Assembly (NCBI GenBank): GCA_038523235.1
Contig: JBCBJQ010000035.1
Location: forward strand, 1-51,828
DNA length: 51,828 nucleotides
Direction: 5' to 3'
DNA from: Cyanobacteria bacterium J06626_4
Lineage (GTDB): Bacteria; Cyanobacteriota; Cyanobacteriia; Phormidesmidales; Phormidesmidaceae
Positions 1 through 51,828 of this stretch are shown one piece after another. The notes under the pieces were generated by a model. That model did no database searches, was not told the origin of the DNA, and was given only the letters and a program-made list of their open reading frames with translations. How positions within the stretch are numbered: position 1 is the stretch's first letter; every line of letters starts with the position of its first letter. Both the position numbers and the translations under genes were made by a program.

Positions 1-240
1 GAGTAGCCGGTCGCGATTGACATTCACAAAGTGATCGTGGTGGGCGACTGGGCCATGGCACACGTCAATTTCCGGAATTTGGACAACGACAGCCCCGAGG
101 ATAAGGGGATGGCTGCTGTCGACATGTATCTTTTCGACGCCGACGGCAAGGTTGCCGAGCATTGGGATTCCCTGCAACTTGTGCCAAGCCATTCCCCCAA
201 TCCGAATGGCATGTTCGTGACCCTCTTTGCAGGAGAATGA
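1..240 (+). pseudogene. C-terminal part of SnoaL/NTF2-like protein, possibly disrupted
   Basis: 'IHKVIVVGDWAMAH...VDMYLFDADGKVAEHWD' is SnoaL-like; in-frame TAG at 4-6; 5' part lies outside the window. Confidence 0.55.
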
Positions 241-2149
241 CCCGATGAAACTCAAAACACTTTTAGCGAGCACTGCTGCACTCATCACTACCATTCTGTT
301 GCCAGCGCCGGCCCTCGCAGAAGCCCCCCCTGCACCAGCAGCAGACCAGGAGACCCCCTTTTACGATCGCCACAAGATCGACATCAGCAACCTGTTTGAT
401 TTCTACGAGGGTCTGTTGATCTCAGACGCGATGATCCATGCAGACGCGATGTTTGATGCTGAAACCAAGTGGCGGCTGACTCTGCGCCAGATGGTGCTCG
501 CCGGCAGCGGTCACCATACCGCACGCAGCGCCTACCAGCTCTCCCTGATGGGTGTGCCGCTGGAGGAGATCCAGGCGATCTTCGCACCCGATTACACGGA
601 GACTTTGGAGGAGCCGCGCCTGAAGGCCGCGTTCACCTATATTGACGTGATGGGCAGCTATCCGATCACGTCCTCTGCCGATATCCATGCGCTCCTGCGC
701 ACCCATTACCCAGATCGGCAAATTGCTGAGCTGATGCAGCTCGGGGCGATCAATAACGCTATGGCCACCCATGATGCCGTGCTGCCAATCGCCACCGATC
801 AGGAGACGCTTGATTGGGCTATTGAAAACCTGTCTGCGGTAGGTTGGGAGCCTGGCCACAACGTCGCCACCTCGCCTGAAGAACAGCGCACCAACCCCTT
901 CGTCGGTAATGTCCTGACGCAAGCGGTGGCGGAGATTGATGCTGGTTGGGTCCGCGATGATTTGGGCGCGGTTGATCCGGTCTTTGAGACGGACTGGATC
1001 AATTACATCACCGGGTATGACATCCCCACCATCACCTTCGACGGCGACCAAGACGGGATTGAGGAGCCTTTTGACGCCTTCCCAGTCACGCTCCTTGAAT
1101 GGGAAGCACCGGGGTTGCGCGAGGCCAACCTGCCGCCGGCAGGCACGCCGCCCTTTAATGTGGCCGCCTATGACTATGACTTCTATGACGGTCCCCAGGG
1201 TACCGAAGCGAGCGTGCCCTATAGCGATCGCAGTCGGTTTGACACCTACTGGGCACGGCAAGCGGCGTTCGGCACCTTGACCATGGACGAATACATTTTG
1301 CAAACTGAGCGCACGATGGAATTCGCCGAGATCTGGTCGATGTTTTTCGTCTATCAGCTCGCCAGTGGCTGCGTTCATTGCCAGGCCCATGGTGCCTTTG
1401 GCATTTACGACTACACAGAAGCCGATTACTTCCAAGCCGAGATCCCGCCAGAAGATCGCCCAGAACTGATCGCATATATCCAATCCCTGATGGATTTCGA
1501 ACGATCCGAGTTCGTCGAACCAGCGCAGAAGGCGGCCCTGCGGCTCGCGCGCGATGCCGGTCGTCTGCCGACGCGGGTGACGGCGGCCCACATCGAGGAG
1601 CTGCGTCGGCACTTCACCGATCGAGAAATCCAAGAGATCCTGGCGATTCCGGTGGTCACGGCCTGGCTCTCTGGCAGTATGCAGTCGATGGCGGTAGTGA
1701 CCGATCAGCTCAGCATGAGCTGGGCGATGCGTAATCTTGGCCCCATGGGCTGGACGCCTGGCGTGCACATCGGTTTGCCCAACGAGCAGCGGCTCTACCA
1801 TATGTCTCAGTTTTTCGATTCGCTTGTGGCTGACATGAACTCAGGCAAAGTGCCAGACGTTGCAACAGAGTGGACTGGCCTACCAGTGCCTTTGGCCTTG
1901 GATACTGATAGCGATGGGGTCGAGGATGCCTTTGACGGTTTCCCCAACGACCCCAGCCGCTGGGCGGATACGGATCGCGATGGCATCGAAGACTCGTTAG
2001 ACGATGACATTGACGGTGATGGCATTGCCAACGCCGAAGAGATCGCTTTAGGGATCTACCCCTACAAAGCTGATTCGGATGGTGATGGCGTTGATGATCC
2101 AACCGAGCTCAATGCGGGCACTGATCCTGTCGATCCTCGCAGTCTTTAA
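227..2149 (+). CDS. Secreted tandem AhpD/CMD-like protein with C-terminal Asp-rich (thrombospondin type 3-like) repeats
   Basis: Signal peptide (MKLKTLL...PALA, likely start 245); GCVHCQAHG CxxC motif; duplicated 'LR-H(Y/F)-DR(Q/E)I-E' helices; DTDSDG/DTDRDG/DSDGDG repeats. Confidence 0.7.
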   Translation: MQENDPMKLKTLLASTAALITTILLPAPALAEAPPAPAADQETPFYDRHKIDISNLFDFYEGLLISDAMIHADAMFDAETKWRLTLRQMVLAGSGHHTARSAYQLSLMGVPLEEIQAIFAPDYTETLEEPRLKAAFTYIDVMGSYPITSSADIHALLRTHYPDRQIAELMQLGAINNAMATHDAVLPIATDQETLDWAIENLSAVGWEPGHNVATSPEEQRTNPFVGNVLTQAVAEIDAGWVRDDLGAVDPVFETDWINYITGYDIPTITFDGDQDGIEEPFDAFPVTLLEWEAPGLREANLPPAGTPPFNVAAYDYDFYDGPQGTEASVPYSDRSRFDTYWARQAAFGTLTMDEYILQTERTMEFAEIWSMFFVYQLASGCVHCQAHGAFGIYDYTEADYFQAEIPPEDRPELIAYIQSLMDFERSEFVEPAQKAALRLARDAGRLPTRVTAAHIEELRRHFTDREIQEILAIPVVTAWLSGSMQSMAVVTDQLSMSWAMRNLGPMGWTPGVHIGLPNEQRLYHMSQFFDSLVADMNSGKVPDVATEWTGLPVPLALDTDSDGVEDAFDGFPNDPSRWADTDRDGIEDSLDDDIDGDGIANAEEIALGIYPYKADSDGDGVDDPTELNAGTDPVDPRSL

Positions 2150-2153
2150 GATT

Positions 2154-2370
2154 AGGACTTGCGCATTCGCCTTCAAATCCTCCAATTCTGGGGGATTTAG
2201 AGAATTTGGTCACTCCCAAGAATTAAGGGCGAGAGGGCCATCACAATAGCTCTCGCCATTGACGCTAGGACACTGAGTCAGGCGATCTTGCTCAGCCCAT
2301 ACCGAAATGGCGTCGCCGCCTTGCCCTAACCGGATCTGGCGGCGGCGATCGATTCAACTGCGCAAATCCT
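2154..2370. mobile_element. MITE-like element
   Basis: Terminal inverted repeat AGGACTTGCGCA...TGCGCAAATCCT, non-coding, intergenic. Confidence 0.55.
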
Positions 2371-2422
2371 GACGGATTAACCAGCGCAGCATCAACTCTG
2401 CAAAACGTGTAGGTAATAGTGT

Positions 2423-3784
2423 GTGATGAAGCTTCCTCTACTTTTGGCGTGTATTGCAATTTTCCTCAGAACATTGCCGGTGCTGGCGCAGACAGAAGCC
2501 GATGGTGCCCATAACACTGCCGAAACGCCGCGTGAGAGCAATGTTCTTTGTGCTCCATTGGAGACTTACCTTATCGACGGGGGGGCTATAGACGTGGAAA
2601 TTCAGGGGGAGATTGTTCCCTTGACAACAGCAGAGTGCGATCGCCAGGAGCCGCTGGCGCAGACAGAAATTAATGGTGTCCATGACGATGCGGAAGCGAC
2701 TCACCCTGAGAGCGATGCTGATACTCTTTTGGTCGAAGCGTCTTCGACGCTGGCGCAGGAAAACGTTGCCGATGCCGAAACGTATCCACGCATCGGCGGG
2801 GATGTGCTTTTTCGCGTTGCCTATGATGGGGACTATAACGCCGAAACGCCGCGTACTGACAGCCATGATCTGTTTTTCGAAATGATCGCCTCGCCGGAAT
2901 TTCACTTTACAGAGAGGTTTTCACTCAATGCAGAAATTCGGCTAGAGAACGCTGGTCCGCCAACGGAAGACCGCTATTTCGAAGATCAGACACTCTTCGT
3001 TCGCAAATTGTTTGTGAACTATGACGTGAGCGATCGCCTGTCGCTACAGGCAGGCAAATACACCCCAACTTTTGCCTTTGCGTCCCTGGCCACGCCGGGC
3101 ATGTACGGCAACAGTTACAACAGGGAAATCGAGTTGATCGAACGCATTGGCTTGGGGGCCGAATATACTTTCCTGACTGGAGCGTTGGGGAGGCACACAC
3201 TCAGCGTCAGCACCTTCTTTGACGATACCAGTTTGCTGTCCGACTCCCTTGACCTAGGTGGACGGCGGGAGCGCAATCGGTTGTCCGATGGGGGTGCGAG
3301 CAACACGGAGTCATTTGAATCTTTTACAGTTGCGCTTGAAGGTAGCGAAATCAGTCGGCTACCTGGCTTCACCTACCGGCTCGCCTATATCCACGAAGCA
3401 GCAGGTGAGGGGGACGTGGCTGATGAAAACGGTTTTTTGGTCGCGGCCATGCAATCGTTTCAGTTGGGTGACGGACAATCGCTGACCTTGATTGGTGAAA
3501 TTGCCCCTTTATGGAACTTTGAAGGAACCGCCGACAATATCATTTATGCCAGTGCCGGGGTGGTCTACCAGACTAACCCGTGGACCATGACTCTTTCCGG
3601 CACAGGTAGATGGAGAGATCTCGCAAGCGGGGGTACCTTTGACGATTATTCTGTGCAAACAGCGGTTGGATACGATCTCGGTCGTGGCACTACAGTCGAA
3701 TTAGCCCACGAATTCAGTCGCGATCAAAACGCGAATAGCAATCAAATTGGATTCCGATTCATTCAGGTGTTTGATTTTGATTGA
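2423..3784 (+). CDS. Putative outer-membrane beta-barrel/porin-like protein
   Basis: Signal peptide, amphipathic beta-strand pattern, aromatic C-terminus (GFRFIQVFDFD). Confidence 0.6.
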   Translation: MMKLPLLLACIAIFLRTLPVLAQTEADGAHNTAETPRESNVLCAPLETYLIDGGAIDVEIQGEIVPLTTAECDRQEPLAQTEINGVHDDAEATHPESDADTLLVEASSTLAQENVADAETYPRIGGDVLFRVAYDGDYNAETPRTDSHDLFFEMIASPEFHFTERFSLNAEIRLENAGPPTEDRYFEDQTLFVRKLFVNYDVSDRLSLQAGKYTPTFAFASLATPGMYGNSYNREIELIERIGLGAEYTFLTGALGRHTLSVSTFFDDTSLLSDSLDLGGRRERNRLSDGGASNTESFESFTVALEGSEISRLPGFTYRLAYIHEAAGEGDVADENGFLVAAMQSFQLGDGQSLTLIGEIAPLWNFEGTADNIIYASAGVVYQTNPWTMTLSGTGRWRDLASGGTFDDYSVQTAVGYDLGRGTTVELAHEFSRDQNANSNQIGFRFIQVFDFD

Positions 3785-3835
3785 GCATGTCAGGTCGGGG
3801 CAGCCAGCTCGGCAATTCTAGAGGCCGATATCGCA

Positions 3836-5779
3836 CTATCGTTTTGCTGGGCTTTCGGTGGTCACTCCAGGCCGTTCATCATGGGTTAAAGGTGCTTCCA
3901 GACTGGCTTGATACGCGATCCATTGGGGTCTGCCAATGGTGATGCCGTGCGTCTCAAAGGCTCTCCTGACCCGAAGACGATATTCGCGCCCCACGGCCCA
4001 CTGCTGCAGGGGGGCGGTCTTTAACCAAACGCGCATCAATATACCCGCATGAGAGAGTTGCTCAATGCCCAAAACTTCCGGGGGAGCAGGCATCTTGTCT
4101 CGCCACTCAGGCGATCGGTACAGCTCCTGGGCAATGGTATTCAGCAGCGTTAAAACCTGGTCAGGATCATTGTCATAGGCCACTTCAATGGTGAAATCAA
4201 CTCGCGACCACAATCGCGTAAGATTCCTCACCTCAGCAATATTGCCATTGGGAATCGTAATGAGTTCTCCCTCTGGGTTGCGCAAACGAGTACTCCGCAG
4301 ATTCATTTCCTCAACCAAACCCGACATCGAACCAATCGCAATCACATCACCCACGGCAAATTGATCCTCCAGCAAAATCAAGCAGCCGTTGATCACATCT
4401 TTGATTAAGCTCTGCGTCCCAAAAGAAATCGCGAGTCCTAACACGGCCCCCCAGGCCAACACCGACTGCGTTGACAACCCAAAGGTGGAAAAGGTGAAGA
4501 CGACCCCAGTCAGGACAATCAGCACAGAGATTAATCCTTCTAATGCGCCCCCAATCGTATTCATCCTCAGAAACTTGCGCTGGGCTTCATTGGATTGGAT
4601 GGTTGGCAACTTTTTGTGGGCTTGAGTCCGACGATAGGCGAACGCTCGATTGATGCGCAGGGCCACCCCGACCGCAAACCAAATCAAAAGGATTTTGAAC
4701 GGCTCTCGAAACAGCGTCGTTCTCCATGCGGTCACGATCGGCAGCGTATAGGTCAGCCCAATCAAACTGCCGTATACAGACAAGATGGCTAACCAAACCA
4801 GCAGCCATTGCAAAAACTTCAGGGCGTTGAGTTGGTGCTCTAAAGGCGGCTTCTTTTTAAGGATTTCCAGAAATCGGGCACGTTCGGCAAGTACTCCCAA
4901 GCAGCGACCTAGAGAACGGGACTCGGTTGACCGGACAGCATCCATCTTTTGAGCTGGTTCTATCGGCAGGGCTGCGTAATGGGATTGAGCGTGGGCGGCA
5001 TCCGTCAAGGGTGCGGCGGGGCTGGCTGTCGCAGCGATCGCTCCCTCACGGTACATTTGTAGCGTGCGGGCTTGACGCCTCATTAACCAAGACAGCAGGC
5101 TAAAGAGCGAGAGCACGGCAATTAAGCCCACGACAATGGCCAGCGACCATTGCAGCCCTCGCCGGGCAGTCGCTAAAGAGGCCAGCGCCTCAACCTTGTC
5201 AATTTCCCCCTGAACAATCGTGCGCCACTCTTCAGACAGCACTTCGGGCGTTTCACTATAAAAATCGATATCGGTCTGGGTAATGGTGATGATGGTGAGT
5301 GGACGCGAGCGGTCCGAACTCTTGATTTGAATGACTGGACGATTATTGAGGGTCGCGGTGATCACCTCAGCCGATCGCGGGGCTGACCAACCCGTATCCC
5401 ACAGACGCCACTGTCTGGCCAGGCGGTTAAGAACGTTGCGATGAAATCGATCAACTTCAATTTTCAGCAGGGCTTCAACACTCTGTGCTCTGATCTCAAC
5501 GGGAAAATCCTTAGCGCTCAAGTTGCTGCGGTCGGTCACTGTGGGTGCCGCCACTTGAAAAAGCCGCTCACCGTCCAGCGGCGATCGCACCCAAGCCGCC
5601 TCGATACTGCCATAGCGGATGACGCCTTCGGGGAGAATCGTGCCGGTCTGGCGGTCAAAGACAGACAAGCTTTGTCCAGAAGCGATCGCGGGCTGCATCA
5701 ACACCCAAACGCAGGCCAAGAAACCGAGATACAAGCGTCGGTACACCGCAGGACACCGCAATTGAGATTGCAATCTCAC
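3836..5779 (-). CDS. MscS-family mechanosensitive channel
   Basis: 'GLAISFGTQSLIKDVINGCLILLEDQFAVGDVI...GLVEEMNLRSTRLR...IPNG'. Confidence 0.92.
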   Translation of the reverse strand: MRLQSQLRCPAVYRRLYLGFLACVWVLMQPAIASGQSLSVFDRQTGTILPEGVIRYGSIEAAWVRSPLDGERLFQVAAPTVTDRSNLSAKDFPVEIRAQSVEALLKIEVDRFHRNVLNRLARQWRLWDTGWSAPRSAEVITATLNNRPVIQIKSSDRSRPLTIITITQTDIDFYSETPEVLSEEWRTIVQGEIDKVEALASLATARRGLQWSLAIVVGLIAVLSLFSLLSWLMRRQARTLQMYREGAIAATASPAAPLTDAAHAQSHYAALPIEPAQKMDAVRSTESRSLGRCLGVLAERARFLEILKKKPPLEHQLNALKFLQWLLVWLAILSVYGSLIGLTYTLPIVTAWRTTLFREPFKILLIWFAVGVALRINRAFAYRRTQAHKKLPTIQSNEAQRKFLRMNTIGGALEGLISVLIVLTGVVFTFSTFGLSTQSVLAWGAVLGLAISFGTQSLIKDVINGCLILLEDQFAVGDVIAIGSMSGLVEEMNLRSTRLRNPEGELITIPNGNIAEVRNLTRLWSRVDFTIEVAYDNDPDQVLTLLNTIAQELYRSPEWRDKMPAPPEVLGIEQLSHAGILMRVWLKTAPLQQWAVGREYRLRVRRAFETHGITIGRPQWIAYQASLEAPLTHDERPGVTTESPAKR

Positions 5780-6317
5780 GAACCTTTACCCATGTTCAAT
5801 CACAAATTGAGTGGAGTGAGCCAACATCAGTCACGCCGCCAAATTTCCTGGTTTTCTTAATAATTATCTTGCGAATGAATATTGATCACAGTTGATTATT
5901 AACACAAATTTTTCTTGGCTTAAAATATTTCAAAAATCAAGATATTCGAGCAGGAGAAAATCATAGTTTGTCGCGAAACGTCCGATTTTTTTCGTCTATT
6001 GTCCTTGTCAAAATTGCTGGAGATAACGAAGATTGCTGCATATCTCCCTAGATGACTCGGCTATTCTCAATGACTTCTACGAAACATCAGCAAGGCTTAA
6101 GAATTCGATTTTTCTGTAGCGCGGCTTACAGAGAGAAAAGTTTTCAGAATGCTTATCTGTGAATACTGAATTTCCGAAAGTATAAGATCCAGATTTCTGC
6201 ATGTTTATTAAATTTATGTTTTGAGAATTTAAAGACTCGAATAAGGAGCGACTTAGCATTGGGACGCTATTAGCCTAAGCGAGTTTTAAATCCATTCATC
6301 TACTGCAGAGGCACTCG

Positions 6318-6659
6318 ATGATGAAGTCTAACGAATCCAGTTCACCTTCTCCCCCTCCCTCCGATTCCCAGACTCCTTCAGAGTTAAATCATCAGAATTT
6401 AGCCGCAAATCAGGCCGATCATTCCGGTCAAACCGGCCTTGCCTCCAAATTCAAAGGCTTTAACCCCAAGTCGGCTTGGCCCATTGCGCTTCTGGTTTTG
6501 CTGGCCGCTTGCGGGAATATCGGCTTTCGGGTATTTCAAAGCCTGCGGTCAGATGCCGGAGTGAGTGAGGCAGCGATCGCGACCTCCCGACTGCAAGTCA
6601 AGACTGTTCGGGCTCAAACCAGTTGGCTCAGCAGTGGGGCTTTGATGAAGGCATGGTGA
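6318..6659 (+). pseudogene. Truncated RND periplasmic adaptor N-terminus
   Basis: Single TM anchor then 'RLQVKTVRAQ', ORF ends early next to an AcrB fragment. Confidence 0.5.
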
Positions 6660-6669
6660 CTGCAACCCA

Positions 6670-6864
6670 CGTGGCCAGCGATCGCCTGCGTCCCATTCGA
6701 CCATTGTTGGCCTGCTCCCCCTGGCCTTTAGTGAGGCGACTTGGTTTGGCCTCTGCATGGCGATCATTTTTGGCCTCATCTCCGCCACCTTGATTGCCTT
6801 ACTGGTCGTACCAGGGCTATATCTACAGCTGACGCCGAAGATTCCAGTTCTTGATGAGGGATAA
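6670..6864 (+). pseudogene. C-terminal remnant of AcrB/RND permease
   Basis: 'ASDRLRPI' then, in a shifted frame, 'TIVGLLPLAFSEATWFGLCMAIIFGLISATLIALLVVPGLY'. Confidence 0.75.
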
Positions 6865-7669
6865 CCCGATGACGAACAACTCAAAAATGGCCTTGGCGGC
6901 CATTATCCTGCTGTTTTTGATGCTCTGGGCACCGCTGGGGCAATACGCCTTTCTCGTCGAGCATTGGATGAAAATTGGCACCTATGCCATACCGTTCATT
7001 CTGTTGATGTTCTTTGCTTCGAGAACAGCCCCAACGGTCTCAGTTTTCTCTGATGTGAAATTGATGGCGGTATTGCTTCTAGTTGCTTACATGACTCATC
7101 AATTTGAAGAGCATTGGATTGATCTCTTAGGCCAGCAATATGCCTTTTATAGTGACGTTAATCAACTACTATTGGGCGTACTCAATGCTCCCGATCAAGC
7201 CATGGGTCCCTTGACGCCCGAGGCCATTTTCATCATTAATACCTCCCTGGTTTGGCTCATTGGTGCTGTGGCGATTTGGCGGAGTCCGGGACATCTATTT
7301 CCAACTCTGGCGATGGCCGGAATTACCCTGGTGAATGGCATCAGTCATATCGGTTTAGGCATCGCTAAGCAAGCCTATAATCCAGGACTGCTGACGGCCA
7401 TCTTAATTTTTCTGCCGTTAGCGATCGCCTTCTACAGAACGGTGCTGACCACCAATCCTGCAGTCAAAGTGCAGGTAATCGCGAGTATCGCTTGGGCGAT
7501 TCTGGCGCACCTGATCATGGTGGTGGGCTTGCTCGCAGCCAACTGGTTCGAGCTGATTCCTGAAACTGCCTATTTTGCCCTGCTGATCATCTGGTCAGTC
7601 ATCCCCACAGTTCTCTTTACTGTCCCTAGTGATGTCCCTCAAGTGGTAGGAGCAACCCATGGAAATTGA
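6851..7669 (+). CDS. HXXEE-domain membrane protein
   Basis: 'THQFEEH' and 'YNPGLLTA' motifs, many TM helices. Confidence 0.85.
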   Translation: MMRDNPMTNNSKMALAAIILLFLMLWAPLGQYAFLVEHWMKIGTYAIPFILLMFFASRTAPTVSVFSDVKLMAVLLLVAYMTHQFEEHWIDLLGQQYAFYSDVNQLLLGVLNAPDQAMGPLTPEAIFIINTSLVWLIGAVAIWRSPGHLFPTLAMAGITLVNGISHIGLGIAKQAYNPGLLTAILIFLPLAIAFYRTVLTTNPAVKVQVIASIAWAILAHLIMVVGLLAANWFELIPETAYFALLIIWSVIPTVLFTVPSDVPQVVGATHGN

Positions 7670-7904
7670 ACGTTCAAAGGCCCCAGCCCTGACTCCTAAA
7701 GAAGTTCAGCATCTGGAAAAGTTAAAGGCCGTGGTGGCAGCTGCGCTGGCGGATGGGGTACTTAGTGAGGACGAAATCACTCAGATCAAATCACTCATCT
7801 GGGCTGACAACCAAGTCACCTATGAAGAACTGAGAACCGTGCATGAAACCCTGCAATCTCTAATGGGAGATGAGTTGCCGCTGCTCGATTGGCGGCGCAA
7901 TTAA
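7659..7904 (+). CDS. Small TerB-like helical protein
   Basis: 'ALADGVLSEDE...WADNQVTYEE'; RBS AGGAG. Confidence 0.6.
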   Translation: MEIERSKAPALTPKEVQHLEKLKAVVAAALADGVLSEDEITQIKSLIWADNQVTYEELRTVHETLQSLMGDELPLLDWRRN

Positions 7905-7958
7905 ACCAGTCTGATTGCTATCAAACAACAGAATCTCACTCAGGATTAAACAATTCCC

Positions 7959-8402
7959 ATGGCCAACTCGACCCGAAAAACGATTTCTATACTGCTGAAA
8001 ATATCCGCCATCCTTTGGGTGATTTGGGGATTGGTTCATGCTTTCGCCGGGGTGATGACCATCTCCGGCGATACGGCGACTGCCACCGCCGGTATTGCGG
8101 ATGCTGTAGACCCTGCCACCTTGGAAATGGATTACCCAGATGCGGTTGGGGCCATCATCAATCAGCACGGTTTCAATTTACTTTGGGCTGGCGTTGTGAC
8201 GGTCATTGGCGGCATCTTTATCTGGCGCAAAAGCGTTGCCGCCATCTTTATCACCGCCCTGGTGGGAGGGCTGCTAGATCTTGGGTATTTCATCTTTATC
8301 GACCTCGGCGGCTACAACCATTTTGTCCCCGGAACCGTCATGACCATCATCTCAGCTACCGCGATCGCCCTGAGCTTTTACGCCTATTTTCAGAATAAAT
8401 AA
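7959..8402 (+). CDS. Hypothetical 4-TM membrane protein
   Basis: Hydrophobic helices, co-oriented in operon. Confidence 0.65.
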   Translation: MANSTRKTISILLKISAILWVIWGLVHAFAGVMTISGDTATATAGIADAVDPATLEMDYPDAVGAIINQHGFNLLWAGVVTVIGGIFIWRKSVAAIFITALVGGLLDLGYFIFIDLGGYNHFVPGTVMTIISATAIALSFYAYFQNK

Positions 8403-8571
8403 GTTGATTTTGATTAACCGCAGCGATCGCTTCTTCGTTAACCCCTTTTGTATGACGACATAAGCAAATAATGATGTGTGAAATCGGCAAAATCGTCGCT
8501 TTTCACATGTAGTTGCCACTATCTAACGATTGTTCTTAGCCCAGTTCTACAAATTACAGCTACACAGACAA

Positions 8572-8667
8572 GTCGGCTTTCTCCCTAAGGGAGACGCGAT
8601 GCGTTGGCCTTGCCTGCCCTTAGGGCTTACGACTCCGCTCAGCCGACGTTCCTTGAGCGGAGTCGAA
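8572..8667. repeat. Palindromic dispersed repeat carrying two nested double-hairpin micro-elements
   Basis: GTCGGCTT^CGACTCCGCTCAGCCGAC...GAGCGGAGTCGAA interrupted by 50 nt at 8580-8629. Confidence 0.7.
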
Positions 8668-8726
8668 AGGAAGATTTGTAGTCCAATTTCAGAGAACTGG
8701 ATATTACTCAAGATGAGACGCGCTCT

Positions 8727-10502
8727 ATGACGTTGAATCAATTAGCAACAGACCTGGTAAATACGCTTAAAGCCTTAGCGCCAATTGTCACGAATGCGCT
8801 CAAAAGCGGCCAGTTGTTCAATCCTCGATGTGAACTGACTGACGCCGACCCCGATATTTTGTGCGAGTACGATGTCGAAATCCCCATGAGTGAAGGGTTT
8901 TGTTTAACGGCTAATATCTACCGCTCGAAGCAGACGGCTGAGCAGAACGCACCTGTCCCCGTGGTGATGTGCGCTCATCCTTACGACAATCACATCACCC
9001 CCGCTCTGGGCAAAACCCCGCTCGGAGGAGCCCCGCAGCAGTACCGTCTCATTCCCCAAGTCGGCAAGCCCCAGTTTTCTAAGCTGACCAGTTGGGAGTC
9101 GCCGGACCCGAATTTCTGGGTGCCCGCCGGTTATGCCGTCGTCAATGTGAATCTGCCAGGCTATGCCAACAGCGGTGGACATCCTTCCGTATTTTCTGAG
9201 CATCAGGGCAAATGCTACTACGAAGCGATCGAGTGGGTGGCCCAACAGCCTTGGTGTACGGGCAAAGTGGGACTGAATGGGGTCAGCTTTTTAGCGATTA
9301 CTCAGTATCACGTGGCCGCTTGCCAAGCCTATGGCGGGCCGCCGCCATCTCTGGGCTGCATTTCGCCTTGGGAAGGGCTCACCGATCCGTATCACGATAC
9401 GTTTACGCGAAGCGGACTCACGGAGCTAGGATTTCCCGCCTTTTGGTGGGCCACTGAAGTGAAGACCGCGATTAACGGGACCCCCGCCGATTTTGTCGAA
9501 GTGGAAGGGGCAATTCCCACTAATTTTGTCGACAAGCATCCTTTTTACGATGATTTCTGGCAGGAGAAGGCGGCGAAGCTCGACGAAATTACCGTGCCGA
9601 TGCTGGTGTGTGGTTCCTTCTCCGATCATGGACTGCACACGATGGGCAGCTTTCGGGCATTTATGAAGGCGCGATCGCAGCATAAATGGCTGTACACCCA
9701 TCGCACCGGCAAGTGGGACGCCTTCTATTCCCCGGAAGTGCAAGAACTGACTCGACGCTTCATGGATTGTTTTCTCAAGGGGGAGACATCCAATGGTTTT
9801 TTGGACAAGCCCCCTGTGCGATTGGAAGTGCGCACCAGCCGTGATGAGATTCACGCCGTTCGTGATGAAAACGAATGGCCACTCGCCCGCACCGACTACC
9901 AAACGCTTTACCTGAAAGAGCAATCGTCTTTATCTCCCAACTTGCCCGCAGCAGCTAGCGAAATAACCTACTCCGCCACCCAGGGACAGGTGACGTTTCG
10001 ATATATGTTCGCTGAGGACACTGAACTCACGGGCTACATGAAGCTGCGGTTATGGGTGGAAGCGCGGCCTGGACGGAACCCACGAGACAGTCCCGACGAT
10101 ATGGGGATCTTTGTGGCCATCAATAAGCGCGATCGCCGCCAGCAGTCAGTGCCCTTTTACGGGTCCGTAGGAAATCAACAGGACATGGTCACGCGGGGCT
10201 GGGGCCGGGCTGCTCGTCGCGAACTTGATCTCGTCGAGTCTACCGAGTGGCATCCCGTTCTCAAAGCGGCCAGAGACGAAAAGCTGAAACCGGGCGAAAT
10301 TGTGCCTTTGGAGATTGCGCTGTATCCCAGCAGTACCTTTTTTACCGCAGGCGAAGCGATCGAGCTGCTGGTCAGTGCTCAGGCCATTATTCCTTCGCCG
10401 CCTTATCTAAAAGATGTGTCTTTTAATCGGGGCATTCAGGTCATTCATTTTGGTGGCGACTTTGATTCCCATCTGCTGATTCCCCAGGTGGCGGTCGGGT
10501 GA
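8727..10502 (+). CDS. CocE/NonD family hydrolase
   Basis: 'WVAQQPWCTGKVGLNGVSFLA' nucleophile region; PepX-like C-terminal domain. Confidence 0.9.
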   Translation: MTLNQLATDLVNTLKALAPIVTNALKSGQLFNPRCELTDADPDILCEYDVEIPMSEGFCLTANIYRSKQTAEQNAPVPVVMCAHPYDNHITPALGKTPLGGAPQQYRLIPQVGKPQFSKLTSWESPDPNFWVPAGYAVVNVNLPGYANSGGHPSVFSEHQGKCYYEAIEWVAQQPWCTGKVGLNGVSFLAITQYHVAACQAYGGPPPSLGCISPWEGLTDPYHDTFTRSGLTELGFPAFWWATEVKTAINGTPADFVEVEGAIPTNFVDKHPFYDDFWQEKAAKLDEITVPMLVCGSFSDHGLHTMGSFRAFMKARSQHKWLYTHRTGKWDAFYSPEVQELTRRFMDCFLKGETSNGFLDKPPVRLEVRTSRDEIHAVRDENEWPLARTDYQTLYLKEQSSLSPNLPAAASEITYSATQGQVTFRYMFAEDTELTGYMKLRLWVEARPGRNPRDSPDDMGIFVAINKRDRRQQSVPFYGSVGNQQDMVTRGWGRAARRELDLVESTEWHPVLKAARDEKLKPGEIVPLEIALYPSSTFFTAGEAIELLVSAQAIIPSPPYLKDVSFNRGIQVIHFGGDFDSHLLIPQVAVG

Positions 10503-10565
10503 ATACCTTAAAACATCATCTTGGCAGACTAATCGCGGGTGGGCTCATAGAGTTGAGATGACATT

Positions 10566-11258
10566 GTGATTGCAAACTCTTTATCTATGAATCGTTCAGT
10601 CCCGCCACCTCAATACACCCACCTCCTCAGCGTCATTGTGCTGAGGCTGCTGATTGTCCCCTTTGTGGGGTGGGGAGGAATTCTCAGCGAGATCTTGGCA
10701 TCTTTCTTGTTTTTCTACATGACCCTGTTGATTATTCAGTCCTACCGACTGCCGCGATCGCTCTTTGTGCTTTTTGTGGCGATCTCCTCAATCGGGTTCG
10801 CTCTCGACATGATTCTGACTCTAGGCTGGACGCCTAAAACGTTCACTCCGATACTCATTGTGCAAGTGATCTATAGCCTCTTTTTTAGCTCTGCCGCCTG
10901 GTTAATTCTGCAACGCCTTCTCCAAACTTCCAGGGTCACGATGGATACGGTGAAGGGGGGCATCTGTGTTTACTTGTTGTTGGGATATACGTGGTCTTTA
11001 CTCTACGGCATCGTCTATACCTTGGACCCTAATGCCTTTTCCAGTGCTCTAGTGACAGAGGAGGGCTCGTATCTAAACATGCTGTATTTCAGCTTTATCA
11101 CCCTGACGACTCTGGGCTTTGGCGATATCGTCCCCGTCAATGAAGTCGCATCCGTGCTCACCATTTTGGAGGCCTTAGTCGGGCAGATTTATCCGGCGAT
11201 CTTTATGGCCCTGCTGGTGAGTACTTATTTAGCTCATCGACATTTACCAGAAACGTAG
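10566..11258 (+). CDS. Potassium channel family (Ion_trans_2) protein
   Basis: 'LYFSFITLTTLGFGDIVP' pore/filter motif. Confidence 0.9.
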   Translation: MIANSLSMNRSVPPPQYTHLLSVIVLRLLIVPFVGWGGILSEILASFLFFYMTLLIIQSYRLPRSLFVLFVAISSIGFALDMILTLGWTPKTFTPILIVQVIYSLFFSSAAWLILQRLLQTSRVTMDTVKGGICVYLLLGYTWSLLYGIVYTLDPNAFSSALVTEEGSYLNMLYFSFITLTTLGFGDIVPVNEVASVLTILEALVGQIYPAIFMALLVSTYLAHRHLPET

Positions 11259-11321
11259 GTTTGAGCCTGCCCTCAATCGAGCCATCCTCCCGTTCGTCAC
11301 CCTATAACCCTCACCCCCCTA

Positions 11322-13034
11322 ATGCCCATGCGTTCCCCAACGGTTTCCCAGAAATTCACCCGACGACTGCTACAAACCACGGCCATCAGTCTGTTATCTG
11401 GCATCGTCGCGACCTTACCGGCTCGCTCTGCCGACAAGATTTACTTTGACTACGGCCCCTTTGGGCGATCGCTGCCCGTCTCATCCCTAGAAGCCTTTGC
11501 GGCGGATGGCACCATTGATGCGGACCTCGCTCCCTATATCAATCGATTGCCAGACGACAGACAGCAGGACTTTCAGCGTTTTTTGAGTACACCTTTAACC
11601 ACTCTGAGCCCCAATATTCCGGAAGCCATGGGCGATCCCTTTGCCCTGTCTCAATGGCTGTACACACCCATTGGCGAAGCTGTCTTGACCGGGTTCGGCC
11701 AGATGATTGAAACCGAGAGTGGTGGGAATGGTCAGCGGGCTATTCGAGCGGCTGTCCTGCTAGCTGCCGCCGATCCTGATGGCCTGTCGCTGCTGAACAT
11801 TATCCGTCACTATCCCACCGGGGGGTTGCGGTTGGATCTGCAGCAGATTCAAACCGTGGCCAGATCGGTGACTGCCAGTAGGGAGACCACTGACGAGTTG
11901 CTCAGTGCTGCGGCCCAAAGTTCACAAGCGGCGGCCGCCGCTGAGCCCACGCTGGACTACAGCGCCCTACCCTTGCTAGCCGACAATGGTCAATTTGAAG
12001 TGCAGCAGAGATCGCTACTGCTAGACGATCGCCAGCGCGATCGCACCTATCCTGTCGACCTTTATCTGCCGGCCAACCTCAGTGCCGTCACCGGCCCCAT
12101 TCCAGTCGTGGTCTTTTCCCATGGGTTTGGGGATACTCGCAGCAATCCACAGGCCGTCACTGCCGCCCGAGAGCTAGCATCAAATGGGTTTGTGGTGGCG
12201 GTGCCAGAACATATTGGCAGCAATAAGACCTATCAAAATGGCTTGGCTCAGGGGCTGCACTCAGTCACGTTCGAAGCCACAGAGTTTATCGATCGCCCGC
12301 TAGACATTCGCTTTTTACTCGATACTCTAGAGCAAAAAAATGGCTCAGAGTTTCAGGGGCGGCTGCAATTAGAGAACGTGGGGATGATCGGTCACTCGTT
12401 TGGCGGCTACACCGCGCTAGCAACCGCTGGGGGCACCGTTGATATTAATTATTTACAGCCGCAGTGCGACTTAGAAGCGGAGCTGGGTTCAAATGATATC
12501 AATGTCGCGCTGTTACTCGCGTGCAGAGCCTTAGAGCTAGCCGAGGTGCCCGGGGCGATTCAACAATTAACCGACGGCAGTTTGGGCGATGACCGGATTG
12601 GTTTCGTATTCGCCCTTTCCCCAGTCAGCAGTCTCTTTGGCGACACCGGCCTCAGCACAATTCAGATGCCAGTGGTGCTCATGGGTGGCGAAACTGACAT
12701 GGCGACTCCCGTTGCCTTAGAACAGCTGATTGCTTTTCAGGGGCTGACGACTCCAGAGCGCTACCTATATCTGGCCGAAAACATTTCTCATTCCCCAGAG
12801 CTGACTCGACTGGTCTTAGATGTCACTAGTTCTAGCAACAACATCGTCGAGCTTTTCGACGAAAATGAAAACACGTTTTCTAACCTCGTGGTGTCTTTAG
12901 GCATTGCCCATGGGAAACTCCACTTGCTCAATGATGAGTCATATCGCCCCTATCTCACCGCCGCCTACGCTGAGGCAGCTAGTGTAGAGCCGGTCAACCT
13001 TTATCTGCTGCGATCTGTGCCAGACGGGTTTTAA
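11322..13034 (+). CDS. DUF1400 alpha/beta hydrolase
   Basis: 'ADKIYFDYGPFGRSLPVSSLEAFA', 'SHGFG', 'GHSFGG'. Confidence 0.88.
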   Translation: MPMRSPTVSQKFTRRLLQTTAISLLSGIVATLPARSADKIYFDYGPFGRSLPVSSLEAFAADGTIDADLAPYINRLPDDRQQDFQRFLSTPLTTLSPNIPEAMGDPFALSQWLYTPIGEAVLTGFGQMIETESGGNGQRAIRAAVLLAAADPDGLSLLNIIRHYPTGGLRLDLQQIQTVARSVTASRETTDELLSAAAQSSQAAAAAEPTLDYSALPLLADNGQFEVQQRSLLLDDRQRDRTYPVDLYLPANLSAVTGPIPVVVFSHGFGDTRSNPQAVTAARELASNGFVVAVPEHIGSNKTYQNGLAQGLHSVTFEATEFIDRPLDIRFLLDTLEQKNGSEFQGRLQLENVGMIGHSFGGYTALATAGGTVDINYLQPQCDLEAELGSNDINVALLLACRALELAEVPGAIQQLTDGSLGDDRIGFVFALSPVSSLFGDTGLSTIQMPVVLMGGETDMATPVALEQLIAFQGLTTPERYLYLAENISHSPELTRLVLDVTSSSNNIVELFDENENTFSNLVVSLGIAHGKLHLLNDESYRPYLTAAYAEAASVEPVNLYLLRSVPDGF

Positions 13035-13557
13035 GCCGTAGCCCCCTCCTTCCGCAGGAATACTCACAGCCTGTAAGGTGTTTGAAAACCGTGAAGCGTC
13101 TCCTGAGCCAACAGCTTGGCGAGGCTATTCACGGTTTCGTCGTGCTCTTGGATTCGCCCCCTTAATCGTTCTCGGGGTGTTCAGCGTTGGCAGCGCCAGG
13201 GTGAACAGAGAGGCGATCGAGAATTTCGGGCAGCGGGGTCTGCTGCAAGGCGGTTAAAGGATGGGCGTCAATCACCTCGTTCCAGAAAGGCAGTTGGCAA
13301 ACAGCAGATTCGAGCAAAATTCTAGGCTCAGAAGATATCCACAAGGGGTTTTGAGTCAATGTACTGCCCCCTCAATGTATGAGACGGCAAACAGAATTGT
13401 TGCGAGGCTATTTTGATTTTCGAACTTTCAGGCAAGAACCGTAACGGAATTTTGCAGGATTAATACTACTCGACGCCTTTGATAAATCCTGAGAACGCCA
13501 TCGGAAAATTGTCCCTTGGCGGTGTATCTAAGGGCAGCATGACCAGCAACCCGGTTA

Positions 13558-15195
13558 TTGCCATCCGACTCGGATTCTCCTGCAACCATGAAATTGCTGC
13601 CGCGCGATCGCTTTTCCATCCAAACTCATCAGCCGCGATCGGTGATTGTCAAAACCCTAGAACCTCACATCGAAGCGCCTCGGCTGCGATGGGGATTCTC
13701 TCGCGAACATGCTTCTTACACCGGTACGCTGTCTGATTCGGGCTTCGAGATTCGCCGCATTATTCACTACCGCAACTCCTCTTTGCCTCAGATTTGCGGT
13801 CGGTTTGAATCGGAGTCTCAAGGCACAACGGTTCATATCACCATGGGCTTACACCCGCTCGTTTTGGTCTTCTTAGGGGTTTGGGGCTCGATTTGGTACA
13901 GCCTCACCATCCCCATCGCCCTATCGGGAGCGCTCACCGGGGATGTGCAACCAGAAATCCTGGTATTTTTAGGGGCTCCGTTAGCCGTGCTCCTCATCTT
14001 TTGGGGGGGCTTTTGGTCTGAAGCCCAGCGCAGTCGGCGCGAACTCACCCAAATTATTCAGGGTGACCTCCTACCGGCTTCTCCCCCTAATCACGGCGGA
14101 TGGCGACCCCTCAAGTGGCTCATTGGGGTGATTGTCGCCGCCAATCTGGCCATACTGATGCATCAACAGCTCCTGATGCCGGGCGGCTCGACCCCATCAC
14201 CGGCAACGCAGCTGTGTACTCAAAGTCCGCCCCCCTCACCCTATTGTGAGTTGGCTCGGATGCAAACGTTGACCGACCATCCCGCGGCTACCCAATTGGC
14301 CCTGAGCCCGGATGGTCAAACGCTGGTCAGCGGCGGCTCTGATAAAGCCATTCGGGTTTGGGATTTAACCACCGGTACGTTGAAGCAAACGTGGCCGAGT
14401 GATTCGGGCCTGATTACGGCGCTGGCGATCGCCCCAGATAATCACACGGTCATCAGTGGGGCGGGCGATCGCATGGTACGCATCTGGGATGCGACCACTC
14501 CCAATCAGTCGCCGCAAATGCTCCAGGGCCATACTACCCATGACCTCAGTTTAGTGAGGGTGACTGCTGACAACACCACCATTGTGAGTGGTGGCTACGG
14601 CGAGGTAAACCTGTGGAATCGGGACACAGGAGACCTGGAAACGACCCTACCTGAACCGGGGCCGACCGAATTTCAAATTGGGCCAGTTACCGTCGTCAAT
14701 AGCCTGCCTTACTTTCGTCTGTTAGATATCAGTACTAATGGCCAAAAGCTGTTAGTCGATACCAGAGGTCGGTTACAGATTTGGGATTTGGCCACTAACG
14801 AGCAAACAGAGTTACCCCGCCAGTGGTTTACTAACCTCACCTCGGCCCACTTCAGCCCGGATGCTGAAACCGTGGTTACGACCTCCTATACCCAGCCTAA
14901 GGTGCATCTCAAAGCCTGGAACCCAGCCACCGGTGAGCTGCAGGCCAAGATTTTGGTGTCGAGTGCGCGGGAAAGTTGGGGCTACGGCGATCGCCTAGCG
15001 CTGACGAATGATGTGGTGATGGTCAGCACGGCTGACGGGCTGAAGATTTGGGATTTGCAGACTGCAGAGCTAGTCGCCGTGTTAGATCCGGCGCCCATCT
15101 CCCAACTGATCGTGAGCCCGGATGGTCGCCAACTGATTGGCCTTGCCAATGACGGCGCGAACAACACTCAAATTAAAGTCTGGCAACGCCCCTAA
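13558..15195 (+). CDS. Membrane-anchored WD40 repeat protein
   Basis: 'LALSPDGQTLVSGGSDKAIRVWD' type repeats after N-terminal TM segments; start probably ATG 13588. Confidence 0.88.
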   Translation: MPSDSDSPATMKLLPRDRFSIQTHQPRSVIVKTLEPHIEAPRLRWGFSREHASYTGTLSDSGFEIRRIIHYRNSSLPQICGRFESESQGTTVHITMGLHPLVLVFLGVWGSIWYSLTIPIALSGALTGDVQPEILVFLGAPLAVLLIFWGGFWSEAQRSRRELTQIIQGDLLPASPPNHGGWRPLKWLIGVIVAANLAILMHQQLLMPGGSTPSPATQLCTQSPPPSPYCELARMQTLTDHPAATQLALSPDGQTLVSGGSDKAIRVWDLTTGTLKQTWPSDSGLITALAIAPDNHTVISGAGDRMVRIWDATTPNQSPQMLQGHTTHDLSLVRVTADNTTIVSGGYGEVNLWNRDTGDLETTLPEPGPTEFQIGPVTVVNSLPYFRLLDISTNGQKLLVDTRGRLQIWDLATNEQTELPRQWFTNLTSAHFSPDAETVVTTSYTQPKVHLKAWNPATGELQAKILVSSARESWGYGDRLALTNDVVMVSTADGLKIWDLQTAELVAVLDPAPISQLIVSPDGRQLIGLANDGANNTQIKVWQRP

Positions 15196-15338
15196 TTCAC
15201 CCACACAAAAAGCCCTCCCATTGGAGAGCGCCTTGAGATTCAGGCTCAGCGAAGCAGATGTACTGCAGCAGAGTGAGGCGTTTCTCAGACCAGGACTTGA
15301 ATAATTCAGCTCTGGTCTGAGATTCCACCCCTGGAACG

Positions 15339-16520
15339 TTATCCCTTGACGCACATCACCTGCTTGAGCGTAGCCACGACCTCAACCAGATCGGCCTGGT
15401 TGGCCATCACCTGCTCAATCGGCTTGTACGCACCCGGAATTTCATCCAGGACACCGGCATCTTTGCGGCACTCGACACCCGCCGTTTGCTGCACCAGATC
15501 ATCCAGCGTAAAGGCCTTCTTTGCCTTGGTGCGAGACATTTGACGACCCGCCCCGTGGGAGCAAGAGCAAAACGCCGCAGCAGCCCCCTTGCCCTTCACA
15601 ATGAAGGATTTCGCCCCCATTGAGCCGGGAATGATACCGTAGTCGTTTTTCTGCGCCCGCACGGCCCCCTTCCGAGTCACGTACACATCTTCGCCAAAAT
15701 GCACTTCGCGCTCGGCGTAGTTGTGGTGGCAGTTGACCTGCAGTTCTGGCTTAAAGGGCTTGCCACCCGCCAACTGCGTTTCGACCACCCGCTTAAACCG
15801 GGCCATCATGACCTCTCGATTGCGCAGGGCGTAGTTTTGCGCCCACTGCAGATCGCGCCAGTACGCCTCAAACTCCGGCGTGCCCTGCACAAAGTGCGAC
15901 AGATCCGGATCAGGCAGCTTCAGGCCCGCCAGCTTCGCCAGCGCTTTGGCTGACTCAATATGGCGCTGGGCCAGCATGTTGCCGATATGGCGGCTGCCAG
16001 AGTGCAGCATCAGCCAGACCTGGGCGTCGGTATCCACACACAACTCGATGAAATGGTTACCGCCGCCGAGGCTGCCCATCTGCTTTTGAGCTTTATCTTG
16101 GAGCTTTTGCACTTTAGGGTGCAGCTCCTTGAAGTCACTCCAGCCCTGCCAGTTGGTGACGTCTTTATCAACTTGCTGGTTTTGGTTAAAGCCAACAGGA
16201 ATCAGCTTTTCAACCTCGGTGCGAATCTGCTTGAGTTTGCCGTCGAGCTGATCGGCGTGATACGGGGTTTTGACGGCGCACATGCCGCAGCCAATATCGA
16301 CCCCCACCGCCGCTGGCACGATCGCTTCCTTCGTCGCCACCACCGAGCCGACCAGTGCCCCTTTACCCAAATGAACGTCGGGCATCAGGGCCACATGCTT
16401 GTGGACAAAAGGCAGCGAGGCCACATTTTGGGCCATCTTGGTTTCGTTAGCACCCAGCTCATGCCCCGCCCAAGACAGCACGGGCACCGCTGTTGATAGA
16501 TCTAATGGCATGTAAGGCAT
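15339..16520 (-). CDS. rtcB: RNA 2',3'-cyclic phosphate ligase RtcB
   Basis: MPDVHLGKG, VGVDIGCG, GGGNHFIE, HSGSR, HHNY, TRKGA, PGSMG, SHGAGR, DEIPGAYK. Confidence 0.97.
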   Translation of the reverse strand: MPYMPLDLSTAVPVLSWAGHELGANETKMAQNVASLPFVHKHVALMPDVHLGKGALVGSVVATKEAIVPAAVGVDIGCGMCAVKTPYHADQLDGKLKQIRTEVEKLIPVGFNQNQQVDKDVTNWQGWSDFKELHPKVQKLQDKAQKQMGSLGGGNHFIELCVDTDAQVWLMLHSGSRHIGNMLAQRHIESAKALAKLAGLKLPDPDLSHFVQGTPEFEAYWRDLQWAQNYALRNREVMMARFKRVVETQLAGGKPFKPELQVNCHHNYAEREVHFGEDVYVTRKGAVRAQKNDYGIIPGSMGAKSFIVKGKGAAAAFCSCSHGAGRQMSRTKAKKAFTLDDLVQQTAGVECRKDAGVLDEIPGAYKPIEQVMANQADLVEVVATLKQVMCVKG

Positions 16521-16720
16521 AGCTTGTATCCTTTTGTGTTTGTAAAAATTTCCCCGTTCAGGAAACCATCAAAGTTTCATCATTGAAGTCTGCTCGCTCA
16601 GGAATGAGTGACTGACGTTGATCGCCAGTTTTCCCCTTACCCAACCCTCACTGATTCGATAAATCAATACGCGGTAGTAAACGGTTACAGTACCCGATGC
16701 GCTTGTCACAATACTGGGCG

Positions 16721-16841
16721 TGATTTGTAAATGGGATTTGAACCCATCTGCACTGCCCCAGTGCAACCAGGGGATCGGTGAACAGCCGATGGATTCCAAC
16801 TTGATCCAGTTGGCGGATTCGTATTCGCCTTTATCAAATCA
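16721..16841 (-). ncRNA. Cloverleaf-like structured RNA upstream of rtcB
   Basis: Closing stem TGATTTG/CAAATCA; arms GGCG/CGCC, ATCGG/CCGAT, TGCACTG/CAGTGCA; T-arm ATGGG-TTCAAAT-CCCAT. Confidence 0.55.
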
Positions 16842-16937
16842 GCTACCAACTCATTTCCCTGGAATGGATTGAGGGCCACTGTTTAGCGACCCTCAATCCT
16901 CCGTTTTCTGAGCGGACTAACCCTTATCCAGATTCAG

Positions 16938-17112
16938 ACCTGGAGTTTTTGCCGCCGATCTAACCTCACCGCCTGCAGCACCTCTCCTTAATTAAGGAGA
17001 GGTTGACTCACAGTCTGGTCAAAAGTCAGGTTCAAATTGAACAAGGACTCCGGTTCCTCTCTTTGATAAGGAGAGGTCAGGTGAGGTTTGTGCCATCGCT
17101 CAAAACTCAGGT
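16938..17112. mobile_element. MITE-like palindromic repeat
   Basis: ACCTGGAGTTTT...AAAACTCAGGT ends; internal AACCTCACC/GGTGAGGTT and two CCTCTC-N-GAGAGG hairpins. Confidence 0.55.
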
Positions 17113-17130
17113 TTTCGACTTGACGGTGGT

Positions 17131-17589
17131 TTATGCCTCCACCAGATCCGTGGCCCAATTAAGCGCCTGAATCTGAGCGTCTAACTCACGATACTCGCGC
17201 GAAAGCTGGTCGATCTGGCGTTGCAGTTCAGCCACATTCACCGTGCTCACCAGCCGTAATTCCGATCGCATGTACCGCTCTTGCGAAATCGCTGCTGCCC
17301 CGATGAGGCTGTCATAGGCGGTGCGCTTGAGCCGTAGCGTATCTCGGGTGGCCAATACATCAGACAACACCCCAGCTTGAAACGGCGTAACCGAGTTGGT
17401 GCGATTAATTTGTTGAATCAACCGCGTCAGCTCGTCGGTGGTCGCTTCTAACTCTGCCAGCAATACTTGCGGATCTTCTGGCGGCTGCTCGCCTTCTTGC
17501 ACCCGAGCACTCCGCATCAGTCGCTGCCGCAGTTGAGCCACCCGCTTTTGGGCATCAGCTCGCAAAATCAAGGCTTCTGCCAACTTCAT
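17131..17589 (-). CDS. DIP1984-family coiled-coil protein
   Basis: 'MKLAEALILRAD...VQEGEQPPEDP...INRTN...IQALNW'; RBS AGGAGGTGA. Confidence 0.85.
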   Translation of the reverse strand: MKLAEALILRADAQKRVAQLRQRLMRSARVQEGEQPPEDPQVLLAELEATTDELTRLIQQINRTNSVTPFQAGVLSDVLATRDTLRLKRTAYDSLIGAAAISQERYMRSELRLVSTVNVAELQRQIDQLSREYRELDAQIQALNWATDLVEA

Positions 17590-17651
17590 CACTCTCACCT
17601 CCTGTTCGTAAATTTTGTATGGGGGAGCCGCATCGCGGCCAGTGCTAATCC

Positions 17652-17932
17652 CTAAAAGTAGTGGTCGCGCAGGCTGCCGTCGTATCGCCCGCTATTGCGA
17701 CAGCATCGCTTGAAAGCAACGTCCCGAACCGCAAGGACACAGGTCGTTGTTGCCGAGTTTTTCCTGCAGTTCTTTATCGCCGTGCACGATACGGACACCT
17801 CGTTTCACCGCAGTTTCAGATGGATAGCCACGACGCCGTTTGCTTGAGCGAACAAAAGCCAGCGGCGGTTTCGTCAAAGTCTGCCGAGAGATCTTCGAGG
17901 TTGATTTTGGCGTTGGGGTTAAAGCGTTTCAT
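17652..17932 (-). CDS. SEC-C zinc-binding protein encoded across three frames (two +1 shifts), ~92 aa
   Basis: RBS GGAGGTGA then ATG 17932; +1 at TTT-T (17857-17854); +1 at TTT-C (17715-17712) completes [18 protein letters not shown]. Confidence 0.7.
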
Positions 17933-17965
17933 GATTCTCACCTCCGGTTACATGGATAAGCGCAG

Positions 17966-18758
17966 TTACTTTGACTGCTGGGCTAACTGGTTCTTGATCA
18001 GCCGAATTTCCTTTTTATTGCACTGCTGTTTGCTCACCGCATAAACTTTGCGTCCTGCGATATATTCAGCAGTCTGGGCAGAGACCTGACCCTGCAAAAT
18101 ATCGGTAACCGGGTCGATGCAAATTGCTGGAAATTCAGCAAACGTCACCCGATACCAAATGCCCTTGAGTTGGCGATACTGATGATTAGCATCGATCGCT
18201 AAGACATCGGTCGGGGGAGTGGGTTTTGGCTTCCGACGTTTTTTCTCCACCAGACAAAGCAAGCCTGTTTCTGGATGGACGTAGAAGCGATCGTGATAAC
18301 TACTTACTAGGGGAGCAAAGCTGCCCCACTCTGGCTTTTCATATAGAACACCCTCAATGATTTCGGTGTGCCGAACCACGTCATCCCAGACATGACTGAG
18401 CACATGCTGTCCCGCCAAGGTGTTGGTATTCAACTGGCGGCACAGCTTGCTGTAAACGTCGTTCCAAGGTTGACCGACGTGCGATCGCAAAAACCGTCGC
18501 AGTGGCCCTAAATGATCAGACAAATACTTAGACTTGTCTCTCGGCTTAATCAAATACGGACTGAGTAAGCCATCCTCACTGGCCTCCTGGGTGAGTTTGT
18601 GCAAGCGCTTTTTGACACCCTTCAACTTTCGAGAACTCATCCGCATACCACTCCGAGGACGTTCAATGACAATTTCGCTCAAACGATGCTCGCTCATAGA
18701 TTTGACTGTGCATAAAGTTGGACTGCGATCGTTGGGTTGTGATGCGAAATGACGTCAT
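17966..18758 (-). CDS. Conserved basic hypothetical protein, probably initiated at 18758 with +1 shift at TTT-C
   Basis: 243-aa ORF from 18697 has no visible SD; SD-led ATG at 18758 joins it in the +1 frame without stops. Confidence 0.7.
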
Positions 18759-18818
18759 TGAACTCACCTCCGAGAGAAATTTAGAACTGCAAAAATCGCC
18801 CAAACGCCACAAAGCATT

Positions 18819-18919
18819 TGGGGTGACTGACGGGACTCTAACCCGCTAATACTGGTGTCACAAACCAGCGCCGCGATCGCTTTGGCTAGCCCCTCCGGGG
18901 CGGCTTCGCCAACAGTCAC
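18819..18919 (-). tRNA. tRNA-His(GTG) copy 2, interrupted by 24-nt insert (18889-18912)
   Basis: GTGACTG/CAGTCAC-C-CCA; CTGGT-TTGTGAC-ACCAG. Confidence 0.75.
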
Positions 18920-18921
18920 AG

Positions 18922-18995
18922 TGGATTCGGTGGGAGTTGAACCCACAACCTCCTGTGTGCAAGACAGGCGCTCTCCCAGTTAGAGCTACGAACCC
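18922..18995 (-). tRNA. tRNA-Ala(TGC)
   Basis: GGGTTCG/CGAATCC with G3.U70; loop CTTGCAC. Confidence 0.9.
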
Positions 18996-19000
18996 AAGAG

Positions 19001-19097
19001 CAGGCGTGGCAGGAGTTGTTCGCAAAGCGTCTCCGGAGGAGAAACCTACACAGGTCGATTTAGAAGACCGATGCCCTTTCCATTAGGCGACACGCCT
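19001..19097 (-). tRNA. tRNA-Arg(TCT), interrupted in T-loop (19019-19042)
   Basis: AGGCGTG/CACGCCT; loop CTTCTAA; GTAGG-TT[24 nt]CAACT-CCTGC. Confidence 0.8.
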
Positions 19098-19102
19098 ATA
19101 TC

Positions 19103-19177
19103 TGGTAGTCCTGGTAGGAATTGAACCTACAACCTCTCGTTTGTAAGACGCTTGCTCTACCGTTGAGCTACAGGACC
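19103..19177 (-). tRNA. tRNA-Val(TAC)
   Basis: Cloverleaf with CCA; loop CTTACAA; weak anticodon stem. Confidence 0.8.
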
Positions 19178-19182
19178 ACCCA

Positions 19183-19253
19183 AGCGAGTGATGGGAGTTG
19201 AACCCATGCGCTGAGACTGGCAGACTCAGATGCTACCGCTACATCACACCCGC
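19183..19253 (-). tRNA. tRNA-Gly(GCC)
   Basis: GCGGGTG/CACTCGC-T; loop CTGCCAG. Confidence 0.8.
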
Positions 19254-19259
19254 ATTGAT

Positions 19260-19334
19260 TGGAGCGAAAGACGAGATTTGCACTCGTGTCTCCTGGTTGG
19301 AAGCCAGGGATGCTAGCTGCTGCACTACTTTCGC
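19260..19334 (-). tRNA. tRNA-Gly(TCC)
   Basis: GCGAAAG/CTTTCGC-T-CCA; loop CTTCCAA; T-loop TGCAAAT. Confidence 0.85.
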
Positions 19335-19337
19335 AAA

Positions 19338-19412
19338 TGGGGCTGGTGACAGGAGTTGAACCTGCAACCGACTGTTTACAAAACAGTTGCTCTACCGTTG
19401 AGCCACACCAGC
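19338..19412 (-). tRNA. tRNA-Thr(TGT)
   Basis: GCTGGTG/CACCAGC-C-CCA; loop TTTGTAA. Confidence 0.9.
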
Positions 19413-19415
19413 TTG

Positions 19416-19492
19416 TGGACGCGGGGGTGAGAATTGCACTCACTGATTTGAAGGGTATGAACCTTCCGAGCCACTGTTGCTCCATCCCCGCA
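19416..19492 (-). tRNA. tRNA-Met(CAT), atypical
   Basis: TGCGGGG/CCCCGCG-T-CCA; GAAGG-TTCATAC-CCTTC. Confidence 0.7.
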
Positions 19493-19566
19493 TACCCCTG
19501 ACAGGAGTCGAACCTGCAACAAACTTGTTTTAAGCAAGCCATGTCTACCAGTTGCATCACAGGGGT
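19493..19566 (-). tRNA. tRNA-Leu(TAA), short variable loop, no intron
   Basis: ACCCCTG/CAGGGGT-A; loop CTTAAAA. Confidence 0.85.
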
Positions 19567-19578
19567 TAAGAACCTTAG

Positions 19579-19640
19579 TTTGACGATGCTAGATTTCAAA
19601 TTGTGCAAATCTAAAATTCAAAATCGTCAATCTAAAATCC
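19579..19640. repeat. STRR-type heptamer repeats (also 19717-19742)
   Basis: AAAATTC/AAAATCG/TCAATCT-like units between tRNA genes. Confidence 0.6.
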
Positions 19641-19642
19641 CA

Positions 19643-19715
19643 TGGGCTGTATAGGACTTGAACCTATGCACTGCCGCTTAAGAGGCGGCTGCTCTGCCAG
19701 CTGAGCTAACAACCC
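19643..19715 (-). tRNA. tRNA-Lys(CTT)
   Basis: GGGTTGT/ACAGCCC; loop CTCTTAA. Confidence 0.9.
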
Positions 19716-19748
19716 GTAAAATTGAAAATTCAAAATTTTCAATGCCAG

Positions 19749-19820
19749 TGGGTCGCCCAGGGGTTGAACCTGGATCTCTCCGCTTAAAAGGCGGCTGTAT
19801 ATCCGCTCTGCCAGCGACCC
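19749..19820 (-). tRNA. tRNA-Lys(TTT)
   Basis: GGGTCGC/GCGACCC; loop CTTTTAA; weak D-stem. Confidence 0.8.
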
Positions 19821-19827
19821 AGACAAG

Positions 19828-19903
19828 TGGTACACCGAGCAGGAATCGAACCTGCTATAACGCACTAATCAGGTGCGCGCGTCACCATTTTCGCCTTCGG
19901 TGC
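19828..19903 (-). tRNA. tRNA-Ile(GAT)
   Basis: GCACCGA/TCGGTGT-A-CCA; CGCAC-CTGATTA-GTGCG. Confidence 0.8.
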
Positions 19904-19919
19904 TTGAGCCTTCCCATCA

Positions 19920-20075
19920 ACTCCTTGACCCCAAGCAAGACTTCTGACCACTGAATGACATCCTGATTGGTACTCCTACTGAGAGTCGTATGTCCTTCAG
20001 ACAGATTGCGTCCACGCGTCAGTGTCTCCAAAGGAGAAACCCACACGTAGGCTATTTCTAAGGCAGCCGCCTCTG
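19920..20075 (-). pseudogene. Decayed duplicate of the tRNA-Leu(TAG)/tRNA-Pro(TGG) pair with 49-nt nested insertion
   Basis: Aligns by eye to 20229-20336; insert 19989-20037 sits in the Leu T-loop. Confidence 0.75.
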
Positions 20076-20104
20076 TAGACGGGCAGTCCACAGTTGCTTG
20101 TAAT

Positions 20105-20182
20105 TGGTGTGACCGACGAGAGTCGAACTCGTTAATACTGGTTTCACAAACCAGCCCCGCCACCACTTTGGGTTCGGTCACC
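20105..20182 (-). tRNA. tRNA-His(GTG)
   Basis: G-1, GTGACCG/CGGTCAC-A-CCA; loop TTGTGAA. Confidence 0.8.
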
Positions 20183-20199
20183 ATATATTTTGATGAGAA

Positions 20200-20275
20200 T
20201 GGTCGGGATGGTAGGATTCGAACCCACGACTCCTTGGCCCCAAACCAAGGCTTCTGACCACTGAATTACATCCCG
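20200..20275 (-). tRNA. tRNA-Pro(TGG)
   Basis: CGGGATG/CATCCCG-A-CCA; loop TTTGGGG. Confidence 0.88.
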
Positions 20276-20277
20276 AT

Positions 20278-20355
20278 TGGTGCTCCTGGTAGGAGTCGAA
20301 CCTACACATGAACTGTTTCTAAGACAGTCGCCTCTGCCAGTTGGGCTACAGGAGC
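20278..20355 (-). tRNA. tRNA-Leu(TAG), short variable loop
   Basis: GCTCCTG/CAGGAGC-A-CCA; loop CTTAGAA. Confidence 0.88.
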
Positions 20356-20404
20356 ATGAACAGGAGGATAGAGCGTGGCTAGGCCACAAGCTCATGCCCC
20401 CCGA

Positions 20405-20478
20405 CAGGGAAGGAAGGAATCGAACCCTCAAACATCTGATTCAAAGTCAGATCGCTTTGCCAATTTGCGTACTTCCCT
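20405..20478 (-). tRNA. tRNA-Gln(TTG)
   Basis: AGGGAAG/CTTCCCT; loop CTTTGAA. Confidence 0.88.
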
Positions 20479-20586
20479 ATATAACGCCGACCAAATCGCT
20501 GACTACACCGAGTAAAGTTGAAACCTTTGCCATAGAAGCGATCTGGCTCGCAGTCTGGTCCTAACTGGACTGGCGACTGCGATCAA

Positions 20587-20688
20587 TGGATGCCGAGGCT
20601 GGATTTGTTCGCGCAGCGTCTCCGTTAGGAGTTACCAGCATCTCCGTGATTCAGAGTCACAGTGACTTTCCAAGTTGTCCACTCGGCA
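20587..20688 (-). tRNA. tRNA-Gln(CTG), interrupted in T-loop (20608-20632)
   Basis: TGCCGAG/CTCGGCA-T-CCA; loop CTCTGAA; GCTGG-TA[25 nt]CAAAT-CCAGC. Confidence 0.8.
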
Positions 20689-20693
20689 ATGAA

Positions 20694-20768
<75 letters not shown>

Positions 20769-20773
20769 ATGTA

Positions 20774-20846
20774 TGGGAAGTGACAGGATCGAACTGTCAT
20801 CTCGCCGTCTTCAGCGGCACGTGAGCACCAGCTTCACCAACTTCCC
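20774..20846 (-). tRNA. tRNA-Phe(GAA) with G37
   Basis: GGGAAGT/ACTTCCC-A; TGCCG-CTGAAGA-CGGCG. Confidence 0.85.
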
Positions 20847-20849
20847 ATT

Positions 20850-20934
20850 TGGCGGAGAGTAGAGGAATCGAACCCCTAGCTGTTAACTACCCTGGTTTTC
20901 AAGACCAGTTGCCGACCATTCAGCGGTACCCTCC
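20850..20934 (-). tRNA. tRNA-Ser(TGA)
   Basis: GGAGGGT/ACTCTCC-G-CCA; loop CTTGAAA; long variable arm. Confidence 0.88.
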
Positions 20935-20940
20935 ATGAAA

Positions 20941-21043
20941 TGGCGAGAACGGAAGGATTTGTTCGCGTGAGCGTCTCCGTTAGGAGAAACCTTCAGTCTT
21001 CGGTTTCGTAGACCAAGATGTTTTCCAGTTACACCACGTTCTC
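20941..21043 (-). tRNA. tRNA-Arg(ACG), interrupted in T-loop (20962-20987)
   Basis: GAGAACG/CGTTCTC-G-CCA; loop CTACGAA; GAAGG-TT[26 nt]CAAAT-CCTTC. Confidence 0.8.
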
Positions 21044-21049
21044 ATCAGG

Positions 21050-21131
21050 CGGAGAGCAGTGGACTTGAACCACAGACGCCAATCCCATCTGTTTAGCAAA
21101 CAGCGCCGATCGCCTGATCGGTTTACTCTCC
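21050..21131 (-). tRNA. tRNA-Ser(GCT), possibly degenerate
   Basis: GGAGAGT/GCTCTCC-G; loop TTGCTAA; poorly paired variable arm. Confidence 0.7.
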
Positions 21132-21149
21132 ATAAATTTAGACAACATC

Positions 21150-21310
21150 AGTACGGGATAAGAGAGAGCCTACCTGCCTAGTCGATGTTCCCCTCTCGGG
21201 AGGGGTTAGGGGTGGATTTCCGGCTCATTGCCAAGGGGTTGACCCACCCCGGCCTATGGCCACCCCTCCCATGGAGGGGATATTTCAGCCAGGTTTCTTT
21301 AACCCATACT
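21150..21310. mobile_element. MITE-like palindromic repeat inserted in the tRNA array
   Basis: Imperfect outer inverted repeat; CCCCTCTCGGGAGGGG-TTAGGGGTGG...CCACCCC...CCCCTCCCATGGAGGGG. Confidence 0.6.
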
Positions 21311-21323
21311 CAGGTTAGACAGG

Positions 21324-21406
21324 TGGGCAGGGAGGGACTCGAACCCCCAACGGTCAGGGACGACTGGTTTACAATCAGCCTGCTTCAGCCATTTGCATAC
21401 CTACCC
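21324..21406 (-). tRNA. tRNA-Tyr(GTA)
   Basis: GGGTAGG/CCTGCCC-A; loop TTGTAAA; long variable region. Confidence 0.85.
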
Positions 21407-21409
21407 ATT

Positions 21410-21486
21410 TGGCAGTGCTGATGGGAGTTGAACCCACAAACATCGACTTGAAAGATCGACGGCTTTACCAATTTGCCTACAGCACC
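21410..21486 (-). tRNA. tRNA-Glu(TTC)
   Basis: GGTGCTG/CAGCACT-G-CCA; loop CTTTCAA. Confidence 0.88.
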
Positions 21487-21515
21487 GAGAAATTTCTACG
21501 ACGTCCGCCGTAGAA

Positions 21516-21586
21516 CGCACAGACCAGGATTTGAACCCGGACAAAAGGTTTTGGAGACCTTTGTGCTGCCGTTACACCATCTGTGC
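21516..21586 (-). tRNA. tRNA-Trp(CCA)
   Basis: GCACAGA/TCTGTGC-G; AAGGT-CTCCAAA-ACCTT. Confidence 0.88.
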
Positions 21587-21661
21587 TGGTCGCAGCGGCG
21601 GGAATCGACCCCGCACCTGTCGGCTTATGAGGCCGCAGCTCTACCGTTAAGCTACGCTGCA
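21587..21661 (-). tRNA. tRNA-Met or Ile2 (CAT)
   Basis: TGCAGCG/CGCTGCG-A-CCA; loop CTCATAA. Confidence 0.8.
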
Positions 21662-21662
21662 G

Positions 21663-21738
21663 TGGACTCCAGGGCGGGAGTTGCACCCGCGATTGCTGGT
21701 TTTGCAGACCAGCGCCTTGCTAACTTGGCTACCTGGAG
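21663..21738 (-). tRNA. tRNA-Cys(GCA)
   Basis: CTCCAGG/CCTGGAG-T-CCA (U73); loop CTGCAAA. Confidence 0.88.
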
Positions 21739-21741
21739 ATT

Positions 21742-21824
21742 TGGTGGAGACGTGGAGAATTGAACTCCAGTCCTGCAGCCGTCCATTTGTCGGTTTCGGA
21801 GCAGTCAACTCCAGTTGCGTCCCC
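21742..21824 (-). ncRNA. Minimal tmRNA-like RNA (tRNA-like domain only)
   Basis: GGGGACG/CGTCTCC-A-CCA with G3.U70; D-region CAACTGGAGTTGAC; GGAC linker before T-arm; no anticodon arm or tag ORF. Confidence 0.7.
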
Positions 21825-21864
21825 ACGCACGAGGATGACCTGCTTCTGAGCAACATCCTCAACA

Positions 21865-21941
21865 TGGAAGCCTCGACGGGAGTTGCACCCGCTGCTCTGT
21901 GACTGAGAATCACAGCGACTTATCTATTCGTCCACGAGGCT
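21865..21941 (-). tRNA. tRNA-Glu(CTC)
   Basis: AGCCTCG/CGAGGCT-T-CCA; loop TTCTCAG. Confidence 0.75.
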
Positions 21942-21946
21942 ATCAA

Positions 21947-22135
21947 TAGCGGTGGCGGGACTTGAACCCGCGAGTTACCCGGCACCTTAAAACGCGCTTC
22001 CCCAACCCACATCTCTGCTTCGTCAGGTGCACTGCAAATTCGGCGATCCGGCTGCCCCTTACGTGTAATACCTGGGGGGCTATCCTCCAGCTGGTTCAAC
22101 GTTTGCTGGCGCTCTACCTCCTGAGCTACACCGCT
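21947..22135 (-). ncRNA. 189-nt tRNA-like RNA with large multibranched domain replacing the anticodon loop
   Basis: Perfect acceptor AGCGGTG/CACCGCT, D-arm GCTC/GAGC, T-arm GCGGG-TTCAAGT-CCCGC. Confidence 0.75.
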
Positions 22136-22138
22136 ATA

Positions 22139-22213
22139 CGGGAATGATGGGATTTGAACCCACGATCGCTCGTTCGACAAACGAGTGCTTTGACCGGACT
22201 AAGCTACATCCCC
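22139..22213 (-). tRNA. tRNA-Asp(GTC), first gene of array
   Basis: GGGGATG/CATTCCC-G; CTCGT-TTGTCGA-ACGAG. Confidence 0.9.
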
Positions 22214-22285
22214 AAGGTGGCAAATATTTAGTTTTCAAGGTTCTAAGGGCAGATTGTCAGCGCTGGGTAAGAGCGTGAAATCTTT

Positions 22286-22323
22286 ATACTACAAATGTAG
22301 TATACATACTACAAAAATGTCAA
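22286..22323 (-). promoter_or_regulatory. Array promoter overlapped by TGTAGTAT boxes (putative TrcR-type operator)
   Basis: Minus strand TTGACA-TTTT-TGTAGTAT-GT-ATACTACA-TT-TGTAGTAT. Confidence 0.75.
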
Positions 22324-22401
22324 GCGAATCCTTTGACTTTTTGGGAGAGGGCTGAGCAGGGCCTGGGCATAAGGGCTGAAGACCCTACTCATAGATGGGG
22401 C

Positions 22402-22782
22402 TCAAGCGGAAACCGGAGGCTCGCTGAGCTGCCACAGTCGATAGATGAGTGATTCGGCCCGCTCACCAATTGCCGCTAAAAACATCCCCTCGTGAGCATC
22501 GGGGTTGGCGGCAATCCAGCTGCCGCTGAGGCTGATTTCGACAAACTGGTCGTCGACAGGCAGCACTGCGGCACCGCGATCGGGCTCAGCTTGTAGTACG
22601 GTTTGTAACTGACCCAGCTCAGCAATTTGAGTGGGTAGCAAAAAGCCAGCGTGGCCCGGTTCTACATGCAAGGTCTGGGCCATGCCCAGCGTCAGCAGTA
22701 CGTGCTGAGCAATTACCCGCTCGGGAGCAGCCATGAGCCACTCCATGTAGAGTCCAATTTCGGTGTAGTTCAGCTTCAACAT
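22402..22782 (-). CDS. alr0857-like cyanobacterial protein
   Basis: 'MLKLNYTEIGLYME...VEISLSGSWIA...EGMF'; RBS GGAGG; follows the HNH gene. Confidence 0.75.
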   Translation of the reverse strand: MLKLNYTEIGLYMEWLMAAPERVIAQHVLLTLGMAQTLHVEPGHAGFLLPTQIAELGQLQTVLQAEPDRGAAVLPVDDQFVEISLSGSWIAANPDAHEGMFLAAIGERAESLIYRLWQLSEPPVSA

Positions 22783-22807
22783 GGGTAAGACCTCCGAGAA
22801 TGACAAC

Positions 22808-23335
22808 TTAGTCAGGGGGATGTTCGGTCCAAAACTGTTCGGCAAAGGCCATGACCGGGTGCATGGGGGCTTTGGGTTTGGTTTTGAGGGTCAGATTGGC
22901 CGTCGGTAACAGGCGATCGCCCTTGGCGCTATTGCACGGGGCGCAGGCTGTGACGACGTTGTCCCAACTGTGGGAGCCGCCCTTAGAACGGGGTATGACG
23001 TGGTCAATGGTGAGCTGTTTGGAGCTGCCGCAATACTGGCAACGGTGCTGATCCCGGCGAAAGACTTCCCGGCGCGTCACTGGGGGCACTTTCCAATGCC
23101 GCTCACGATGGCCGCCCACCAAGCGAATGTGTTCTGACACCTGCAGGACGAGGCTGGGCGATCGCACCTCCCACTGTTGAGTAGTGCCAAACTCCAGAGC
23201 CTCAGCCCGTTCGGTCACCAGCAACACGACGGCTCGCTTTAAGGTGATCCGCGCCAGGGGCAGGTAGTTTTTGGAAAACACCACCACCGGATTTTTGAAC
23301 CGGGAGAGCGTTTGACTGGCTTGTTGTGTAGGCAT
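22808..23335 (-). CDS. HNH endonuclease (small McrA-like)
   Basis: 'VFRRDQHRCQYCG...LTIDHVIPRSKGGSHSWDNVVTACAPCNSAKG'; RBS GAGG before ATG 23335. Confidence 0.93.
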   Translation of the reverse strand: MPTQQASQTLSRFKNPVVVFSKNYLPLARITLKRAVVLLVTERAEALEFGTTQQWEVRSPSLVLQVSEHIRLVGGHRERHWKVPPVTRREVFRRDQHRCQYCGSSKQLTIDHVIPRSKGGSHSWDNVVTACAPCNSAKGDRLLPTANLTLKTKPKAPMHPVMAFAEQFWTEHPPD

Positions 23336-23348
23336 CGCTAAATTCCTC

Positions 23349-23389
23349 AAAAAAATAACCCCCGCTGCTGATAGTCAGTAGCGGGGGTT
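23349..23389 (-). terminator. Intrinsic terminator abutting the HNH RBS
   Basis: AACCCCCGCTACTGA-CTA-TCAGCAGCGGGGGTT-ATTTTTTT. Confidence 0.8.
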
Positions 23390-23663
23390 GGGGAAGTTGA
23401 TACGTTTTTCCCTATATCGGTGCTCGGCTCAGCTGCCTGCACCGCCCGCGCGGTAATGGTTCTTCGGGGTTGAGCCATTGCTCAATGGCCATACCCGGTC
23501 TGTTGCCGGTGGATTTATCACTGTTAAATCGCGACTGTGCAGCCAGCCCAAAATAGGCCGCTGTCTGGCCTATCTCCTGAGGGAGATGGCTTGACAGAAC
23601 CCGATTTAAGGTGGATGGACAGTTGAAATACATGACCGGTTGATCCGTTACTTGAACGCGGAT
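23349..23663 (-). ncRNA. Structured ~310-nt leader or ncRNA upstream of HNH
   Basis: Nested helices CCGGTC/GACCGG, TTAAATCG/CGATTTAA, CTGTC/GACAG, ATCTCC/GGAGAT; hairpins GCCATTG/CAATGGC, CGGTGC/GCACCG. Confidence 0.6.
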
Positions 23664-23670
23664 GATTTTA

Positions 23671-23688
23671 ATACTACACATGTAGTAT
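23671..23688. promoter_or_regulatory. Second ATACTACA-N2-TGTAGTAT operator
   Basis: Same palindrome as 22286-22303, within a plausible TGGACA-N17-TAGTAT promoter on the minus strand. Confidence 0.75.
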
Positions 23689-23897
23689 TTTGATGTCCAC
23701 TTTTTTGGATGATGTTCTCGTAAAGACAACAGGGTAGGGGCGATCGTTTCCGGATAATCCGTCGGCGGAACGGCAACCCGCTACAGTGTTGACGGCACCG
23801 AGTCATGGCTCCTCGCTGGCACGATCGCCCCCTCACAAAGCTCCCAATCGCTGGCCTACAATACAGAAAAGTCTTTAGTCAAAAGCTGCGATCACCC

Positions 23898-24269
23898 ATG
23901 AAACCTAAGCGCCTCGGACATGTTGCCATTTGCGTGCAAGACATCAACAAAGCCGTTGAGTTTTATCAAAGCCTCGGCATGGAAGTCGCCTGGCAGGATG
24001 CCGATTGGGCTTATGTCAAAGCCGGTGATGATGGGTTGGCGCTGCTGAGCCCCGGCTATGAGCAAGCAGGCCCACACTTTGGTTTTGTGTTTAGTGATCG
24101 CGCTGAGGTCGATGCCGCCTACGATCGCCTCAAGGCCGATGGCGTCTACGTGACTCAAATTCACGACCACCGTGATGGCACCGCCTCGTTTTATGGCAAA
24201 GACCCTGACGGCAACTGGTTTGAATATCTCTACGAGCCCGCCCCTGTCGCCACCGCTGCGGCCCACTAA
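23898..24269 (+). CDS. VOC/glyoxalase family protein
   Basis: 'RLGHVAICVQDINKAVEFY...PHFGF...SFYGKDPDGNWFE'. Confidence 0.9.
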   Translation: MKPKRLGHVAICVQDINKAVEFYQSLGMEVAWQDADWAYVKAGDDGLALLSPGYEQAGPHFGFVFSDRAEVDAAYDRLKADGVYVTQIHDHRDGTASFYGKDPDGNWFEYLYEPAPVATAAAH

Positions 24270-24440
24270 ACTACCGCTGGGGGCGCAGTGATCGCCGTGT
24301 TGGTAGCGGCAATCACTGAAAATGAAAAGTCCTTGAGTTAAGAAATCCTCAAACTACACGGTTTAGTGTAAATTCCTGAGGGCTTACTTGATAATCTGGT
24401 CGAGTCTGCCTCCTCTCTCCATACTCTATGGGTTCGTCCG

Positions 24441-25613
24441 ATGACCACTAACCGTCCGCAATCGTTGCTCAAAGGTAAACCACTTTGGTGGCTGGCCGGG
24501 GGGCTACTCTTGGCGGGCGGGCTGTCGTTCGTTGGGGTGCGATCGCTGCTGCAGGCCCGCCAGGCAGAGCAGGCGGCCATGGTGGAGCCCGTGCCGCAGC
24601 GGGTGCAGGTGGCTGCCCTGGGGCGAGTGGAACCGGCAGGTCGGGTGGTCGATGTAGTGCCGTCAGAAAACGGTCGCCTCAGTCGCTTAGAAGTGGCCGA
24701 GGGTGACTCAGTGCAGGCAGATGAAATTTTGGCCTATCTCGATATCTATGACGTGCGGCGGGCTGAGCGCGACTATGCCGCGAGTCAATTAAGCGAGGCT
24801 CAGGCGCTGCTCACGGCGCAAACCCAGGTGGGTGAAGCCAGCATTCAAGAGGCGGAAACGCGGGTGGCTCAGGTCGATCAGCCGCAGCTCGCGGCGATCG
24901 CGGCACAGGAAAAGACCATCGCTAGCCTGCAGGCTGATTTGGGTATTGCCCAGGCCGACTTAGCCCGATTTGAACAGCTCTATGGTGATGGCGCGATCGC
25001 CCTGCAAGAGGTGGATCGCCAACAGGCCACGGTGCAAAAGCTACAGGAACAGATTCTCAGTGCTCAGGCGCGCCAGCGCGAGCTTGAAGTAGCCCGCACC
25101 AGCAATATGACCAACGCCGCCGCCCAAGTAGAGGCCGAAGTTGCAGGGTTGCAGCTGGCGCAGGTGCAGGCCCAAGTCGATTCGGCGGCGCAAAATTTAG
25201 CCTTGGCGGAGGCTCGCCTCGACCAAGCGCTGATTCGAGCACCCCAGGCAGGGCAAGTGTTGCAGCTGTATGCGGAACCGGGGGAAGCGGTGACCACGAG
25301 CGCCCCGATTTTGGCCTTGGGTGACACGGCGCAAATGTATGTCGTGGCGGAAGTGTATGAAACCGACGTAACCCTAGTCGAACCAGGGCAGCGGGCCACG
25401 ATTACCAGTCGCAACGGAGCCTTTGACCAGGCACTGACGGGCACGGTTGAGCGCGTGGGGCTGCAAATTTTCAAAAACGACGTGCTGGATGATGATCCGG
25501 CAGCCAATGCCGATGCCCGCGTGGTGGAGGTAATGGTGCGGGTCGATCAGAGTGCGGTGATTGCGGGGCTGACCAACCTGCAGGTCGATGTGGCGATTGA
25601 TGTGGAGTCCTAA
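24441..25613 (+). CDS. devB: DevB-family membrane fusion protein
   Basis: 'VAALGRVEPAG', coiled coil, 'MYVVAEVYETD', 'DARVVEV', 'LTNLQV'. Confidence 0.88.
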   Translation: MTTNRPQSLLKGKPLWWLAGGLLLAGGLSFVGVRSLLQARQAEQAAMVEPVPQRVQVAALGRVEPAGRVVDVVPSENGRLSRLEVAEGDSVQADEILAYLDIYDVRRAERDYAASQLSEAQALLTAQTQVGEASIQEAETRVAQVDQPQLAAIAAQEKTIASLQADLGIAQADLARFEQLYGDGAIALQEVDRQQATVQKLQEQILSAQARQRELEVARTSNMTNAAAQVEAEVAGLQLAQVQAQVDSAAQNLALAEARLDQALIRAPQAGQVLQLYAEPGEAVTTSAPILALGDTAQMYVVAEVYETDVTLVEPGQRATITSRNGAFDQALTGTVERVGLQIFKNDVLDDDPAANADARVVEVMVRVDQSAVIAGLTNLQVDVAIDVES

Positions 25614-26753
25614 ATGAAGCGGACGCCCCTGGCCGTGCTGAACCTCTTGCACGAACGCACTCGACTGCTGGTGGCGATCGCTGGGGTGGCGTTCGCGGTG
25701 CTGCTGATTTTTATGAACCTGGGCTTTCAAGGGGCGCTGCTCAAAACCACGGTCACCTTTTATGACCAGATCCAGGCCGATATCTTTCTCACCTCACCGC
25801 AGTCTTTGGAAATCAGTACGACCAAGGAATTTCCGCGCACGCGCCTCTATCAAGCAGCGGGGGTAGCGGGCGTTGAGCGCGTCATGCCGCTGTACCTGGA
25901 ATATTTGCTGTGGCGCAATCCCGAAACTCGCCTCAGTCGCGCCATGTTTGTGTTTGGCGTCAATCCCCAAGATCCCGTCTTTGCCATGCCCGAACTGCAG
26001 ACAGCTGCAGCCCGCGCCATTTTGGTGCAGCCCGATACGGTCTTGATCGATCGCCTCTCGCGAGCAGATTTTGGCCCGCAAACCGTAGGGCTAGAAACCG
26101 AAGCGAGTCGTCGTCGCGTCACCATTGGCGGCCAATATACCCTGGGCGGCGGGTTTGCCGCTGACGGCACGCTGATCATGAGCGACCAAAATTTTGTCCG
26201 GTTTTTTTCGCCGCGTTCCTTTGACCAAATTAATCTAGGCCTGATTCAGACGAATGAGGACGCGAACGTGCAGGCGATCGCGGAGCGGCTGCGGCAACAG
26301 CTGCCCGCCGATGTGCAGGTGATGACGCGGCGCGACATCATTCAAAACGACCTGCGCTATTGGCTCGAAAACACCGCGATCGGCTTCATCTTTACCCTGG
26401 GCGTGATCGTTTCTTTCATCGTGGGCACTGTCATCGTCTATCAGATTCTCTACACCGACATCCGCGACCACCTGAAGGAATATGCCACCCTCAAGGCCAT
26501 GGGCTACAGCGGTCGCTATTTGTTTGTTGTGGTGCTGCAAGAAGCGTTAATTCTTGCAGTGGCTGGTTACATTCCCGGCTTCATCGCGGCCTTTGGCCTG
26601 TATCGACTGACCTTTCAGGCCACGAATTTGCCCATGGTGATGACGCTCAATCGGCTGATTTTGGTCTTGATCCTAACGGTGATCATGTGCAGCCTCTCGG
26701 GGTTGATTTCGGTGCGACGGGCAGTGACGGCAGATCCGGCGGAGGTCTTTTAG
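25614..26753 (+). CDS. devC: DevC-family ABC permease
   Basis: 'RTPLA...AGVAFA...YQILYTD...EYATLKAMGY...ADPAEVF'. Confidence 0.9.
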   Translation: MKRTPLAVLNLLHERTRLLVAIAGVAFAVLLIFMNLGFQGALLKTTVTFYDQIQADIFLTSPQSLEISTTKEFPRTRLYQAAGVAGVERVMPLYLEYLLWRNPETRLSRAMFVFGVNPQDPVFAMPELQTAAARAILVQPDTVLIDRLSRADFGPQTVGLETEASRRRVTIGGQYTLGGGFAADGTLIMSDQNFVRFFSPRSFDQINLGLIQTNEDANVQAIAERLRQQLPADVQVMTRRDIIQNDLRYWLENTAIGFIFTLGVIVSFIVGTVIVYQILYTDIRDHLKEYATLKAMGYSGRYLFVVVLQEALILAVAGYIPGFIAAFGLYRLTFQATNLPMVMTLNRLILVLILTVIMCSLSGLISVRRAVTADPAEVF

Positions 26754-26754
26754 C

Positions 26755-27942
26755 ATGTCGATCTTGGGGATGAAACGCACACCGCTGGCCTGGCTCAATC
26801 TGACCCACGATCGCCGCAAATTCGCCACCTCGATGGCGGGGGTCGGGTTTGCGGTACTGCTGATGTTTTTGTTTACGGGCTTTAAAAATGCCCTGTATGA
26901 CAGTCAGGTGCAGGTGATTAATCGCCTCAACGCCGACATCGTCATCATTAACCGGCTCAAAAACAATATGTTTGTGCCCGCGCCCTTTGCCCGACGGCGA
27001 CTCTATCAGGCCCGCGCCTTTGACGGCGTGGCCGCCACCTATCCGCTCTATATCAGTGACGTTCGGTGGAAAAATCCGGTTACAAAGCAAACGCGCCCCG
27101 TGCGGGTATTGGCCTTTAACCTAGCGGATCCGGTGCTACCGCTGCCAGGGGTGCAGGCCAATTTAACCGCGCTCAAACTGCCCAATACGGCCTTAATCGA
27201 TACCCGCGCCCGCCCCGAAGTCGGCCCGCGCGAAGCTGGTGTCGTGACGGAATTGGCTGACCGGCAGGTGCGCATCGTCGGCACCATCAGTCTGGGCACT
27301 GACTTTGCCTCGGGCAATGGCAATCTGATCATGAGCGACCAAAACTTTTTGCGATATTTTGCCGATCGCGGCCCCGAAGAAGACGAGCGCAGCTTTGCCA
27401 CCGCCGACATTGGCCTGATCAAGGTCGAGCCGGGGGCCGATGTTGATCGCCTGGTACAGCAGCTGAGCGAGTTTTTGCCCAACGATGTCAAAGTGATGCG
27501 GCGCTCTGGCCCCGGCAATAGCTTTGAGGCGCAAGAGCGCGACTATTGGCGCGAGAGTACCAACATTGCTTTTGTCTTCTCGCTATTGACGGTGATGAGC
27601 TTTTTTGTCGGCATCATTTTGGTCTACCAGATTTTGTATACCGACGTGGCCGATCACTGGTCAGAGTACGCTACGCTCAAGGCCATGGGCTATAGCAACC
27701 GATTTTTGCTGGGCGTGGTGATTCAAGAGGCGGTGATTCTCTCCGTCTTGGGGTTCATTCCCGGTATGCTGATTAGCCGTTTGCTCTACACCGGGGCCAG
27801 CAATGCCATTGGTCTGGTCTTTCTGATGACGCCAGAGCGCATCGTCAACCTCTATCTCGCTACCTTTGCAATGTGCCTGATTTCGGGGGCGATCGCGGTG
27901 CGCAAAGTCCAATCGACTGATCCCGCTGAGGTGTTTGGCTAA
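26755..27942 (+). CDS. devC: Second DevC-family ABC permease
   Basis: Same motifs as the upstream paralog. Confidence 0.9.
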   Translation: MSILGMKRTPLAWLNLTHDRRKFATSMAGVGFAVLLMFLFTGFKNALYDSQVQVINRLNADIVIINRLKNNMFVPAPFARRRLYQARAFDGVAATYPLYISDVRWKNPVTKQTRPVRVLAFNLADPVLPLPGVQANLTALKLPNTALIDTRARPEVGPREAGVVTELADRQVRIVGTISLGTDFASGNGNLIMSDQNFLRYFADRGPEEDERSFATADIGLIKVEPGADVDRLVQQLSEFLPNDVKVMRRSGPGNSFEAQERDYWRESTNIAFVFSLLTVMSFFVGIILVYQILYTDVADHWSEYATLKAMGYSNRFLLGVVIQEAVILSVLGFIPGMLISRLLYTGASNAIGLVFLMTPERIVNLYLATFAMCLISGAIAVRKVQSTDPAEVFG

Positions 27943-28730
27943 TGGCTGCTTCCCCTTCTTCCCCGGCCACTGAGACGAGCCCTGCCAGCAGCGCGGCCCC
28001 GGCGGTACAGATTCGTCACCTCAACTACTTTTTCGGCACCGGCGAGCTGCGCAAGCAAGTCTTGTTCGACATCAATCTCGATCTGCCACGCGGTCAGATC
28101 GTGATCATGACGGGGCCATCAGGCTCGGGCAAAACGACCCTGCTAACCCTGATTGGGGCCCTGCGCACGCTCCACGCCGGGAGTTTGCAGGTGTTGGGGC
28201 AAGAGCTGATGGGGCTGAGCAGTCGCAAGCTGGTGGGCGTGCGTCGCAATATTGGCTTTATCTTTCAGGCGCACAATTTGTTTGAGTCGCTGACGGCCAC
28301 TCAAAATGTTGAAATGGCAGTGGAACTGCAGCCCCAGTTTCATGCCAAACGCACCCAAGCGACAGAAATTCTAGGTCAGCTCGGGCTCGATAATCGGGTG
28401 GATTACAAACCGGAATCGCTCTCAGGTGGGCAAAAGCAGCGGGTGGCGATCGCCCGTGCCCTAGTCAATCAGCCGCCGCTAATCTTGGCCGACGAACCCA
28501 CCGCCGCCCTCGATAAAAAGTCGGGCCGCGATGTAGTGACCCTGATGCAAAAGCTGGCGAAAGAAGACAATCGCACGATTTTGATGGTGACCCACGACAA
28601 CCGCATTTTAGATGTCGCCGATCGCATCATTAATTTAGTGGACGGATATCTCGAATCGGACGAAACTCTCGATACCTTCAATACCACCCATGATCCTAAA
28701 AACCTGGATCAAAAGATGTTTATCCTCTAG
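27942..28730 (+). CDS. devA: DevA-family ABC ATPase
   Basis: GPSGSGKT, LSGGQKQR, ILADEPT, VTHD. Confidence 0.92.
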   Translation: MAASPSSPATETSPASSAAPAVQIRHLNYFFGTGELRKQVLFDINLDLPRGQIVIMTGPSGSGKTTLLTLIGALRTLHAGSLQVLGQELMGLSSRKLVGVRRNIGFIFQAHNLFESLTATQNVEMAVELQPQFHAKRTQATEILGQLGLDNRVDYKPESLSGGQKQRVAIARALVNQPPLILADEPTAALDKKSGRDVVTLMQKLAKEDNRTILMVTHDNRILDVADRIINLVDGYLESDETLDTFNTTHDPKNLDQKMFIL

Positions 28731-28804
28731 CGTTGCAAAATTCAAAAGGCGTTATGCCGTTGCCACGCTCATGAGGCGTTGTATCGTAACCGACCAGTAA
28801 CGTA

Positions 28805-29170
28805 TCAGGCATCTACAAACAGGTCTTCGCCGTCTTGTGTAACGGTAAAACTAGCCGCGTCAGTTGGGGCTTTCCCCATCGACATCACTTTCTTCGCGAC
28901 ACCGGGCAGCGGCACACCCACAAAAGATTCCACCCATTCGACATTTTTGCCCGTACACACTTCAAACTTAGAACCGTGGAAAGGGCAGGTAATCACGCCA
29001 TCTTCAAATTTACCTTTAGCCATCGGCAGCCCCAGGTGAGGACACTTGTTCGCGATCGCGCAATACTGATCACCCACTTTGGCCAACAGCATCTTTTGAC
29101 CATTTGCGCTGGTTTTGAGAACCTGATCAGCACTGACATCAGACGCAGCCGCGATTTTGGTTTTAGTCAT
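28805..29170 (-). CDS. Rieske-type 2Fe-2S ferredoxin
   Basis: CPHLG...CPFHGS. Confidence 0.9.
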   Translation of the reverse strand: MTKTKIAAASDVSADQVLKTSANGQKMLLAKVGDQYCAIANKCPHLGLPMAKGKFEDGVITCPFHGSKFEVCTGKNVEWVESFVGVPLPGVAKKVMSMGKAPTDAASFTVTQDGEDLFVDA

Positions 29171-29651
29171 GATAGAAGCCGCCTAAATTCTGTTGAAAGA
29201 CTGGGAAATTTTTAAAAAGCAATTACCAGATAATACAGGATCAAGTAGCAAAGTCAGACAAGGGGCTTGATTCACCACAACATCACTTTCCCAAAAAGCC
29301 TGCTCACTAACATGCATGTAGAAATACACCTTGAAAAATTAACGAAACTAGATTTATTCTCAACGGAGAAAATAATCACTTAAGTACACAGAAAACAACG
29401 CAAAGAAGGGGATTATTCAACGAGAAAACGACTTGGAGCTTTTGATCTAAGATTGGCCTTTTAAGCTGTTAGGCCATGCTGTCATCATTCATGCCCAGTG
29501 CTGGACGTGTCTCGACTCCCATTGCCTTTATTGTCTTGTCGATGGTTTTGTCGATTTTAATCTCTCAGAAGAGCCAAACAGTCAACTGTTTTTTGCCCTT
29601 GATCCGCCGTGCCTCTGCTATCCATTAAGCAAAACAATTTTCTCTGAGTGT

Positions 29652-30392
29652 TTACAGAGAGCGTTCATATGGATCGCTGTAGCGTCGATACCCGACTTTT
29701 TCAAAGGTAGAAATCATCGGCACGTTGTTAACATCCGTGTCACAAAACACGCGCCAAACACCGATCGCTTGCAATGTCTTCGTCCCTGTTAGTAAAAGGT
29801 CGATCGCAAATCCCTGCCGGCGGTACTGGGGCAAAACGCCCATGTAGTAGATGGTGGCTTCTTCCAGTCCATCCTTACCGTAGCCCTCGTAAATGACGGG
29901 CAGGACGAAGCCCACGATCGCACCGGCACGATTGATGCCAACTTTCCACCAGTCGTCTTGATAGGCAAATCCGTCCTTCGCCTCGGCGATAAACTTTTGG
30001 GCGGCTTGGGCAGCACCGTACTCTGAGACCTTCTTTTGGTCACTGGCATCCAGCGATTGTTCTATCACCTGAGTCACCAGCGAGATCAAAATACCGTCAG
30101 CCAATGTTGGAACAGCTTTATAGTTTAGCCGCTCAGGAACCTGGATCGGTGGTCTCGGTTCTTCCCAGGCAAAGGGTTGTTTCCAGTAGGATGCCTTGCT
30201 CATGTGCTCATCCTGTAGGGGTTTCCTCAAAAACGATATGCTCACCCTTTCAGTTTCCGCAAGGGTGCTCGCGATCGCCGCTTCCCATTTGCTCAAGTAC
30301 CTCAGAAAACCAGTCGGGTAGGCTTCCTGGCCTGCCACCACCACCCGTGTGCTCAAAAGTGCTGAACGACTCAGGACGGCCAAGATGGCCAT
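29652..30392 (-). CDS. GNAT acetyltransferase (start uncertain)
   Basis: 'YYMGVLPQYRRQGFAIDLL...NVPMISTFEKVGY'. Confidence 0.85.
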   Translation of the reverse strand: MAILAVLSRSALLSTRVVVAGQEAYPTGFLRYLSKWEAAIASTLAETERVSISFLRKPLQDEHMSKASYWKQPFAWEEPRPPIQVPERLNYKAVPTLADGILISLVTQVIEQSLDASDQKKVSEYGAAQAAQKFIAEAKDGFAYQDDWWKVGINRAGAIVGFVLPVIYEGYGKDGLEEATIYYMGVLPQYRRQGFAIDLLLTGTKTLQAIGVWRVFCDTDVNNVPMISTFEKVGYRRYSDPYERSL

Positions 30393-30455
30393 CGAACAAG
30401 AGCAGACTTAACCCCATCGATGCCAGGGCAGAATTCAAAACCCTACAAAGGTAGC

Positions 30456-31805
30456 TCAGGTGACGGGCTGGGAACCTGATCGCTGCTGACACAGCCGCCG
30501 CATCCAGACAAAAGCGCCGATGCCCACGAGCAGATTCGAGACCATAGCGGCGGTGAAAATTCCCGTGGGGCCAGCCACTTGACTGCCCAGGTACGCTAGC
30601 GGAATGTAGAGCCCACACATGTGAATGCCGGTCATGACGATGGAAGGCAAGGGTTTGCCCATCGCATTCAGCGCGGCACTCGAGACTTGAATGATGCCGA
30701 TCGCGCCATAGCTAAACGGCACCAGCCACAGATACCGGGTTGCCACTGCCACCACCGCCGGATCGGGGTTAAAGAGACTGGTGAGAAAGGGGCTACTAAA
30801 GGCCAGGGTAATCAGCATCAACAGTCCCCAACCGACACAAAAGAGATAGCTCTTACGGAGGGCAAGCTGCACGCGATCGAGCCGTTGAGCGCCCCAGTTT
30901 TGGCCGACAAACGGGCCGATGCTCGACGAGGTGGCGATGATGGCAATCAACGCCAGGGATTCTAGCCGCGACGCAATACCAAACCCCGCCACGGTCGAAG
31001 CGCCATACACCGCTAAAAAGCTGGTGATGACGCCGACTGAGATGGGGCTGATCATACTGGCGGCAGCGGCGGGCAGCCCCACGGTTAAAATGTCGCGCCA
31101 GCACCACAGGGTTTCCTTGAGATCAGGGATCTGACTGGAGAGCAGCTTTTCTTGAAAGCGGAGTATCAGCAAGGAGGCCACCAGAGCGATCGCCCGCGCA
31201 ATCACCGTGGCCAGTGCCGCTCCCTGCAGTTCTAATCGCGGAAAGCCGAAGGCACCCGTAATCAGCAGCGGATCGAGCAGGATGTTCGTCCCCGCTGAGA
31301 GGGTCATGATAATGCTGGGCGTCAACGTGTTACCCGCCGCCCGAATGGCACTGTTGCCCACCATCGGCACCACCAAAAACACCATGCCGAAATACCAAAT
31401 CCGCATGTATTGCTGGATATAGGGCATCACCTCTGGCCCTGCCCCCAAGGCCCGAAATAGCGGATCGATGGTGAACAAACCCACGGCCACAAAGAGGACG
31501 ACTGCCGTGAGAGCCAGGGTCAGACTATTAGTCGTAAAGCGCTGCACCCGGCGCATGTCGCCTTCACCAATCGCCCGCGCAATCACCGATGACGTGCCGA
31601 TGCCCAGACCAAAGGCCAAATTACCCAAGGTCATCACGACGGGAAAGGTAAAGCTCATGGCGGCGAGTTGGGCCGTCCCAAGCTGGCCGACAAAATACGT
31701 ATCCACCAGGTTGAAGGTAATCAGGGCAAAGATGCCCCACACCATCGGCAGGGTAAGCTTTACGAGCTGCTGGCCCACCGGCCCTTCGGTTAATCGCTGC
31801 GCCAT
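30456..31805 (-). CDS. MATE efflux transporter
   Basis: 'LTEGPVGQQL...VDTYFVGQLG', about 12 TM helices, 'GQNWGA'. Confidence 0.92.
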   Translation of the reverse strand: MAQRLTEGPVGQQLVKLTLPMVWGIFALITFNLVDTYFVGQLGTAQLAAMSFTFPVVMTLGNLAFGLGIGTSSVIARAIGEGDMRRVQRFTTNSLTLALTAVVLFVAVGLFTIDPLFRALGAGPEVMPYIQQYMRIWYFGMVFLVVPMVGNSAIRAAGNTLTPSIIMTLSAGTNILLDPLLITGAFGFPRLELQGAALATVIARAIALVASLLILRFQEKLLSSQIPDLKETLWCWRDILTVGLPAAAASMISPISVGVITSFLAVYGASTVAGFGIASRLESLALIAIIATSSSIGPFVGQNWGAQRLDRVQLALRKSYLFCVGWGLLMLITLAFSSPFLTSLFNPDPAVVAVATRYLWLVPFSYGAIGIIQVSSAALNAMGKPLPSIVMTGIHMCGLYIPLAYLGSQVAGPTGIFTAAMVSNLLVGIGAFVWMRRLCQQRSGSQPVT

Positions 31806-32146
31806 AGATTGAGTCCTGATGGGGATGGTTCTCAGCGGACGTCGGGGTTAATTCCGGTGCGCTATTGCTGAGCATAGCCCACTCAAGCAAGGCCAAAAAT
31901 GCCTCAGCGAACTAAACCACCCCCAGCGATACGGACAAGCATGACGGTCTGTGAACGGCGTCCTCCACCCCAGAAGTGACGCTACCCTGTCAGATGACCG
32001 TTCCTTTGCTCCTCCATAACCGCAAGATCCTGCTGGGAAAATTCGCGATCGCCCACTCTGGGCTCTGTCTGATAACGGTTGCGCAACTTCTCCAACCTGG
32101 TATAAGTCCTACAGGACAGGAATTAACTTGTGAATGGCCAGCCCCT

Positions 32147-32656
32147 ATGAAAAATATGAAACAACTCAGACGTCTCTTGATCGCTGTGGCGTGCATAGCC
32201 ATGCTGTGCCTCGCCGCCGCTGAACTGTATGCTCCCGCGCCAGCGGCAGCCACCGCCCCGGTTCCAGGCTTGGTGCCGTTTCAGAGCGATTTTTCAGTTG
32301 CTGAAACCGGCGATCGCCTCGAAGCTGCCCTCGCTGAGCGCGATCTCAACGTCTTTGCCCGCATCGATCACGCCGCCAATGCGGCCTCAGTCGATCTAGA
32401 GTTGCGCGATACCGAGCTGGTGATCTTTGGCAATCCGAATGTGGGCACCCAGCTAATGCAGTGCAACCAATCGGCAGCGATCGATTTGCCGCAAAAAATG
32501 CTGATCTGGGAGGATGAAACGGGTCAAACCTGGTTGGCGTATAACAGTCCCGTTTATCTGATGGAACGCCATGCTTTGAGCGCCTGTGAGCCCGTCATCA
32601 ATCGCATCGGCGAAGTGTTAGAAGGTATCGCCCAGCAGACCATTCAGGCATCGTAA
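32147..32656 (+). CDS. DUF302 protein with signal peptide
   Basis: 'FARIDHAANA...IFGNPNVGT...DLPQKMLIWED'. Confidence 0.88.
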   Translation: MKNMKQLRRLLIAVACIAMLCLAAAELYAPAPAAATAPVPGLVPFQSDFSVAETGDRLEAALAERDLNVFARIDHAANAASVDLELRDTELVIFGNPNVGTQLMQCNQSAAIDLPQKMLIWEDETGQTWLAYNSPVYLMERHALSACEPVINRIGEVLEGIAQQTIQAS

Positions 32657-33047
32657 TCACGATAGGGGCATCGTTCAGTGAGGACGGCACGAGCAGTCCT
32701 CAAGGTATATGGAGCGGCCTAAAATCCCTCACGGGAGGGGTGTCCAAGGCAGGGTGGGTATGGGTTATCTATACTCAGTGTTGATCAACCCACCCTTCAG
32801 CCCTTCCCAGGCAAGGAAATATCGGGCTTCGGCTTTAACTCGAACTGACCCATCACGGCGATCGCAAAAGCCGACAGATTTTCCATCACGATAGTTGTTG
32901 CCTCGAGCGATGTTGTCTGCAGCATTGGCATTGGCAACCACAACAGCAGATACCAAAATCCCCCACGATGCGGCTCAGCAGATGCAGGCTACCGGTCACA
33001 TCATGAGGGATTGGTGGGTGGGTTATCGAGAGCACGCTTGCCCTGCT

Positions 33048-35000
33048 TTACCCATCACTGTTATCAGCCTGGTACTGGGCGACATAGGCCGCGATCGCAT
33101 CGGCTGTGATTTGTGACATCGGTCGGCCTTCTTTGGCGACCGCAACTTTTAAGAGGTCATAGGTATCGGCATAGACCCCAATGCGATGGCGCTGGTCTTT
33201 TTTGCGCGGCTGGTAGGTGGCCGGGTCGTAGTCGGCGGTGAATTTGCGCAGGGCATCAAAGCCAACGCGATCGCAAAAATCACCAAAGCTTTCACCCGTT
33301 CGCCGCTGATCGCGGAAAAAGACAAACAACGGTTCTAAGAAGGTTTCCAGCTCATCAACATGCAGCCGTTCCGTAAACGTGCGCGCCAACCGCGTTTGAT
33401 TGGGGCAGCCCGCGAGCCAAATCTGGTAACTTTCGGGGGCGCTACCTACAAAGCCGAGTTCGGCCATGTAGGGGCGAGCACACCCATTGGGACAGCCCGT
33501 CATGCGAATAACAAAGTGCTCATCGGGCAGGCCCACTTTTGTCAAGAGCGATCGCACTCGACCCAGAATGTCGGGAATTACCCGCTCTGACTCGGTCACG
33601 GCGAGACCGCACATCGGCAGGGCTGGGCAGGCCATGGCATGGCGCACCAGCGGATCGATGTCTTGCGGCTGCGTGACGCCGTGGCTATCGAGAATTGCTT
33701 GAATGGCGTCTTTGTCTTGGGGCTCAATCTCGTAGAGCACCACACTTTGATTGGCCGTAATCCGCATCGGCACGGCAAAGCGTTCCACAATGGCGCGCAG
33801 CGCACTTCTCAACTTGAGGGTGCCATTGTCATAAATGCGGCCGTTATCCACATTGACGCCGACAAACCAATTGCCATCGCCCTGTTCATGCCAGCCCAGG
33901 TAATCTTCAAACTTCCAGGCGGGCAGCACTTTAAATGGTTTCAGGGGCTTGCCGAAATACTGCTCAAGCTGCTGCCGAAACTTCTCAACACCCCAGTCAT
34001 GCAGCAGATATTTCATGCGGGCATGGCGCCGATTGTAGCGATCGCCATAATCGCGCTGGGTAGCCACAATCGCCTTCACGGCATCGAACACATCGGCTTT
34101 ATCCACATAGCCGATTTCATCCGCCACGCGGGCAAAGGTCTCTTCCTTATTGTGGGTGCGGCCCATGCCTCCCCCTGCCAAAATGTTGAACCCCTCCAGT
34201 TCGCCTGCTTTATTCGTCATCACCACCAGGGTGATGTCCTGGGTGTAGGCATCTACGGAGTTATCGCCGGGCACGGTCACCGCGATCTTAAATTTGCGCG
34301 GCATGTAGTGGGTACCGTAAATCGGCTCCTCACTGTCATGCATGAGGGTCCCGTTGCCGTTGCGTTGGCGGGCCGCCACCACATCGGGGTGCTCTTCGGC
34401 GGTGACGGCCTTTTCGCCATCAAGCCAAATTTCGTAGTAGGCTCCGGTTTGAGGACGCAGCAAATCAGCAATCTGATCGGCGTAGTCCCGCGCCACCAGA
34501 TACTCAGGCTTGTGCTTAAAGGGGGCCGGTGGGGCCATCACATTGCGGTTGAGGTCGCCACAGGCGCCCAGCGTCGAACCGAGATTGCGAATGATCGTGG
34601 CGATCGTCGCCTGCAGATTTTCCTTCAGAATGCCGTGCAGCTGAATGCCCTGTCGGGTCGTCGCCCGCAGGTTGCCATAGCCGTAGCGATCGCTCAGATC
34701 ATCGAGCGCCAAATACAGCTCCGGTGGAATAAAGCCCCCCGGATTCCGCGTCCGCAGCATCATGCGATAGTCCTTTTCCTGACCTTTGACGCGATTATCC
34801 CGGTTGTCTTGCTGATAAGACCCGTGGAACTTGAGGATTTGAATCGCCGGGTCAGTGAAGTGAGTCGTATCTTGATGCAGCTCGGTAACCAGCGGCTCTC
34901 GCAGAAAGTTGCTGCGCTCTTTAATGCCTTCTACTTTTGAGACTTTTTGACCAGCGGCAGCTTGAGAAGACGAGTTGGAACGGATCGGAGTCTGAACCAT
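33048..35000 (-). CDS. sir: Ferredoxin-dependent sulfite reductase
   Basis: '[13 protein letters not shown]', 'GACGDLNRN', '[11 protein letters not shown]', '[10 protein letters not shown]'. Confidence 0.96.
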
Positions 35001-35708
35001 AGGACGCAGGGAAGGGAATGTATGGATAGAGAGGGTCTTAATCACCCTGGCAGCTCGTAAGCAACCCGATAGCCAGCGGCCATTGACGGCATTGTCCGGT
35101 AACCCGGTCGGGATTTGGGTGAATCATGCTGATTTTAACATTGGATCCCCGACAAAATTACCTCACAGCGCCAGATTGTCACGATCGCTCATCTAGTCAG
35201 CGATCGATAGGCTAGTCATGCCCCTCGTCGCCAGAGTGGCAGATTTGAGGGAGGCACCGTGATGCTGGTGAAGGTCAGCGACACCCGACCAACATCACCG
35301 CGTAGCGGAAAGCGCTAATCTAATTTTTTTGCGGCGCGAAAATTTATAAGCGATGGCGGCAATACCATGGCCGACCTGGCACCATGCGATCAGCAAAGCG
35401 GGAGCGGCTAACACCGATTCTCTAAAACAAGGCTCCCCTGCTCCTTGGCTCCCCTGCTTTCCCAAGACTGCATCGGAAGTCCGATCACTGAGAACTGGTA
35501 TAACGTCTCAAATCGATTAACCGTGAACCGGATGGAGCGGGCACAGCCGTCACAAAGTCCTCAGGAGAACGCCGCGATCCGGCAACAGTTTTCAGGCAGT
35601 CGGTTGGGCTGAGGCAATCACGCTAACTCAGCAACGCGCTCTGACCAGGCTCAAGGCCAGAACGCTTTACCGGCCACTGCAGACCTTGGCTTTCAGACAA
35701 CACTCGAC

Positions 35709-36329
35709 TTACTTCAGTAAAAAGTGCGTCATGATGAACGGCTCTTTGGCATCAATCCTCAGAGTGGTGGCATTGCCGGTACGGAGAGTGATGCCTTGAG
35801 TGGGATACTTGGGATCGGGGGCGCTTTGCTCCACCGGTGTCGCGGGTGAAGCGATCGTATTGACCAGGGCTCGGCAATGGCCTTGAGCATCTAATAAAGA
35901 CAGGGCGACAGGCTGACTGCTAATCAATCCAATTTCGATTTCGGCGACGGCCTCACCGACGCTGATCTTTATGCCCTGTTCGCAAGGGGCCGGCATGAGG
36001 ACAATCGAGCGATCATCACCGTGAAACTGCGGATTAGAAGGTCGCACTGCGATCGCCGATTCAAACCACACCTGATAGGCCGCAAACTGGCGATCAACCC
36101 ACTCAAAATTGTTCAAAGCTTTGATCGGCAGGCAGCGCCAATCTCTCGCGGTCGGCTCCGAGGGTGGCTTAGCCGCGGGCAAAACGGGTGACGTTAGAGA
36201 ACCAATTCCTGAAAGGGGCATGGGTTTTAGGGAGGGCAGATAGCCGGTAGAGTCTCCATGATCTACATCCACCACCTGAGCGATCTCGCAGAAAGCACGG
36301 GCATCTTGTGACAGTTGTGAGGCTGGCAT
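35709..36329 (-). CDS. Hypothetical cyanobacterial protein
   Basis: 206-aa ORF, no recognised motif. Confidence 0.55.
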   Translation of the reverse strand: MPASQLSQDARAFCEIAQVVDVDHGDSTGYLPSLKPMPLSGIGSLTSPVLPAAKPPSEPTARDWRCLPIKALNNFEWVDRQFAAYQVWFESAIAVRPSNPQFHGDDRSIVLMPAPCEQGIKISVGEAVAEIEIGLISSQPVALSLLDAQGHCRALVNTIASPATPVEQSAPDPKYPTQGITLRTGNATTLRIDAKEPFIMTHFLLK

Positions 36330-36512
36330 AATGTTTGATCCAATCCTGCAGCAAGAACAGACACGATGCGGCTTCTGGCTTAGCTTAGCTCAACTGGTCT
36401 TTACAGTGAGTTGATGCTATGTGAAGTCGCTTTGTCTTTTCTTTACAAAGCCTGGGCTGAGTCTCCGGAGAATTTCGAGGAAATTTCTACCTATCATCAA
36501 ATCATTTTAGAT

Positions 36513-37370
36513 TTAACTCGCTGTAACACCGGTAGCCACGGCATCGGCAGGAATATTCACGTAGCTGCCAAAAAGTTTCAGGGTTTCCACGCAGTCTTTC
36601 ACCGCTGCCAGGGTTGCTTGAGTGTGTGCTGACGCGAGGCTGGCCTCTAAGTCTAAGAAGAAGAGATATTCCCCTAGGGAGCGCTTAGTCGGTCGCGACT
36701 CGATGCGACTTAAGTTGATATTGGCTTTAGCAAAAATTTCGAGGGGGCGTAGCAGCGCCCCTGGGGCGTTAATGGGCAGGCTAAACGCTAACGAGGTGTA
36801 GTTGCCCTGCGGCGATGCCGACTGACTCAGCACCCAAAATTTAGTGCAATTGTCGGGTCGATCGTTAATGCCCTGAGCGAGTACGGGCACCTGATAAAGA
36901 CTGGCAGCCCAGGCCGAGGCGATCGCCGCTGTCGTCGGCGAGTCTTCGAGATGCTGGAGTGACTCGGTGGTGGAGCGGGTGGGAACGAGCGTGGCCTGAG
37001 GACAGTGGTGGCGAATCCACTGCTGACACTGCCCCAACGCCTGGGGGTGAGAATAAATCGTCTCAATCGTCTCCACCTGCTCAGCATGGCTAATCAGCGT
37101 GTGGCGAATCGGCAAAATCAGGGCCTGTTGAATTTGCAGGGTGTCGAGCTGCCACAGGGTATCGAGCGTGACCGCCACACTGCCTTCGATCGAATTTTCA
37201 ACGGGCACGATGGCCAATGTGGTGTCTTGATCATCAGCGGCTTGAATAGTCTGCAAGATGCTGGGATAAGCTTGCAGCGGATTCTCTTTGCCCAACCACG
37301 CCTGATAGGCTAGAGCGGCCTGTTCTGAATACGTCCCTTGGGGACCAAGATGGGCGATCGCTGCTGGCAT
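36513..37370 (-). CDS. pheA: Prephenate dehydratase
   Basis: 'LGPQGTYSE', 'PVENSIEG', 'SHPQALGQC', ACT domain 'INLSRIESRP'. Confidence 0.95.
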   Translation of the reverse strand: MPAAIAHLGPQGTYSEQAALAYQAWLGKENPLQAYPSILQTIQAADDQDTTLAIVPVENSIEGSVAVTLDTLWQLDTLQIQQALILPIRHTLISHAEQVETIETIYSHPQALGQCQQWIRHHCPQATLVPTRSTTESLQHLEDSPTTAAIASAWAASLYQVPVLAQGINDRPDNCTKFWVLSQSASPQGNYTSLAFSLPINAPGALLRPLEIFAKANINLSRIESRPTKRSLGEYLFFLDLEASLASAHTQATLAAVKDCVETLKLFGSYVNIPADAVATGVTAS

Positions 37371-37465
37371 AGTCTAAAAATCACACTTTCTAATAGCCAC
37401 TAAGGCCATTAGAGTACAGTAATTTTCAGTTGAGAAATTTAACGAGCGTCAAAGATGACCTCGGG

Positions 37466-38023
37466 CTAACGCTCATCTTCAGCTGGGGGCAGCACTTCAA
37501 CCGTCACCTCGACCGCTTCATCGGCGCGATCGCTGCCGGGAGTCACATCCACCGCATTCACCTCAACGGTGCCCTCTGGCGTAAAGCGGGCAAAACCTTC
37601 ACGGCTTACCTGCAACGGCGTTCGGCAGTTGGGGCAAACCATCTGAGCCTGGTTTAACCCGGTCAGCGGCGTATCACACACGGGGCAGGTGCCCTCAATC
37701 AGGTTACGGCTGAGCCACCAGCGAAACCCAATAAACGCTAAAACGGGCGTTACGATGAGCAGCCCCACCAGCACAAAGATCGATTTCACAATCCACCCGA
37801 GGCCCACGGCACCTAGCAGCCAAGCGATCGCAATGACCGTCAGCCAACAGCCCAGCCCCGAAAAATTAATTCTGTAATTATTTGATCCTTGGGGATACAC
37901 GCTCGTGCCCTCATGCCACGTTAGACGTCTGGTGTAGACGCGATTGACCGGCTCGCAATGCTTGCGCCGTACTTGTTCAGCGGACTCACTGCACTCCGTC
38001 GATGACTCTAGCCTAAGCCACAT
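37466..38023 (-). CDS. Membrane protein with CxxC zinc ribbon (true start probably near 37897)
   Basis: Two TM helices, CPVC...CPNC. Confidence 0.7.
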   Translation of the reverse strand: MWLRLESSTECSESAEQVRRKHCEPVNRVYTRRLTWHEGTSVYPQGSNNYRINFSGLGCWLTVIAIAWLLGAVGLGWIVKSIFVLVGLLIVTPVLAFIGFRWWLSRNLIEGTCPVCDTPLTGLNQAQMVCPNCRTPLQVSREGFARFTPEGTVEVNAVDVTPGSDRADEAVEVTVEVLPPAEDER

Positions 38024-38082
38024 GTCTGCTCAATAGGCGGGGTGATGTCCGAACGTAAACTGGGTCTCGATAAGAGTGAGGA

Positions 38083-38130
38083 GAGTTTGGAGTTCGGAAT
38101 TTGGAGTTCGGCATTCGGAGTTCAGAATTT
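38083..38130. repeat. STRR-type heptamer tandem repeat
   Basis: GAGTTTG GAGTTCG GAATTTG GAGTTCG GCATTCG GAGTTCA GAATTT; inverted remnant near 38311-38340. Confidence 0.8.
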
Positions 38131-38467
38131 TGCCTTGCTGTATGCCGCATTCTGCGTCTCCTGCGAGCAGGGCAGAGCCTGAGGGAGTGCGGAATTTTGA
38201 GTCCTCTAGGGCACGGGGAGAGCGCGACAGAGTTTTGCATATCCGCCAGCAACACGCAGCTTTGCGGAATTAGCCCTGAATGAGGTGGAAGATCTCAAGG
38301 CAGCTTCTTGCCGAATTCCGTCTGCTGAGTTCTAAACTCCGCCGGTTGCTGGCGACAGGCCAAAAGTTACACTTCATTACTAAACCTAATGGCTTCTCTG
38401 CGTGCGGCAGCGATCGCTCCCACCGTTGAGTAAATTAGGGAAAACACGCTCCCCAGAGACTTTTTTT

Positions 38468-39061
38468 ATGGCGGCTGACGCATCCATTCAAACCAATAAC
38501 GTGCCCTGGCAAGTGCGACAGGGAGGCAAAAATCTCTCGGAATGGATTCAGCTGCAGCTGTCGCGACGGCAACCGCGCGAGTCCGAGCCGTTCAGCTTTG
38601 ACTGGCCCCCTTGGATTACCGAATTGATATTGTGGCTGGTGATTGCGGTAGTAGTCCTGTGGGTCGCGTGGTTGATCGTGCAGTCGTTAGAACGTTATCT
38701 GGCCTATCGCCAGGGGCAGCAGCCTCAGCCTCAGGCTCAGACCGTGTCTCCGGTGCGCGATCGCAGCGCCGCTGATTGGCTGCGTCAAGCCCAACAATTT
38801 GAACGCGACGGTGATTGGCCAGCAGCCTGTCGTGCCCTCTATATGGCCGCGCTACAGGTATTGGCAGATCGTGACTGGGTATCTCACCTGCCGAGTCGCA
38901 CCGACGGTGAATATTTGCAGGCCGTGCAGCCTTTGTCGCGACCACGACCGCTGCAGCTTTTGATTCGCACCCACGAGCGATCGCTATTTGGCGGCGATCG
39001 CTTAACGGCGGAAAACCTGCAGCGCTGCCGCCGGGCCTACGAGGAACTCGATAAACGATGA
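38468..39061 (+). CDS. DUF4129 protein
   Basis: TM helix, 'ACRALYMAALQ...SRTDGEY'; head of MoxR cluster. Confidence 0.8.
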   Translation: MAADASIQTNNVPWQVRQGGKNLSEWIQLQLSRRQPRESEPFSFDWPPWITELILWLVIAVVVLWVAWLIVQSLERYLAYRQGQQPQPQAQTVSPVRDRSAADWLRQAQQFERDGDWPAACRALYMAALQVLADRDWVSHLPSRTDGEYLQAVQPLSRPRPLQLLIRTHERSLFGGDRLTAENLQRCRRAYEELDKR

Positions 39062-40182
39062 CCCGCACTTTGCTCACTAACCGCTACGTTCGCTTGACCC
39101 TAGTGGCCTTGATACTCCTCTGTGGTTTATTGGTACTGCTGGCCCCGGCAACCGGCCTCAAAACCAGCGGCTCTACCTACAGTCGCGCGCCTGAGGGCTA
39201 TATGGGGTGGTTTGACTACATGCAAGCGCAGGGCACCCCCGCACAGCGCTGGCGACGCCCCATTGCGGAACTCCTGGAGCAGCCCACGGCAGAGCCCCAA
39301 ACCCTACTGCGCATTTATCCAGGCCTGGTTAATAACTATCAAACCAACTATGACGCCGGGATTCAGGATTGGCTCAGCGCTGGCAACACGCTCATTGACC
39401 TCGGGCTAAATTCAGAGATTACGGCAGCCCCGTTTACGACTCAACAGTCAAGTCCGTTTGGGGCGGTCACTATCAAAACTCGTCGCCGTCACAATTTACC
39501 CATCAACAGCGATCGCAATTTGCTGGGCGACAGCTATGGCGCGATCGTTTGGCAGCGCGCTAGTGACCAGCCAGGCCAGTCGCTAGTGGCAAATACCCCT
39601 CACCTGGCAGCGAACGCTTACCTCGATGCGCCCGGCAACTACGCCTTTTTGGCCGATCTAGCCACTCAGGGAGGCGGCCAAATCTGGGTGGATGAATATC
39701 TGCATGGGTTCAAAGAGGCCGATGTCATCGTCGCCGAAACCGTCAATAACTGGGGCTCTTATCTGGCGCAAACCCCCGTCAAGGTCGCGGCCATTCAAAT
39801 CGTGATTTTGCTGGGCATCTTTTTGCTGGCGCAAAATCGCCGGTTAGGCAACTTAGCGACGGTTAAAGCCGCTGAGGTCGATAATAGCCAGGCCTATATC
39901 GAGGCCCTGGCAGCGGTGTTGCGCAAAGCTGAGAGCACCTCATTTCTAATTGATATGATTGCCAAGGCTGAGCGATCGTCCCTGCAAAAAGCCCTGGGGT
40001 TCAACGAGGCGACGACGAACGAGGCTGCCCTCAAAGCCGCTTGGACCCAACAAACCGGGCAATCAGATCAGATCTTGACTCCGCTCACCCAGCCCCCCAA
40101 AACGACAAGACCGCCGAGTGAAGCCACCCTTAAAGCTTGGCTAGCGCAGCTCGAGCGCATCCGCCAAACACCCATTCGCTAA
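39058..40182 (+). CDS. DUF4350 protein
   Basis: 'GSTYSRAPEGY', 'VDEYLHG', 'NRRLG'. Confidence 0.8.
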   Translation: MTRTLLTNRYVRLTLVALILLCGLLVLLAPATGLKTSGSTYSRAPEGYMGWFDYMQAQGTPAQRWRRPIAELLEQPTAEPQTLLRIYPGLVNNYQTNYDAGIQDWLSAGNTLIDLGLNSEITAAPFTTQQSSPFGAVTIKTRRRHNLPINSDRNLLGDSYGAIVWQRASDQPGQSLVANTPHLAANAYLDAPGNYAFLADLATQGGGQIWVDEYLHGFKEADVIVAETVNNWGSYLAQTPVKVAAIQIVILLGIFLLAQNRRLGNLATVKAAEVDNSQAYIEALAAVLRKAESTSFLIDMIAKAERSSLQKALGFNEATTNEAALKAAWTQQTGQSDQILTPLTQPPKTTRPPSEATLKAWLAQLERIRQTPIR

Positions 40183-40224
40183 TCTGACCGCGTACAATCA
40201 ATTGTCTCAATCAAGGCCACCCCA

Positions 40225-41175
40225 ATGAATGAACTACAAGGGCACATCCGACAAATTGGCCAAACCCTGGGCCAAGTGGTGGTGGGTCAGGCCGAGCTGA
40301 TCGACCAGTTGCTGGTGGCGCTGCTGTCTGGCGGGCACGTCATCTTAGAAGGGGTCCCCGGCACGGGTAAGACCCTTATGGTTAAGGTGCTGGCGCAGCT
40401 CATTCAAGCTGAGTTTTGTCGCATTCAGCTGACCCCTGATATCTTGCCGTCCGATATTTTGGGCACCAACGTATTCGACCTCAACACGCGCGACTTTACC
40501 CTCAAAAAAGGGCCGATTTTTACTCAAGTGCTGCTGGCCGACGAGGTCAACCGCACCCCACCCAAAACCCAAGCCGCCCTGCTCGAAGCGATGGAAGAGC
40601 AGCAGGTCACGTTGGATGGCACGGGTCACCGCCTGCCCGATTTGTTCTGGGTCATCGCCACCCAAAACTCACTGGAATTTGAGGGCACCTACCCATTACC
40701 CGAGGCGCAGCTCGATCGCTTTTTGTTCAAACTGGTGGTCAACTACCCTGACCCCCAAGCCGAAAAGCAAATGCTGAAAAATACGCAGTCAGGCTTTGAG
40801 GCGCGGCGCGTTAACATTCAAAACCTCAAACCTTTGATTGAAGACAAGGCGATTTTGGCGGCGCGCCAAGCGGTCAAACAGCTCAAGGTTGAAGAAAATA
40901 TTCTGGATTATCTCTTGGCCCTGACCCACAAGACGCGGCAATCGCCGGATCTTTCGCTGGGGGCCTCGCCGCGATCGTCGGTGAGTTGGCTGCAGGCCAG
41001 CAAAGCCCACGCCTGGCTCCAAGGCCAAAACTATGTCACCCCCGACAATGTGAAAGCGGTGGCCGCCCCACTGCTGCGCCACCGCTTGATTCTAGGAGCC
41101 GAAGCTCAACTCGACGGCCTCACCACCGACAAGGTCATCAACACGTTGCTCAAGCAAGTTGCCGTGCCCCGATGA
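40225..41175 (+). CDS. MoxR-family AAA+ ATPase
   Basis: GVPGTGKT, LADEVNRTPPKTQ, YPLPEAQLDRF. Confidence 0.95.
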   Translation: MNELQGHIRQIGQTLGQVVVGQAELIDQLLVALLSGGHVILEGVPGTGKTLMVKVLAQLIQAEFCRIQLTPDILPSDILGTNVFDLNTRDFTLKKGPIFTQVLLADEVNRTPPKTQAALLEAMEEQQVTLDGTGHRLPDLFWVIATQNSLEFEGTYPLPEAQLDRFLFKLVVNYPDPQAEKQMLKNTQSGFEARRVNIQNLKPLIEDKAILAARQAVKQLKVEENILDYLLALTHKTRQSPDLSLGASPRSSVSWLQASKAHAWLQGQNYVTPDNVKAVAAPLLRHRLILGAEAQLDGLTTDKVINTLLKQVAVPR

Positions 41176-41332
41176 CGCGATCTCTGATTAACTGCGCCAG
41201 CCTTCAATTGTGGCTATGACCACCTTGGCATAAGCGTTCTCAGGACGTGGTTCCACGTCGCACCCATCGAAAAAACTCGGGGTTTCAGACATTCGTTTGA
41301 CTTCACCCCAAACCCAGTTAAGGAGAGCAGCG

Positions 41333-42655
41333 ATGACTCCAACACTTAAGTTCTATGGCCTGCTGGCAACCGGGGGCGTCGTGGCCACAGCCCTCAATGC
41401 CCTGGCACCAACCGAAAACATATTCTCGTTTCCCCTAGAGGGGATGCTGGTGTTTGATGGCGTCATGCTGCTGGTCATGCTGGTGGATTGGGCACAGGTG
41501 AACGGTCGGCAGCGGGCGATCGCCACGCGCACGAAACTCCCCCGTCTCTCCATCGGTCGCGATAATCCCGTCACGATTGCCATATCGGCTCCCAAAGCAG
41601 CGGCCAAGCTCCAGATTTTCGATCGCTACCCAGTCGACTTTGATGAAGTACCGATGCCGTTGACGGTCGATCTACCCGCCAAAACCGCACAAGAAATCAC
41701 TTATCACGTATTACCTATTCAGCGGGGGGAATATCAGTGGGGCGACCTGCAGTTACGGCAGCGAGGGCCTTGGGGGTTGGCTTGGCGCAGTTGGACGGTA
41801 ACCGCCGCGCAAACCGTGGCCGTGTATCCCGACCTGATCGGGTTGCGATCGCTCTCAATCAAGCTCGCGATTCAATCAACGGGCAACATGCGTCAGCGCA
41901 AACGCATCGGCATCGGCACCGAATTTGCTGAGCTGCGCGAATATGCGATCGGCGATGACCCGCGCTTCATTGACTGGAAAGCCACTGCCCGCCGCAGCAC
42001 TCCCCTGATTCGGGTGCTAGAGCCCGAGCGAGAACAGTCGCTAATCATCTTGCTTGATCGCGGGCGCTTGATGACTGCCAACGTTAAAGGACTGTCGCGG
42101 TTTGATTGGGGCTTGAATGCGACGCTATCGCTGGCCTTAGCGGGGCTGCACCGAGGCGATCGCGTCGGCGTCGGCGTGTTTGACCGCACCCTAAGCACTT
42201 GGGTGCCGCCCACTGGTGGGCGCGCCCACCTACAACACTTGCTTGAAAAATTGACACCTTTGCAACCCGACCTGCTGGAGTCTGACTATCTCGGCGCGAT
42301 GACCACCGTAGCAACCCAACAGTTTCGCCGCGCCTTGGTGGTTGTCATCACCGACATTGTGGATCAAACCGCTTCGGCAGAGCTGCTAACCGCCCTTACC
42401 CGCCTCAAAGCGCGACATCTGCCCTTTTGTGTCACCCTGCGAGACCCCCAAGTGGATGATCAGGCCCATGCCTTTGCGGATGACGTGACGGGAGCCTACA
42501 GCCGAGCCGTTGCCCTCGATTTGCTTGCCCAGCGTCAGGTCGCCTTTGCTCGCCTCAAACAAAGTGGCGTGCTGGTGCTGGATGCGCCTGCCGATAAAAT
42601 TTCGGAACCCTTGGTAGAAGACTATCTGCGCATCAAAGCTAGAAATCGCCTATAG
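41333..42655 (+). CDS. DUF58 (vWA-like) protein
   Basis: 'EFAELREYAIGDDPRFIDWKATAR', 'LLDRGRLM'. Confidence 0.9.
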   Translation: MTPTLKFYGLLATGGVVATALNALAPTENIFSFPLEGMLVFDGVMLLVMLVDWAQVNGRQRAIATRTKLPRLSIGRDNPVTIAISAPKAAAKLQIFDRYPVDFDEVPMPLTVDLPAKTAQEITYHVLPIQRGEYQWGDLQLRQRGPWGLAWRSWTVTAAQTVAVYPDLIGLRSLSIKLAIQSTGNMRQRKRIGIGTEFAELREYAIGDDPRFIDWKATARRSTPLIRVLEPEREQSLIILLDRGRLMTANVKGLSRFDWGLNATLSLALAGLHRGDRVGVGVFDRTLSTWVPPTGGRAHLQHLLEKLTPLQPDLLESDYLGAMTTVATQQFRRALVVVITDIVDQTASAELLTALTRLKARHLPFCVTLRDPQVDDQAHAFADDVTGAYSRAVALDLLAQRQVAFARLKQSGVLVLDAPADKISEPLVEDYLRIKARNRL

Positions 42656-42889
42656 AATTCAGTCAGACCAGTTTTTTAGCAGTGAGACAATCAGGCGGGC
42701 ATCGTTGATGGCCTCACAGCTGTAAACGGGTCGAATACTGGCGATCGCCCCCAAACAGCACAGACGATGAAAACAGATACCCTGCGACTACCCAACGACG
42801 AAAACTCGGGAAGTGGCGGTAACACTTCCCGAGTTGGATGGGTCAATTTCTCACTCCTATCGGGAGCCATCAGGCTCAGATAGTGTGGT

Positions 42890-43573
42890 CTACACGACTG
42901 AGTCGGTTAAGGCATCTTTGTCAAGATTTTCGCGACGCAGCTCATCGAAATTGGCGGCATCCTTATCCAAATTTTCGCGACGTAACTCATCGAAATCCAC
43001 GCCTTTCACCTGCAGCTCCACGACGGCATCCTTATCCAGGTTCTCGCGACGCAGCTCATCGAAGTCAACCGCATCTTTGTCGAGGTTTTCACGACGCAGT
43101 TCGTCAAACTTGCTGCCTTTCTCTAGATTCTCTTGGCGCAACTCGTTAAGGTCGATCGCATCCTTATCCAGATTTTCGCGACGCAGCTCATCAAAATCAA
43201 CGCCTTTCACCTGCAGCTCAATCACGACGTCTTTCTCTAAGTTCTCGCGACGGAGTTGATCGAAGCTAGCGGCATCTTTGTCTAAGTTCTCTTGACGCAG
43301 TTCATCAAAGTCCACGCCTTTGACGTAGATTTCAAGCACCGCATCTTTGTCCAGATTTTCGCGGCGCAGGTCATCAAAGCGAATCGTCTTGACTTGAAGC
43401 TCCGTGATAGCGTCTTTCTCTAGGTTCTCGCGACGGAGTTGGTCAAAGCTAGCGGCATCTTTCTCTAAGTTCTCTTGGCGCAACTCATCAAAATCGACGG
43501 CGGCATAGCTAGCGGGCGCAATGGCGAGGGTAACAGCGGTCAAAGCAGTCAGAGCGAGGGCAATGCGTTTCAT
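42890..43573 (-). CDS. Secreted tandem-repeat protein (11 x FDELRRENLDKDA-like)
   Basis: Signal peptide ending ASYA; RBS AAGGAG; downstream hairpin AACTCGGGAAGTG/CACTTCCCGAGTT at about 42803-42835. Confidence 0.85.
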   Translation of the reverse strand: MKRIALALTALTAVTLAIAPASYAAVDFDELRQENLEKDAASFDQLRRENLEKDAITELQVKTIRFDDLRRENLDKDAVLEIYVKGVDFDELRQENLDKDAASFDQLRRENLEKDVVIELQVKGVDFDELRRENLDKDAIDLNELRQENLEKGSKFDELRRENLDKDAVDFDELRRENLDKDAVVELQVKGVDFDELRRENLDKDAANFDELRRENLDKDALTDSVV

Positions 43574-43835
43574 GGTGTGTGAACTCCTTAAAGGGGATTA
43601 GTTGTTTCATCAGCTTGATTTCCATAGTGCGGCCCGCCCCTGAGCCCTACCTGACCGCAAAATAAGCCTGACTTAATTGCTGCCTGAGAAAACTGAGTCT
43701 TGACCTCAATAAACCTGAACCCCTGTGAGGGCGATCACCAGCGCTTCAAAATGCCATAAAAAAACCTCCTGACCATTGGTCAGGAGGAAGACTCGCTGTC
43801 GTTGTTCTGTTTCAGGAAAGAAGTTGAAAAATGAT

Positions 43836-44015
43836 TTAGCGGCGATAACGAACGCCGCGATAGATCAGTTCAGTTGCAGGCTGCTGTCGGTGACTGAGGC
43901 TGAACTGCTTTTTGGCCGACTGCTTGCCGAGAACAGTATCCGTTTCAGCCGTTTTGGTAGCTTCCACCACGGGGGTAGAGGTTTCGTAAGATTGACCGCG
44001 AAAAGAGAGTTGCAT
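43836..44015 (-). CDS. DUF4278 small protein (absent from ORF track)
   Basis: MQLSFRGQSY...ELIYRGVRYRR, 59 aa. Confidence 0.8.
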   Translation of the reverse strand: MQLSFRGQSYETSTPVVEATKTAETDTVLGKQSAKKQFSLSHRQQPATELIYRGVRYRR

Positions 44016-44079
44016 GGTGCGTGACTCCAGGAAGATTAAGGGGGTTAAGCAAAGGAACTTGGGACTCAGAAAGGATGGC

Positions 44080-44190
44080 TTAGACCGCAGAGCGATCAGG
44101 CAAGACCCACAAAACAGCGGGACAGATTACCGCCGTTGACACAGAGATCGTTAGGCAAATCCATAGACCTTGCAGTTGTTCGGGTGTCAT
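44080..44190 (-). CDS. 36-aa single-TM microprotein
   Basis: RBS AAGGAG; MTPEQLQGLWICLTISVSTAVICPAVLWVLPDRSAV. Confidence 0.5.
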   Translation of the reverse strand: MTPEQLQGLWICLTISVSTAVICPAVLWVLPDRSAV

Positions 44191-44267
44191 GGGAGTTCTC
44201 CTTAGGGACTAGGGGGTTTCTTTGAGTTGAATGGACTGTCAGGCAATTAGGGTGGGTGAGCGAGCCG

Positions 44268-44444
44268 TTAGCGGCTGTAGCGCACGCCCCGGTAGACCAG
44301 TTCTGGAGAGGCTTGGCGATAGTTCATTAGTGGCTGCTTGATGGCATAGCTTTTGCCCAGGAAGAGGCCGCTTTGCTCAGTTTCAACGGTGGGCACACCA
44401 GCCACGAGGGAAGTAAAGGAGACGCCGCGATAGGTGAGTTTCAT
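44268..44444 (-). CDS. DUF4278 small protein
   Basis: MKLTYRGVSF...ELVYRGVRYSR. Confidence 0.85.
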   Translation of the reverse strand: MKLTYRGVSFTSLVAGVPTVETEQSGLFLGKSYAIKQPLMNYRQASPELVYRGVRYSR

Positions 44445-44766
44445 GGGGGCAGGGCTTTGTGTGTGTTTGCTGTTAATAGACACAGCCCTGATCGATAGCT
44501 TCGCGGTTGAAAATGTGTGCGCTTCACCGCGTCAGCCATAGATTTAAATCACGTCTCCCCTGTGATGTCGTCATGTGGCTGACGTCCGCCGGGGCAATCG
44601 TGACGCCTGCCATGTTCTGGCTGGCTAGACAGCGGGCACTGTTGATGCTCGACATCCGTCACCAAGCTGCCCATGGCTTCAGGGTTTCCTGCTGTGCCGA
44701 TAGGGCATCGGGTGTGCGATCGCTGAGAATGAAATGATTGTTCACCCTCACCTGCAGAAAACCGCT

Positions 44767-45036
44767 ATGGGCATGCCGTGCGAAGTCAACACGATTCTCA
44801 AGCTCAAACCCTCACAAGGCTACCCGGCGCGGCTAGCGATCGGCGATCGCCACCACATCCACAAAAATGGCTACCGCATCTTTCCACTCGATGTGCCGCT
44901 GTGCCTGGTAGATGAGCACTGGCTGGCCCACGCCGATATCGTGATTGAAAAGCTCACTTGGGAGCAGCAGACTACTCACCTACAGTTCAGAGTGGCGCGC
45001 CTTTATCCCGCCCCCTTTGCGACGAAATCAGACTGA
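44767..45036 (+). CDS. DUF2584 family protein
   Basis: 'MGMPCEVNTILKL...KNGYRIFPLDVP'. Confidence 0.75.
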   Translation: MGMPCEVNTILKLKPSQGYPARLAIGDRHHIHKNGYRIFPLDVPLCLVDEHWLAHADIVIEKLTWEQQTTHLQFRVARLYPAPFATKSD

Positions 45037-45154
45037 CTAGCTCGGCTTTAACTGTGAACCGGCGTTGGCTCCTGCAGCCCTAAAACAGATGTTCCATTCC
45101 CGGAGACGATCCGCTACGGTAAGGAGTACTTGATCGTTCACAGCGGAGCGGCTG

Positions 45155-47992
45155 ATGGTTCAGAATCTCGATTTTCAGGGCTATAGCGATCGCCTGCCGC
45201 CCCAAAACGTGGATGCTGAAGAGGCCATCCTGGGCGGGTTGCTGCTTGATCCAGAGGCGATCGGGCGCGTAATGGAGATTTTGAACCCTGACGCCTTTTA
45301 CATCAGCGCTCACAAAACGATTTACCGCGCCGCCACTGAACTGCACGCGAAGGGTCTACCCACCGACCTGATGACGGTCACCGCCTGGCTCAAAGATCGC
45401 GAGGTGCTGGAAAAGATTGGTGGCCAAAGCCGCATCGCCCAACTGGTCGACCGCACCCTCAGCGCGGCCAACATCGACCAGTACGCCACCCTGGTGATGG
45501 AAAAGTTTGTGCGGCGGCGACTGATTCAAATCGGCGGCGAAATTTCGCAACTCGGGTTTGAGGCCGAGCAGCCCTTAGAACTCTCCTTGGACGAGGCTGA
45601 GCAAAAGCTCTTTGCCATTACCCAAGAGCGGCCTCAGCAGGCCCTCACTTCGACTGCTGACATCCTGATCGAAACCTTTGCCGAGATCGAAGAGCGGGCC
45701 GAGGGCATCGTGCTACCGGGTATTCCCTGCGGTTTTTATGATCTGGATGCGATGACCCAGGGATTTCAGCGGTCTGACCTGATTATCGCAGCAGGGAGAC
45801 CATCAATGGGCAAATGCTTAAGCGCCGATGCTGAAATTTTGCTGGCGGACGGCAGTCTCCAAACAATTGGCGAGATTTATCAGGCCCAAACTGCCCAATT
45901 GCTAACGTTGGGAACTAATTGGCAGTTTCACCAAACTCAACCTAGCGCCTATGTCGATGACGGCATCAAGCCCGTCTACCAAGTTAAAACGAGTACCGGT
46001 CGGGTGATTGAAACGACCCTGAGTCATCCCTATCTCACGCTATCGGGCTGGCGATCGCTGGGCGATCTGCAGGTCGGCGATAAAATTGCGGTTCCCCGGC
46101 AGCTCCCGGTATTTGGCACCGAAACGCTCCCAATTCACCAAGTCAAGTTATTGGCTTACCTGATTGGTGACGGCTGCTTAACGCAAACGGCTCCCCAGTT
46201 CACTAATGAGAATCCTCAGCTGCAGACAGATTTTATCGAAGCCGCGTTGAAGTTTCCTGGGGTCAAGATTCGTGAGGAGAATTCTCACGGTCAACGCACT
46301 TCTACCTTTCATGTCACGGCTGACAACGCTGAGGTGCAACAGCAGCGGCAGCACTTTGGCACCGCCCTGCGCCAACATCTGACGGCCTCTCAGAGATCGG
46401 CTCGCTGGTTAGCGCAGCAGTTAGATGTCAGTCCAGCGCTTGTGACCTTGTGGCAACAAGGAGCCTGTGCACCGAATCCTGATACCTTTGTACAATTGTG
46501 CGAGGTTTTGCAGGTGCAGCCCGAGCAGTTAGCGCTACAGGGGCTCGCCACTATTCGTTGGATGAGTCAAAACACCCTCACCCTGTGGCTGCAGGAGGTC
46601 GGACTGTGGGGCAAATCGGCTCACACCAAAACGATTCCGGCCCGAGTCTTTCAGCTAGAGCAATCCCAGCTTGCCCTCTTTCTTAATCGCCTCTTTGCGA
46701 CTGATGGCTGGGCCACAGTGCTCGCCAGTGGTCAGGTGCAGCTAGGGTTTGCGAGCGTCAGCGAAACGCTGGTTCGACAGATCCAACATTTACTGCTGAG
46801 ATTTGGTGTCATTGCTCGCCTCAAGGCCCGCTCTATCAAATATCCAGCAACTCGACAACCCGCTTGGCAACTCGATATCACCGACGCTAATGCCATCAAA
46901 ACTTTCATCGCCGACATTGGCATTTGGGGCAAAGAAGAGGCCCTGCAAAAAGCTGCCGATGCCCTTTCGGGTCGCCGCTATCAGACTAACCGTGACCTAA
47001 TTCCCGTTGAAGTTTGGGAATTGATTCGAGCGGCGAAAGGTTCGGAAACTTGGCGATCGCTGGCGACTCGAGCCGGATTTCAGAACACGAGTAATATTCA
47101 TGTAGGCAAGCGTGCCTTGAGCCGCGATCTCCTCTTTGCGCTCGCCACTGCCCTCGAACATGAAGAACTGCAGGTGATCGCCACCAGCGACGTTTATTGG
47201 GATGAAATCGTGGCCATCACTCCGCAAGGAGCCAAGCAAGTCTATGACCTGACGATTCCTCACACGCATAATTTTGTCGCCAATGATATCTGCGTTCACA
47301 ATACCGCCTTCGTTCTCAATATTGCGCGGAATATTGCCAGCACTCAAAAACTGCCAGTGGCAATCTTCAGTTTGGAGATGTCGAAACAGCAGCTGGTTTA
47401 TCGTCTGCTCTCCAGCGAATTAGCCTTAGAAACCAGCCGCCTCCGCACGGGTAGGCTGAATCCGAACGAGTGGACGATTCTCGGGCAGGGCATCAACCAG
47501 CTCTCGGAAATGCCAGTGTTTATCGACGACACTCCCAACATTACGGTGAACGAGATGCGCTCTAAGGCAAGGCGACTCCAGGCCGAACAGGGCGGCGCCT
47601 TGGGGCTCATTCTGATCGACTACCTGCAGCTGATGGAAGGCAGCAGTGACAACCGTGTACAAGAACTTTCGAAAATCACGCGATCGCTCAAAGGTCTGGC
47701 TCGCGAACTCAACGTCCCCATCATTTCACTCTCGCAGCTTAGCCGGGGCGTCGAATCGCGCACCAATAAACGTCCCATGATGTCCGACCTACGCGAAAGT
47801 GGATCGATCGAGCAGGATGCCGACGTCATTATGATGCTGTATCGCGAAGAATATTACGATGCCGACACACCTGATCGCGGCATTGCCGAAATCATCATCA
47901 CCAAACATCGCAATGGCCCCACCGGCACGGTAAAGCTGCTGTTTGAACCACAGTACACCCGCTTCCGCAATTTGGCGCAGGCTCCTGCTTAG
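45155..47992 (+). CDS. dnaB: Replicative DNA helicase with intein
   Basis: 'LPPQNVDAEEAILG', GRPSMGK|T, 'IDYLQLM', 'SDLRESGSIEQDAD', 'KHRNGPTG'. Confidence 0.97.
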   Translation: MVQNLDFQGYSDRLPPQNVDAEEAILGGLLLDPEAIGRVMEILNPDAFYISAHKTIYRAATELHAKGLPTDLMTVTAWLKDREVLEKIGGQSRIAQLVDRTLSAANIDQYATLVMEKFVRRRLIQIGGEISQLGFEAEQPLELSLDEAEQKLFAITQERPQQALTSTADILIETFAEIEERAEGIVLPGIPCGFYDLDAMTQGFQRSDLIIAAGRPSMGKCLSADAEILLADGSLQTIGEIYQAQTAQLLTLGTNWQFHQTQPSAYVDDGIKPVYQVKTSTGRVIETTLSHPYLTLSGWRSLGDLQVGDKIAVPRQLPVFGTETLPIHQVKLLAYLIGDGCLTQTAPQFTNENPQLQTDFIEAALKFPGVKIREENSHGQRTSTFHVTADNAEVQQQRQHFGTALRQHLTASQRSARWLAQQLDVSPALVTLWQQGACAPNPDTFVQLCEVLQVQPEQLALQGLATIRWMSQNTLTLWLQEVGLWGKSAHTKTIPARVFQLEQSQLALFLNRLFATDGWATVLASGQVQLGFASVSETLVRQIQHLLLRFGVIARLKARSIKYPATRQPAWQLDITDANAIKTFIADIGIWGKEEALQKAADALSGRRYQTNRDLIPVEVWELIRAAKGSETWRSLATRAGFQNTSNIHVGKRALSRDLLFALATALEHEELQVIATSDVYWDEIVAITPQGAKQVYDLTIPHTHNFVANDICVHNTAFVLNIARNIASTQKLPVAIFSLEMSKQQLVYRLLSSELALETSRLRTGRLNPNEWTILGQGINQLSEMPVFIDDTPNITVNEMRSKARRLQAEQGGALGLILIDYLQLMEGSSDNRVQELSKITRSLKGLARELNVPIISLSQLSRGVESRTNKRPMMSDLRESGSIEQDADVIMMLYREEYYDADTPDRGIAEIIITKHRNGPTGTVKLLFEPQYTRFRNLAQAPA
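45815..47302 (+). mobile_element. 496-aa intein with LAGLIDADG endonuclease in the DnaB Walker A motif
   Basis: Starts CLSAD, block B TLSHPY, LLAYLIGDG and LNRLFATDG, ends VHN, +1 Thr. Confidence 0.93.
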
Positions 47993-48052
47993 ATCTGTGA
48001 CCGAAGATGCAGGAACTAAGATAAACACAGACTGCAACATTTGGGAAAGACC

Positions 48053-48736
48053 ATGACGGTTGCCTCCTCTCAAATTCACTCAACCCCGACGACTGAGCGT
48101 GAAACAGAAACGCGGATACTGCTACAGGGTGTCAGCTGGGAAACCTATGAACGCTTGTTAACAGAAACCGGAGAAGGGCGCAATCAGCGATTGGCCTATG
48201 ACAATGGACGTCTAGAAATTATGGTTCCGTTAGAGGGACACGAAAAACCGACTCGACTGTTGGATGATTTTGTCGGTGTTTTTGTTGATGAACTTGGGTT
48301 AGAACTCCGCAAACTCGGTTCGCTGACGATGAAAAACCCTGCTCAAAACAAGGGATTAGAGCCCGACGGCTGCTTCTACATTCAGCATGAGTCACTGGTG
48401 CGGGGCGTTAACACGCTAGATTTTGCAATTCATCCGCCCCCTGACTTGGTTGTTGAGGTGGATAACAGCAATTCGTCGCTCAACAAATTACCGATTTATG
48501 TGGCGCTGAGAATCCCTGAAATCTGGCGATTACAGAACGGTGTGCTGACGATTTACCAGTTGAACCAGACTCAATCTGACTATGCCGAAACTGAGCGGAG
48601 TTTGACTTTTCCACAATTGCCCATTCGGGAACTACCGCAGTTTATCGAACAGGCCAAGCTGATTGGCCAGCGAGCGGCGGTGCGATCGCTCAAACAGCGC
48701 GTTCAGCAAGTATTGGCAGATTTAGAAAGCGCTTAG
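48053..48736 (+). CDS. Uma2 family endonuclease
   Basis: 'LQGVSWETYE', 'LEPDGCFYI', 'PPDLVVEVD', 'IPEIW'. Confidence 0.92.
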   Translation: MTVASSQIHSTPTTERETETRILLQGVSWETYERLLTETGEGRNQRLAYDNGRLEIMVPLEGHEKPTRLLDDFVGVFVDELGLELRKLGSLTMKNPAQNKGLEPDGCFYIQHESLVRGVNTLDFAIHPPPDLVVEVDNSNSSLNKLPIYVALRIPEIWRLQNGVLTIYQLNQTQSDYAETERSLTFPQLPIRELPQFIEQAKLIGQRAAVRSLKQRVQQVLADLESA

Positions 48737-48818
48737 CGGATAGAGAATAGGGTCAATTACGAGTCGTTACAGAGATGTTCGGATGAAATCGTCGGGTTCC
48801 TACTGGAGCCTGGCAACT

Positions 48819-49442
48819 TCAACAGCTGTCGCCATCAGCGCCATCGATCACCCAATCAGCTTGCGCTTGCGGACGATAGTCTCGCACGTATTGATCTTCT
48901 TGGGGCATCCATTCATCTTCCCAGAGTGCCCGGGCACTCTCGCCGTCGCGTTCGAGGCCACGGCGAAGTCGCACCGCTCGGGGACAAGTCACCCAGATGA
49001 GCCGATCGTAAAAGCAGGCGAGTTCTGGGCGGCTCGAATAGACGCCCTCGACACAGACAACGCCGACTGGTTTGATGTGAAACGGCTCGCCCATGAGGGC
49101 ATCGGTGGCCCAGTTATATTTTTGATAGTTAGCCGCGTTGCCCTGATGCAGTGGGATCAGAACGCTTTCACGCAGTCGTTGCCAATCGAAGTTGGGGCCG
49201 ATCGCGCTGGGCTCCGCCAACGCGACCGCCTGCCGTTGAGAAGAGGGTCGGTAAAAATCGTCAAAATGCACAACCTGAACGTCAATGCTGAGCGCCGCTA
49301 GGGCCGTCTTTAAGCGACTCGTTAGAGTCGATTTGCCAGCGCCGCCACAGCCATCAATCGCAATCAAAGTCACCGGGCTGGCCAAGCTTAAGGCCGCAAT
49401 GGCAGTCACCATCTGATCAAACGTCGTCGCCGAATCAGCCAT
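48819..49442 (-). CDS. Uridine kinase-like P-loop protein
   Basis: 'IAIDGCGGAGKST', 'HFDDFY', 'VEGVYS'. Confidence 0.85.
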   Translation of the reverse strand: MADSATTFDQMVTAIAALSLASPVTLIAIDGCGGAGKSTLTSRLKTALAALSIDVQVVHFDDFYRPSSQRQAVALAEPSAIGPNFDWQRLRESVLIPLHQGNAANYQKYNWATDALMGEPFHIKPVGVVCVEGVYSSRPELACFYDRLIWVTCPRAVRLRRGLERDGESARALWEDEWMPQEDQYVRDYRPQAQADWVIDGADGDSC

Positions 49443-49467
49443 CTCATCTAACCAGCTCTATTCGACT

Positions 49468-49656
49468 CTAGCGCGCAGGCTCCGCGATCGCCGTTTTGGA
49501 GGATTCAGCGGCAGCGGCCTCAGCTGGCAGCTGGCCCAAAGAATTTGCGAGAAGACCAGCAGAAAGATTTGGGTGGGGCACCGTATCAGCGATGAGCACT
49601 GTTATCACAATCGCCAAAACCAAACGACCGAGCTTAATCTCTTTAAGAACTTGCAT
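49468..49656 (-). CDS. Small hypothetical membrane protein
   Basis: RBS AAGGAG, N-terminal hydrophobic helix. Confidence 0.45.
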   Translation of the reverse strand: MQVLKEIKLGRLVLAIVITVLIADTVPHPNLSAGLLANSLGQLPAEAAAAESSKTAIAEPAR

Positions 49657-49886
49657 GAGTCTAGTCTCCTTGGGGGCGTGAGGTGAACTGAACCTGATAT
49701 CGCCAAGATAAGCTGGAAACTAGCGGCAAAGAAGGTCAAAACGAGTCATGGGCATGGCCGAAACCGGCAAGGTTGAATTCACGGAGCGGTTGGGGGCTAC
49801 AGCAGAGGGTTCAAGGTGCAGCGATTATCTTGAAAGTCAAGGGAACGGCTCAGAATATTGACTGTCGCTGACCTCAAAAGGGGTTC

Positions 49887-51095
<1,209 letters not shown>

Positions 51096-51280
51096 AACAT
51101 ACAAGGGAAGGGCCTTGCCGCAAGCGATCCGGCGATTCAAAGTGTCCAAACCTGATTGCGGCTCACTACAGGTTGCCGCGCAGACGTCACCCCAAAACAA
51201 AACCGCTGCTTACGTAGTAAGTAGCTGGCACGACTTGGCAATTTACGAGCAGAGAAAATTAGAGGCTGGCGATCGCCCAA

Positions 51281-51828
51281 TTAAGTGGGCATGAGCACCT
51301 CCATCATCTGAGCGATGGAGCGCCCCTGAGCCAGGAGCCCCTGCGTCATCTCCAGCAGTTGCTGCAAAGCTTCGCGACCCAAAGTGTAGAGTCGTTGGCC
51401 AATGGTTTGCTCGTGGTTTTGAGCAAAGTCAAACCGTTCCGATGAATGCCCCGAGCCCGACGTCGCTTGGAGTAACGACTGCGCGACGCAACTCAGGCAG
51501 AAGTGGCGTTTCACCGCTTCCTCCTTGCGTAGCTGAGCCGACTCAAAGCCGACGAGGTGCTTGGCAAACTCATGAAAGGTCTCAATCGGCCAGCGATAAC
51601 TCCAGATGGCAAAGGTGCGGGCACTGTCCTAATGCAGGGCATCGGTCAATAGAAAGCGGGGAGCATCACTGAGCTCAGCGGTTTCATGGACGATAACGAG
51701 TCGTTTCGAACCCTACTTTTTCAACCGCACGGTCTTAGTAAAGGCCCAAATTTCCTGTTTCTGGCCGTTACGACAGGTGAGCACTTTGGCTCGAAAACTC
51801 TCAGGATGTTCTAGGCGCAGCGTCTGGG
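51281..51828 (-). pseudogene. IS701-like DDE transposase C-terminal part with premature stops
   Basis: 'WSYRWPIETFHEFAKHLVGFESAQLR'; in-frame TAG at 51629-51631 and 51713-51715. Confidence 0.8.

Follow-up and report, generated by a model that had tools for sequence, protein, structure and literature searches.

A small cyanobacterial SEC-C gene broken at serial UUU_Y phenylalanine codons, and its probable expression by programmed +1 frameshifting

The window, by which we mean the whole analysed stretch of 51,828 nucleotides of contig JBCBJQ010000035.1, carries on its minus strand a small SEC-C gene (17932-17645) whose coding sequence is laid out over successive reading frames that change at phenylalanine codons TTT followed by a pyrimidine. 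Judged from alignments with its relatives, this is an intact gene under frame-specific purifying selection, and serial programmed +1 ribosomal frameshifting is very probably how it is expressed. Programmed multi-site +1 recoding at UUU_Y phenylalanine codons had been suggested in a first-pass annotation made from the letters alone, and it is now strongly supported by comparison: the breaks are conserved across phyla, selection acts in each frame, relatives that are in frame encode the residues predicted at the junctions, and independent assemblies show no indels.

The gene starts at the ATG at 17932-17930, as read from the sequence and the list of open reading frames, and the ATG of its relatives is likewise preceded by a Shine-Dalgarno sequence of the GGAGGTGAG type. 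Read without a shift, frame A comprises 38 codons (MKRF...), continuing beyond site 1 for 12 codons to a TGA at 17818-17816. Frame B lies +1 to frame A and carries CPCGSGRCF; without a shift at site 2 it ends in QAMLSQ at a TAG at 17694-17692, whereas a +1 step there gives F-K-R-C-C in frame C, which lies +1 to frame B and closes at a TAG at 17654-17652 (Table 1). The Shine-Dalgarno sequence, the start codon, the 38-codon frame and the TTT_T and TTT_C breaks had been placed in the first-pass annotation exactly to the base, and the third slip site that it had mentioned as a possibility (TAC TTT-T AG, adding R-D) belongs to the layout, the position reading TTT TAG in 70 of 76 loci. When TTTY is read as a four-base phenylalanine step, a protein of 94 residues (P0001) is obtained with exactly three such steps and no others.

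Table 1. Features of the SEC-C gene and its surroundings in the window.
Feature	Position	Strand	Remarks
Shine-Dalgarno sequence GGAGGTGA	17938..17945	-	5 nt 5' of the ATG; read directly
Piece A (frame 0)	17855..17932	-	ATG + 25 codons; acidic N-terminal leader; last codon is the site-1 Phe
Site 1, UUU_U (GGC TTT TGT)	17854..17857	-	TTT at 17857-55; +1 leads into piece B
Piece B (+1 frame)	17713..17853	-	47 codons; basic region and first SEC-C half
Site 2, UUU_C (TGC TTT CAA G)	17712..17715	-	TTT at 17715-13; within the zinc motif
Piece C (+2 frame)	17655..17711	-	19 codons; second SEC-C half and conserved tail
Site 3, UUU_U (TAC TTT TAG G)	17654..17657	-	TTT at 17657-55; UAG stop in the A site
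Two-codon tail AGG GAT + stop TAG (R-D-stop)	17645..17653	-	reached only via a third shift
orf243	17966..18697	-	no known family; upstream partner; stop 33 nt before the SEC-C ATG
Array of 24 tRNA genes (cyanobacterial L-array)	18921..22214	-	upstream of the SEC-C gene; ARAGORN
HNH endonuclease gene	22811..23350	-	upstream of the array; Pfam HNH, E 8e-17
DUF6847 / DIP1984-family gene	17131..17598	-	directly downstream of the SEC-C gene; Pfam PF20935, E 2e-53; NCBIfam NF038048, E 1e-56
RtcB RNA ligase gene	15339..16520	-	downstream; Pfam PF01139, E 7e-127

The product predicted by joining the pieces consists of an acidic leader, a basic middle part and a C-terminal putative SEC-C zinc knuckle with a tail. 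It matches the Pfam SEC-C profile (PF02810) with 26.0 bits (E 8e-6, profile positions 2-18 of 19), above the gathering cut-off of 20.4 bits, whereas frame B alone reaches 20.2 bits and stays below it, so that shifting restores the full motif as the first-pass annotation had read it. The CxC...C(C/H) ligand pattern is formed by C65 and C67 from frame B and C76 and C77 from frame C, and every invariant residue of alignment A1 is present in the window copy. The likeness to SEC-C proteins (the SecA C-terminus, YecA and YchJ) lies in this ligand pattern and in the PF02810 match, but here the domain occurs in a small stand-alone form with its own conserved basic N-terminal part and a YDGS.R..YF tail, and the motif is split by a break. 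The NCBIfam matches of the protein are confined to the SEC-C motif (YchJ/YecA-type models), and the Pfam and NCBIfam profile searches returned no curated full-length family that covers the recoded protein. An AlphaFold2 model computed from an alignment of 18 one-frame relatives (mean pLDDT 54.6, pTM 0.38) is confident only around the knuckle, its quality being too low for use in a fold search.

The three-piece layout is not a matter of chance and was found again in independent genomes. Three congeners (92.6-96.9% nucleotide identity) share the three pieces, so that the nearest orthologs are broken in the same way and not, as would have spoken against recoding, written in one frame; in one genome of another family the pieces flanking site 2 are present. 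A set of 77 unique loci was assembled from a search of congeners and relatives and a wider genome search, and the same breaks occur in about 75 of these 77 other genomes, which belong to cyanobacteria, Chloroflexota, Acidobacteriota, Verrucomicrobiota and Armatimonadota and include one Burkholderiales genome; among the non-cyanobacterial loci the breaks are common to L042, L064, L075, L077, L078, L082, L089, L090, L094 and L096. At site 1, the readings among the 77 loci include TTT TGA (65), TTT TGT (4, the genus of the window), TTT TGC (1), TTT TAC (2), CTT TGA (1) and TTT CGA (1), the CTT TGA of L089 being the core of the prfB heptamer and the only such case. Site 2 is still more uniform: among 76 loci with the FKxCC motif, 74 have TTT CAA and need a +1 step, one has TTT TAA and one is in frame, and the codon is TTT in 75/75 of the loci that require a shift there. 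Site 3 is followed in the +1 frame by R, one further residue and a stop in 64 of the 70 TTT TAG loci. Of the 77 genome loci, 75 are broken once or more between CPC and DG. The frame breaks at conserved TTT-Y, with purifying selection in each frame, that the first-pass annotation had suggested looking for are thus present across phyla.

We also examined a fresh set of 76 metagenome loci by means of a frameshift-aware aligner made for this analysis, the counts concerning the region from CPC to DG. In 75 of the 76, the part from CPC to DG can be read through only with one or more +1 steps. The step is located at F48 in 56 loci, at a CUU_C in 5 and at F58 in 18, and of these last 12 read TTT TGA and 2 TTT CGA. 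Across these metagenome loci the break shifts among four positions, three of them phenylalanine codons, and is hardly ever absent.

Selection was assessed as pN/pS by the Nei-Gojobori method on 21 representatives below 92% identity to one another (210 pairs). Piece B gave 0.151 in its own frame vs 1.85 and 2.24 in the other two frames, and piece C gave 0.157 vs 1.34 and 1.16, at a pS of 0.75-0.84, which means that synonymous divergence among the representatives is saturated. The leader (piece A), for which homologous sequences are alignable over 53 unique sequences, showed 0.44 vs 1.12 and 0.89. Within the genus, the pN/pS of piece B is 0.09 despite the UGU at site 1, with 50 synonymous vs 13 non-synonymous pairwise differences, and the leader appears unconstrained (pN/pS 1.07, few changes). 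Some congeners carry replacements at otherwise invariant positions, L002 having R for P in GYPSE and D for G in YDGS, and L004 having R for L before CPC. The congener G003/L007 has a copy in which the middle is replaced.

Relatives without a break at one site or another indicate what the joined product should look like. Site 2 is in frame in L018 (RRF-KRCC, TTC AAA), the leader is fused in frame at site 1 in L021, and site 3 is in frame in L075, L094, L097, L142 and L152; the in-frame C-termini read F-H-E, M-R-L, S-R-D and F-R-E, with TTC or a non-Phe codon at the position of site 3. These in-frame relatives encode the same junction residues as are predicted by shifting. Among the database proteins listed, 102/120 contain FKxCC in one frame and 14/120, mostly from Nostoc, end after CFQ.. 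exactly like frame B of the window. Since fully in-frame relatives exist, the protein can function without the need for frameshifting.

The codons used for phenylalanine in these genes differ according to whether a shift is needed. Wherever a position is in frame at a site, its codon is TTC, TTT followed by A, or not a phenylalanine codon. UUU_Y is avoided at phenylalanine codons that require no shift: among 180 such codons from 67 loci, TTT with C or T as the next base accounts for only 6, and TTC with C or T as the next base for 56. Each of the 67 loci has TTT-Y at all three of its shift sites, a comparison that is an independent test only for sites 2 and 3 as the loci were chosen with TTT at site 1.

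In the mechanism that we propose, synthesis of the full protein would require three +1 movements of the ribosome, all of them made while tRNA-Phe occupies UUU in the P site. The tRNA-Phe (anticodon GAA) would leave UUU and re-pair with the overlapping UUU at sites 1 and 3, or UUC at site 2, and the A site would then be decoded in the new frame. At site 3, as well as at site 1 in most relatives, a stop codon (UAG, UGA) would stand in the A site as it does in prfB, and site 2 would act as a plain UUU_C, a tetranucleotide reported to be unusually +1-prone in bacteria. Ribosomes that do not shift would release a 38-residue peptide or a product with half of the zinc site, and it is presumably the ribosome rather than the polymerase that shifts. 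The sequencing runs listed as containing the stretch include no RNA run. No consistent Shine-Dalgarno-like stimulator was found within 18 nt upstream of the sites, a matching 4-mer being present in 5/21, 4/21 and 0/21 representatives for sites 1, 2 and 3, respectively, and at none of the sites of the window. The A-site codons of sites 1 (UGU) and 2 (CAA) in the window are not rare, CAA occurring 241 times vs 338 for CAG, and TGT 28 times vs 44 for TGC, in 22 long ORFs. Since these codons are not rare and three sites multiply, the efficiency of shifting may be very low.

The closest precedent is prfB, with which the gene would share a +1 step, a P-site tRNA that re-pairs one base downstream and a stop codon in the A site; site 1 in 65/77 relatives and site 3 are such 'shifty stops', and L089 has CUU_UGA itself. 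The genome of the window has a prfB with a canonical shift (AGGAG..CTT TGA C). However, the slipping codon is CUU in prfB and UUU (Phe) here, site 1 of the window reads UUU_UGU without a CUU_UGA_C heptamer, a Shine-Dalgarno-like stimulator is lacking, three sites lie in one 95-codon gene, and a sense codon occupies the A site of site 2; the feedback loop of prfB is not applicable as such, because the product is not a release factor. To our knowledge, programmed +1 frameshifting in bacterial chromosomal genes comprises very few cases, of which prfB is the classic one, and these are always single-site. The primary papers on UUU_Y are reportedly those of Schwartz and Curran and those on the argI error. 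As described in the review PMC5009743, UUU_Ynn is especially +1-prone and is probably where the Yersinia YopN-TyeA fusion arises, and a +1 shift on UUU occurs in a rhizobial ICE. The tetranucleotide is the same as here, UUU followed by a pyrimidine with no stop codon required, but those sites are single and lie in unrelated genes, whereas here two or three are serial, shared across phyla and mobile among phenylalanine codons. The review also gives the +1 cassette of influenza A PA-X as UCC_UUU_CGU, with UUU in the P site and the C skipped (PMC5009743); its core recurs as TCC TTT C at site 2 in 15/76 relatives, although PA-X belongs to a eukaryotic virus and has the rare CGU in the A site, where the bacterial gene has CAA. 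A literature search, with most subscription journals outside its coverage, found no description of a frameshifted SEC-C gene.

Several other explanations of the breaks were weighed. Sequencing or assembly error at homopolymers might be suspected from breaks in runs of three to four T in an assembly of 204 contigs, but it is vanishingly improbable: Logan contigs from 4 runs of 3 studies, compared over 17560-18000, show substitutions but no inserted or missing letters, so that the sequencing indels against which the first-pass annotation had cautioned are not there, and identical breaks recur in about 75 independently assembled genomes. The gene might instead be a decaying pseudogene, no longer functional and with two or three indels that have been passed on within the genus, and the loss at site 1 of the UGA seen in most relatives, the replacements at invariant residues in congeners and the G003/L007 copy with its replaced middle would fit such decay. 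This we hold to be extremely unlikely in view of the excess of synonymous over non-synonymous differences in piece B within the genus, of the retention in the window copy of all the invariant residues, and of the same breaks across phyla at a pN/pS of about 0.15. It is also conceivable that the pieces are not joined at all and that a frame-0 peptide, acting as a leader or upstream ORF, and separately initiated peptides are the functional outputs. The strong Shine-Dalgarno sequence with a short acidic ORF and its stop in most relatives does resemble a leader peptide, and a start codon is available in frame B upstream of site 1 in 53/75 loci and in frame C upstream of site 2 in 71/75; since frame C contains an ATG at some point before site 2 in 56/75 loci, a separate start of the last piece is formally possible in other loci. 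However, in 22/75 loci frame B lacks any ATG, GTG or TTG ahead of site 1, frame C of the window offers a single GTG (17798) and no ATG, and the halves of the zinc motif, CPC in frame B and CC in frame C, are split at the exact spacing of the one-frame relatives; as there is no stop codon at site 2, termination-reinitiation is impossible there. We consider separate peptides to be highly improbable.

If the frame is restored, it could in principle be restored by transcriptional slippage, RNA editing or a four-base-decoding tRNA from the array, and the position of the gene behind a 24-tRNA array with a tRNA-Phe gene among its members, together with an odd tRNA-like gene of variable anticodon directly upstream in Nostoc-type loci, would give the last of these some appeal. 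Productive polymerase slippage is known at T runs far longer than three to four, the runs of this gene being too short for it. All 24 tRNAs of the array have ordinary three-base anticodons (ARAGORN), and the sites are kept in eight relatives from Chloroflexota, Acidobacteriota and Armatimonadota in which no tRNA gene was found within 3 kb (L042, L064, L077, L078, L082, L089, L090 and L096); such alternative routes are very unlikely. A further explanation accepts that the ribosome shifts but denies the sites a regulatory meaning: one-base insertions in T runs of an ordinary small gene would be tolerated as 'savior' indels, as spontaneous UUU_Y shifting would be frequent enough to cover a low demand for the protein. 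All sites do resemble TTC turned into TTTC or TTTT, as expected of replication slippage in T runs, no stimulatory element was found, in-frame relatives exist, and translational 'correction' of such indels is named as a known use in the review PMC5009743. Yet the CPC-DG break is present in 75/77 genome and 75/76 metagenome loci, it falls on different codons by lineage and is hardly ever lost, a single 95-codon gene has retained two or three of the sites jointly throughout phyla whose synonymous divergence is saturated, and a one-base deletion would remove them easily if they were neutral or harmful. We regard tolerated indels as unlikely, and programmed serial shifting by the ribosome remains our preferred reading.

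The neighbourhood of the gene would fit a role in translational stress and RNA repair. The published surroundings of the L-array/TrcR regulon, that is an HNH gene, a long same-strand tRNA array and rtcB, are all found in the window, and of 50 loci scanned, 13 have an array of 9-25 tRNAs upstream of the SEC-C gene. According to PMC8421152, translational stress induces L-arrays and rtcB, and an HNH gene is conserved upstream of L-operons; PMC10272220 reports stronger +1, -1 and read-through signals from reporters upon derepression of the TrcR regulon. A SEC-C or frameshifted gene in the array is mentioned neither in the main text and supplement text of PMC8421152 nor in the main text of PMC10272220. 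RtcB is encoded downstream of the SEC-C gene in 11/82 loci; in other phyla, Hen1 lies downstream in L042, Ro60 and Macro together with RtcB around L093, and RtcB near L090, and Ro60 (TROVE) adjoins 4 of 48 metagenome loci. The link to RNA repair thus recurs but is not universal, unrelated genes being present in most of the 48 metagenome neighbourhoods. A comparable linkage of a translation-rescue-type gene to RtcB is that of the prfH-rtcB operon (PMC1586002), although prfH belongs to another protein family and is not itself known to be recoded.

In light of these neighbours, the protein may act in the translational-stress and RNA-repair response of its tRNA L-array/RtcB module. Serial sites would make its output steeply dependent on how prone translation is to shifting. 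Translation might become more shift-prone when tRNA is damaged or under-modified, or when a release factor or the A-site tRNA is scarce. We give rather less than an even chance to the tentative reading that the sites are a stress gate and not simply a means of setting a low constitutive level. A more specific form of this gate, a 'frame-fidelity fuse' in which the full-length zinc-knuckle protein appears only upon a general failure of frame maintenance, is possible but doubtful. Each site of such a fuse would await a different A-site reader, in most relatives RF2 at UGA, tRNA-Gln at CAA and RF1 at UAG, and it could be triggered, for example, by tRNA cleavage or under-modification or by a shortage of release factors or tRNAs; with three probabilities multiplied, its response would be steep. 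The protein would work alongside RtcB, Hen1/Pnkp, Ro60 and, in cyanobacteria, the L-array, its target being ribosomes or damaged RNA, and the odd Nostoc tRNA-like gene with its free-running anticodon may be part of the circuit. The sensor or AND-gate that the first-pass annotation had envisaged would seem compatible with this context, both the L-array and RtcB in the window and Hen1 and Ro60 in other phyla.

What sets the gene apart is that it is small and widespread and has two to four serial sites of plain UUU_Y, with no visible stimulator, that are mobile among phenylalanine codons but kept. If the preferred reading is true, a requirement for frameshifting can itself be a selected trait, the gene would be a natural reporter of reading-frame fidelity, and recoding would be linked with RNA repair and with the stress-induced cyanobacterial tRNA arrays, which still lack an explanation.

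Some further observations concern the genes next to the SEC-C gene. The upstream orf243 adjoins it in 49/82 loci and co-occurs with it in 6 of 7 relatives' genomes that have the SEC-C gene; no Pfam or NCBIfam match was found for orf243, and the ESM Atlas gave only unnamed clusters. A short ORF with a strong Shine-Dalgarno sequence overlaps the start of orf243 in the -1 frame, and the idea that orf243 is itself frameshifted was abandoned on finding that the relative frame of this short ORF varies between loci. An antisense ORF of 127 residues (17661-18044, plus strand) was likewise dismissed as a conserved gene, being open over at least 90 codons in only 7/75 loci. The tRNA-like gene that lies immediately upstream of the SEC-C gene in Nostoc-type loci was sought in the window, with 0 matches. 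The downstream DUF6847 / DIP1984-family gene likely starts at the ATG at 17589, which has a GGAGGTGAG Shine-Dalgarno sequence of its own. Genome annotation misses or truncates the SEC-C gene, and the Nostoc records are fragments of 55-68 residues that lack half of the zinc motif.

Inspection of the minus strand of the window confirmed all of the coordinates and translations that the first-pass annotation had given for the SEC-C gene. The gene is laid out in a leader (frame A) and pieces B and C, followed by a short tail, joined by +1 steps at sites 1, 2 and 3. When TTTY is taken as a single four-base Phe step, exactly these three steps yield a 94-aa protein, P0001, which scores 26.0 bits against Pfam SEC-C, above the cut-off of 20.4, while frame B alone scores 20.2 bits, below that cut-off. 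The structure model of the P0001 family was of too poor quality for use. The same long SD is found at all three protein-coding starts that follow the tRNA array.

Coordinates of the SEC-C gene, its surroundings and related features (window positions unless a locus or genome handle is given)
Feature	Coordinates	Strand	Remarks
HNH gene	22811-23350	-	first in minus-strand order
24-tRNA array	22214-18921	-	after HNH gene
Short ORF	18663-18771	-	ATG 18758; overlaps orf243 start in -1 frame
orf243 (no known family)	18697-17966	-	between tRNA array and SEC-C gene
Full-length anti-SD match, GGAGGTGA	17945-17938	-	upstream of ATG 17932
Long SD, GGAGGTGAG	17591-17602, 17937-17945, 18763-18771	-	
Frame A	from ATG 17932	-	26 codons to GGC TTT (17857-55); unshifted: 12 further codons, then TGA
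Frame B	one base on from frame A	-	...CPCGSGRCF to TGC TTT (17715-13); unshifted: QAMLSQ, TAG
Frame C	one base on from frame B	-	19 residues to TAC TTT (17657-55); unshifted: TAG
Tail after site 3	one base on from frame C	-	AGG GAT TAG
DIP1984/DUF6847 gene	directly after SEC-C gene	-	before RtcB
RtcB	16520-15339	-	after DIP1984/DUF6847 gene
prfB of the window's genome	L178, G000:C14:39588-40625		
73-nt tRNA-like gene	L024:2852-2924, L026:2852-2924, L027:2860-2933, L036:2825-2897, L037:2801-2873, L084:2802-2874		plus others
tRNA gene, anticodon CTA	L024:1221-1294, L025:1232-1305, L028:1185-1258, L036:1081-1155, L047:1146-1219		plus 6 more
tRNA-like genes, four-base anticodons	L084:1052-1128 (TTGG), L075:1367-1444 (GCGA)		ARAGORN
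tRNAs flanking the L094 SEC-C gene	L094:63-137, 5841-6086		

The SEC-C gene in the window is neither an error nor a relic. The first-pass annotation had left room for sequencing indels, but Logan contigs from four runs of three studies, which span 17560-18000, carry substitutions and no inserted or missing letters over this interval; one contig of 311 bases bridges all three sites and another of 1623 bases the whole interval. The gene was present in 7 of 41 related genomes searched, the window's own counted among the seven, and the frame breaks sought in close orthologs were recovered as the same three pieces in three congeners, at nucleotide identities of 92.6-96.9%. Within the genus, piece B shows 50 synonymous versus 13 non-synonymous pairwise differences (pN/pS 0.09), which shows that selection still acts on the part readable only once the first shift has been made, despite the UGU of this genus in place of the usual UGA. 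In one congener (L007, G003:C41) the middle of the copy is swapped for unrelated sequence, and CGT CGT TTT AAG keeps its final piece in frame; likewise, a contig of sequencing run X5 has 130 other letters in place of 17784-17912.

The best 80 of 139 relatives from a one-genome-per-species scan, together with the loci from the related-genome search and minus four duplicates, gave 77 unique anchorable loci. Site 1 is TTT TGA in 65 of these and TTT TGT in the four of the window's genus, with minor forms TTT TAC (two loci), TTT TGC, CTT TGA and TTT CGA (one each); it lies at a shifted offset in L090 (TTT CAA) and L097 (TTT TAA), the leader is joined in frame in L021, and the 5' end of L087 is cut off. 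At site 2, a +1 step at TTT CAA is required in 74 of the 76 loci with the FKxCC motif, the exceptions being L097 (TTT TAA) and L018, which is in frame (TTC AAA). Site 3 is TTT TAG in 70 of 76 loci, and in 64 of these 70 the +1 tail reads R, one residue and a stop. Breaks extend beyond cyanobacteria to Chloroflexota, Acidobacteriota, Verrucomicrobiota, Armatimonadota and Burkholderiales. Among the best 120 database matches to annotated proteins, 102 have FKxCC within one frame, and 14, mostly from Nostoc, stop at CFQ(K/A)(V/M)LS, the ending of frame B in the window.

Where no shift is needed, the last Phe position is TTC, TTT-A or a residue other than Phe. In-frame endings at this position, such as TTC CGC GAG TAA, TCG AGG GAC TGA and ATG AGG TTA TAA, show the R-(E/D) tail to be genuine coding sequence. 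Among 180 no-shift Phe codons across 67 genome loci, TTT is followed by a pyrimidine in six cases and TTC in 56.

Selection was assessed on 21 representatives below 92% identity (210 pairs), with pN/pS taken as pairwise sums without tree correction, so that kin sequences are counted repeatedly and are not independent. The check proposed in the first-pass annotation gave purifying selection in each proposed frame across the breaks: pN/pS is 0.151 for piece B (versus 1.85 and 2.24 when read in either alternative frame) and 0.157 for piece C (versus 1.34 and 1.16), with synonymous sites near saturation (pS 0.75-0.84). The leader is under weaker but still frame-specific constraint (0.44 versus 1.12 and 0.89).

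We also scanned metagenomes with one-frame 55-aa relatives as query and kept the best 80 of 588 relatives, of which a frameshift-aware aligner placed 76; the interval from CPC to DG was scored. At least one +1 step is needed in this interval in 75 of the 76 loci placed, and in 75 of 77 in the genome set. The metagenome steps map to the FK Phe (56 loci), to CUU_C four codons downstream (five) and to the GR(F)|DG Phe (18, of which 12 are TTT TGA and two TTT CGA), positions good to within one or two codons wherever scores tie; four loci have two steps. Where the FK Phe needs no shift, it is TTC-A in 18 loci and TTT-A in two. Judged from these alignments, the break is kept between CPC and DG although its position moves among loci.

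The simplest reading is slippage of tRNA-Phe in the P site, which would leave UUU and re-pair with an overlapping UUU or UUC. "Shifty stops" of the prfB kind stand at site 3 and, in most relatives, at site 1; site 2 is plain UUU_C. The prfB gene of the window's genome has the canonical +1 site, AGGAG..CTT TGA C, and one SEC-C relative shares CUU UGA itself at its site 1. The available text of PMC5009743 describes UUU_Ynn as especially +1-prone in bacteria, with no stop codon required, and names it as the probable site of the YopN-TyeA shift. No SD-like stimulator was found near the shift sites, the A-site codons UGU (site 1) and CAA (site 2) of the window are not rare, and the efficiency of shifting may be low.

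Other explanations appear weaker. The pieces could be linked by termination-reinitiation or separate starts rather than by shifting, but reinitiation is impossible at site 2 because no stop codon is found there, and frame B lacks a start codon before site 1 in 22 of 75 loci. A four-base-decoding tRNA from the adjoining array could restore the frame; however, ARAGORN predicts three-base anticodons throughout the 24-tRNA array, and non-cyanobacterial relatives keep the sites without a tRNA gene nearby. Correction of the frame at the transcript level is also less convincing than slippage of tRNA-Phe, as T-runs of 3-4 are short for it.

The gene order of the window is that of the published neighbourhood of cyanobacterial long tRNA arrays (L-arrays). 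According to the available text of PMC8421152, L-arrays and rtcB, which encodes an RNA ligase, are silent until translation is impaired, and that of PMC10272220 reports higher +1, -1 and read-through lacZ reporter signals when the regulon is derepressed; the SEC-C gene is not mentioned in these texts, the supplement text of the former included. Upstream of the SEC-C gene lies orf243 in 49 of 82 loci, downstream lies RtcB in 11 of 82, and of 50 loci scanned, 13 have an array of 9-25 tRNAs upstream of the gene. Non-cyanobacterial neighbours include Hen1 (L042), Ro60 with Macro and RtcB (L093), RtcB (L090) and Obg (L082); Ro60 adjoins 4 of 48 metagenome loci, where most other neighbourhoods are unrelated. 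Based on these neighbours and the L-array context, we think that the SEC-C protein has its role in how the cell responds when RNA is damaged or translation stalls, and that the serial sites would couple its synthesis to the shift-proneness of translation.

In Nostoc-type loci, and in some others from cyanobacteria, a conserved 73-nt tRNA-like gene precedes the SEC-C gene by ~60-130 nt. The tRNA-like gene is near-invariant across Nostoc-type loci, a second group (L037, L059, L084, L063) has a different anticodon stem, and the anticodon differs by genome (GAA, AAA, TGA, TAA, CAT, ATT, GAT); the Nostoc-type gene is absent from the window. Upstream of orf243, 11 Nostoc-type loci carry a tRNA gene with anticodon CTA, labelled "Pyl" by ARAGORN and of amber-suppressor look; it is clustered with a gene that has UUU_UAG as its last shift site. 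Of the two tRNA-like genes with four-base anticodons, the one in L084 may reflect an indel error, since its assembly is MinION-only. In L094 (Verrucomicrobiae), tRNA-Phe(GAA), tRNA-Lys(TTT) and tRNA-Gln(TTG) lie within 3 kb of the SEC-C gene; site 2 (UUU CAA -> UUC AAR) involves these same three tRNAs, which may be a coincidence. The short ORF overlapping the start of orf243, which has a strong SD, is present in most loci; L007 has it joined in frame, L053 in frame with a stop. We rejected it as a fourth frameshift since its frame relative to orf243 differs among loci; it looks like a leader ORF.

What the first reader, a model, noticed from the sequence alone, without database searches (positions are those of the whole stretch)
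20774..20846. Array tRNA-Phe has G37: candidate shift-prone tRNA that unlocks the frameshifted genes
Seen: the anticodon loop is CT-GAA-GA, so position 37 is G. Known: bacterial tRNA-Phe normally has A37 (ms2i6A via MiaA/MiaB); TrmD methylates G37 only in a G36-G37 context; hypomodified position 37 promotes frameshifting. Inference: this tRNA may stay unmodified at 37 and slip on UUU-Y. The operon would then carry its own key, with downstream proteins made only once the cryptic tRNAs are matured and charged. Speculative, but a coherent system.
Basis: inference. Interest (0 to 1): 0.78.

Follow-up and report, generated by a model that had tools for sequence, protein, structure and literature searches.

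The report
Array tRNA-Phe G37 beside frameshifting gene
A spare, stress-induced phenylalanine tRNA carries an unusual base next to its anticodon and sits upstream of a small bacterial gene that can be read only if the ribosome slips forward twice; the slippery gene is real and widespread, but it also occurs in genomes where no such tRNA was found, so the tRNA is at most a helper, not the key.

Summary
G37 is real (20809; the host tRNA-Phe has A37). It belongs to a cyanobacterial L-array (trn operon). G37 is the norm for accessory tRNA-Phe: 31 of 35 readable copies of this sequence type, 9 of 9 array copies of other types found without a G37 filter, and many viral copies. Array Asp also has G37, while array Leu, Gln and Arg lose it. 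Only one downstream gene has conserved shifts: a 92-codon SEC-C gene with two +1 shifts at TTT-Y. The rule 'in-frame TTT + pyrimidine = four-base step' restores 39 of 49 genome loci and 62 of 80 metagenome loci across phyla; none was intact without a shift. A strict key is not supported. No G37 Phe was found in 14 of 18 non-cyanobacterial genomes with a restorable gene. Two arrays keep the gene with their Phe anticodon interrupted. 31 of 39 genomes with this tRNA type lack the gene, and co-expressed genes do not avoid TTT-Y. Best reading: ordinary tRNA-Phe slips under translational stress, and G37 is part of array-wide loop remodelling. A booster role remains open (about 0.25). No bench data.

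The parts
20774..20846 (-). array tRNA-Phe(GAA), loop CT-GAA-GA, no encoded CCA
20809..20809 (-). G37 (anticodon 20812-20810)
18830..22214 (-). L-array / trn operon: 24 tRNA genes by ARAGORN plus others, some with short inserts
22139..22213 (-). array tRNA-Asp(GTC), also G37 (host Asp has A37)
22270..22315 (-). promoter region with repeated TACTACA-type boxes; TrcR-type operator inferred from position (consensus not read from the paper)
   Evidence: PMC8421152 section 22
17652..17932 (-). SEC-C (zinc-motif) gene, 92 aa only after two +1 shifts; strong Shine-Dalgarno before the ATG
17854..17857 (-). +1 shift site 1, TTT-T (Phe26)
17712..17715 (-). +1 shift site 2, TTT-C (Phe73), inside the SEC-C motif
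17966..18697 (-). 243-aa ORF of no listed family, own ATG; not a conserved TTT-Y gene
18663..18758 (-). 31-codon upstream ORF with Shine-Dalgarno, overlapping the 243-aa start
17131..17589 (-). DIP1984 family (DUF6847) gene, intact
15339..16520 (-). rtcB RNA ligase, intact
22808..23335 (-). HNH endonuclease upstream of the array
22402..22782 (-). alr0857-family gene

Best explanation
Two real features share one stress module without one depending on the other. (1) The SEC-C gene is a serial +1 programmed-frameshift gene. Peptidyl-tRNA-Phe(GAA) in the P site slips from UUU to the overlapping UUY, most often while the zero-frame A-site codon is UGA, UAA, CGA or CAA. Two or three such slips are needed, so full-length protein is made mainly when frame maintenance is weak (translational stress; possibly under-modified host A37). 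Any tRNA-Phe(GAA) can do this. (2) G37 is a conserved trait of accessory (L-array and phage) tRNA-Phe and part of an array-wide exchange of position 37 (Phe and Asp gain G; Leu, Gln and Arg(CCG) have A). It most likely changes how the loop is modified (no MiaA/MiaB substrate) or recognised by tRNases. Shown: the sequence patterns and their distribution. Inferred: the ribosomal slip, its trigger and the purpose of G37.
For: TTT-Y rule: 39 of 49 genome loci and 62 of 80 metagenome loci restored with every TTT-Y shifting; 2 further metagenome loci need one unshifted TTT-Y; none is intact without a shift. Next best of 256 alternative step rules: 4 of 49 against 36 and 12 of 80 against 62. Third-position entropy is highest in the shifted frame (1.44 vs 0.68 and 0.62). 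86 distinct genes carry 183 sites at several different Phe positions. UUU_Ynn is described as especially +1-prone in bacteria (PMC5009743 passage). Independence from G37: no G37 Phe found in 14 of 18 non-cyanobacterial genomes with a restorable gene. G658 (4.74-Mb contig, 46 Rfam tRNA matches, no array, two double-shift copies) and G697 (47 matches, triple shift) show only A37 Phe. G011 and G034 keep the double-shift gene beside an anticodon-interrupted Phe. 31 of 39 genomes with this tRNA type lack the gene, 20 of them with an intact G37 anticodon. No TTT-Y avoidance in array-linked ORFs (OR 0.96, p 0.82). Position-37 table over 24 arrays: Phe G 16/16, Asp G 19/21, Leu-TAG A 22/23, Leu-CAG A 10/10, Gln-TTG A 22/23, Arg-CCG A 9/9 (some of these arrays were found through a G37 pattern).
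Against: The gene is strongly tied to arrays in cyanobacteria: 13 of 18 gene-bearing genomes have an array Phe, against a floor of 48 of 401 overall (I looked harder in gene-bearing genomes, and kin are not independent). It lies directly downstream of G37 arrays also in G512 and in metagenome loci, and about 60 bases behind a lone G37 Phe-like RNA in two Nostoc loci. G37 is kept across tRNA bodies only 33-63% identical. Absences rest on patterns that missed true cases earlier (searches missed G169, G254, G200 or G230 copies) and partly on MAGs. No function for G37 was tested. In PCC 7120 some operon tRNAs, not the host ones tested, were cleaved (PMC8421152 section 24), which weakens simple nuclease evasion.
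Confidence: 0.5

Rival explanations
1. Booster: the G37 tRNA is more slip-prone than ms2i6A37 host tRNA-Phe and raises UUU-Y shifting when the operon is induced, but it is not required.
For: Cis linkage, and G37 in all intact cis copies. The review passage suggests that bulky modification at 37 of tRNA-Phe may inhibit +1 shifting, whereas simple m1G37 goes with the most efficient site (PMC5009743). Deleting trcR, which derepresses trn and other genes, raised +1, -1 and readthrough errors on lacZ reporters (PMC10272220 section 11). The PCC 7120 G37 Phe is charged.
Against: No TTT-Y depletion in co-expressed genes. Triple-shift genes occur where no G37 Phe was found (G697, G443, G075). The trcR effect is general and not assigned to any tRNA. 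The 15-kb PCC 7120 plasmid stretch around the operon has no SEC-C gene (chromosome not searched).
Confidence: 0.25
2. Protective or off-switch tRNA: G37 (methylated by a relaxed TrmD, or pairing with the C that precedes UUU) holds the frame better than under-modified host A37 tRNA, so array induction damps the shift.
For: C precedes the shifting TTT at 141 of 183 sites, against 26 of 48 read-through TTT-R in the same genes and 39% genome-wide. By inference, an unmodified A37 would gain an A-U pair on slipping, whereas G37 would trade G-C for G-U. A. aeolicus TrmD methylates A36G37; trmD and miaA are both present in G000.
Against: The pairing argument is inference only. The 5' C may act through the E-site codon, as in the influenza UCC_UUU_CGU cassette. 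Sites are phylogenetically non-independent.
Confidence: 0.12
3. Strict key: downstream proteins are made only through the G37 tRNA.
For: Co-location and conservation of G37.
Against: Gene present without the tRNA in near-complete genomes; tRNA present without the gene; only one downstream gene is shifted.
Confidence: 0.05
4. G37 is a near-neutral inherited state of array tRNAs with no special function.
For: 4 of 35 readable type-1 copies are A37, and 10 of 47 are interrupted at the anticodon, so the gene is often dispensable.
Against: G37 persists in bodies 33-63% identical across phyla and in many viral tRNA-Phe. At least two of the A37 copies carry other stem mismatches.
Confidence: 0.08

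Closest known systems
Anabaena PCC 7120 trn operon / L-arrays, TrcR regulon (PMC8421152: sections 21, 22, 24, 28 and passages; PMC10272220: sections 11, 13 and passages)
   Same: Long one-strand tRNA array, HNH gene upstream, rtcB link, alr0857-family gene, repeat boxes at the promoter; operon tRNA-Phe is G37 there too.
   Different: In PMC8421152 the terms G37, position 37, SEC-C and frameshift gave no hits. In PMC10272220 SEC-C gave none and frameshift refers to lacZ reporters; G37 was not searched there. Here rtcB and a double-shift gene lie directly downstream of the array.
prfB (RF2) +1 frameshift at CUU-UGA and UUU_Ynn slippage (PMC5009743, passages)
   Same: P-site re-pairing by +1, often before UGA or UAA; UUU-Y as the shift tetranucleotide.
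   Different: Two to three obligatory shifts in a ~90-codon gene, at several different Phe codons, often before sense codons (CAA, CGA); not a release-factor gene; internal Shine-Dalgarno stimulators not examined.
Influenza PA-X-type cassette UCC_UUU_CGU (PMC5009743, passage)
   Same: Site 1 consensus (U)(C/G)C-UUU-YGA closely resembles it.
   Different: Bacterial cellular gene; the shift appears obligatory for the full-length product.
Phage tRNAs with altered anticodon loops (PMC10264068, section 4)
   Same: Accessory tRNAs differ from host tRNAs in loop bases outside the anticodon.
   Different: That paper has no Phe case (0 hits for 'Phe'); no nuclease with G37/A37 specificity was identified here.
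Streptomyces bldA tRNA gating UUA codons (recalled)
   Same: The idea of a tRNA that gates a gene set.
   Different: bldA is the sole reader of its codon; here the host has a cognate tRNA and the gene exists without the accessory one.
Archaeal/eukaryotic tRNA-Phe G37 (m1G, wyosine) and Mycoplasma m1G37 tRNA-Phe (the Mycoplasma case recalled, not checked)
   Same: G37 next to A36.
   Different: Those are housekeeping tRNAs with dedicated modification; the modification state here is unknown.

Membership tests
L-array / trn operon | long tandem tRNA array redundant with a full housekeeping set | tested here: met
   24 ARAGORN genes within 3.3 kb plus about 40 housekeeping genes elsewhere
L-array / trn operon | HNH gene upstream, rtcB linked | tested here: met
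L-array / trn operon | repeat operator over the -10 box | tested here: inconclusive
   repeats present at the promoter; consensus not read from the papers; trcR gene not searched
L-array / trn operon | silent normally, induced by translational stress | not testable with these tools
   shown for PCC 7120 only (PMC8421152)
programmed +1 ribosomal frameshift gene | conserved frame break with coding selection in both frames | tested here: met
programmed +1 ribosomal frameshift gene | shift site allows cognate re-pairing | tested here: met
   all 183 counted sites are TTT-Y by rule; rival rules restore at most 4 of 49 and 12 of 80; two unrestored loci (L102, L630) break at other codons
programmed +1 ribosomal frameshift gene | trans-frame product or measured shift rate | not testable with these tools
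   needs reporter, MS or ribosome profiling
dedicated gating / frameshift-suppressor tRNA | target gene does not occur without the tRNA | tested here: not met
   G658, G697, G443, G612, G011, G034 and others; pattern-limited
dedicated gating / frameshift-suppressor tRNA | enlarged loop or altered anticodon | tested here: not met
   normal 7-nt loop, GAA anticodon
dedicated gating / frameshift-suppressor tRNA | position 37 left unmodified | not testable with these tools
   E. coli TrmD needs G36 (PMC11199890), A. aeolicus TrmD accepts A36 (PMC5372735); cyanobacterial enzyme untested
dedicated gating / frameshift-suppressor tRNA | charged and used in translation | tested here: inconclusive
   the PCC 7120 G37 homologue (another sequence type) is charged, with aberrant mobility; this copy untested
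nuclease-evading accessory tRNA | loop change at a known nuclease site | not tested
   no cognate nuclease identified

The most novel reading that the evidence does not exclude
L-arrays and many phages carry a natural, stress-induced slip-prone tRNA-Phe (G37) that raises four-base reading of UUU-Y, and a multi-phylum SEC-C gene family uses two or three such sites as an AND-gate, so that its protein appears mainly when such tRNA or comparable stress is present: a conditional local change of the genetic code in bacteria.
Probability: 0.25. Interest if true: 0.9.

Novelty: new variant of a known kind. Interest (0 to 1): 0.7.

Why it matters
Conserved programmed +1 frameshifting in bacterial cellular genes is rare (prfB is the textbook case; own knowledge). 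A ~90-codon family across several phyla that needs two or three slips, at whichever Phe codon is followed by a pyrimidine, looks like a built-in fidelity sensor. Databases hold it as truncated mid-frame products. It offers a natural reporter for UUU-Y slippage. The array-wide swap at position 37 gives a concrete, testable handle on the open question of what L-array and phage tRNAs do that host tRNAs cannot. Anabaena tools (trn deletion, trcR deletion) already exist to test the G37 allele.

Tried and rejected
243-aa ORF as a second TTT-Y gene: rejected. Pseudogene or sequencing error for SEC-C: rejected by conservation and the rule controls. Transcriptional slippage: unlikely, since 42 of 82 sites have only three T followed by C (inference). 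TTT-Y avoidance test: negative in array-linked ORFs, in rtcB homologues (12/7 vs 61/49, p 0.62) and genome-wide; the alr0857 row of that call was out of frame and is dropped. Pattern searches that failed as censuses: too loose; gap mis-set, missed type 1; required A38; repeated in 72, 74, 75. One search returned only 20 family members among 80 loci; the other 60 generic SEC-C hits were left out. No SEC-C relative was found in 'phages' or viral contigs; two plasmid records matched, and the one inspected looks decayed. Structure prediction was low-confidence (pLDDT 60, pTM 0.33), so no fold search was run; PDB sequence hits are to the SecA/YchJ SEC-C motif only. Sequencing runs: no RNA holder listed. 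Literature searches gave no description of this gene's shifts or of G37 in array Phe; the library lacks most subscription papers and no supplements were read (GeneTack cluster tables in PMC3711429 and alignments in PMC8421152 could bear on this). Six look-ups of earlier findings (26, 62, 63, 92, 114, 115) were empty. One genome (G566) was not scored.

Full report
Observation. The window holds a tRNA array on the minus strand (24 ARAGORN genes; Rfam), with an HNH gene and an alr0857-family gene upstream and a 243-aa ORF, a SEC-C gene, a DIP1984 gene and rtcB downstream. This layout matches the cyanobacterial L-array / trn operon (PMC8421152, sections 21, 22, 24, 28 and passages read; PMC10272220, sections 11, 13 and passages read). 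The Phe gene at 20774-20846 folds as a cloverleaf with loop CT-GAA-GA, so G37 is real; the housekeeping Phe has A37.

How general is G37? A BLAST of this tRNA over 401 genomes of the class matched 39 genomes and 47 genes: 31 G37, 4 A37, 10 interrupted at the anticodon by a ~24-nt insert, 1 with a loop deletion and 1 truncated. Six of the 31 have an insert in the T-loop. Arrays with other Phe bodies that were reached without a G37 filter were G37 in 9 of 9 cases (L040, L047, L592, L593, L606, L607, L655, L679, L734); L655 is the PCC 7120 operon. G37 Phe also occurs in arrays of two Acidobacteria, one Obscuribacterales genome and one genome of the class of G434 (found through G37 patterns). Seven sequence types share only 33-63% identity. 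Viral contigs gave 45 and at least 118 G37 stretches, with 44 and 117 G37 Phe genes confirmed by ARAGORN. Over 24 arrays, Asp is also G37 (19 of 21), while Leu-TAG, Leu-CAG, Gln-TTG and Arg-CCG, which are G37 in the host set, are A37 (22/23, 10/10, 22/23, 9/9). G37 in Phe is therefore one item in a systematic rewriting of position 37.

Which genes are shifted? The gene at 17932-17652 gives a 92-aa SEC-C protein only with +1 shifts at TTT-T (Phe26) and TTT-C (Phe73) (PF02810). Database homologues come from several phyla and are mostly mid-frame fragments (120 of 770 hits listed and viewed). Reading every in-frame TTT followed by a pyrimidine as a four-base step, from an ATG/GTG with a Shine-Dalgarno word, restored 36-37 of 49 genome loci under strict motifs and 39 under looser ones; the 10 others are truncated, divergent, missed by the motifs or break elsewhere. 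In a second set, 62 of 80 metagenome loci (51 distinct) were restored, 2 more needed one unshifted TTT-Y, and 16 were not restored. No locus was intact without a shift. The best of 256 alternative rules restored 4 and 12. Across 86 distinct genes there are 183 sites, one to three per gene, at several Phe positions; 48 TTT-purine codons and 85 TTC codons (49 before a pyrimidine) read through (this set is conditioned on being restored). Zero-frame A-site codons are mostly CAA, TGA, CGA and TAA. Variation after site 2 is concentrated at third positions of the shifted frame. The 243-aa ORF is not such a gene; rtcB and DIP1984 are intact.

For a link: 13 of the 18 class genomes with the gene have an array Phe; the gene often lies directly behind the array, also in G512 and in metagenome contigs, where all 4 intact cis Phe genes are G37; in two Nostoc loci a lone G37 Phe-like RNA lies just upstream. 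Against dependence: of 18 genomes outside the class with a restorable gene, 4 have a G37 Phe (3 of them on another contig) and in 14 none was found. G658 and G697, drawn with a 99% completeness filter, have 46 and 47 Rfam tRNA matches, no array and only A37 Phe, yet carry double- and triple-shift genes. G011 (2 contigs) and G034 keep the double-shift gene although the cis Phe is interrupted at the anticodon; no other G37 Phe was found there, and G034 has a second, A37 array copy. Conversely, 31 of 39 genomes with this tRNA type lack the gene by both protein and profile search. Most metagenome loci have no array nearby. These absences are 'not found': my patterns missed true copies in several genomes before being widened, candidate rows were judged by eye with only some verified by ARAGORN, and many genomes are MAGs.

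Would a slippery tRNA leave a mark? If array induction made UUU-Y broadly slippery, co-expressed genes should avoid TTT-Y. They do not (OR 0.96, p 0.82), and rtcB, DIP1984, the 243-aa gene and the HNH gene hold 1, 1, 2 and 3 in-frame TTT-Y. This also means that the SEC-C sites need some context or condition not identified here. One feature is a C before TTT at 141 of 183 sites, as in the influenza cassette named in PMC5009743 (passages).

Modification premise. E. coli TrmD needs G36 (PMC11199890, passages), but A. aeolicus TrmD methylates A36G37 (PMC5372735, passages). The genome has trmD and miaA. G37 cannot take i6A (own knowledge); whether it becomes m1G is open. The review passage that bulky modification at 37 may inhibit +1 shifting keeps a booster role plausible, as does the general loss of fidelity in a trcR mutant. 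The PCC 7120 operon Phe is charged, migrates aberrantly and gave no detectable mistranslation at UUC. PMC3082878 and PMC3711429 were read as passages only and added nothing on this gene; PMC10264068 was read as passages and section 4.

Verdict. Observation confirmed; interpretation partly supported. The most likely picture is a serial +1 frameshift gene read by slipping tRNA-Phe(GAA) under translational stress and carried as cargo by L-arrays whose tRNAs have remodelled loops (0.5). Booster 0.25, protective tRNA 0.12, neutral 0.08, strict key 0.05. The multi-shift family was not found in the papers searched and is the stronger result; its protein's function is unknown beyond the SecA/YchJ-like zinc motif, and a role at the ribosome is only a guess from the motif and its neighbours.

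Noticed in passing
window 18888-18915, 19001-19097, 20590-20680, 20944-21043: Several array tRNA genes carry ~25-nt hairpin inserts in the T-loop or D-stem, absent from the close relative G003 at two of the sites. They resemble the small dispersed repeats of cyanobacteria (recalled; one search did not retrieve the paper).
   Followed up: partly
L032:8571-8667, L034, L037, L041, L043, L343-L347, L349, L350: The type-1 Phe gene is interrupted in the anticodon by a ~24-nt insert in at least 12 arrays. Clean removal would leave a GTA anticodon on a Phe body, not GAA. Unexplained; removal by a nuclease plus RtcB is not excluded.
   Followed up: partly
L100:8200-9960 and L101: Nostoc loci with tRNA-like domains (CTA and GAA anticodons) inside a shared outer stem, before the SEC-C gene and a vWA-domain gene. 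They look like Ro60/Y-RNA modules (recalled; Rfam YrlA only 22.5 bits against a cut-off of 69, TROVE not matched). Related copies in other loci carry TAG, CAT, GCA or CCT anticodons.
   Followed up: partly
window 16560-16960 (-): About 400 nt between DIP1984 and rtcB with a tRNA-like T-arm motif; possibly a structured RNA; no Rfam match at E 0.5.
   Followed up: no
window 18663-18758 (-): A 31-33 codon upstream ORF with a strong Shine-Dalgarno overlaps the start of the 243-aa gene here and in Nostoc loci; possible translational coupling.
   Followed up: partly
window 21742-21824 and 21942-22137 (-): Rfam tmRNA score of 52 bits on an 83-nt tRNA-like gene, and a long interrupted tRNA-like gene next to it with a weak YrlA score.
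   Followed up: no
window 19828-19903 (-): Array tRNA-Ile(GAT) has T37, whereas 9 of 10 array copies have A37; likely decay.
   Followed up: no
L055 (G263) and L031 (G003): Natural variants: one copy has lost shift site 1 by a one-base change in length and is in frame there; the G003 copy has an internal deletion.
   Followed up: partly
G000:C77 near 1633 (-): A further promoter-like pair of TACTAC repeats elsewhere in the genome, a possible member of the same regulon.
   Followed up: no

What the first reader, a model, noticed from the sequence alone, without database searches (positions are those of the whole stretch)
21742..21824. 83-nt mini-tmRNA: alanine-accepting tRNA-like domain with no mRNA domain
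Seen: GGGGACG CAACTGGAGTTGAC TGCTCCG AAACCGACAAATGGA CGGCTGCA GGAC TGGAG-TTCAATT-CTCCA CGTCTCC A CCA. It has G3.U70, A73, encoded CCA, a D-region ending in GAC, a short helix-2a-like stem, and a GGAC linker before the T-arm. Known: these mirror the two ends of tmRNA (GGGGCUG...UUCGAC and GGAC...UCCACCA) that bind SmpB; tag-less tmRNAs are known from some protist mitochondria. A normal tRNA-Ala is separately present at 18922. Inference: a stress-induced TLD-only RNA that could add Ala to stalled chains without template switching, or titrate SmpB.
Basis: partly seen in the sequence, partly recalled or inferred. Interest (0 to 1): 0.85.

Follow-up and report, generated by a model that had tools for sequence, protein, structure and literature searches.

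The report
Tag-less mini-tmRNA inside cyanobacterial tRNA operon
An 83-base RNA gene in a long tRNA gene array looks like the two ends of the ribosome-rescue RNA tmRNA joined together without its coding middle, and the same gene recurs in many cyanobacteria, including a well-studied stress-induced tRNA operon where the papers read here do not mention it.

Summary
Window 21742-21824 (-) is an 83-nt RNA gene that passes Rfam's tmRNA cut-off (52.2 bits, cut-off 47). It matches the acceptor stem, D-loop, base of helix 2, GGAC, T-arm and ACCA, while 24 nt replace 316 model positions (pseudoknots and tag frame). It is not a lone relic. The genome has a full tmRNA and one SmpB elsewhere. A covariance model finds one copy in each of 87 sources, in two settings: a fixed slot near the 5' end of long tRNA arrays, and stand-alone Nostocales loci. 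Acceptor and T stems covary. G3.U70 is kept in 83 of 87 copies and A73 in 87 of 87. A homologue (86.2 bits) lies inside the Anabaena PCC 7120 trn operon, which is induced by translational stress. The passages I read of the two papers on that operon do not mention it. The window's array and 56 of 60 stand-alone loci carry the same TTGACA/TGTAGTAT promoter signature. The closest known relative is the 83-nt "TLD-only" tmRNA of mycobacteriophage DS6A; reduced forms also exist in organelles. I read it as a stress-regulated, alanine-accepting, SmpB-binding modulator of trans-translation. Charging, SmpB binding and expression are untested. Verdict: new variant of a known kind, and testable in Anabaena.

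The parts
21742..21824 (-). Whole mini-tmRNA gene: 83 nt, tRNA-like domain only
   Evidence: Rfam tmRNA 52.2 bits, model 1-374; family model R1 94 bits
21818..21824 (-). Acceptor stem 5' strand GGGGACG (RNA positions 1-7), with G3 of the G3.U70 pair
   Evidence: Alignment; covariation at pairs 4:69, 5:68 and 6:67
21804..21817 (-). D-loop analogue CAACUGGAGUUGAC (positions 8-21) with the GG doublet and terminal GAC; no D stem in the tmRNA model
   Evidence: Aligned to the consensus cuGGaUUCGAC; G13 and G14 invariant in 43 unique sequences
21774..21803 (-). Helix-2 stub and conserved core UGCUCCGAAACCGACAAAUGGACGGCUGCA (positions 22-51), replacing pseudoknots and tag frame
   Evidence: 24 nt in place of 316 model positions; nearly invariant in 64 distinct sequences, no covariation; one U-A to A-U swap in the Anabaena copy
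21770..21773 (-). GGAC linker before the T-arm (positions 52-55)
   Evidence: Aligned to the consensus GGAC
21753..21769 (-). T-arm UGGAG-UUCAAUU-CUCCA (positions 56-72), without the T-loop insertion seen in some relatives
   Evidence: 2 of 5 pairs show compensatory changes
21742..21752 (-). Acceptor 3' strand CGUCUCC, discriminator A73 and encoded CCA (positions 73-83)
   Evidence: A73 in 87 of 87 copies; CCA encoded in 25 of 27 array-type copies
18921..22214 (-). Long tRNA array (trn-type operon) that holds the gene; local order Asp, Glu(ctc), mini-tmRNA, Cys, Met, Trp
   Evidence: ARAGORN 24 tRNAs; Rfam 23 tRNA matches; same order in other arrays
21825..21864 (-). Spacer that looks like the 3' remnant of tRNA-Arg(CCG), which precedes the mini-tmRNA in other arrays
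   Evidence: The flank ..GTCATCCTCG.GCGT resembles the flank in arrays where ARAGORN calls Arg(ccg) about 4 nt upstream; inference only
22286..22323 (-). Predicted array promoter: TTGACA, 18-nt spacer, TACATT, overlapped by three TGTAGTAT repeats (two direct, one inverted)
   Evidence: Only promoter-like site on the - strand in 18500-22500; TGTAGTAT 5 hits in the window against 0.37 expected; same repeats in the Anabaena trn promoter
18799..18822 (-). Terminator-like hairpin plus T run after the last tRNA
   Evidence: Only terminator-like site on the - strand in 18500-22500
22808..23350 (-). HNH endonuclease gene upstream of the array, with its own TGTAGTAT pair at 23671-23688
   Evidence: Pfam HNH 8.1e-17; repeats; the Anabaena counterpart all8564 is listed in the TrcR regulon (passage)
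15339..16520 (-). RtcB RNA ligase gene downstream on the same strand
   Evidence: Pfam RtcB 7.2e-127; rtcB is co-regulated with trn in Anabaena (passages)

Best explanation
The element is a functional, tag-less homologue of tmRNA. It keeps the tRNA-like domain plus a short helix-2 stub. It is a regular gene of the cyanobacterial long tRNA array. My reading of how it works is as follows. It is transcribed with the tRNAs from one sigma-70 type promoter, which is held off by a TrcR-type repressor at TGTAGTAT repeats and released when translation is impaired. It is cut out like a tRNA, with RNase P at the 5' end and the neighbouring tRNA-Cys starting 3 nt after its CCA. It is charged with alanine by AlaRS through G3.U70 and A73. 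It binds SmpB through the D-loop, GAC/GGAC and helix-2a region. Having no resume codon or tag frame, it competes with the full tmRNA for SmpB and for empty A sites. Stalled chains would then get at most one alanine instead of a degradation tag, or canonical tagging would be damped during translational stress. Shown here: the anatomy, the conservation, the covariation, the position in the operon and the shared promoter signature. Inferred: expression, processing, charging, SmpB binding and the effect on trans-translation.
For: Anatomy: Rfam tmRNA 52.2 bits (cut-off 47), with all parts of the tRNA-like domain aligned and 316 model positions replaced by 24 nt. The genome has its own full tmRNA (127.4 bits, tag ANNIVPFARKAAPVAA) and a single SmpB, so this is an extra gene and not the housekeeping one. 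Conservation: the exact core pattern occurs in 83 stretches among 185,579 species genomes. Of the 80 fetched, 79 are titled as cyanobacteria and 1 as 'uncultured bacterium'. Model R1 finds one copy in each of 87 sources at E <= 1e-10. Selection: the acceptor stem is 98.4% paired with 3 of 7 pairs compensated, and the T stem is 97.5% paired with 2 of 5 compensated. The covariation score is 0.175 against 0.074 in shuffles, and 0 of 500 shuffles reach it. G3.U70 is present in 83 of 87 copies and A73 in 87 of 87, while positions 4-6 vary. That pattern is what selection for AlaRS recognition would give. Operon: fixed order Asp-Glu(ctc)-[Arg(ccg)]-X-Cys-Met-Trp in the arrays; one promoter-like and one terminator-like site bracket the window's array. 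Regulation: a homologue (86.2 bits, E 2.3e-22) lies inside the Anabaena PCC 7120 trn operon. The papers describe that operon as silent, induced by ribosome-targeting antibiotics and repressed by TrcR (passages). The TGTAGTAT repeats are shared. A TTGACA...TGTAGTA-type promoter lies 50-119 nt upstream in 56 of 60 stand-alone loci, against 0 of 925 random 300-nt windows. Nostocales keep the mini-tmRNA behind this promoter without any tRNA array. Precedent: phage DS6A carries an 83-nt TLD-only tmRNA (43.2 bits) of the same layout. PMC4131195 states that a similar molecule strongly inhibits tmRNA, perhaps by titrating SmpB (passage).
Against: No expression, charging or binding data exist for this RNA, either from my calls or in the paper passages I read. 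Of the 87 copies, 23 carry a 22-44 nt insertion inside the T-loop in place of the U55-C56 positions. This should disturb the tRNA elbow unless it is removed or tolerated. Four copies have lost G3.U70 or their 5' end, and all four also carry the insertion, so some copies are decaying. The helix-2 stub shows no covariation within the 87-copy alignment, so its fold is not established. Two alternative pairings fit the sequence (and my own reading). The MFE z-score is only -1.97. The GAC is CAC in one array subtype, and GGAC is GGAU in most copies. According to the cited passage, inhibition of tmRNA did not depend on chargeability. Conserved G3.U70 therefore argues for a role beyond simple titration but does not show one. 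The 6 loci from the genome search probably duplicate records among the 80 from genome contigs. The 87 copies are then about 81 independent places; the covariation counts use 64 distinct rows.
Confidence: 0.6

Rival explanations
1. It is a pure sponge. The RNA binds SmpB (or AlaRS or EF-Tu) off the ribosome and lowers canonical trans-translation during stress, without ever donating alanine.
For: PMC4131195 (passage) reports that a TLD-like molecule inhibits tmRNA in E. coli whether or not it can be charged, perhaps by titrating SmpB. The genome has only one SmpB.
Against: A sponge would not need G3.U70, A73 and an encoded CCA. Yet G3.U70 is kept in 83 of 87 copies and A73 in 87 of 87, while neighbouring acceptor pairs change freely.
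Confidence: 0.2
2. It is a tRNA-like processing or structural module. It marks cleavage sites for RNase P and RNase Z in the polycistronic transcript (and ahead of the 212-nt companion RNA in Nostocales) and has no role in ribosome rescue.
For: In arrays it is flanked within a few nucleotides by tRNAs. In Nostocales it is the first element after the promoter.
Against: Ordinary tRNAs already give such sites in the arrays. The tmRNA-specific parts (D-loop without a stem, GAC/GGAC, helix-2 stub with the CGAAAC core) are the most conserved parts, which a mere cleavage signal would not require.
Confidence: 0.1
3. It is a decaying remnant, either of a tRNA-Ala or of a duplicated ssrA gene that lost its middle, carried along passively in a mobile array.
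For: Arrays hold pseudogenes: 3 of 26 genes in Anabaena were not detected (passage). The window has a likely tRNA-Arg relic next to the element. Some copies are damaged. Distribution is patchy: 12 of 151 class genomes have it, and 0 of 9 other genomes in the window's own family.
Against: The same 82-84 nt design is kept in at least 64 distinct sequences in two genomic settings. Both tRNA-like stems show compensatory changes and the core is nearly invariant. The tmRNA model, not the tRNA model, wins on this interval. The gene is retained with its promoter where the tRNAs are gone.
Confidence: 0.05

Closest known systems
TLD-only tmRNA of mycobacteriophage DS6A (tmRNA Website entry 11587; PMC4131195 Table 2 and text)
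   Same: Same length (83 nt) and the same layout: 7-bp acceptor stem with G3.U70, D-loop ending in GAC, short helix-2 stub with a CGAAA motif, T-arm and A73. It is matched end to end by Rfam tmRNA at 43.2 bits. The phage genome also encodes RtcB and HNH, as the window does beside its array.
   Different: The DS6A gene is a single gene in a phage of Actinobacteria. Rfam found no tRNA in that phage at E <= 1e-4. The cyanobacterial form is a family on chromosomes and plasmids, sits in a fixed slot of a regulated tRNA operon, and has its own conserved core. The exact core pattern gave 0 matches in IMG/VR, and 0 of 18 looser-pattern loci there are family members. blastn found nothing in 50,697 phage records.
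Mitochondrial tmRNA of jakobids and oomycetes (Rfam RF02544) and the ~65-bp plastid forms of Mallomonadaceae (PMC11915505, passage)
   Same: These are reduced tmRNAs without a tag reading frame, kept together with SmpB.
   Different: They are the only tmRNA of an organelle, and the mitochondrial genes are usually permuted. Here the RNA is an additional gene beside a full tmRNA. It is not permuted and is regulated with tRNAs. cmscan keeps only the best match within a clan, so no RF02544 score was visible for comparison.
Canonical one-piece tmRNA (RF00023), for example the genome's own copy on contig C10
   Same: Acceptor stem with G3.U70, D-loop cuGGaUUCGAC, base of helix 2a, GGAC, T-arm and A73.
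   Different: It lacks pseudoknots 1-4, the resume codon and the tag frame (83 nt against 386 nt). It encodes CCA, whereas the host tmRNA ends in CUU and does not encode it.
tmRNA genes reported inside mycobacterial and mycobacteriophage tRNA arrays (PMC5966550, passages)
   Same: A tmRNA-type gene embedded in a mobile tRNA array, alongside HNH genes and rescue-related genes.
   Different: That paper describes them simply as tmRNA genes. I did not examine their length or tag frames.
Ordinary tRNA-Ala
   Same: G3.U70, A73, T-arm and CCA.
   Different: No anticodon arm and no D stem. ARAGORN does not call it. The array has its own tRNA-Ala(UGC) at 18921-18995.

Membership tests
tmRNA (RF00023), full functional form | tRNA-like domain: 7-bp acceptor stem with G3.U70, discriminator A, CCA end, T-arm, and a D-loop without a stem | tested here: met
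   Alignment to RF00023; 52.2 bits against a cut-off of 47
tmRNA (RF00023), full functional form | Helix 2a closed by GAC...GGAC next to the T-arm | tested here: met
   GAC-UGC / GCA-GGAC aligned to the model. Within the family, GAC is CAC in one subtype and GGAC is mostly GGAU
tmRNA (RF00023), full functional form | mRNA-like domain with a resume codon and a tag reading frame ending in a stop codon | tested here: not met
   24 nt replace 316 model positions. ARAGORN finds no tag peptide here, whereas it finds one in the host tmRNA
tmRNA (RF00023), full functional form | Pseudoknots PK1-PK4 | tested here: not met
   There is no sequence for them: 83 nt in all
tmRNA (RF00023), full functional form | Alanylation by AlaRS and binding of SmpB and EF-Tu | not testable with these tools
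   Only the identity elements can be read from the sequence. One SmpB gene is present in the genome
TLD-only tmRNA (phage DS6A type) | About 80 nt: tRNA-like domain plus a helix-2 stub, no tag frame, matched end to end by the tmRNA model | tested here: met
   Window 83 nt at 52.2 bits; DS6A 83 nt at 43.2 bits; the two were aligned
TLD-only tmRNA (phage DS6A type) | Inhibits canonical trans-translation (reported for a similar molecule in E. coli) | not testable with these tools
   Known to me only from the passage in PMC4131195. The primary paper, Mao et al. 2009, is not held
Ordinary tRNA (RF00005) | Cloverleaf with a D stem and an anticodon arm | tested here: not met
   No ARAGORN call. Within clan CL00001 the tmRNA model is the best match on this interval
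Cyanobacterial long tRNA array / trn operon (L-array) | 20 or more tRNA genes in tandem on one strand at high density | tested here: met
   24 ARAGORN tRNAs plus 3 more tRNA matches by Rfam within 3.3 kb
Cyanobacterial long tRNA array / trn operon (L-array) | Promoter with repeats overlapping the -10 box (published motif begins TGTW...), co-regulated HNH and rtcB genes | tested here: met
   TGTAGTAT repeats at 22286-22313 and 23671-23688; HNH and RtcB genes alongside; motif and regulon taken from paper passages. The spacing of the repeats differs from the 20-nt published pattern, and binding of TrcR was not tested

The most novel reading that the evidence does not exclude
Cyanobacteria carry a regulated switch for ribosome rescue. 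When translation is impaired, the TrcR-type regulon expresses a tag-less tmRNA. This RNA takes over SmpB and stalled ribosomes from the tagging tmRNA and changes the fate of unfinished proteins. It may account for part of the phenotype so far ascribed to the tRNAs of the trn operon. In Nostocales the array has been reduced to this RNA plus a 212-nt nested tRNA-like RNA with alanine identity and a hypervariable anticodon-like loop, which would be a second undescribed partner in the same pathway.
Probability: 0.35. Interest if true: 0.85.

Novelty: new variant of a known kind. Interest (0 to 1): 0.7.

Why it matters
Tag-less tmRNAs have been noted in one phage and in a few organelles, and what they do is unknown. 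Here the same design is a conserved, apparently regulated gene in free-living bacteria. It sits beside a full tmRNA, and a copy lies inside the trn operon of Anabaena PCC 7120. That strain is genetically tractable, and trn and trcR deletion strains and stress RNA-seq data for it are already published. The question of what a tRNA-like domain alone does on or off the ribosome therefore becomes directly testable. The finding also bears on the reported benefit of the operon under translational stress, which may come partly from this RNA and not only from the tRNAs. Finally, standard tRNA and tmRNA finders miss the gene: ARAGORN called it neither in the window nor in Anabaena.

Tried and rejected
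Rfam scans of very short stretches (171 and 401 bases) gave nothing or only a truncated match. The full match needed more flank.

megablast and blastn against 50,697 phage records gave no match to the element and only scattered tRNA matches.

blastn against 72,556 plasmids found only a 40-nt match in a Kovacikia minuta plasmid. It missed the Anabaena delta-plasmid copy, which the covariance model later found.

IMG/VR: the exact core pattern gave 0 matches. A looser pattern gave 18 loci, and 0 of those 18 are family members.

The look-up of sequencing runs: no RNA holder listed. The listed runs hold the stretch as DNA contigs, so I did not use read laying.

The search of earlier findings by sequence returned nothing.

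Supplement of PMC8421152 (stored cut at 4 million characters): the core motif was not found. Its array table lists 17 tRNAs for Nostoc sp. PCC 7120 and no such gene. I could not see the sheet said to hold the Anabaena tRNA gene sequences.

Supplement of PMC11915505: no hit for the motif, nor for 'Nostoc' or 'Leptolyngbya'. That file cannot show whether the tmRNA database holds these sequences.

Mao et al. 2009 is not held. Puerto-Galan and Vioque 2012 was not seen.

MAFFT misplaced the 5' end of the 82-nt subtype. I therefore counted pairs on the model-fitted alignment A3, which leans towards the given structure.

I considered and rejected a reading as an integration-site duplicate of the ssrA 3' end, because both ends are present, joined and conserved.

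Literature searches for a prior description in cyanobacterial arrays were made, plus in-paper searches (0 mentions of tmRNA, ssrA or SmpB in either Anabaena paper). None reports it.

Full report
**What is in the window.** Rfam's tmRNA model RF00023 matches exactly this interval at 52.2 bits (gathering score 47), with E 9e-18 for the window. The alignment pairs GGGGACG with CGUCUCC and aligns CUGGAGUUGAC to the D-loop consensus cuGGaUUCGAC. It also aligns UGC...GCA to the base of helix 2a, then GGAC, the T-arm UGGAG-UUCAAUU-CUCCA and ACCA. Only 24 nt stand where the model has 316 positions, namely the pseudoknots and the tag reading frame. ARAGORN tRNAs between 18921 and 22214, all on the minus strand, and calls nothing at this place. 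The array's own tRNA-Ala(UGC) is at 18921-18995. Scans of only 171 or 401 bases missed or truncated the match.

**It is an extra gene.** The window is contig C35 of a 6.28-Mb genome in 204 contigs. A full tmRNA lies on C10 (127.4 bits, 386 nt), and ARAGORN reads its tag as ANNIVPFARKAAPVAA. There is one SmpB gene. The host tmRNA does not encode CCA, whereas the mini form does.

**It is a family.**
- A DNA search of 401 genomes of the phylum found the core in 5 other genomes. A further 12 genomes matched only 32 nt of the T-arm and acceptor end.
- The exact core pattern occurs in 83 stretches among 185,579 species genomes. Of the 80 fetched, 79 are titled as cyanobacteria and 1 as 'uncultured bacterium'.
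- A covariance model (R1) finds one copy in each of 87 sources at E <= 1e-10. The 6 loci probably duplicate records among the 80.
- In a separate sample of 151 genomes of the class, 12 (including the window's genome) have a copy. None of 9 other genomes of the window's own family does. This patchy spread fits a mobile array.

**Two genomic settings.**
- In 27 copies the gene lies in a long array in the order Asp, Glu(ctc), [Arg(ccg)], X, Cys, Met, Trp, Glu(ttc). Of these, 25 encode CCA.
- In 60 copies, almost all titled as Nostocales, it stands without an array. Of these, 53 are followed by a conserved 212-nt RNA, and only 9 encode CCA.

**Selection (alignment A3: 64 distinct rows; the alignment is fitted to the model).**
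- The acceptor stem is 98.4% paired. Compensatory changes occur at 4:69 (GC/AU), 5:68 (CG/AU/UA/GU) and 6:67 (CG/UA).
- The T stem is 97.5% paired, with 2 of 5 pairs compensated.
- The covariation score is 0.175 against 0.074 in shuffles; 0 of 500 shuffles reach it, and all slid registers score lower.
- G3.U70 is present in 83 of 87 copies and A73 in 87 of 87.
- The four copies without G3.U70 all also carry a T-loop insertion, and two of them lack the 5' end.
- The central core is almost invariant and so gives no covariation within the 87-copy alignment. The Anabaena copy shows one U-A to A-U swap there.
- The core keeps a CGAAA motif a few nucleotides after GAC, as do the host tmRNA, the Rfam consensus (gcGAa) and the DS6A RNA. 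I take the stub to be what is left of helix 2; this is inference.

**Regulation.** On the minus strand of 18500-22500 there is one promoter-like site (22323-22294, TTGACA-18-TACATT) and one terminator-like site (18822-18799). The array therefore looks like one transcription unit. The promoter is overlapped by three TGTAGTAT repeats. A second pair lies upstream of the HNH gene. That makes 5 hits in the window against 0.37 expected. An HNH gene precedes the array and RtcB follows it.

The covariance model finds a homologue at 86.2 bits (E 2.3e-22) inside the trn operon of Nostoc/Anabaena sp. PCC 7120, on plasmid delta (NC_003273 51736-51819, minus strand), between tRNA-Glu(ttc) and tRNA-Tyr. ARAGORN does not call it, and Rfam scores it at 31.9 bits. 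Passages of PMC8421152 and PMC10272220 describe this operon as silent, induced by antibiotics that target the ribosome, and controlled through repeats overlapping the -10 box. They name the repressor TrcR, whose regulon includes rtcB and the HNH gene all8564. Neither text mentions tmRNA, ssrA or SmpB.

The Anabaena promoter region carries the same TGTAGTAT repeats and a similar leader. A TTGACA...TGTAGTA-type promoter lies 50-119 nt upstream of the gene in 56 of 60 stand-alone loci. It lies within 900 nt in 17 of 26 array loci with enough flank, and in 0 of 925 random 300-nt windows of the same loci. Nostocales thus keep this RNA behind a trn-type promoter where the tRNAs are gone. That is my strongest argument that the RNA itself is selected.

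**What is known.** PMC4131195 lists mycobacteriophage DS6A as 'TLD only'. It states that a similar molecule, chargeable or not, strongly inhibits tmRNA, perhaps by titrating SmpB, and cites Mao et al. 2009, which I could not read. PMC11915505 adds CDS-less forms in mitochondria and two plastids. Among bacteria it names only Nasuia and one uncultured lineage as possibly lacking a tag frame. I located the DS6A gene: 83 nt at 43.2 bits, with the same layout as the window's RNA. DS6A also encodes RtcB and HNH. PMC5966550 reports tmRNA genes in mycobacterial arrays. My searches found no description of a tag-less tmRNA in cyanobacterial arrays. I could not query the tmRNA database itself.

**Reading.** The anatomy, conservation and context fit a tag-less tmRNA that is made together with the array tRNAs when translation is impaired. 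It would be released by tRNA-processing enzymes, charged with alanine, and would engage SmpB. With no resume codon it can only compete with the full tmRNA. It would do so either off the ribosome or by accepting the stalled chain and leaving release to other factors.

Points against, or still open:
- There are no expression data; one search listed no RNA holder.
- 23 of 87 copies carry an insertion where U55-C56 should be.
- The fold of the stub is not established.
- According to the cited work, chargeability was not needed for inhibition.

**Verdict.** The gene is real and conserved. It is a new variant of a known kind, and it can be tested directly in Anabaena PCC 7120.

Noticed in passing
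L012:1646-1857 (+) and 52 other Nostocales loci, 42-355 nt downstream of the mini-tmRNA: A conserved ~212-nt RNA. The outer frame is tRNA-like, with invariant G3.U70, A73, a D-arm and a T-arm. In place of the anticodon arm there is a long insertion closed by two helices. The insertion holds an inner tRNA-like cloverleaf without an acceptor stem, whose 7-nt anticodon-like loop is hypervariable (CUA in most; also CUU, UUU, AGU, UCU, GAA, UGA). Rfam sees only the inner part, as a partial tRNA.
   Followed up: partly
window 20944-21043 (-) and 19001-19097 (-); also 23 of 87 mini-tmRNA copies in other genomes: Structured insertions of about 24-45 nt (two small hairpins) inside the T-loop. In the window they occur in two long tRNAs that Rfam calls and ARAGORN misses. 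In relatives of the mini-tmRNA an analogous insertion replaces U55-C56. It is unclear whether these are removed from the RNA, tolerated or inactivating.
   Followed up: partly
NC_003273 51736-51819 (-) = L112 2237-2320: The trn operon of Anabaena/Nostoc sp. PCC 7120 holds a mini-tmRNA homologue between tRNA-Glu(ttc) and tRNA-Tyr, without an encoded CCA. It is not called by ARAGORN and is not mentioned in the passages I read of the two papers on this operon.
   Followed up: yes
window 22286-22313 and 23671-23688: TGTAGTAT repeats (direct and inverted) sit at the array promoter and upstream of the HNH gene. This is the signature of the Anabaena trn/TrcR regulon, but the spacing differs from the published 20-nt motif.
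   Followed up: partly
window 15339-16520 (-), 17131-17598 (-), 17966-18697 (-), 22808-23350 (-): RtcB, a DUF6847 protein and a 243-aa protein with no Pfam match lie downstream of the array. An HNH endonuclease lies upstream. Phage DS6A, which has the other known 83-nt TLD-only tmRNA, also encodes RtcB and HNH.
   Followed up: partly
window 21825-21864 (-): The spacer before the mini-tmRNA resembles the 3' end of tRNA-Arg(CCG), which occupies this slot in other arrays. It is probably a decayed tRNA.
   Followed up: partly
L035 and L071, just 3' of the mini-tmRNA: Short tandem duplications at the junction between the mini-tmRNA 3' end and tRNA-Cys: repeats of CACATCTCCACCA-like units in L035 and of ATCTCCAGGTCGC in L071.
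   Followed up: no
window 21942-22137, 21132-21321, 20480-20693: Gaps of about 190-215 nt inside the array have no tRNA call from ARAGORN or Rfam. I did not examine their content.
   Followed up: no

Follow-up and report, generated by a model that had tools for sequence, protein, structure and literature searches.

Long tRNA arrays of cyanobacteria (L-arrays, or trn operons) are induced by translational stress and repressed by TrcR (accessible parts of PMC8421152 and PMC10272220), and the TGTAGTAT box motif has been described as the TrcR operator (accessible part of PMC10272220). As far as the same parts of the two papers describe it, the trn operon of Anabaena PCC 7120 contains tRNAs and three pseudogenes, and no 189-nt RNA of the kind reported here is named. 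Phage tRNA clusters and operons with RtcB or Ro60 contain tRNA-like RNAs of unknown role. YrlA (RF02553) is a tRNA mimic with a conserved elbow and a covarying Levitt pair, encoded beside Ro60 and RtcB; its order is permuted, the T arm preceding the D arm, its acceptor loop is closed and it lacks an anticodon loop (accessible parts of PMC4201824 and bioRxiv 10.1101/312249). The accessible part of PMC7824862 mentions only the tRNA-like partner of Ro. The band-7-associated b7a-tRNA (Burroughs and Aravind 2016), a predicted tRNA-like RNA beside band-7 and RtcB genes, strongly resembles authentic tRNA according to the accessible part of bioRxiv 10.1101/312249. RNA C and RNA D of phage T4 (NC_000866.4) and the stable RNAs of phage T5 (NC_005859.1) are stable RNAs of phage tRNA clusters whose function is unknown, and tmRNA (RF00023) has tRNA-like ends around a pseudoknotted insert. 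Here we describe a 189-nt RNA gene in a cyanobacterial L-array and the widespread, apparently uncatalogued family of tRNA-shaped RNAs to which it belongs, found in phages, cyanobacteria, metagenomes, Streptomyces plasmids and one Bacteroidota genome.

A 189-nt RNA gene inside a cyanobacterial tRNA array

We analysed a contig of Cyanobacteria bacterium J06626_4 over its whole stretch of 51,828 nt (hereafter, the window). It has the features of a cyanobacterial L-array, namely a long tRNA array, an HNH gene, rtcB and a TGTAGTAT operator, and corresponds in kind to the TrcR-controlled trn operon of Anabaena PCC 7120 in the accessible accounts (PMC8421152, PMC10272220), which also has the upstream HNH gene, rtcB and TGTAGTAT boxes. 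Five TGTAGTAT boxes were observed in the window against 0.37 expected.

15339..16520, minus strand: rtcB RNA ligase gene, downstream of the array (PF01139, E 7e-127)
18830..22214, minus strand: long tRNA array (L-array / trn operon) with 24 genes called by ARAGORN and further degenerate ones
21865..21941, minus strand: tRNA-Glu(CUC)-like gene called by ARAGORN, 5 nt downstream of the 189-nt gene
21947..22135, minus strand: tRNA-framed non-coding RNA gene of 189 nt (RNA position n is window position 22136-n)
22138..22214, minus strand: tRNA-Asp(GUC), first gene of the array, 2 nt upstream of the 189-nt gene
22286..22323, minus strand: sigma70-type array promoter, TTGACA at 22318-22323, three TGTAGTAT boxes (TrcR-type operator)
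22808..23350, minus strand: upstream HNH endonuclease gene (PF01844), with its own TGTAGTAT pair at 23671-23688

On the minus strand from 22135 to 21947, about 115 extra nucleotides are framed by an acceptor stem of 7 bp, a D stem of 4 bp and a T stem of 5 bp whose loop is canonical; the discriminator is A189 and CCA is not encoded. The initial annotation, a reading of the window's letters that preceded this analysis, had the canonical, paired acceptor, D and T arms right, as well as the gene's place as the second behind the promoter. ARAGORN called 24 tRNAs elsewhere in the window and none at 21947..22135. In Rfam, where Y RNAs, ribozymes and group I introns were sought, no family covers the gene, either at the gathering threshold or with E values up to 10 admitted. 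A YrlA match at 22109-22169 was rejected: it spans the T arm of tRNA-Asp and the D arm of the 189-nt gene, a known tandem-tRNA artefact. Gene and insert are present once in the genome, and the insert is not a dispersed repeat. The folding energy of the RNA is unexceptional against shuffles (z -1.26), and the case for a functional RNA stands on conservation and covariation.

Other parts of the array also stand out. A DUF6847 gene and two genes without Pfam match flank it on the same strand (17131-18697 and 22402-22845, minus) and may be co-regulated. An 83-nt gene at 21742-21824 (minus) matches tmRNA (Rfam, 52 bits) in its tRNA-like domain alone, with G3.U70, encoded CCA and no tag region; such a tagless, mini-tmRNA-like gene is kept in seven other array loci (L005, L011, L062, L068, L075, L076 and L084), and the genome also has a separate full tmRNA. 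The inter-tRNA stretches 20480-20584 and 21135-21284 (minus) fold better than 200 of 200 shuffles (z -4.35 and -3.94). A palindromic repeat of about 25 nt lies in the T loops of several array tRNAs (19001-19097, 20585-20690 and 20944-21043, minus) and, in close strains, in that of the 189-nt RNA as well; its motif has 19 copies in the genome, 3 of them in the array.

The insert is a variable-arm domain that pairs with the anticodon-like loop

A domain of about 110 nt sits in the variable arm of the RNA, and its 3' CGUUU pairs with the loop of an anticodon-like hairpin as a pseudoknot. The fold of this copy is composed of the following elements:

22129..22135, minus strand: 5' strand of the acceptor stem, pairing with 21948-21954; 100% paired in the cyanobacterial copies
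22111..22126, minus strand: D arm, 4-bp stem, with U8, A14, G18 and G19
22087..22109, minus strand: anticodon-like hairpin, 5-bp stem (27-31/45-49), 13-nt loop, no U33; 3 compensatory pairs
22100..22104, minus strand: 5' strand of the pseudoknot (loop positions 32-36, AAACG), pairing with 21990-21994; compensatory changes in relatives
22054..22080, minus strand: optional variable-region hairpin V1 (56-60/78-82); 3 compensatory pairs
21979..22051, minus strand: variable-arm domain, closing helix 85-94/150-157; 93.8% paired, 4 compensatory pairs
22026..22037, minus strand: 5' half of the near-invariant core (UUGCRGANGCACC in the family; one nucleotide shorter here)
22009..22018, minus strand: GNRA-capped hairpin at the tip of the core stem; 88% paired in the cyanobacterial copies
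21990..22002, minus strand: 3' half of the core, GGGAAGCGCGUUU, holding the 3' strand of the pseudoknot (21990-21994, RNA positions 142-146)
21955..21971, minus strand: T arm, intact here, interrupted by a repeat of about 25 nt in close strains

This fold departs from the initial annotation, which had put the insert in place of the anticodon loop, at the end of a long-range anticodon stem (CCAGCA/UGCCGG, positions 27-32/152-157). That stem contains an A.C mismatch, pairs in only 55.6% of cells, fails at pair 29 in all 12 cyanobacterial copies (0/12 paired) and would cost 16 kcal/mol (-55.1 against -71.4). The local hairpin 27-31/45-49 is paired in 100% of cells, with 3 compensatory pairs, in the same 12 copies. 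As the local hairpin pairs and covaries while the long-range stem fails, the insert replaces the variable loop and not the anticodon loop. The AACG/CGUU pairing of the initial annotation is real; what it forms is the pseudoknot, not an extension of the stem. The stems drawn there were rejected on covariation counts. As had been noted, a 7-nt anticodon loop cannot be reconstructed.

Across the 12 cyanobacterial copies, the corrected structure had 97.3% of cells paired and 16 compensatory pairs; because these sequences form two clades, the compensatory counts amount to few independent events. None of 500 shuffles did as well, and slid controls were 34-49% paired. Close strains supply paired changes: C57U/G81A in V1 in assembly X15, and C166U/G180A in the T stem in runs X3, X4, X11 and X15. 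V1 is missing from compact phage members, and RNAalifold on 11 compact members predicted the same closing helix of the variable-arm domain. We hold with high confidence that the RNA is built as a tRNA frame with a core in its variable arm and an anticodon loop locked by a pseudoknot.

The RNA belongs to a widespread family

A pattern scan of a genome collection gave 33 loci, of which 10 were true homologues, all titled cyanobacteria. Six lie between tRNA-Asp and tRNA-Glu(CUC); of the other four, one comes after tRNA-Asp in an array that was called only in part, another belongs to a collapsed array and two are orphans. An orphan copy without nearby tRNA was also found in three of 89 genomes of another family. 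A TrcR-like box seen by eye upstream of orphan copies was too degenerate to claim. At locus L053, nearly the whole array is gone, yet the RNA and rtcB remain behind the promoter. The initial annotation had raised the possibility of a dispersed repeat absent from orthologous arrays: the insert is single-copy and occupies the same slot in other arrays, although no copy was found in the arrays of nine other cyanobacterial genomes.

Relaxed patterns detected distant members in phage contigs and metagenomes, the metagenome figures here and below being counts among the matches listed. There were at least 269 core matches (42 without a complete T arm and 3' end in the available DNA, 8 without an acceptor partner), which gave at least 161 distinct sequences; 157 were kept (98 metagenome, 49 viral and 10 genome), and 112 of these, 147-266 nt long, served as representatives. 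Left out were L157, which is tmRNA, four of 161 rows that scored low and four of 116 that were mis-started. When we used a core pattern without any tRNA element, a T arm followed in 111 of 113 metagenome matches listed that had 110 nt of downstream DNA (7 more end too early to judge), compared with 162 of 5650 shuffles. A covariance model built from 11 compact phage members scored two orphan cyanobacterial copies at 75.6 and 73.3 bits and the 189-nt gene at 51.6 bits, and the tRNAs searched at 41.8 bits or less.

Unannotated members are present in 13 records of Streptomyces phages and in six Streptomyces plasmids. In Streptomyces phage Alone3 the gene is again located between tRNA-Asp and tRNA-Glu(CUC), and the family matches in Alone3, Comrade and Kela lie under no annotated RNA gene. 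The family thus persists in phages whose hosts are unrelated, in Streptomyces megaplasmids, in cyanobacteria and in Bacteroidota, and its compact members of about 150 nt in cultured Streptomyces phages make structure and function directly testable. Direct BLAST of the 189-nt element against phage and plasmid collections gave no match, and with two other members as queries the matches were limited to Streptomyces phages or to short T-arm stretches. Early strict patterns yielded nothing or chance matches in viral contigs and, on 401 genomes, only the genome of origin, the pattern being too strict. ARAGORN calls overlap 7 of the 112 members. In one phage subfamily (L217, L259, L276, L296, L318, L360 and L392), the core is kept without a D stem and the ends are mostly of the G3.U70, tmRNA-like type.

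A conserved tRNA frame, a near-invariant core and a locked anticodon loop

The family keeps the canonical frame of tRNA (RF00005): a 7-bp acceptor, D and T arms and the elbow tertiary pairs. All seven acceptor pairs covary in 40 family members, in whose selection the acceptor stem was partly used, and the D and T stems covary across the 112 representatives. In these, the 15:48 Levitt pair is A-U in 65 and G-C in 19, and bases of tertiary contacts are kept (U8 in 96, A14 in 99, G18 in 107). The acceptor sequence is free, and no aminoacylation identity is shared across the family. Among 116 members, the discriminator is A in 90 and G in 20, and CCA is encoded in 26; G3.U70 occurs in 19 of 112 members, 18 of 112 having it together with A73.

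A canonical 7-nt loop with U33 and a free anticodon is missing; the loop of this copy has 13 nt and is paired to the core. A local anticodon-like stem of at least 4 bp was present in 90 of the 104 members with a D stem, compared with 35% in shuffles. Positions 32-33 are AA in 93 of the 104 and U33 occurs in none, with loops of 5-35 nt. The core reads UUGCRGANGCACC, a stem of 20-55 nt and then GGGAAGCRCGUUU, an invariance that is partly imposed by the search patterns. Two core pairs covary: 110:134 is C-G in 151, U-A in 4, G-C in 1 and mismatched in 1 of 157 members, and the pair three steps outside it is A-U in 68, G-C in 17 and U-A in 13 of 112. One near-invariant core position (A in 109 of 112) is missing from the 189-nt copy. 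The idea of a tRNA scaffold that presents a functional RNA domain is supported by a frame that covaries, including the Levitt pair, and by a core near-invariant in more than 100 diverse relatives.

The five pseudoknot pairs hold in 92, 101, 101, 78 and 98 of 104 members, counts that were anchored, with the anchor slipped in a few rows. Pairs were swapped in several lineages (A-U to C-G, A-U to G-C and C-G to U-A), and the fourth pair is an A.A mismatch in 20 members. In a MAFFT alignment of 40 members, the hairpin paired in 47% and the pseudoknot in 72%; because the anticodon region was misaligned there, these counts are understated, and we relied on the anchored ones. Since the core folds onto the RNA's own anticodon loop, the locked RNA probably cannot decode. 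The UUGC of the core is a candidate third strand of a major-groove triplex on the pseudoknot helix. When viral contigs were scanned for cores in which C replaces the second U of UUGC, one of 70 matches was a real member, with the matching G34-C pair; this single event is suggestive only, and of the three of 157 members with a G34-C pair, two keep U in the putative third strand. A helix enclosing the core was found in 81 of 104 members against a high background (45% in shuffles). Evidence for a contact between a GNRA loop and a receptor within the domain is weak (18/33 vs 22/71), and we do not claim one. Resemblances to the 23S L11-binding domain, the c-di-GMP-I and TPP riboswitches and T-box stem I are leads only, none of them backed by Rfam.

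Comparison with described tRNA-like RNAs

The 189-nt RNA is not YrlA, tmRNA, a group I intron or one of the T4/T5 stable RNAs. YrlA is often the direct neighbour of the family RNA, which differs from it in its normal arm order, its free 7-bp acceptor end and its anticodon loop paired to the core. Like tmRNA, the family has tRNA-like ends around a pseudoknotted insert, with G3.U70 in a minority and no D stem in seven members. Unlike tmRNA, most members possess both a complete D arm and an anticodon-like arm, and a tag frame and a conserved alanine identity are missing. The 189-nt gene has C3-G70 and receives no tmRNA call from ARAGORN, and tag-like peptide endings were found in 5 of 112 members. 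T4 RNA C has acceptor- and T-arm-like ends flanking an insert, as has the family RNA; the core is absent from all nine T4/T5 stable RNAs, and neither the core HMM nor the covariance model finds them. No such domain is described in the accessible part of PMC5389517 on irregular tRNAs, and we found no description of the family in the literature searched, whose subscription papers and supplements could contain one. The near-invariant core and the self-locked anticodon loop set the family apart from the tRNA-like RNAs compared.

Family members often neighbour tRNAs and sometimes RNA repair genes

Among 59 representatives with full flanks, 46 have a same-strand tRNA within 1 kb. Pfam scans of 106 and 85 selected neighbouring ORFs repeatedly returned RtcB, Ro60/TROVE, band-7, WYL, RlaP and Rnl1. 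Of 102 member loci that are at least 2.5 kb long, 23 carry a gene for RtcB, Ro60, band-7, WYL, RlaP or Rnl1, often adjacent to the RNA; the other 79 have no repair gene in the available flank. RtcB lies 9 nt from the RNA at L354 and L396, and Ro60 47-140 nt away at L400, L145 and L345. In one subfamily, the operon order is WYL (divergent), family RNA, YrlA-like RNA, band-7 and RtcB. In viral loci, a repair-type gene occurs near 8 of 49 members and in 1 of 48 tRNA-containing controls (P 0.03), in a test with query proteins taken from member loci, a loose family filter and non-independent loci. Clustering of 401 neighbouring ORFs revealed no conserved protein partner, and Ro60 (two queries), band-7 and WYL had no match in the J06626_4 genome. 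Overall, the neighbourhoods support a possible link of the family RNA to RtcB-type RNA repair. The initial proposal of a substrate for RtcB and the nuclease is not supported in the form of a spliced tRNA, because removal of the insert leaves no canonical anticodon arm (U33 in 0/104).

The subfamily in WYL/band-7/RtcB operons recalls b7a-tRNA as sketched in the accessible part of bioRxiv 10.1101/312249. We surveyed 351 genomes of Bacteroidota, 12 of which have the band-7 family; of 16 pattern matches, the single real RNA member adjoins one of these genes. Within flanks of 1.5 kb, the family RNA thus accompanies 1 of 12 band-7 loci, and a shorter YrlA-like RNA 10 of 12, so that the routine band-7/RtcB companionship of b7a-tRNA was not observed. 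The test, in one phylum and with b7a-tRNA compared by its brief description, argues against identity with b7a-tRNA, which is the main risk to novelty.

Some loci hold further unannotated elements. In WYL-headed operons (L361:2900-3620, L338, L368 and L376), a row of several uncatalogued structured RNAs lies between the family RNA and band-7. An unannotated protein family recurs near the RNA at L154:3259-3945, L165, L190, L328 and others, in three cases no more than about 110 nt away. About 3.5 kb from another family member, L275:7620-8053 gives a partial match to GOLLD (73.7 bits).

Possible functions of the family RNA

As a working model, held at somewhat less than even probability and drawn from genomic context and covariation, the RNA may be an anticodon-locked, processed tRNA mimic of an RNA-damage or translation-stress response. 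It would be co-transcribed with the array when TrcR-type repression is lifted, as its position and the Anabaena trn operon suggest. tRNA-processing enzymes would then excise it like its neighbours and add CCA, for which the conserved frame speaks. As covariation shows, the RNA adopts a full tRNA fold with an intact elbow, in which a variable-region helix returns the core alongside the anticodon arm and a core strand base-pairs with the anticodon loop. The UUGC linker might dock on the pseudoknot helix as a triplex, given the one supporting event. The product has a tRNA-like elbow and acceptor end, with no single amino-acid identity and no free anticodon. Its neighbours suggest that it could serve, in the manner of YrlA, as a stable partner of tRNA-cutting or tRNA-repairing proteins, or as their scaffold or decoy; RtcB, Ro60, band-7, RlaP and anticodon nucleases are such proteins. 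Against such a mimic, no single protein partner recurs across loci; against a decoy in particular, so invariant a core is not obviously needed. If confirmed, the role would provide an RNA component for tRNA repair and for counter-defence against tRNases, or a new ribozyme or aptamer fold.

It is also possible, if doubtful, that the family is a previously unrecognised functional RNA class, in which a tRNA chassis has its anticodon loop recruited into a pseudoknot-triplex active site or pocket. It might then be catalytic, soak up a signal or inhibit anticodon nucleases without being cleavable itself, and phages, plasmids and RNA-repair operons would be using an RNA weapon in conflicts over tRNA damage. 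A slightly less probable reading takes the core itself to be a ribozyme or an aptamer that binds a ligand, such as a nucleotide signal for which it would be a sponge, and the tRNA frame to provide excision, stability and the loop strand of the pocket. Invariant unpaired nucleotides gather at one junction that adjoins the pseudoknot and the candidate triplex, whereas peripheral helix lengths vary freely; acceptor identity is not conserved, the gene is an orphan without tRNA neighbours in three genomes and the seven members without a D stem still have the core. However, most members keep the elbow and the Levitt pair, the invariance of the core is partly a product of the search patterns, and Rfam offers no ribozyme or riboswitch match, whether in the array (E up to 10) or in 12 member loci (E up to 0.5).

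We regard it as unlikely, in a reading that overlaps with the others, that the family is functional while this copy is decaying as the passenger of a mobile array. The copy is short of one core nucleotide, most cyanobacterial arrays examined lack the gene, repeats are inserted in the T loop in all four close-strain runs examined (X3, X4, X11 and X15) and at L083, and X11 contigs hold close-strain copies with internal deletions. Yet the T loop of the J06626_4 copy is intact, the RNA survives at L053 amid decayed flanking tRNAs, and the 16 compensatory pairs within the clade and the paired changes in X15 are at odds with decay.

Still less probable is a ribosome ligand whose self-paired ACG/CGU helix imitates a codon-anticodon pair, so as to enter stalled or idle ribosomes without mRNA. 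Pseudoknot I of the dicistrovirus IRES imitates a codon-anticodon pair, and such a ligand would suit a gene of a translation-stress operon and of phage tRNA clusters that has the full determinants of the L-shape, with CCA encoded in 26 of 116 and G3.U70 with A73 in 18 of 112 members. An anticodon loop with 5-35 nt on its 3' side and a variable region of about 60-170 nt fit poorly into ribosomal tRNA sites, though, charging identity is not conserved and tag-like endings are rare (5/112).

Finally, an intron-bearing pre-tRNA, self-spliced or cut by a nuclease and joined by RtcB into a tRNA of about 75 nt, is very improbable even with RtcB and HNH genes near and insertion points that resemble a class I variable loop, because there is no U33 and no 7-nt loop to restore: the insert lies in the variable region, and its removal leaves an 8-13-nt loop without U33 (0/104). 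In line with the initial annotation, which had set a group I intron aside, Rfam gave no group I match, whether the gathering threshold was applied or E values up to 10 were allowed. Only 7 of 104 members have a stem that closes beside the T arm with canonical geometry, and the domain pairs with what would be an exon. The two contigs that skip the insert have also lost the D and anticodon arms, entirely or for the most part, and carry other letters.
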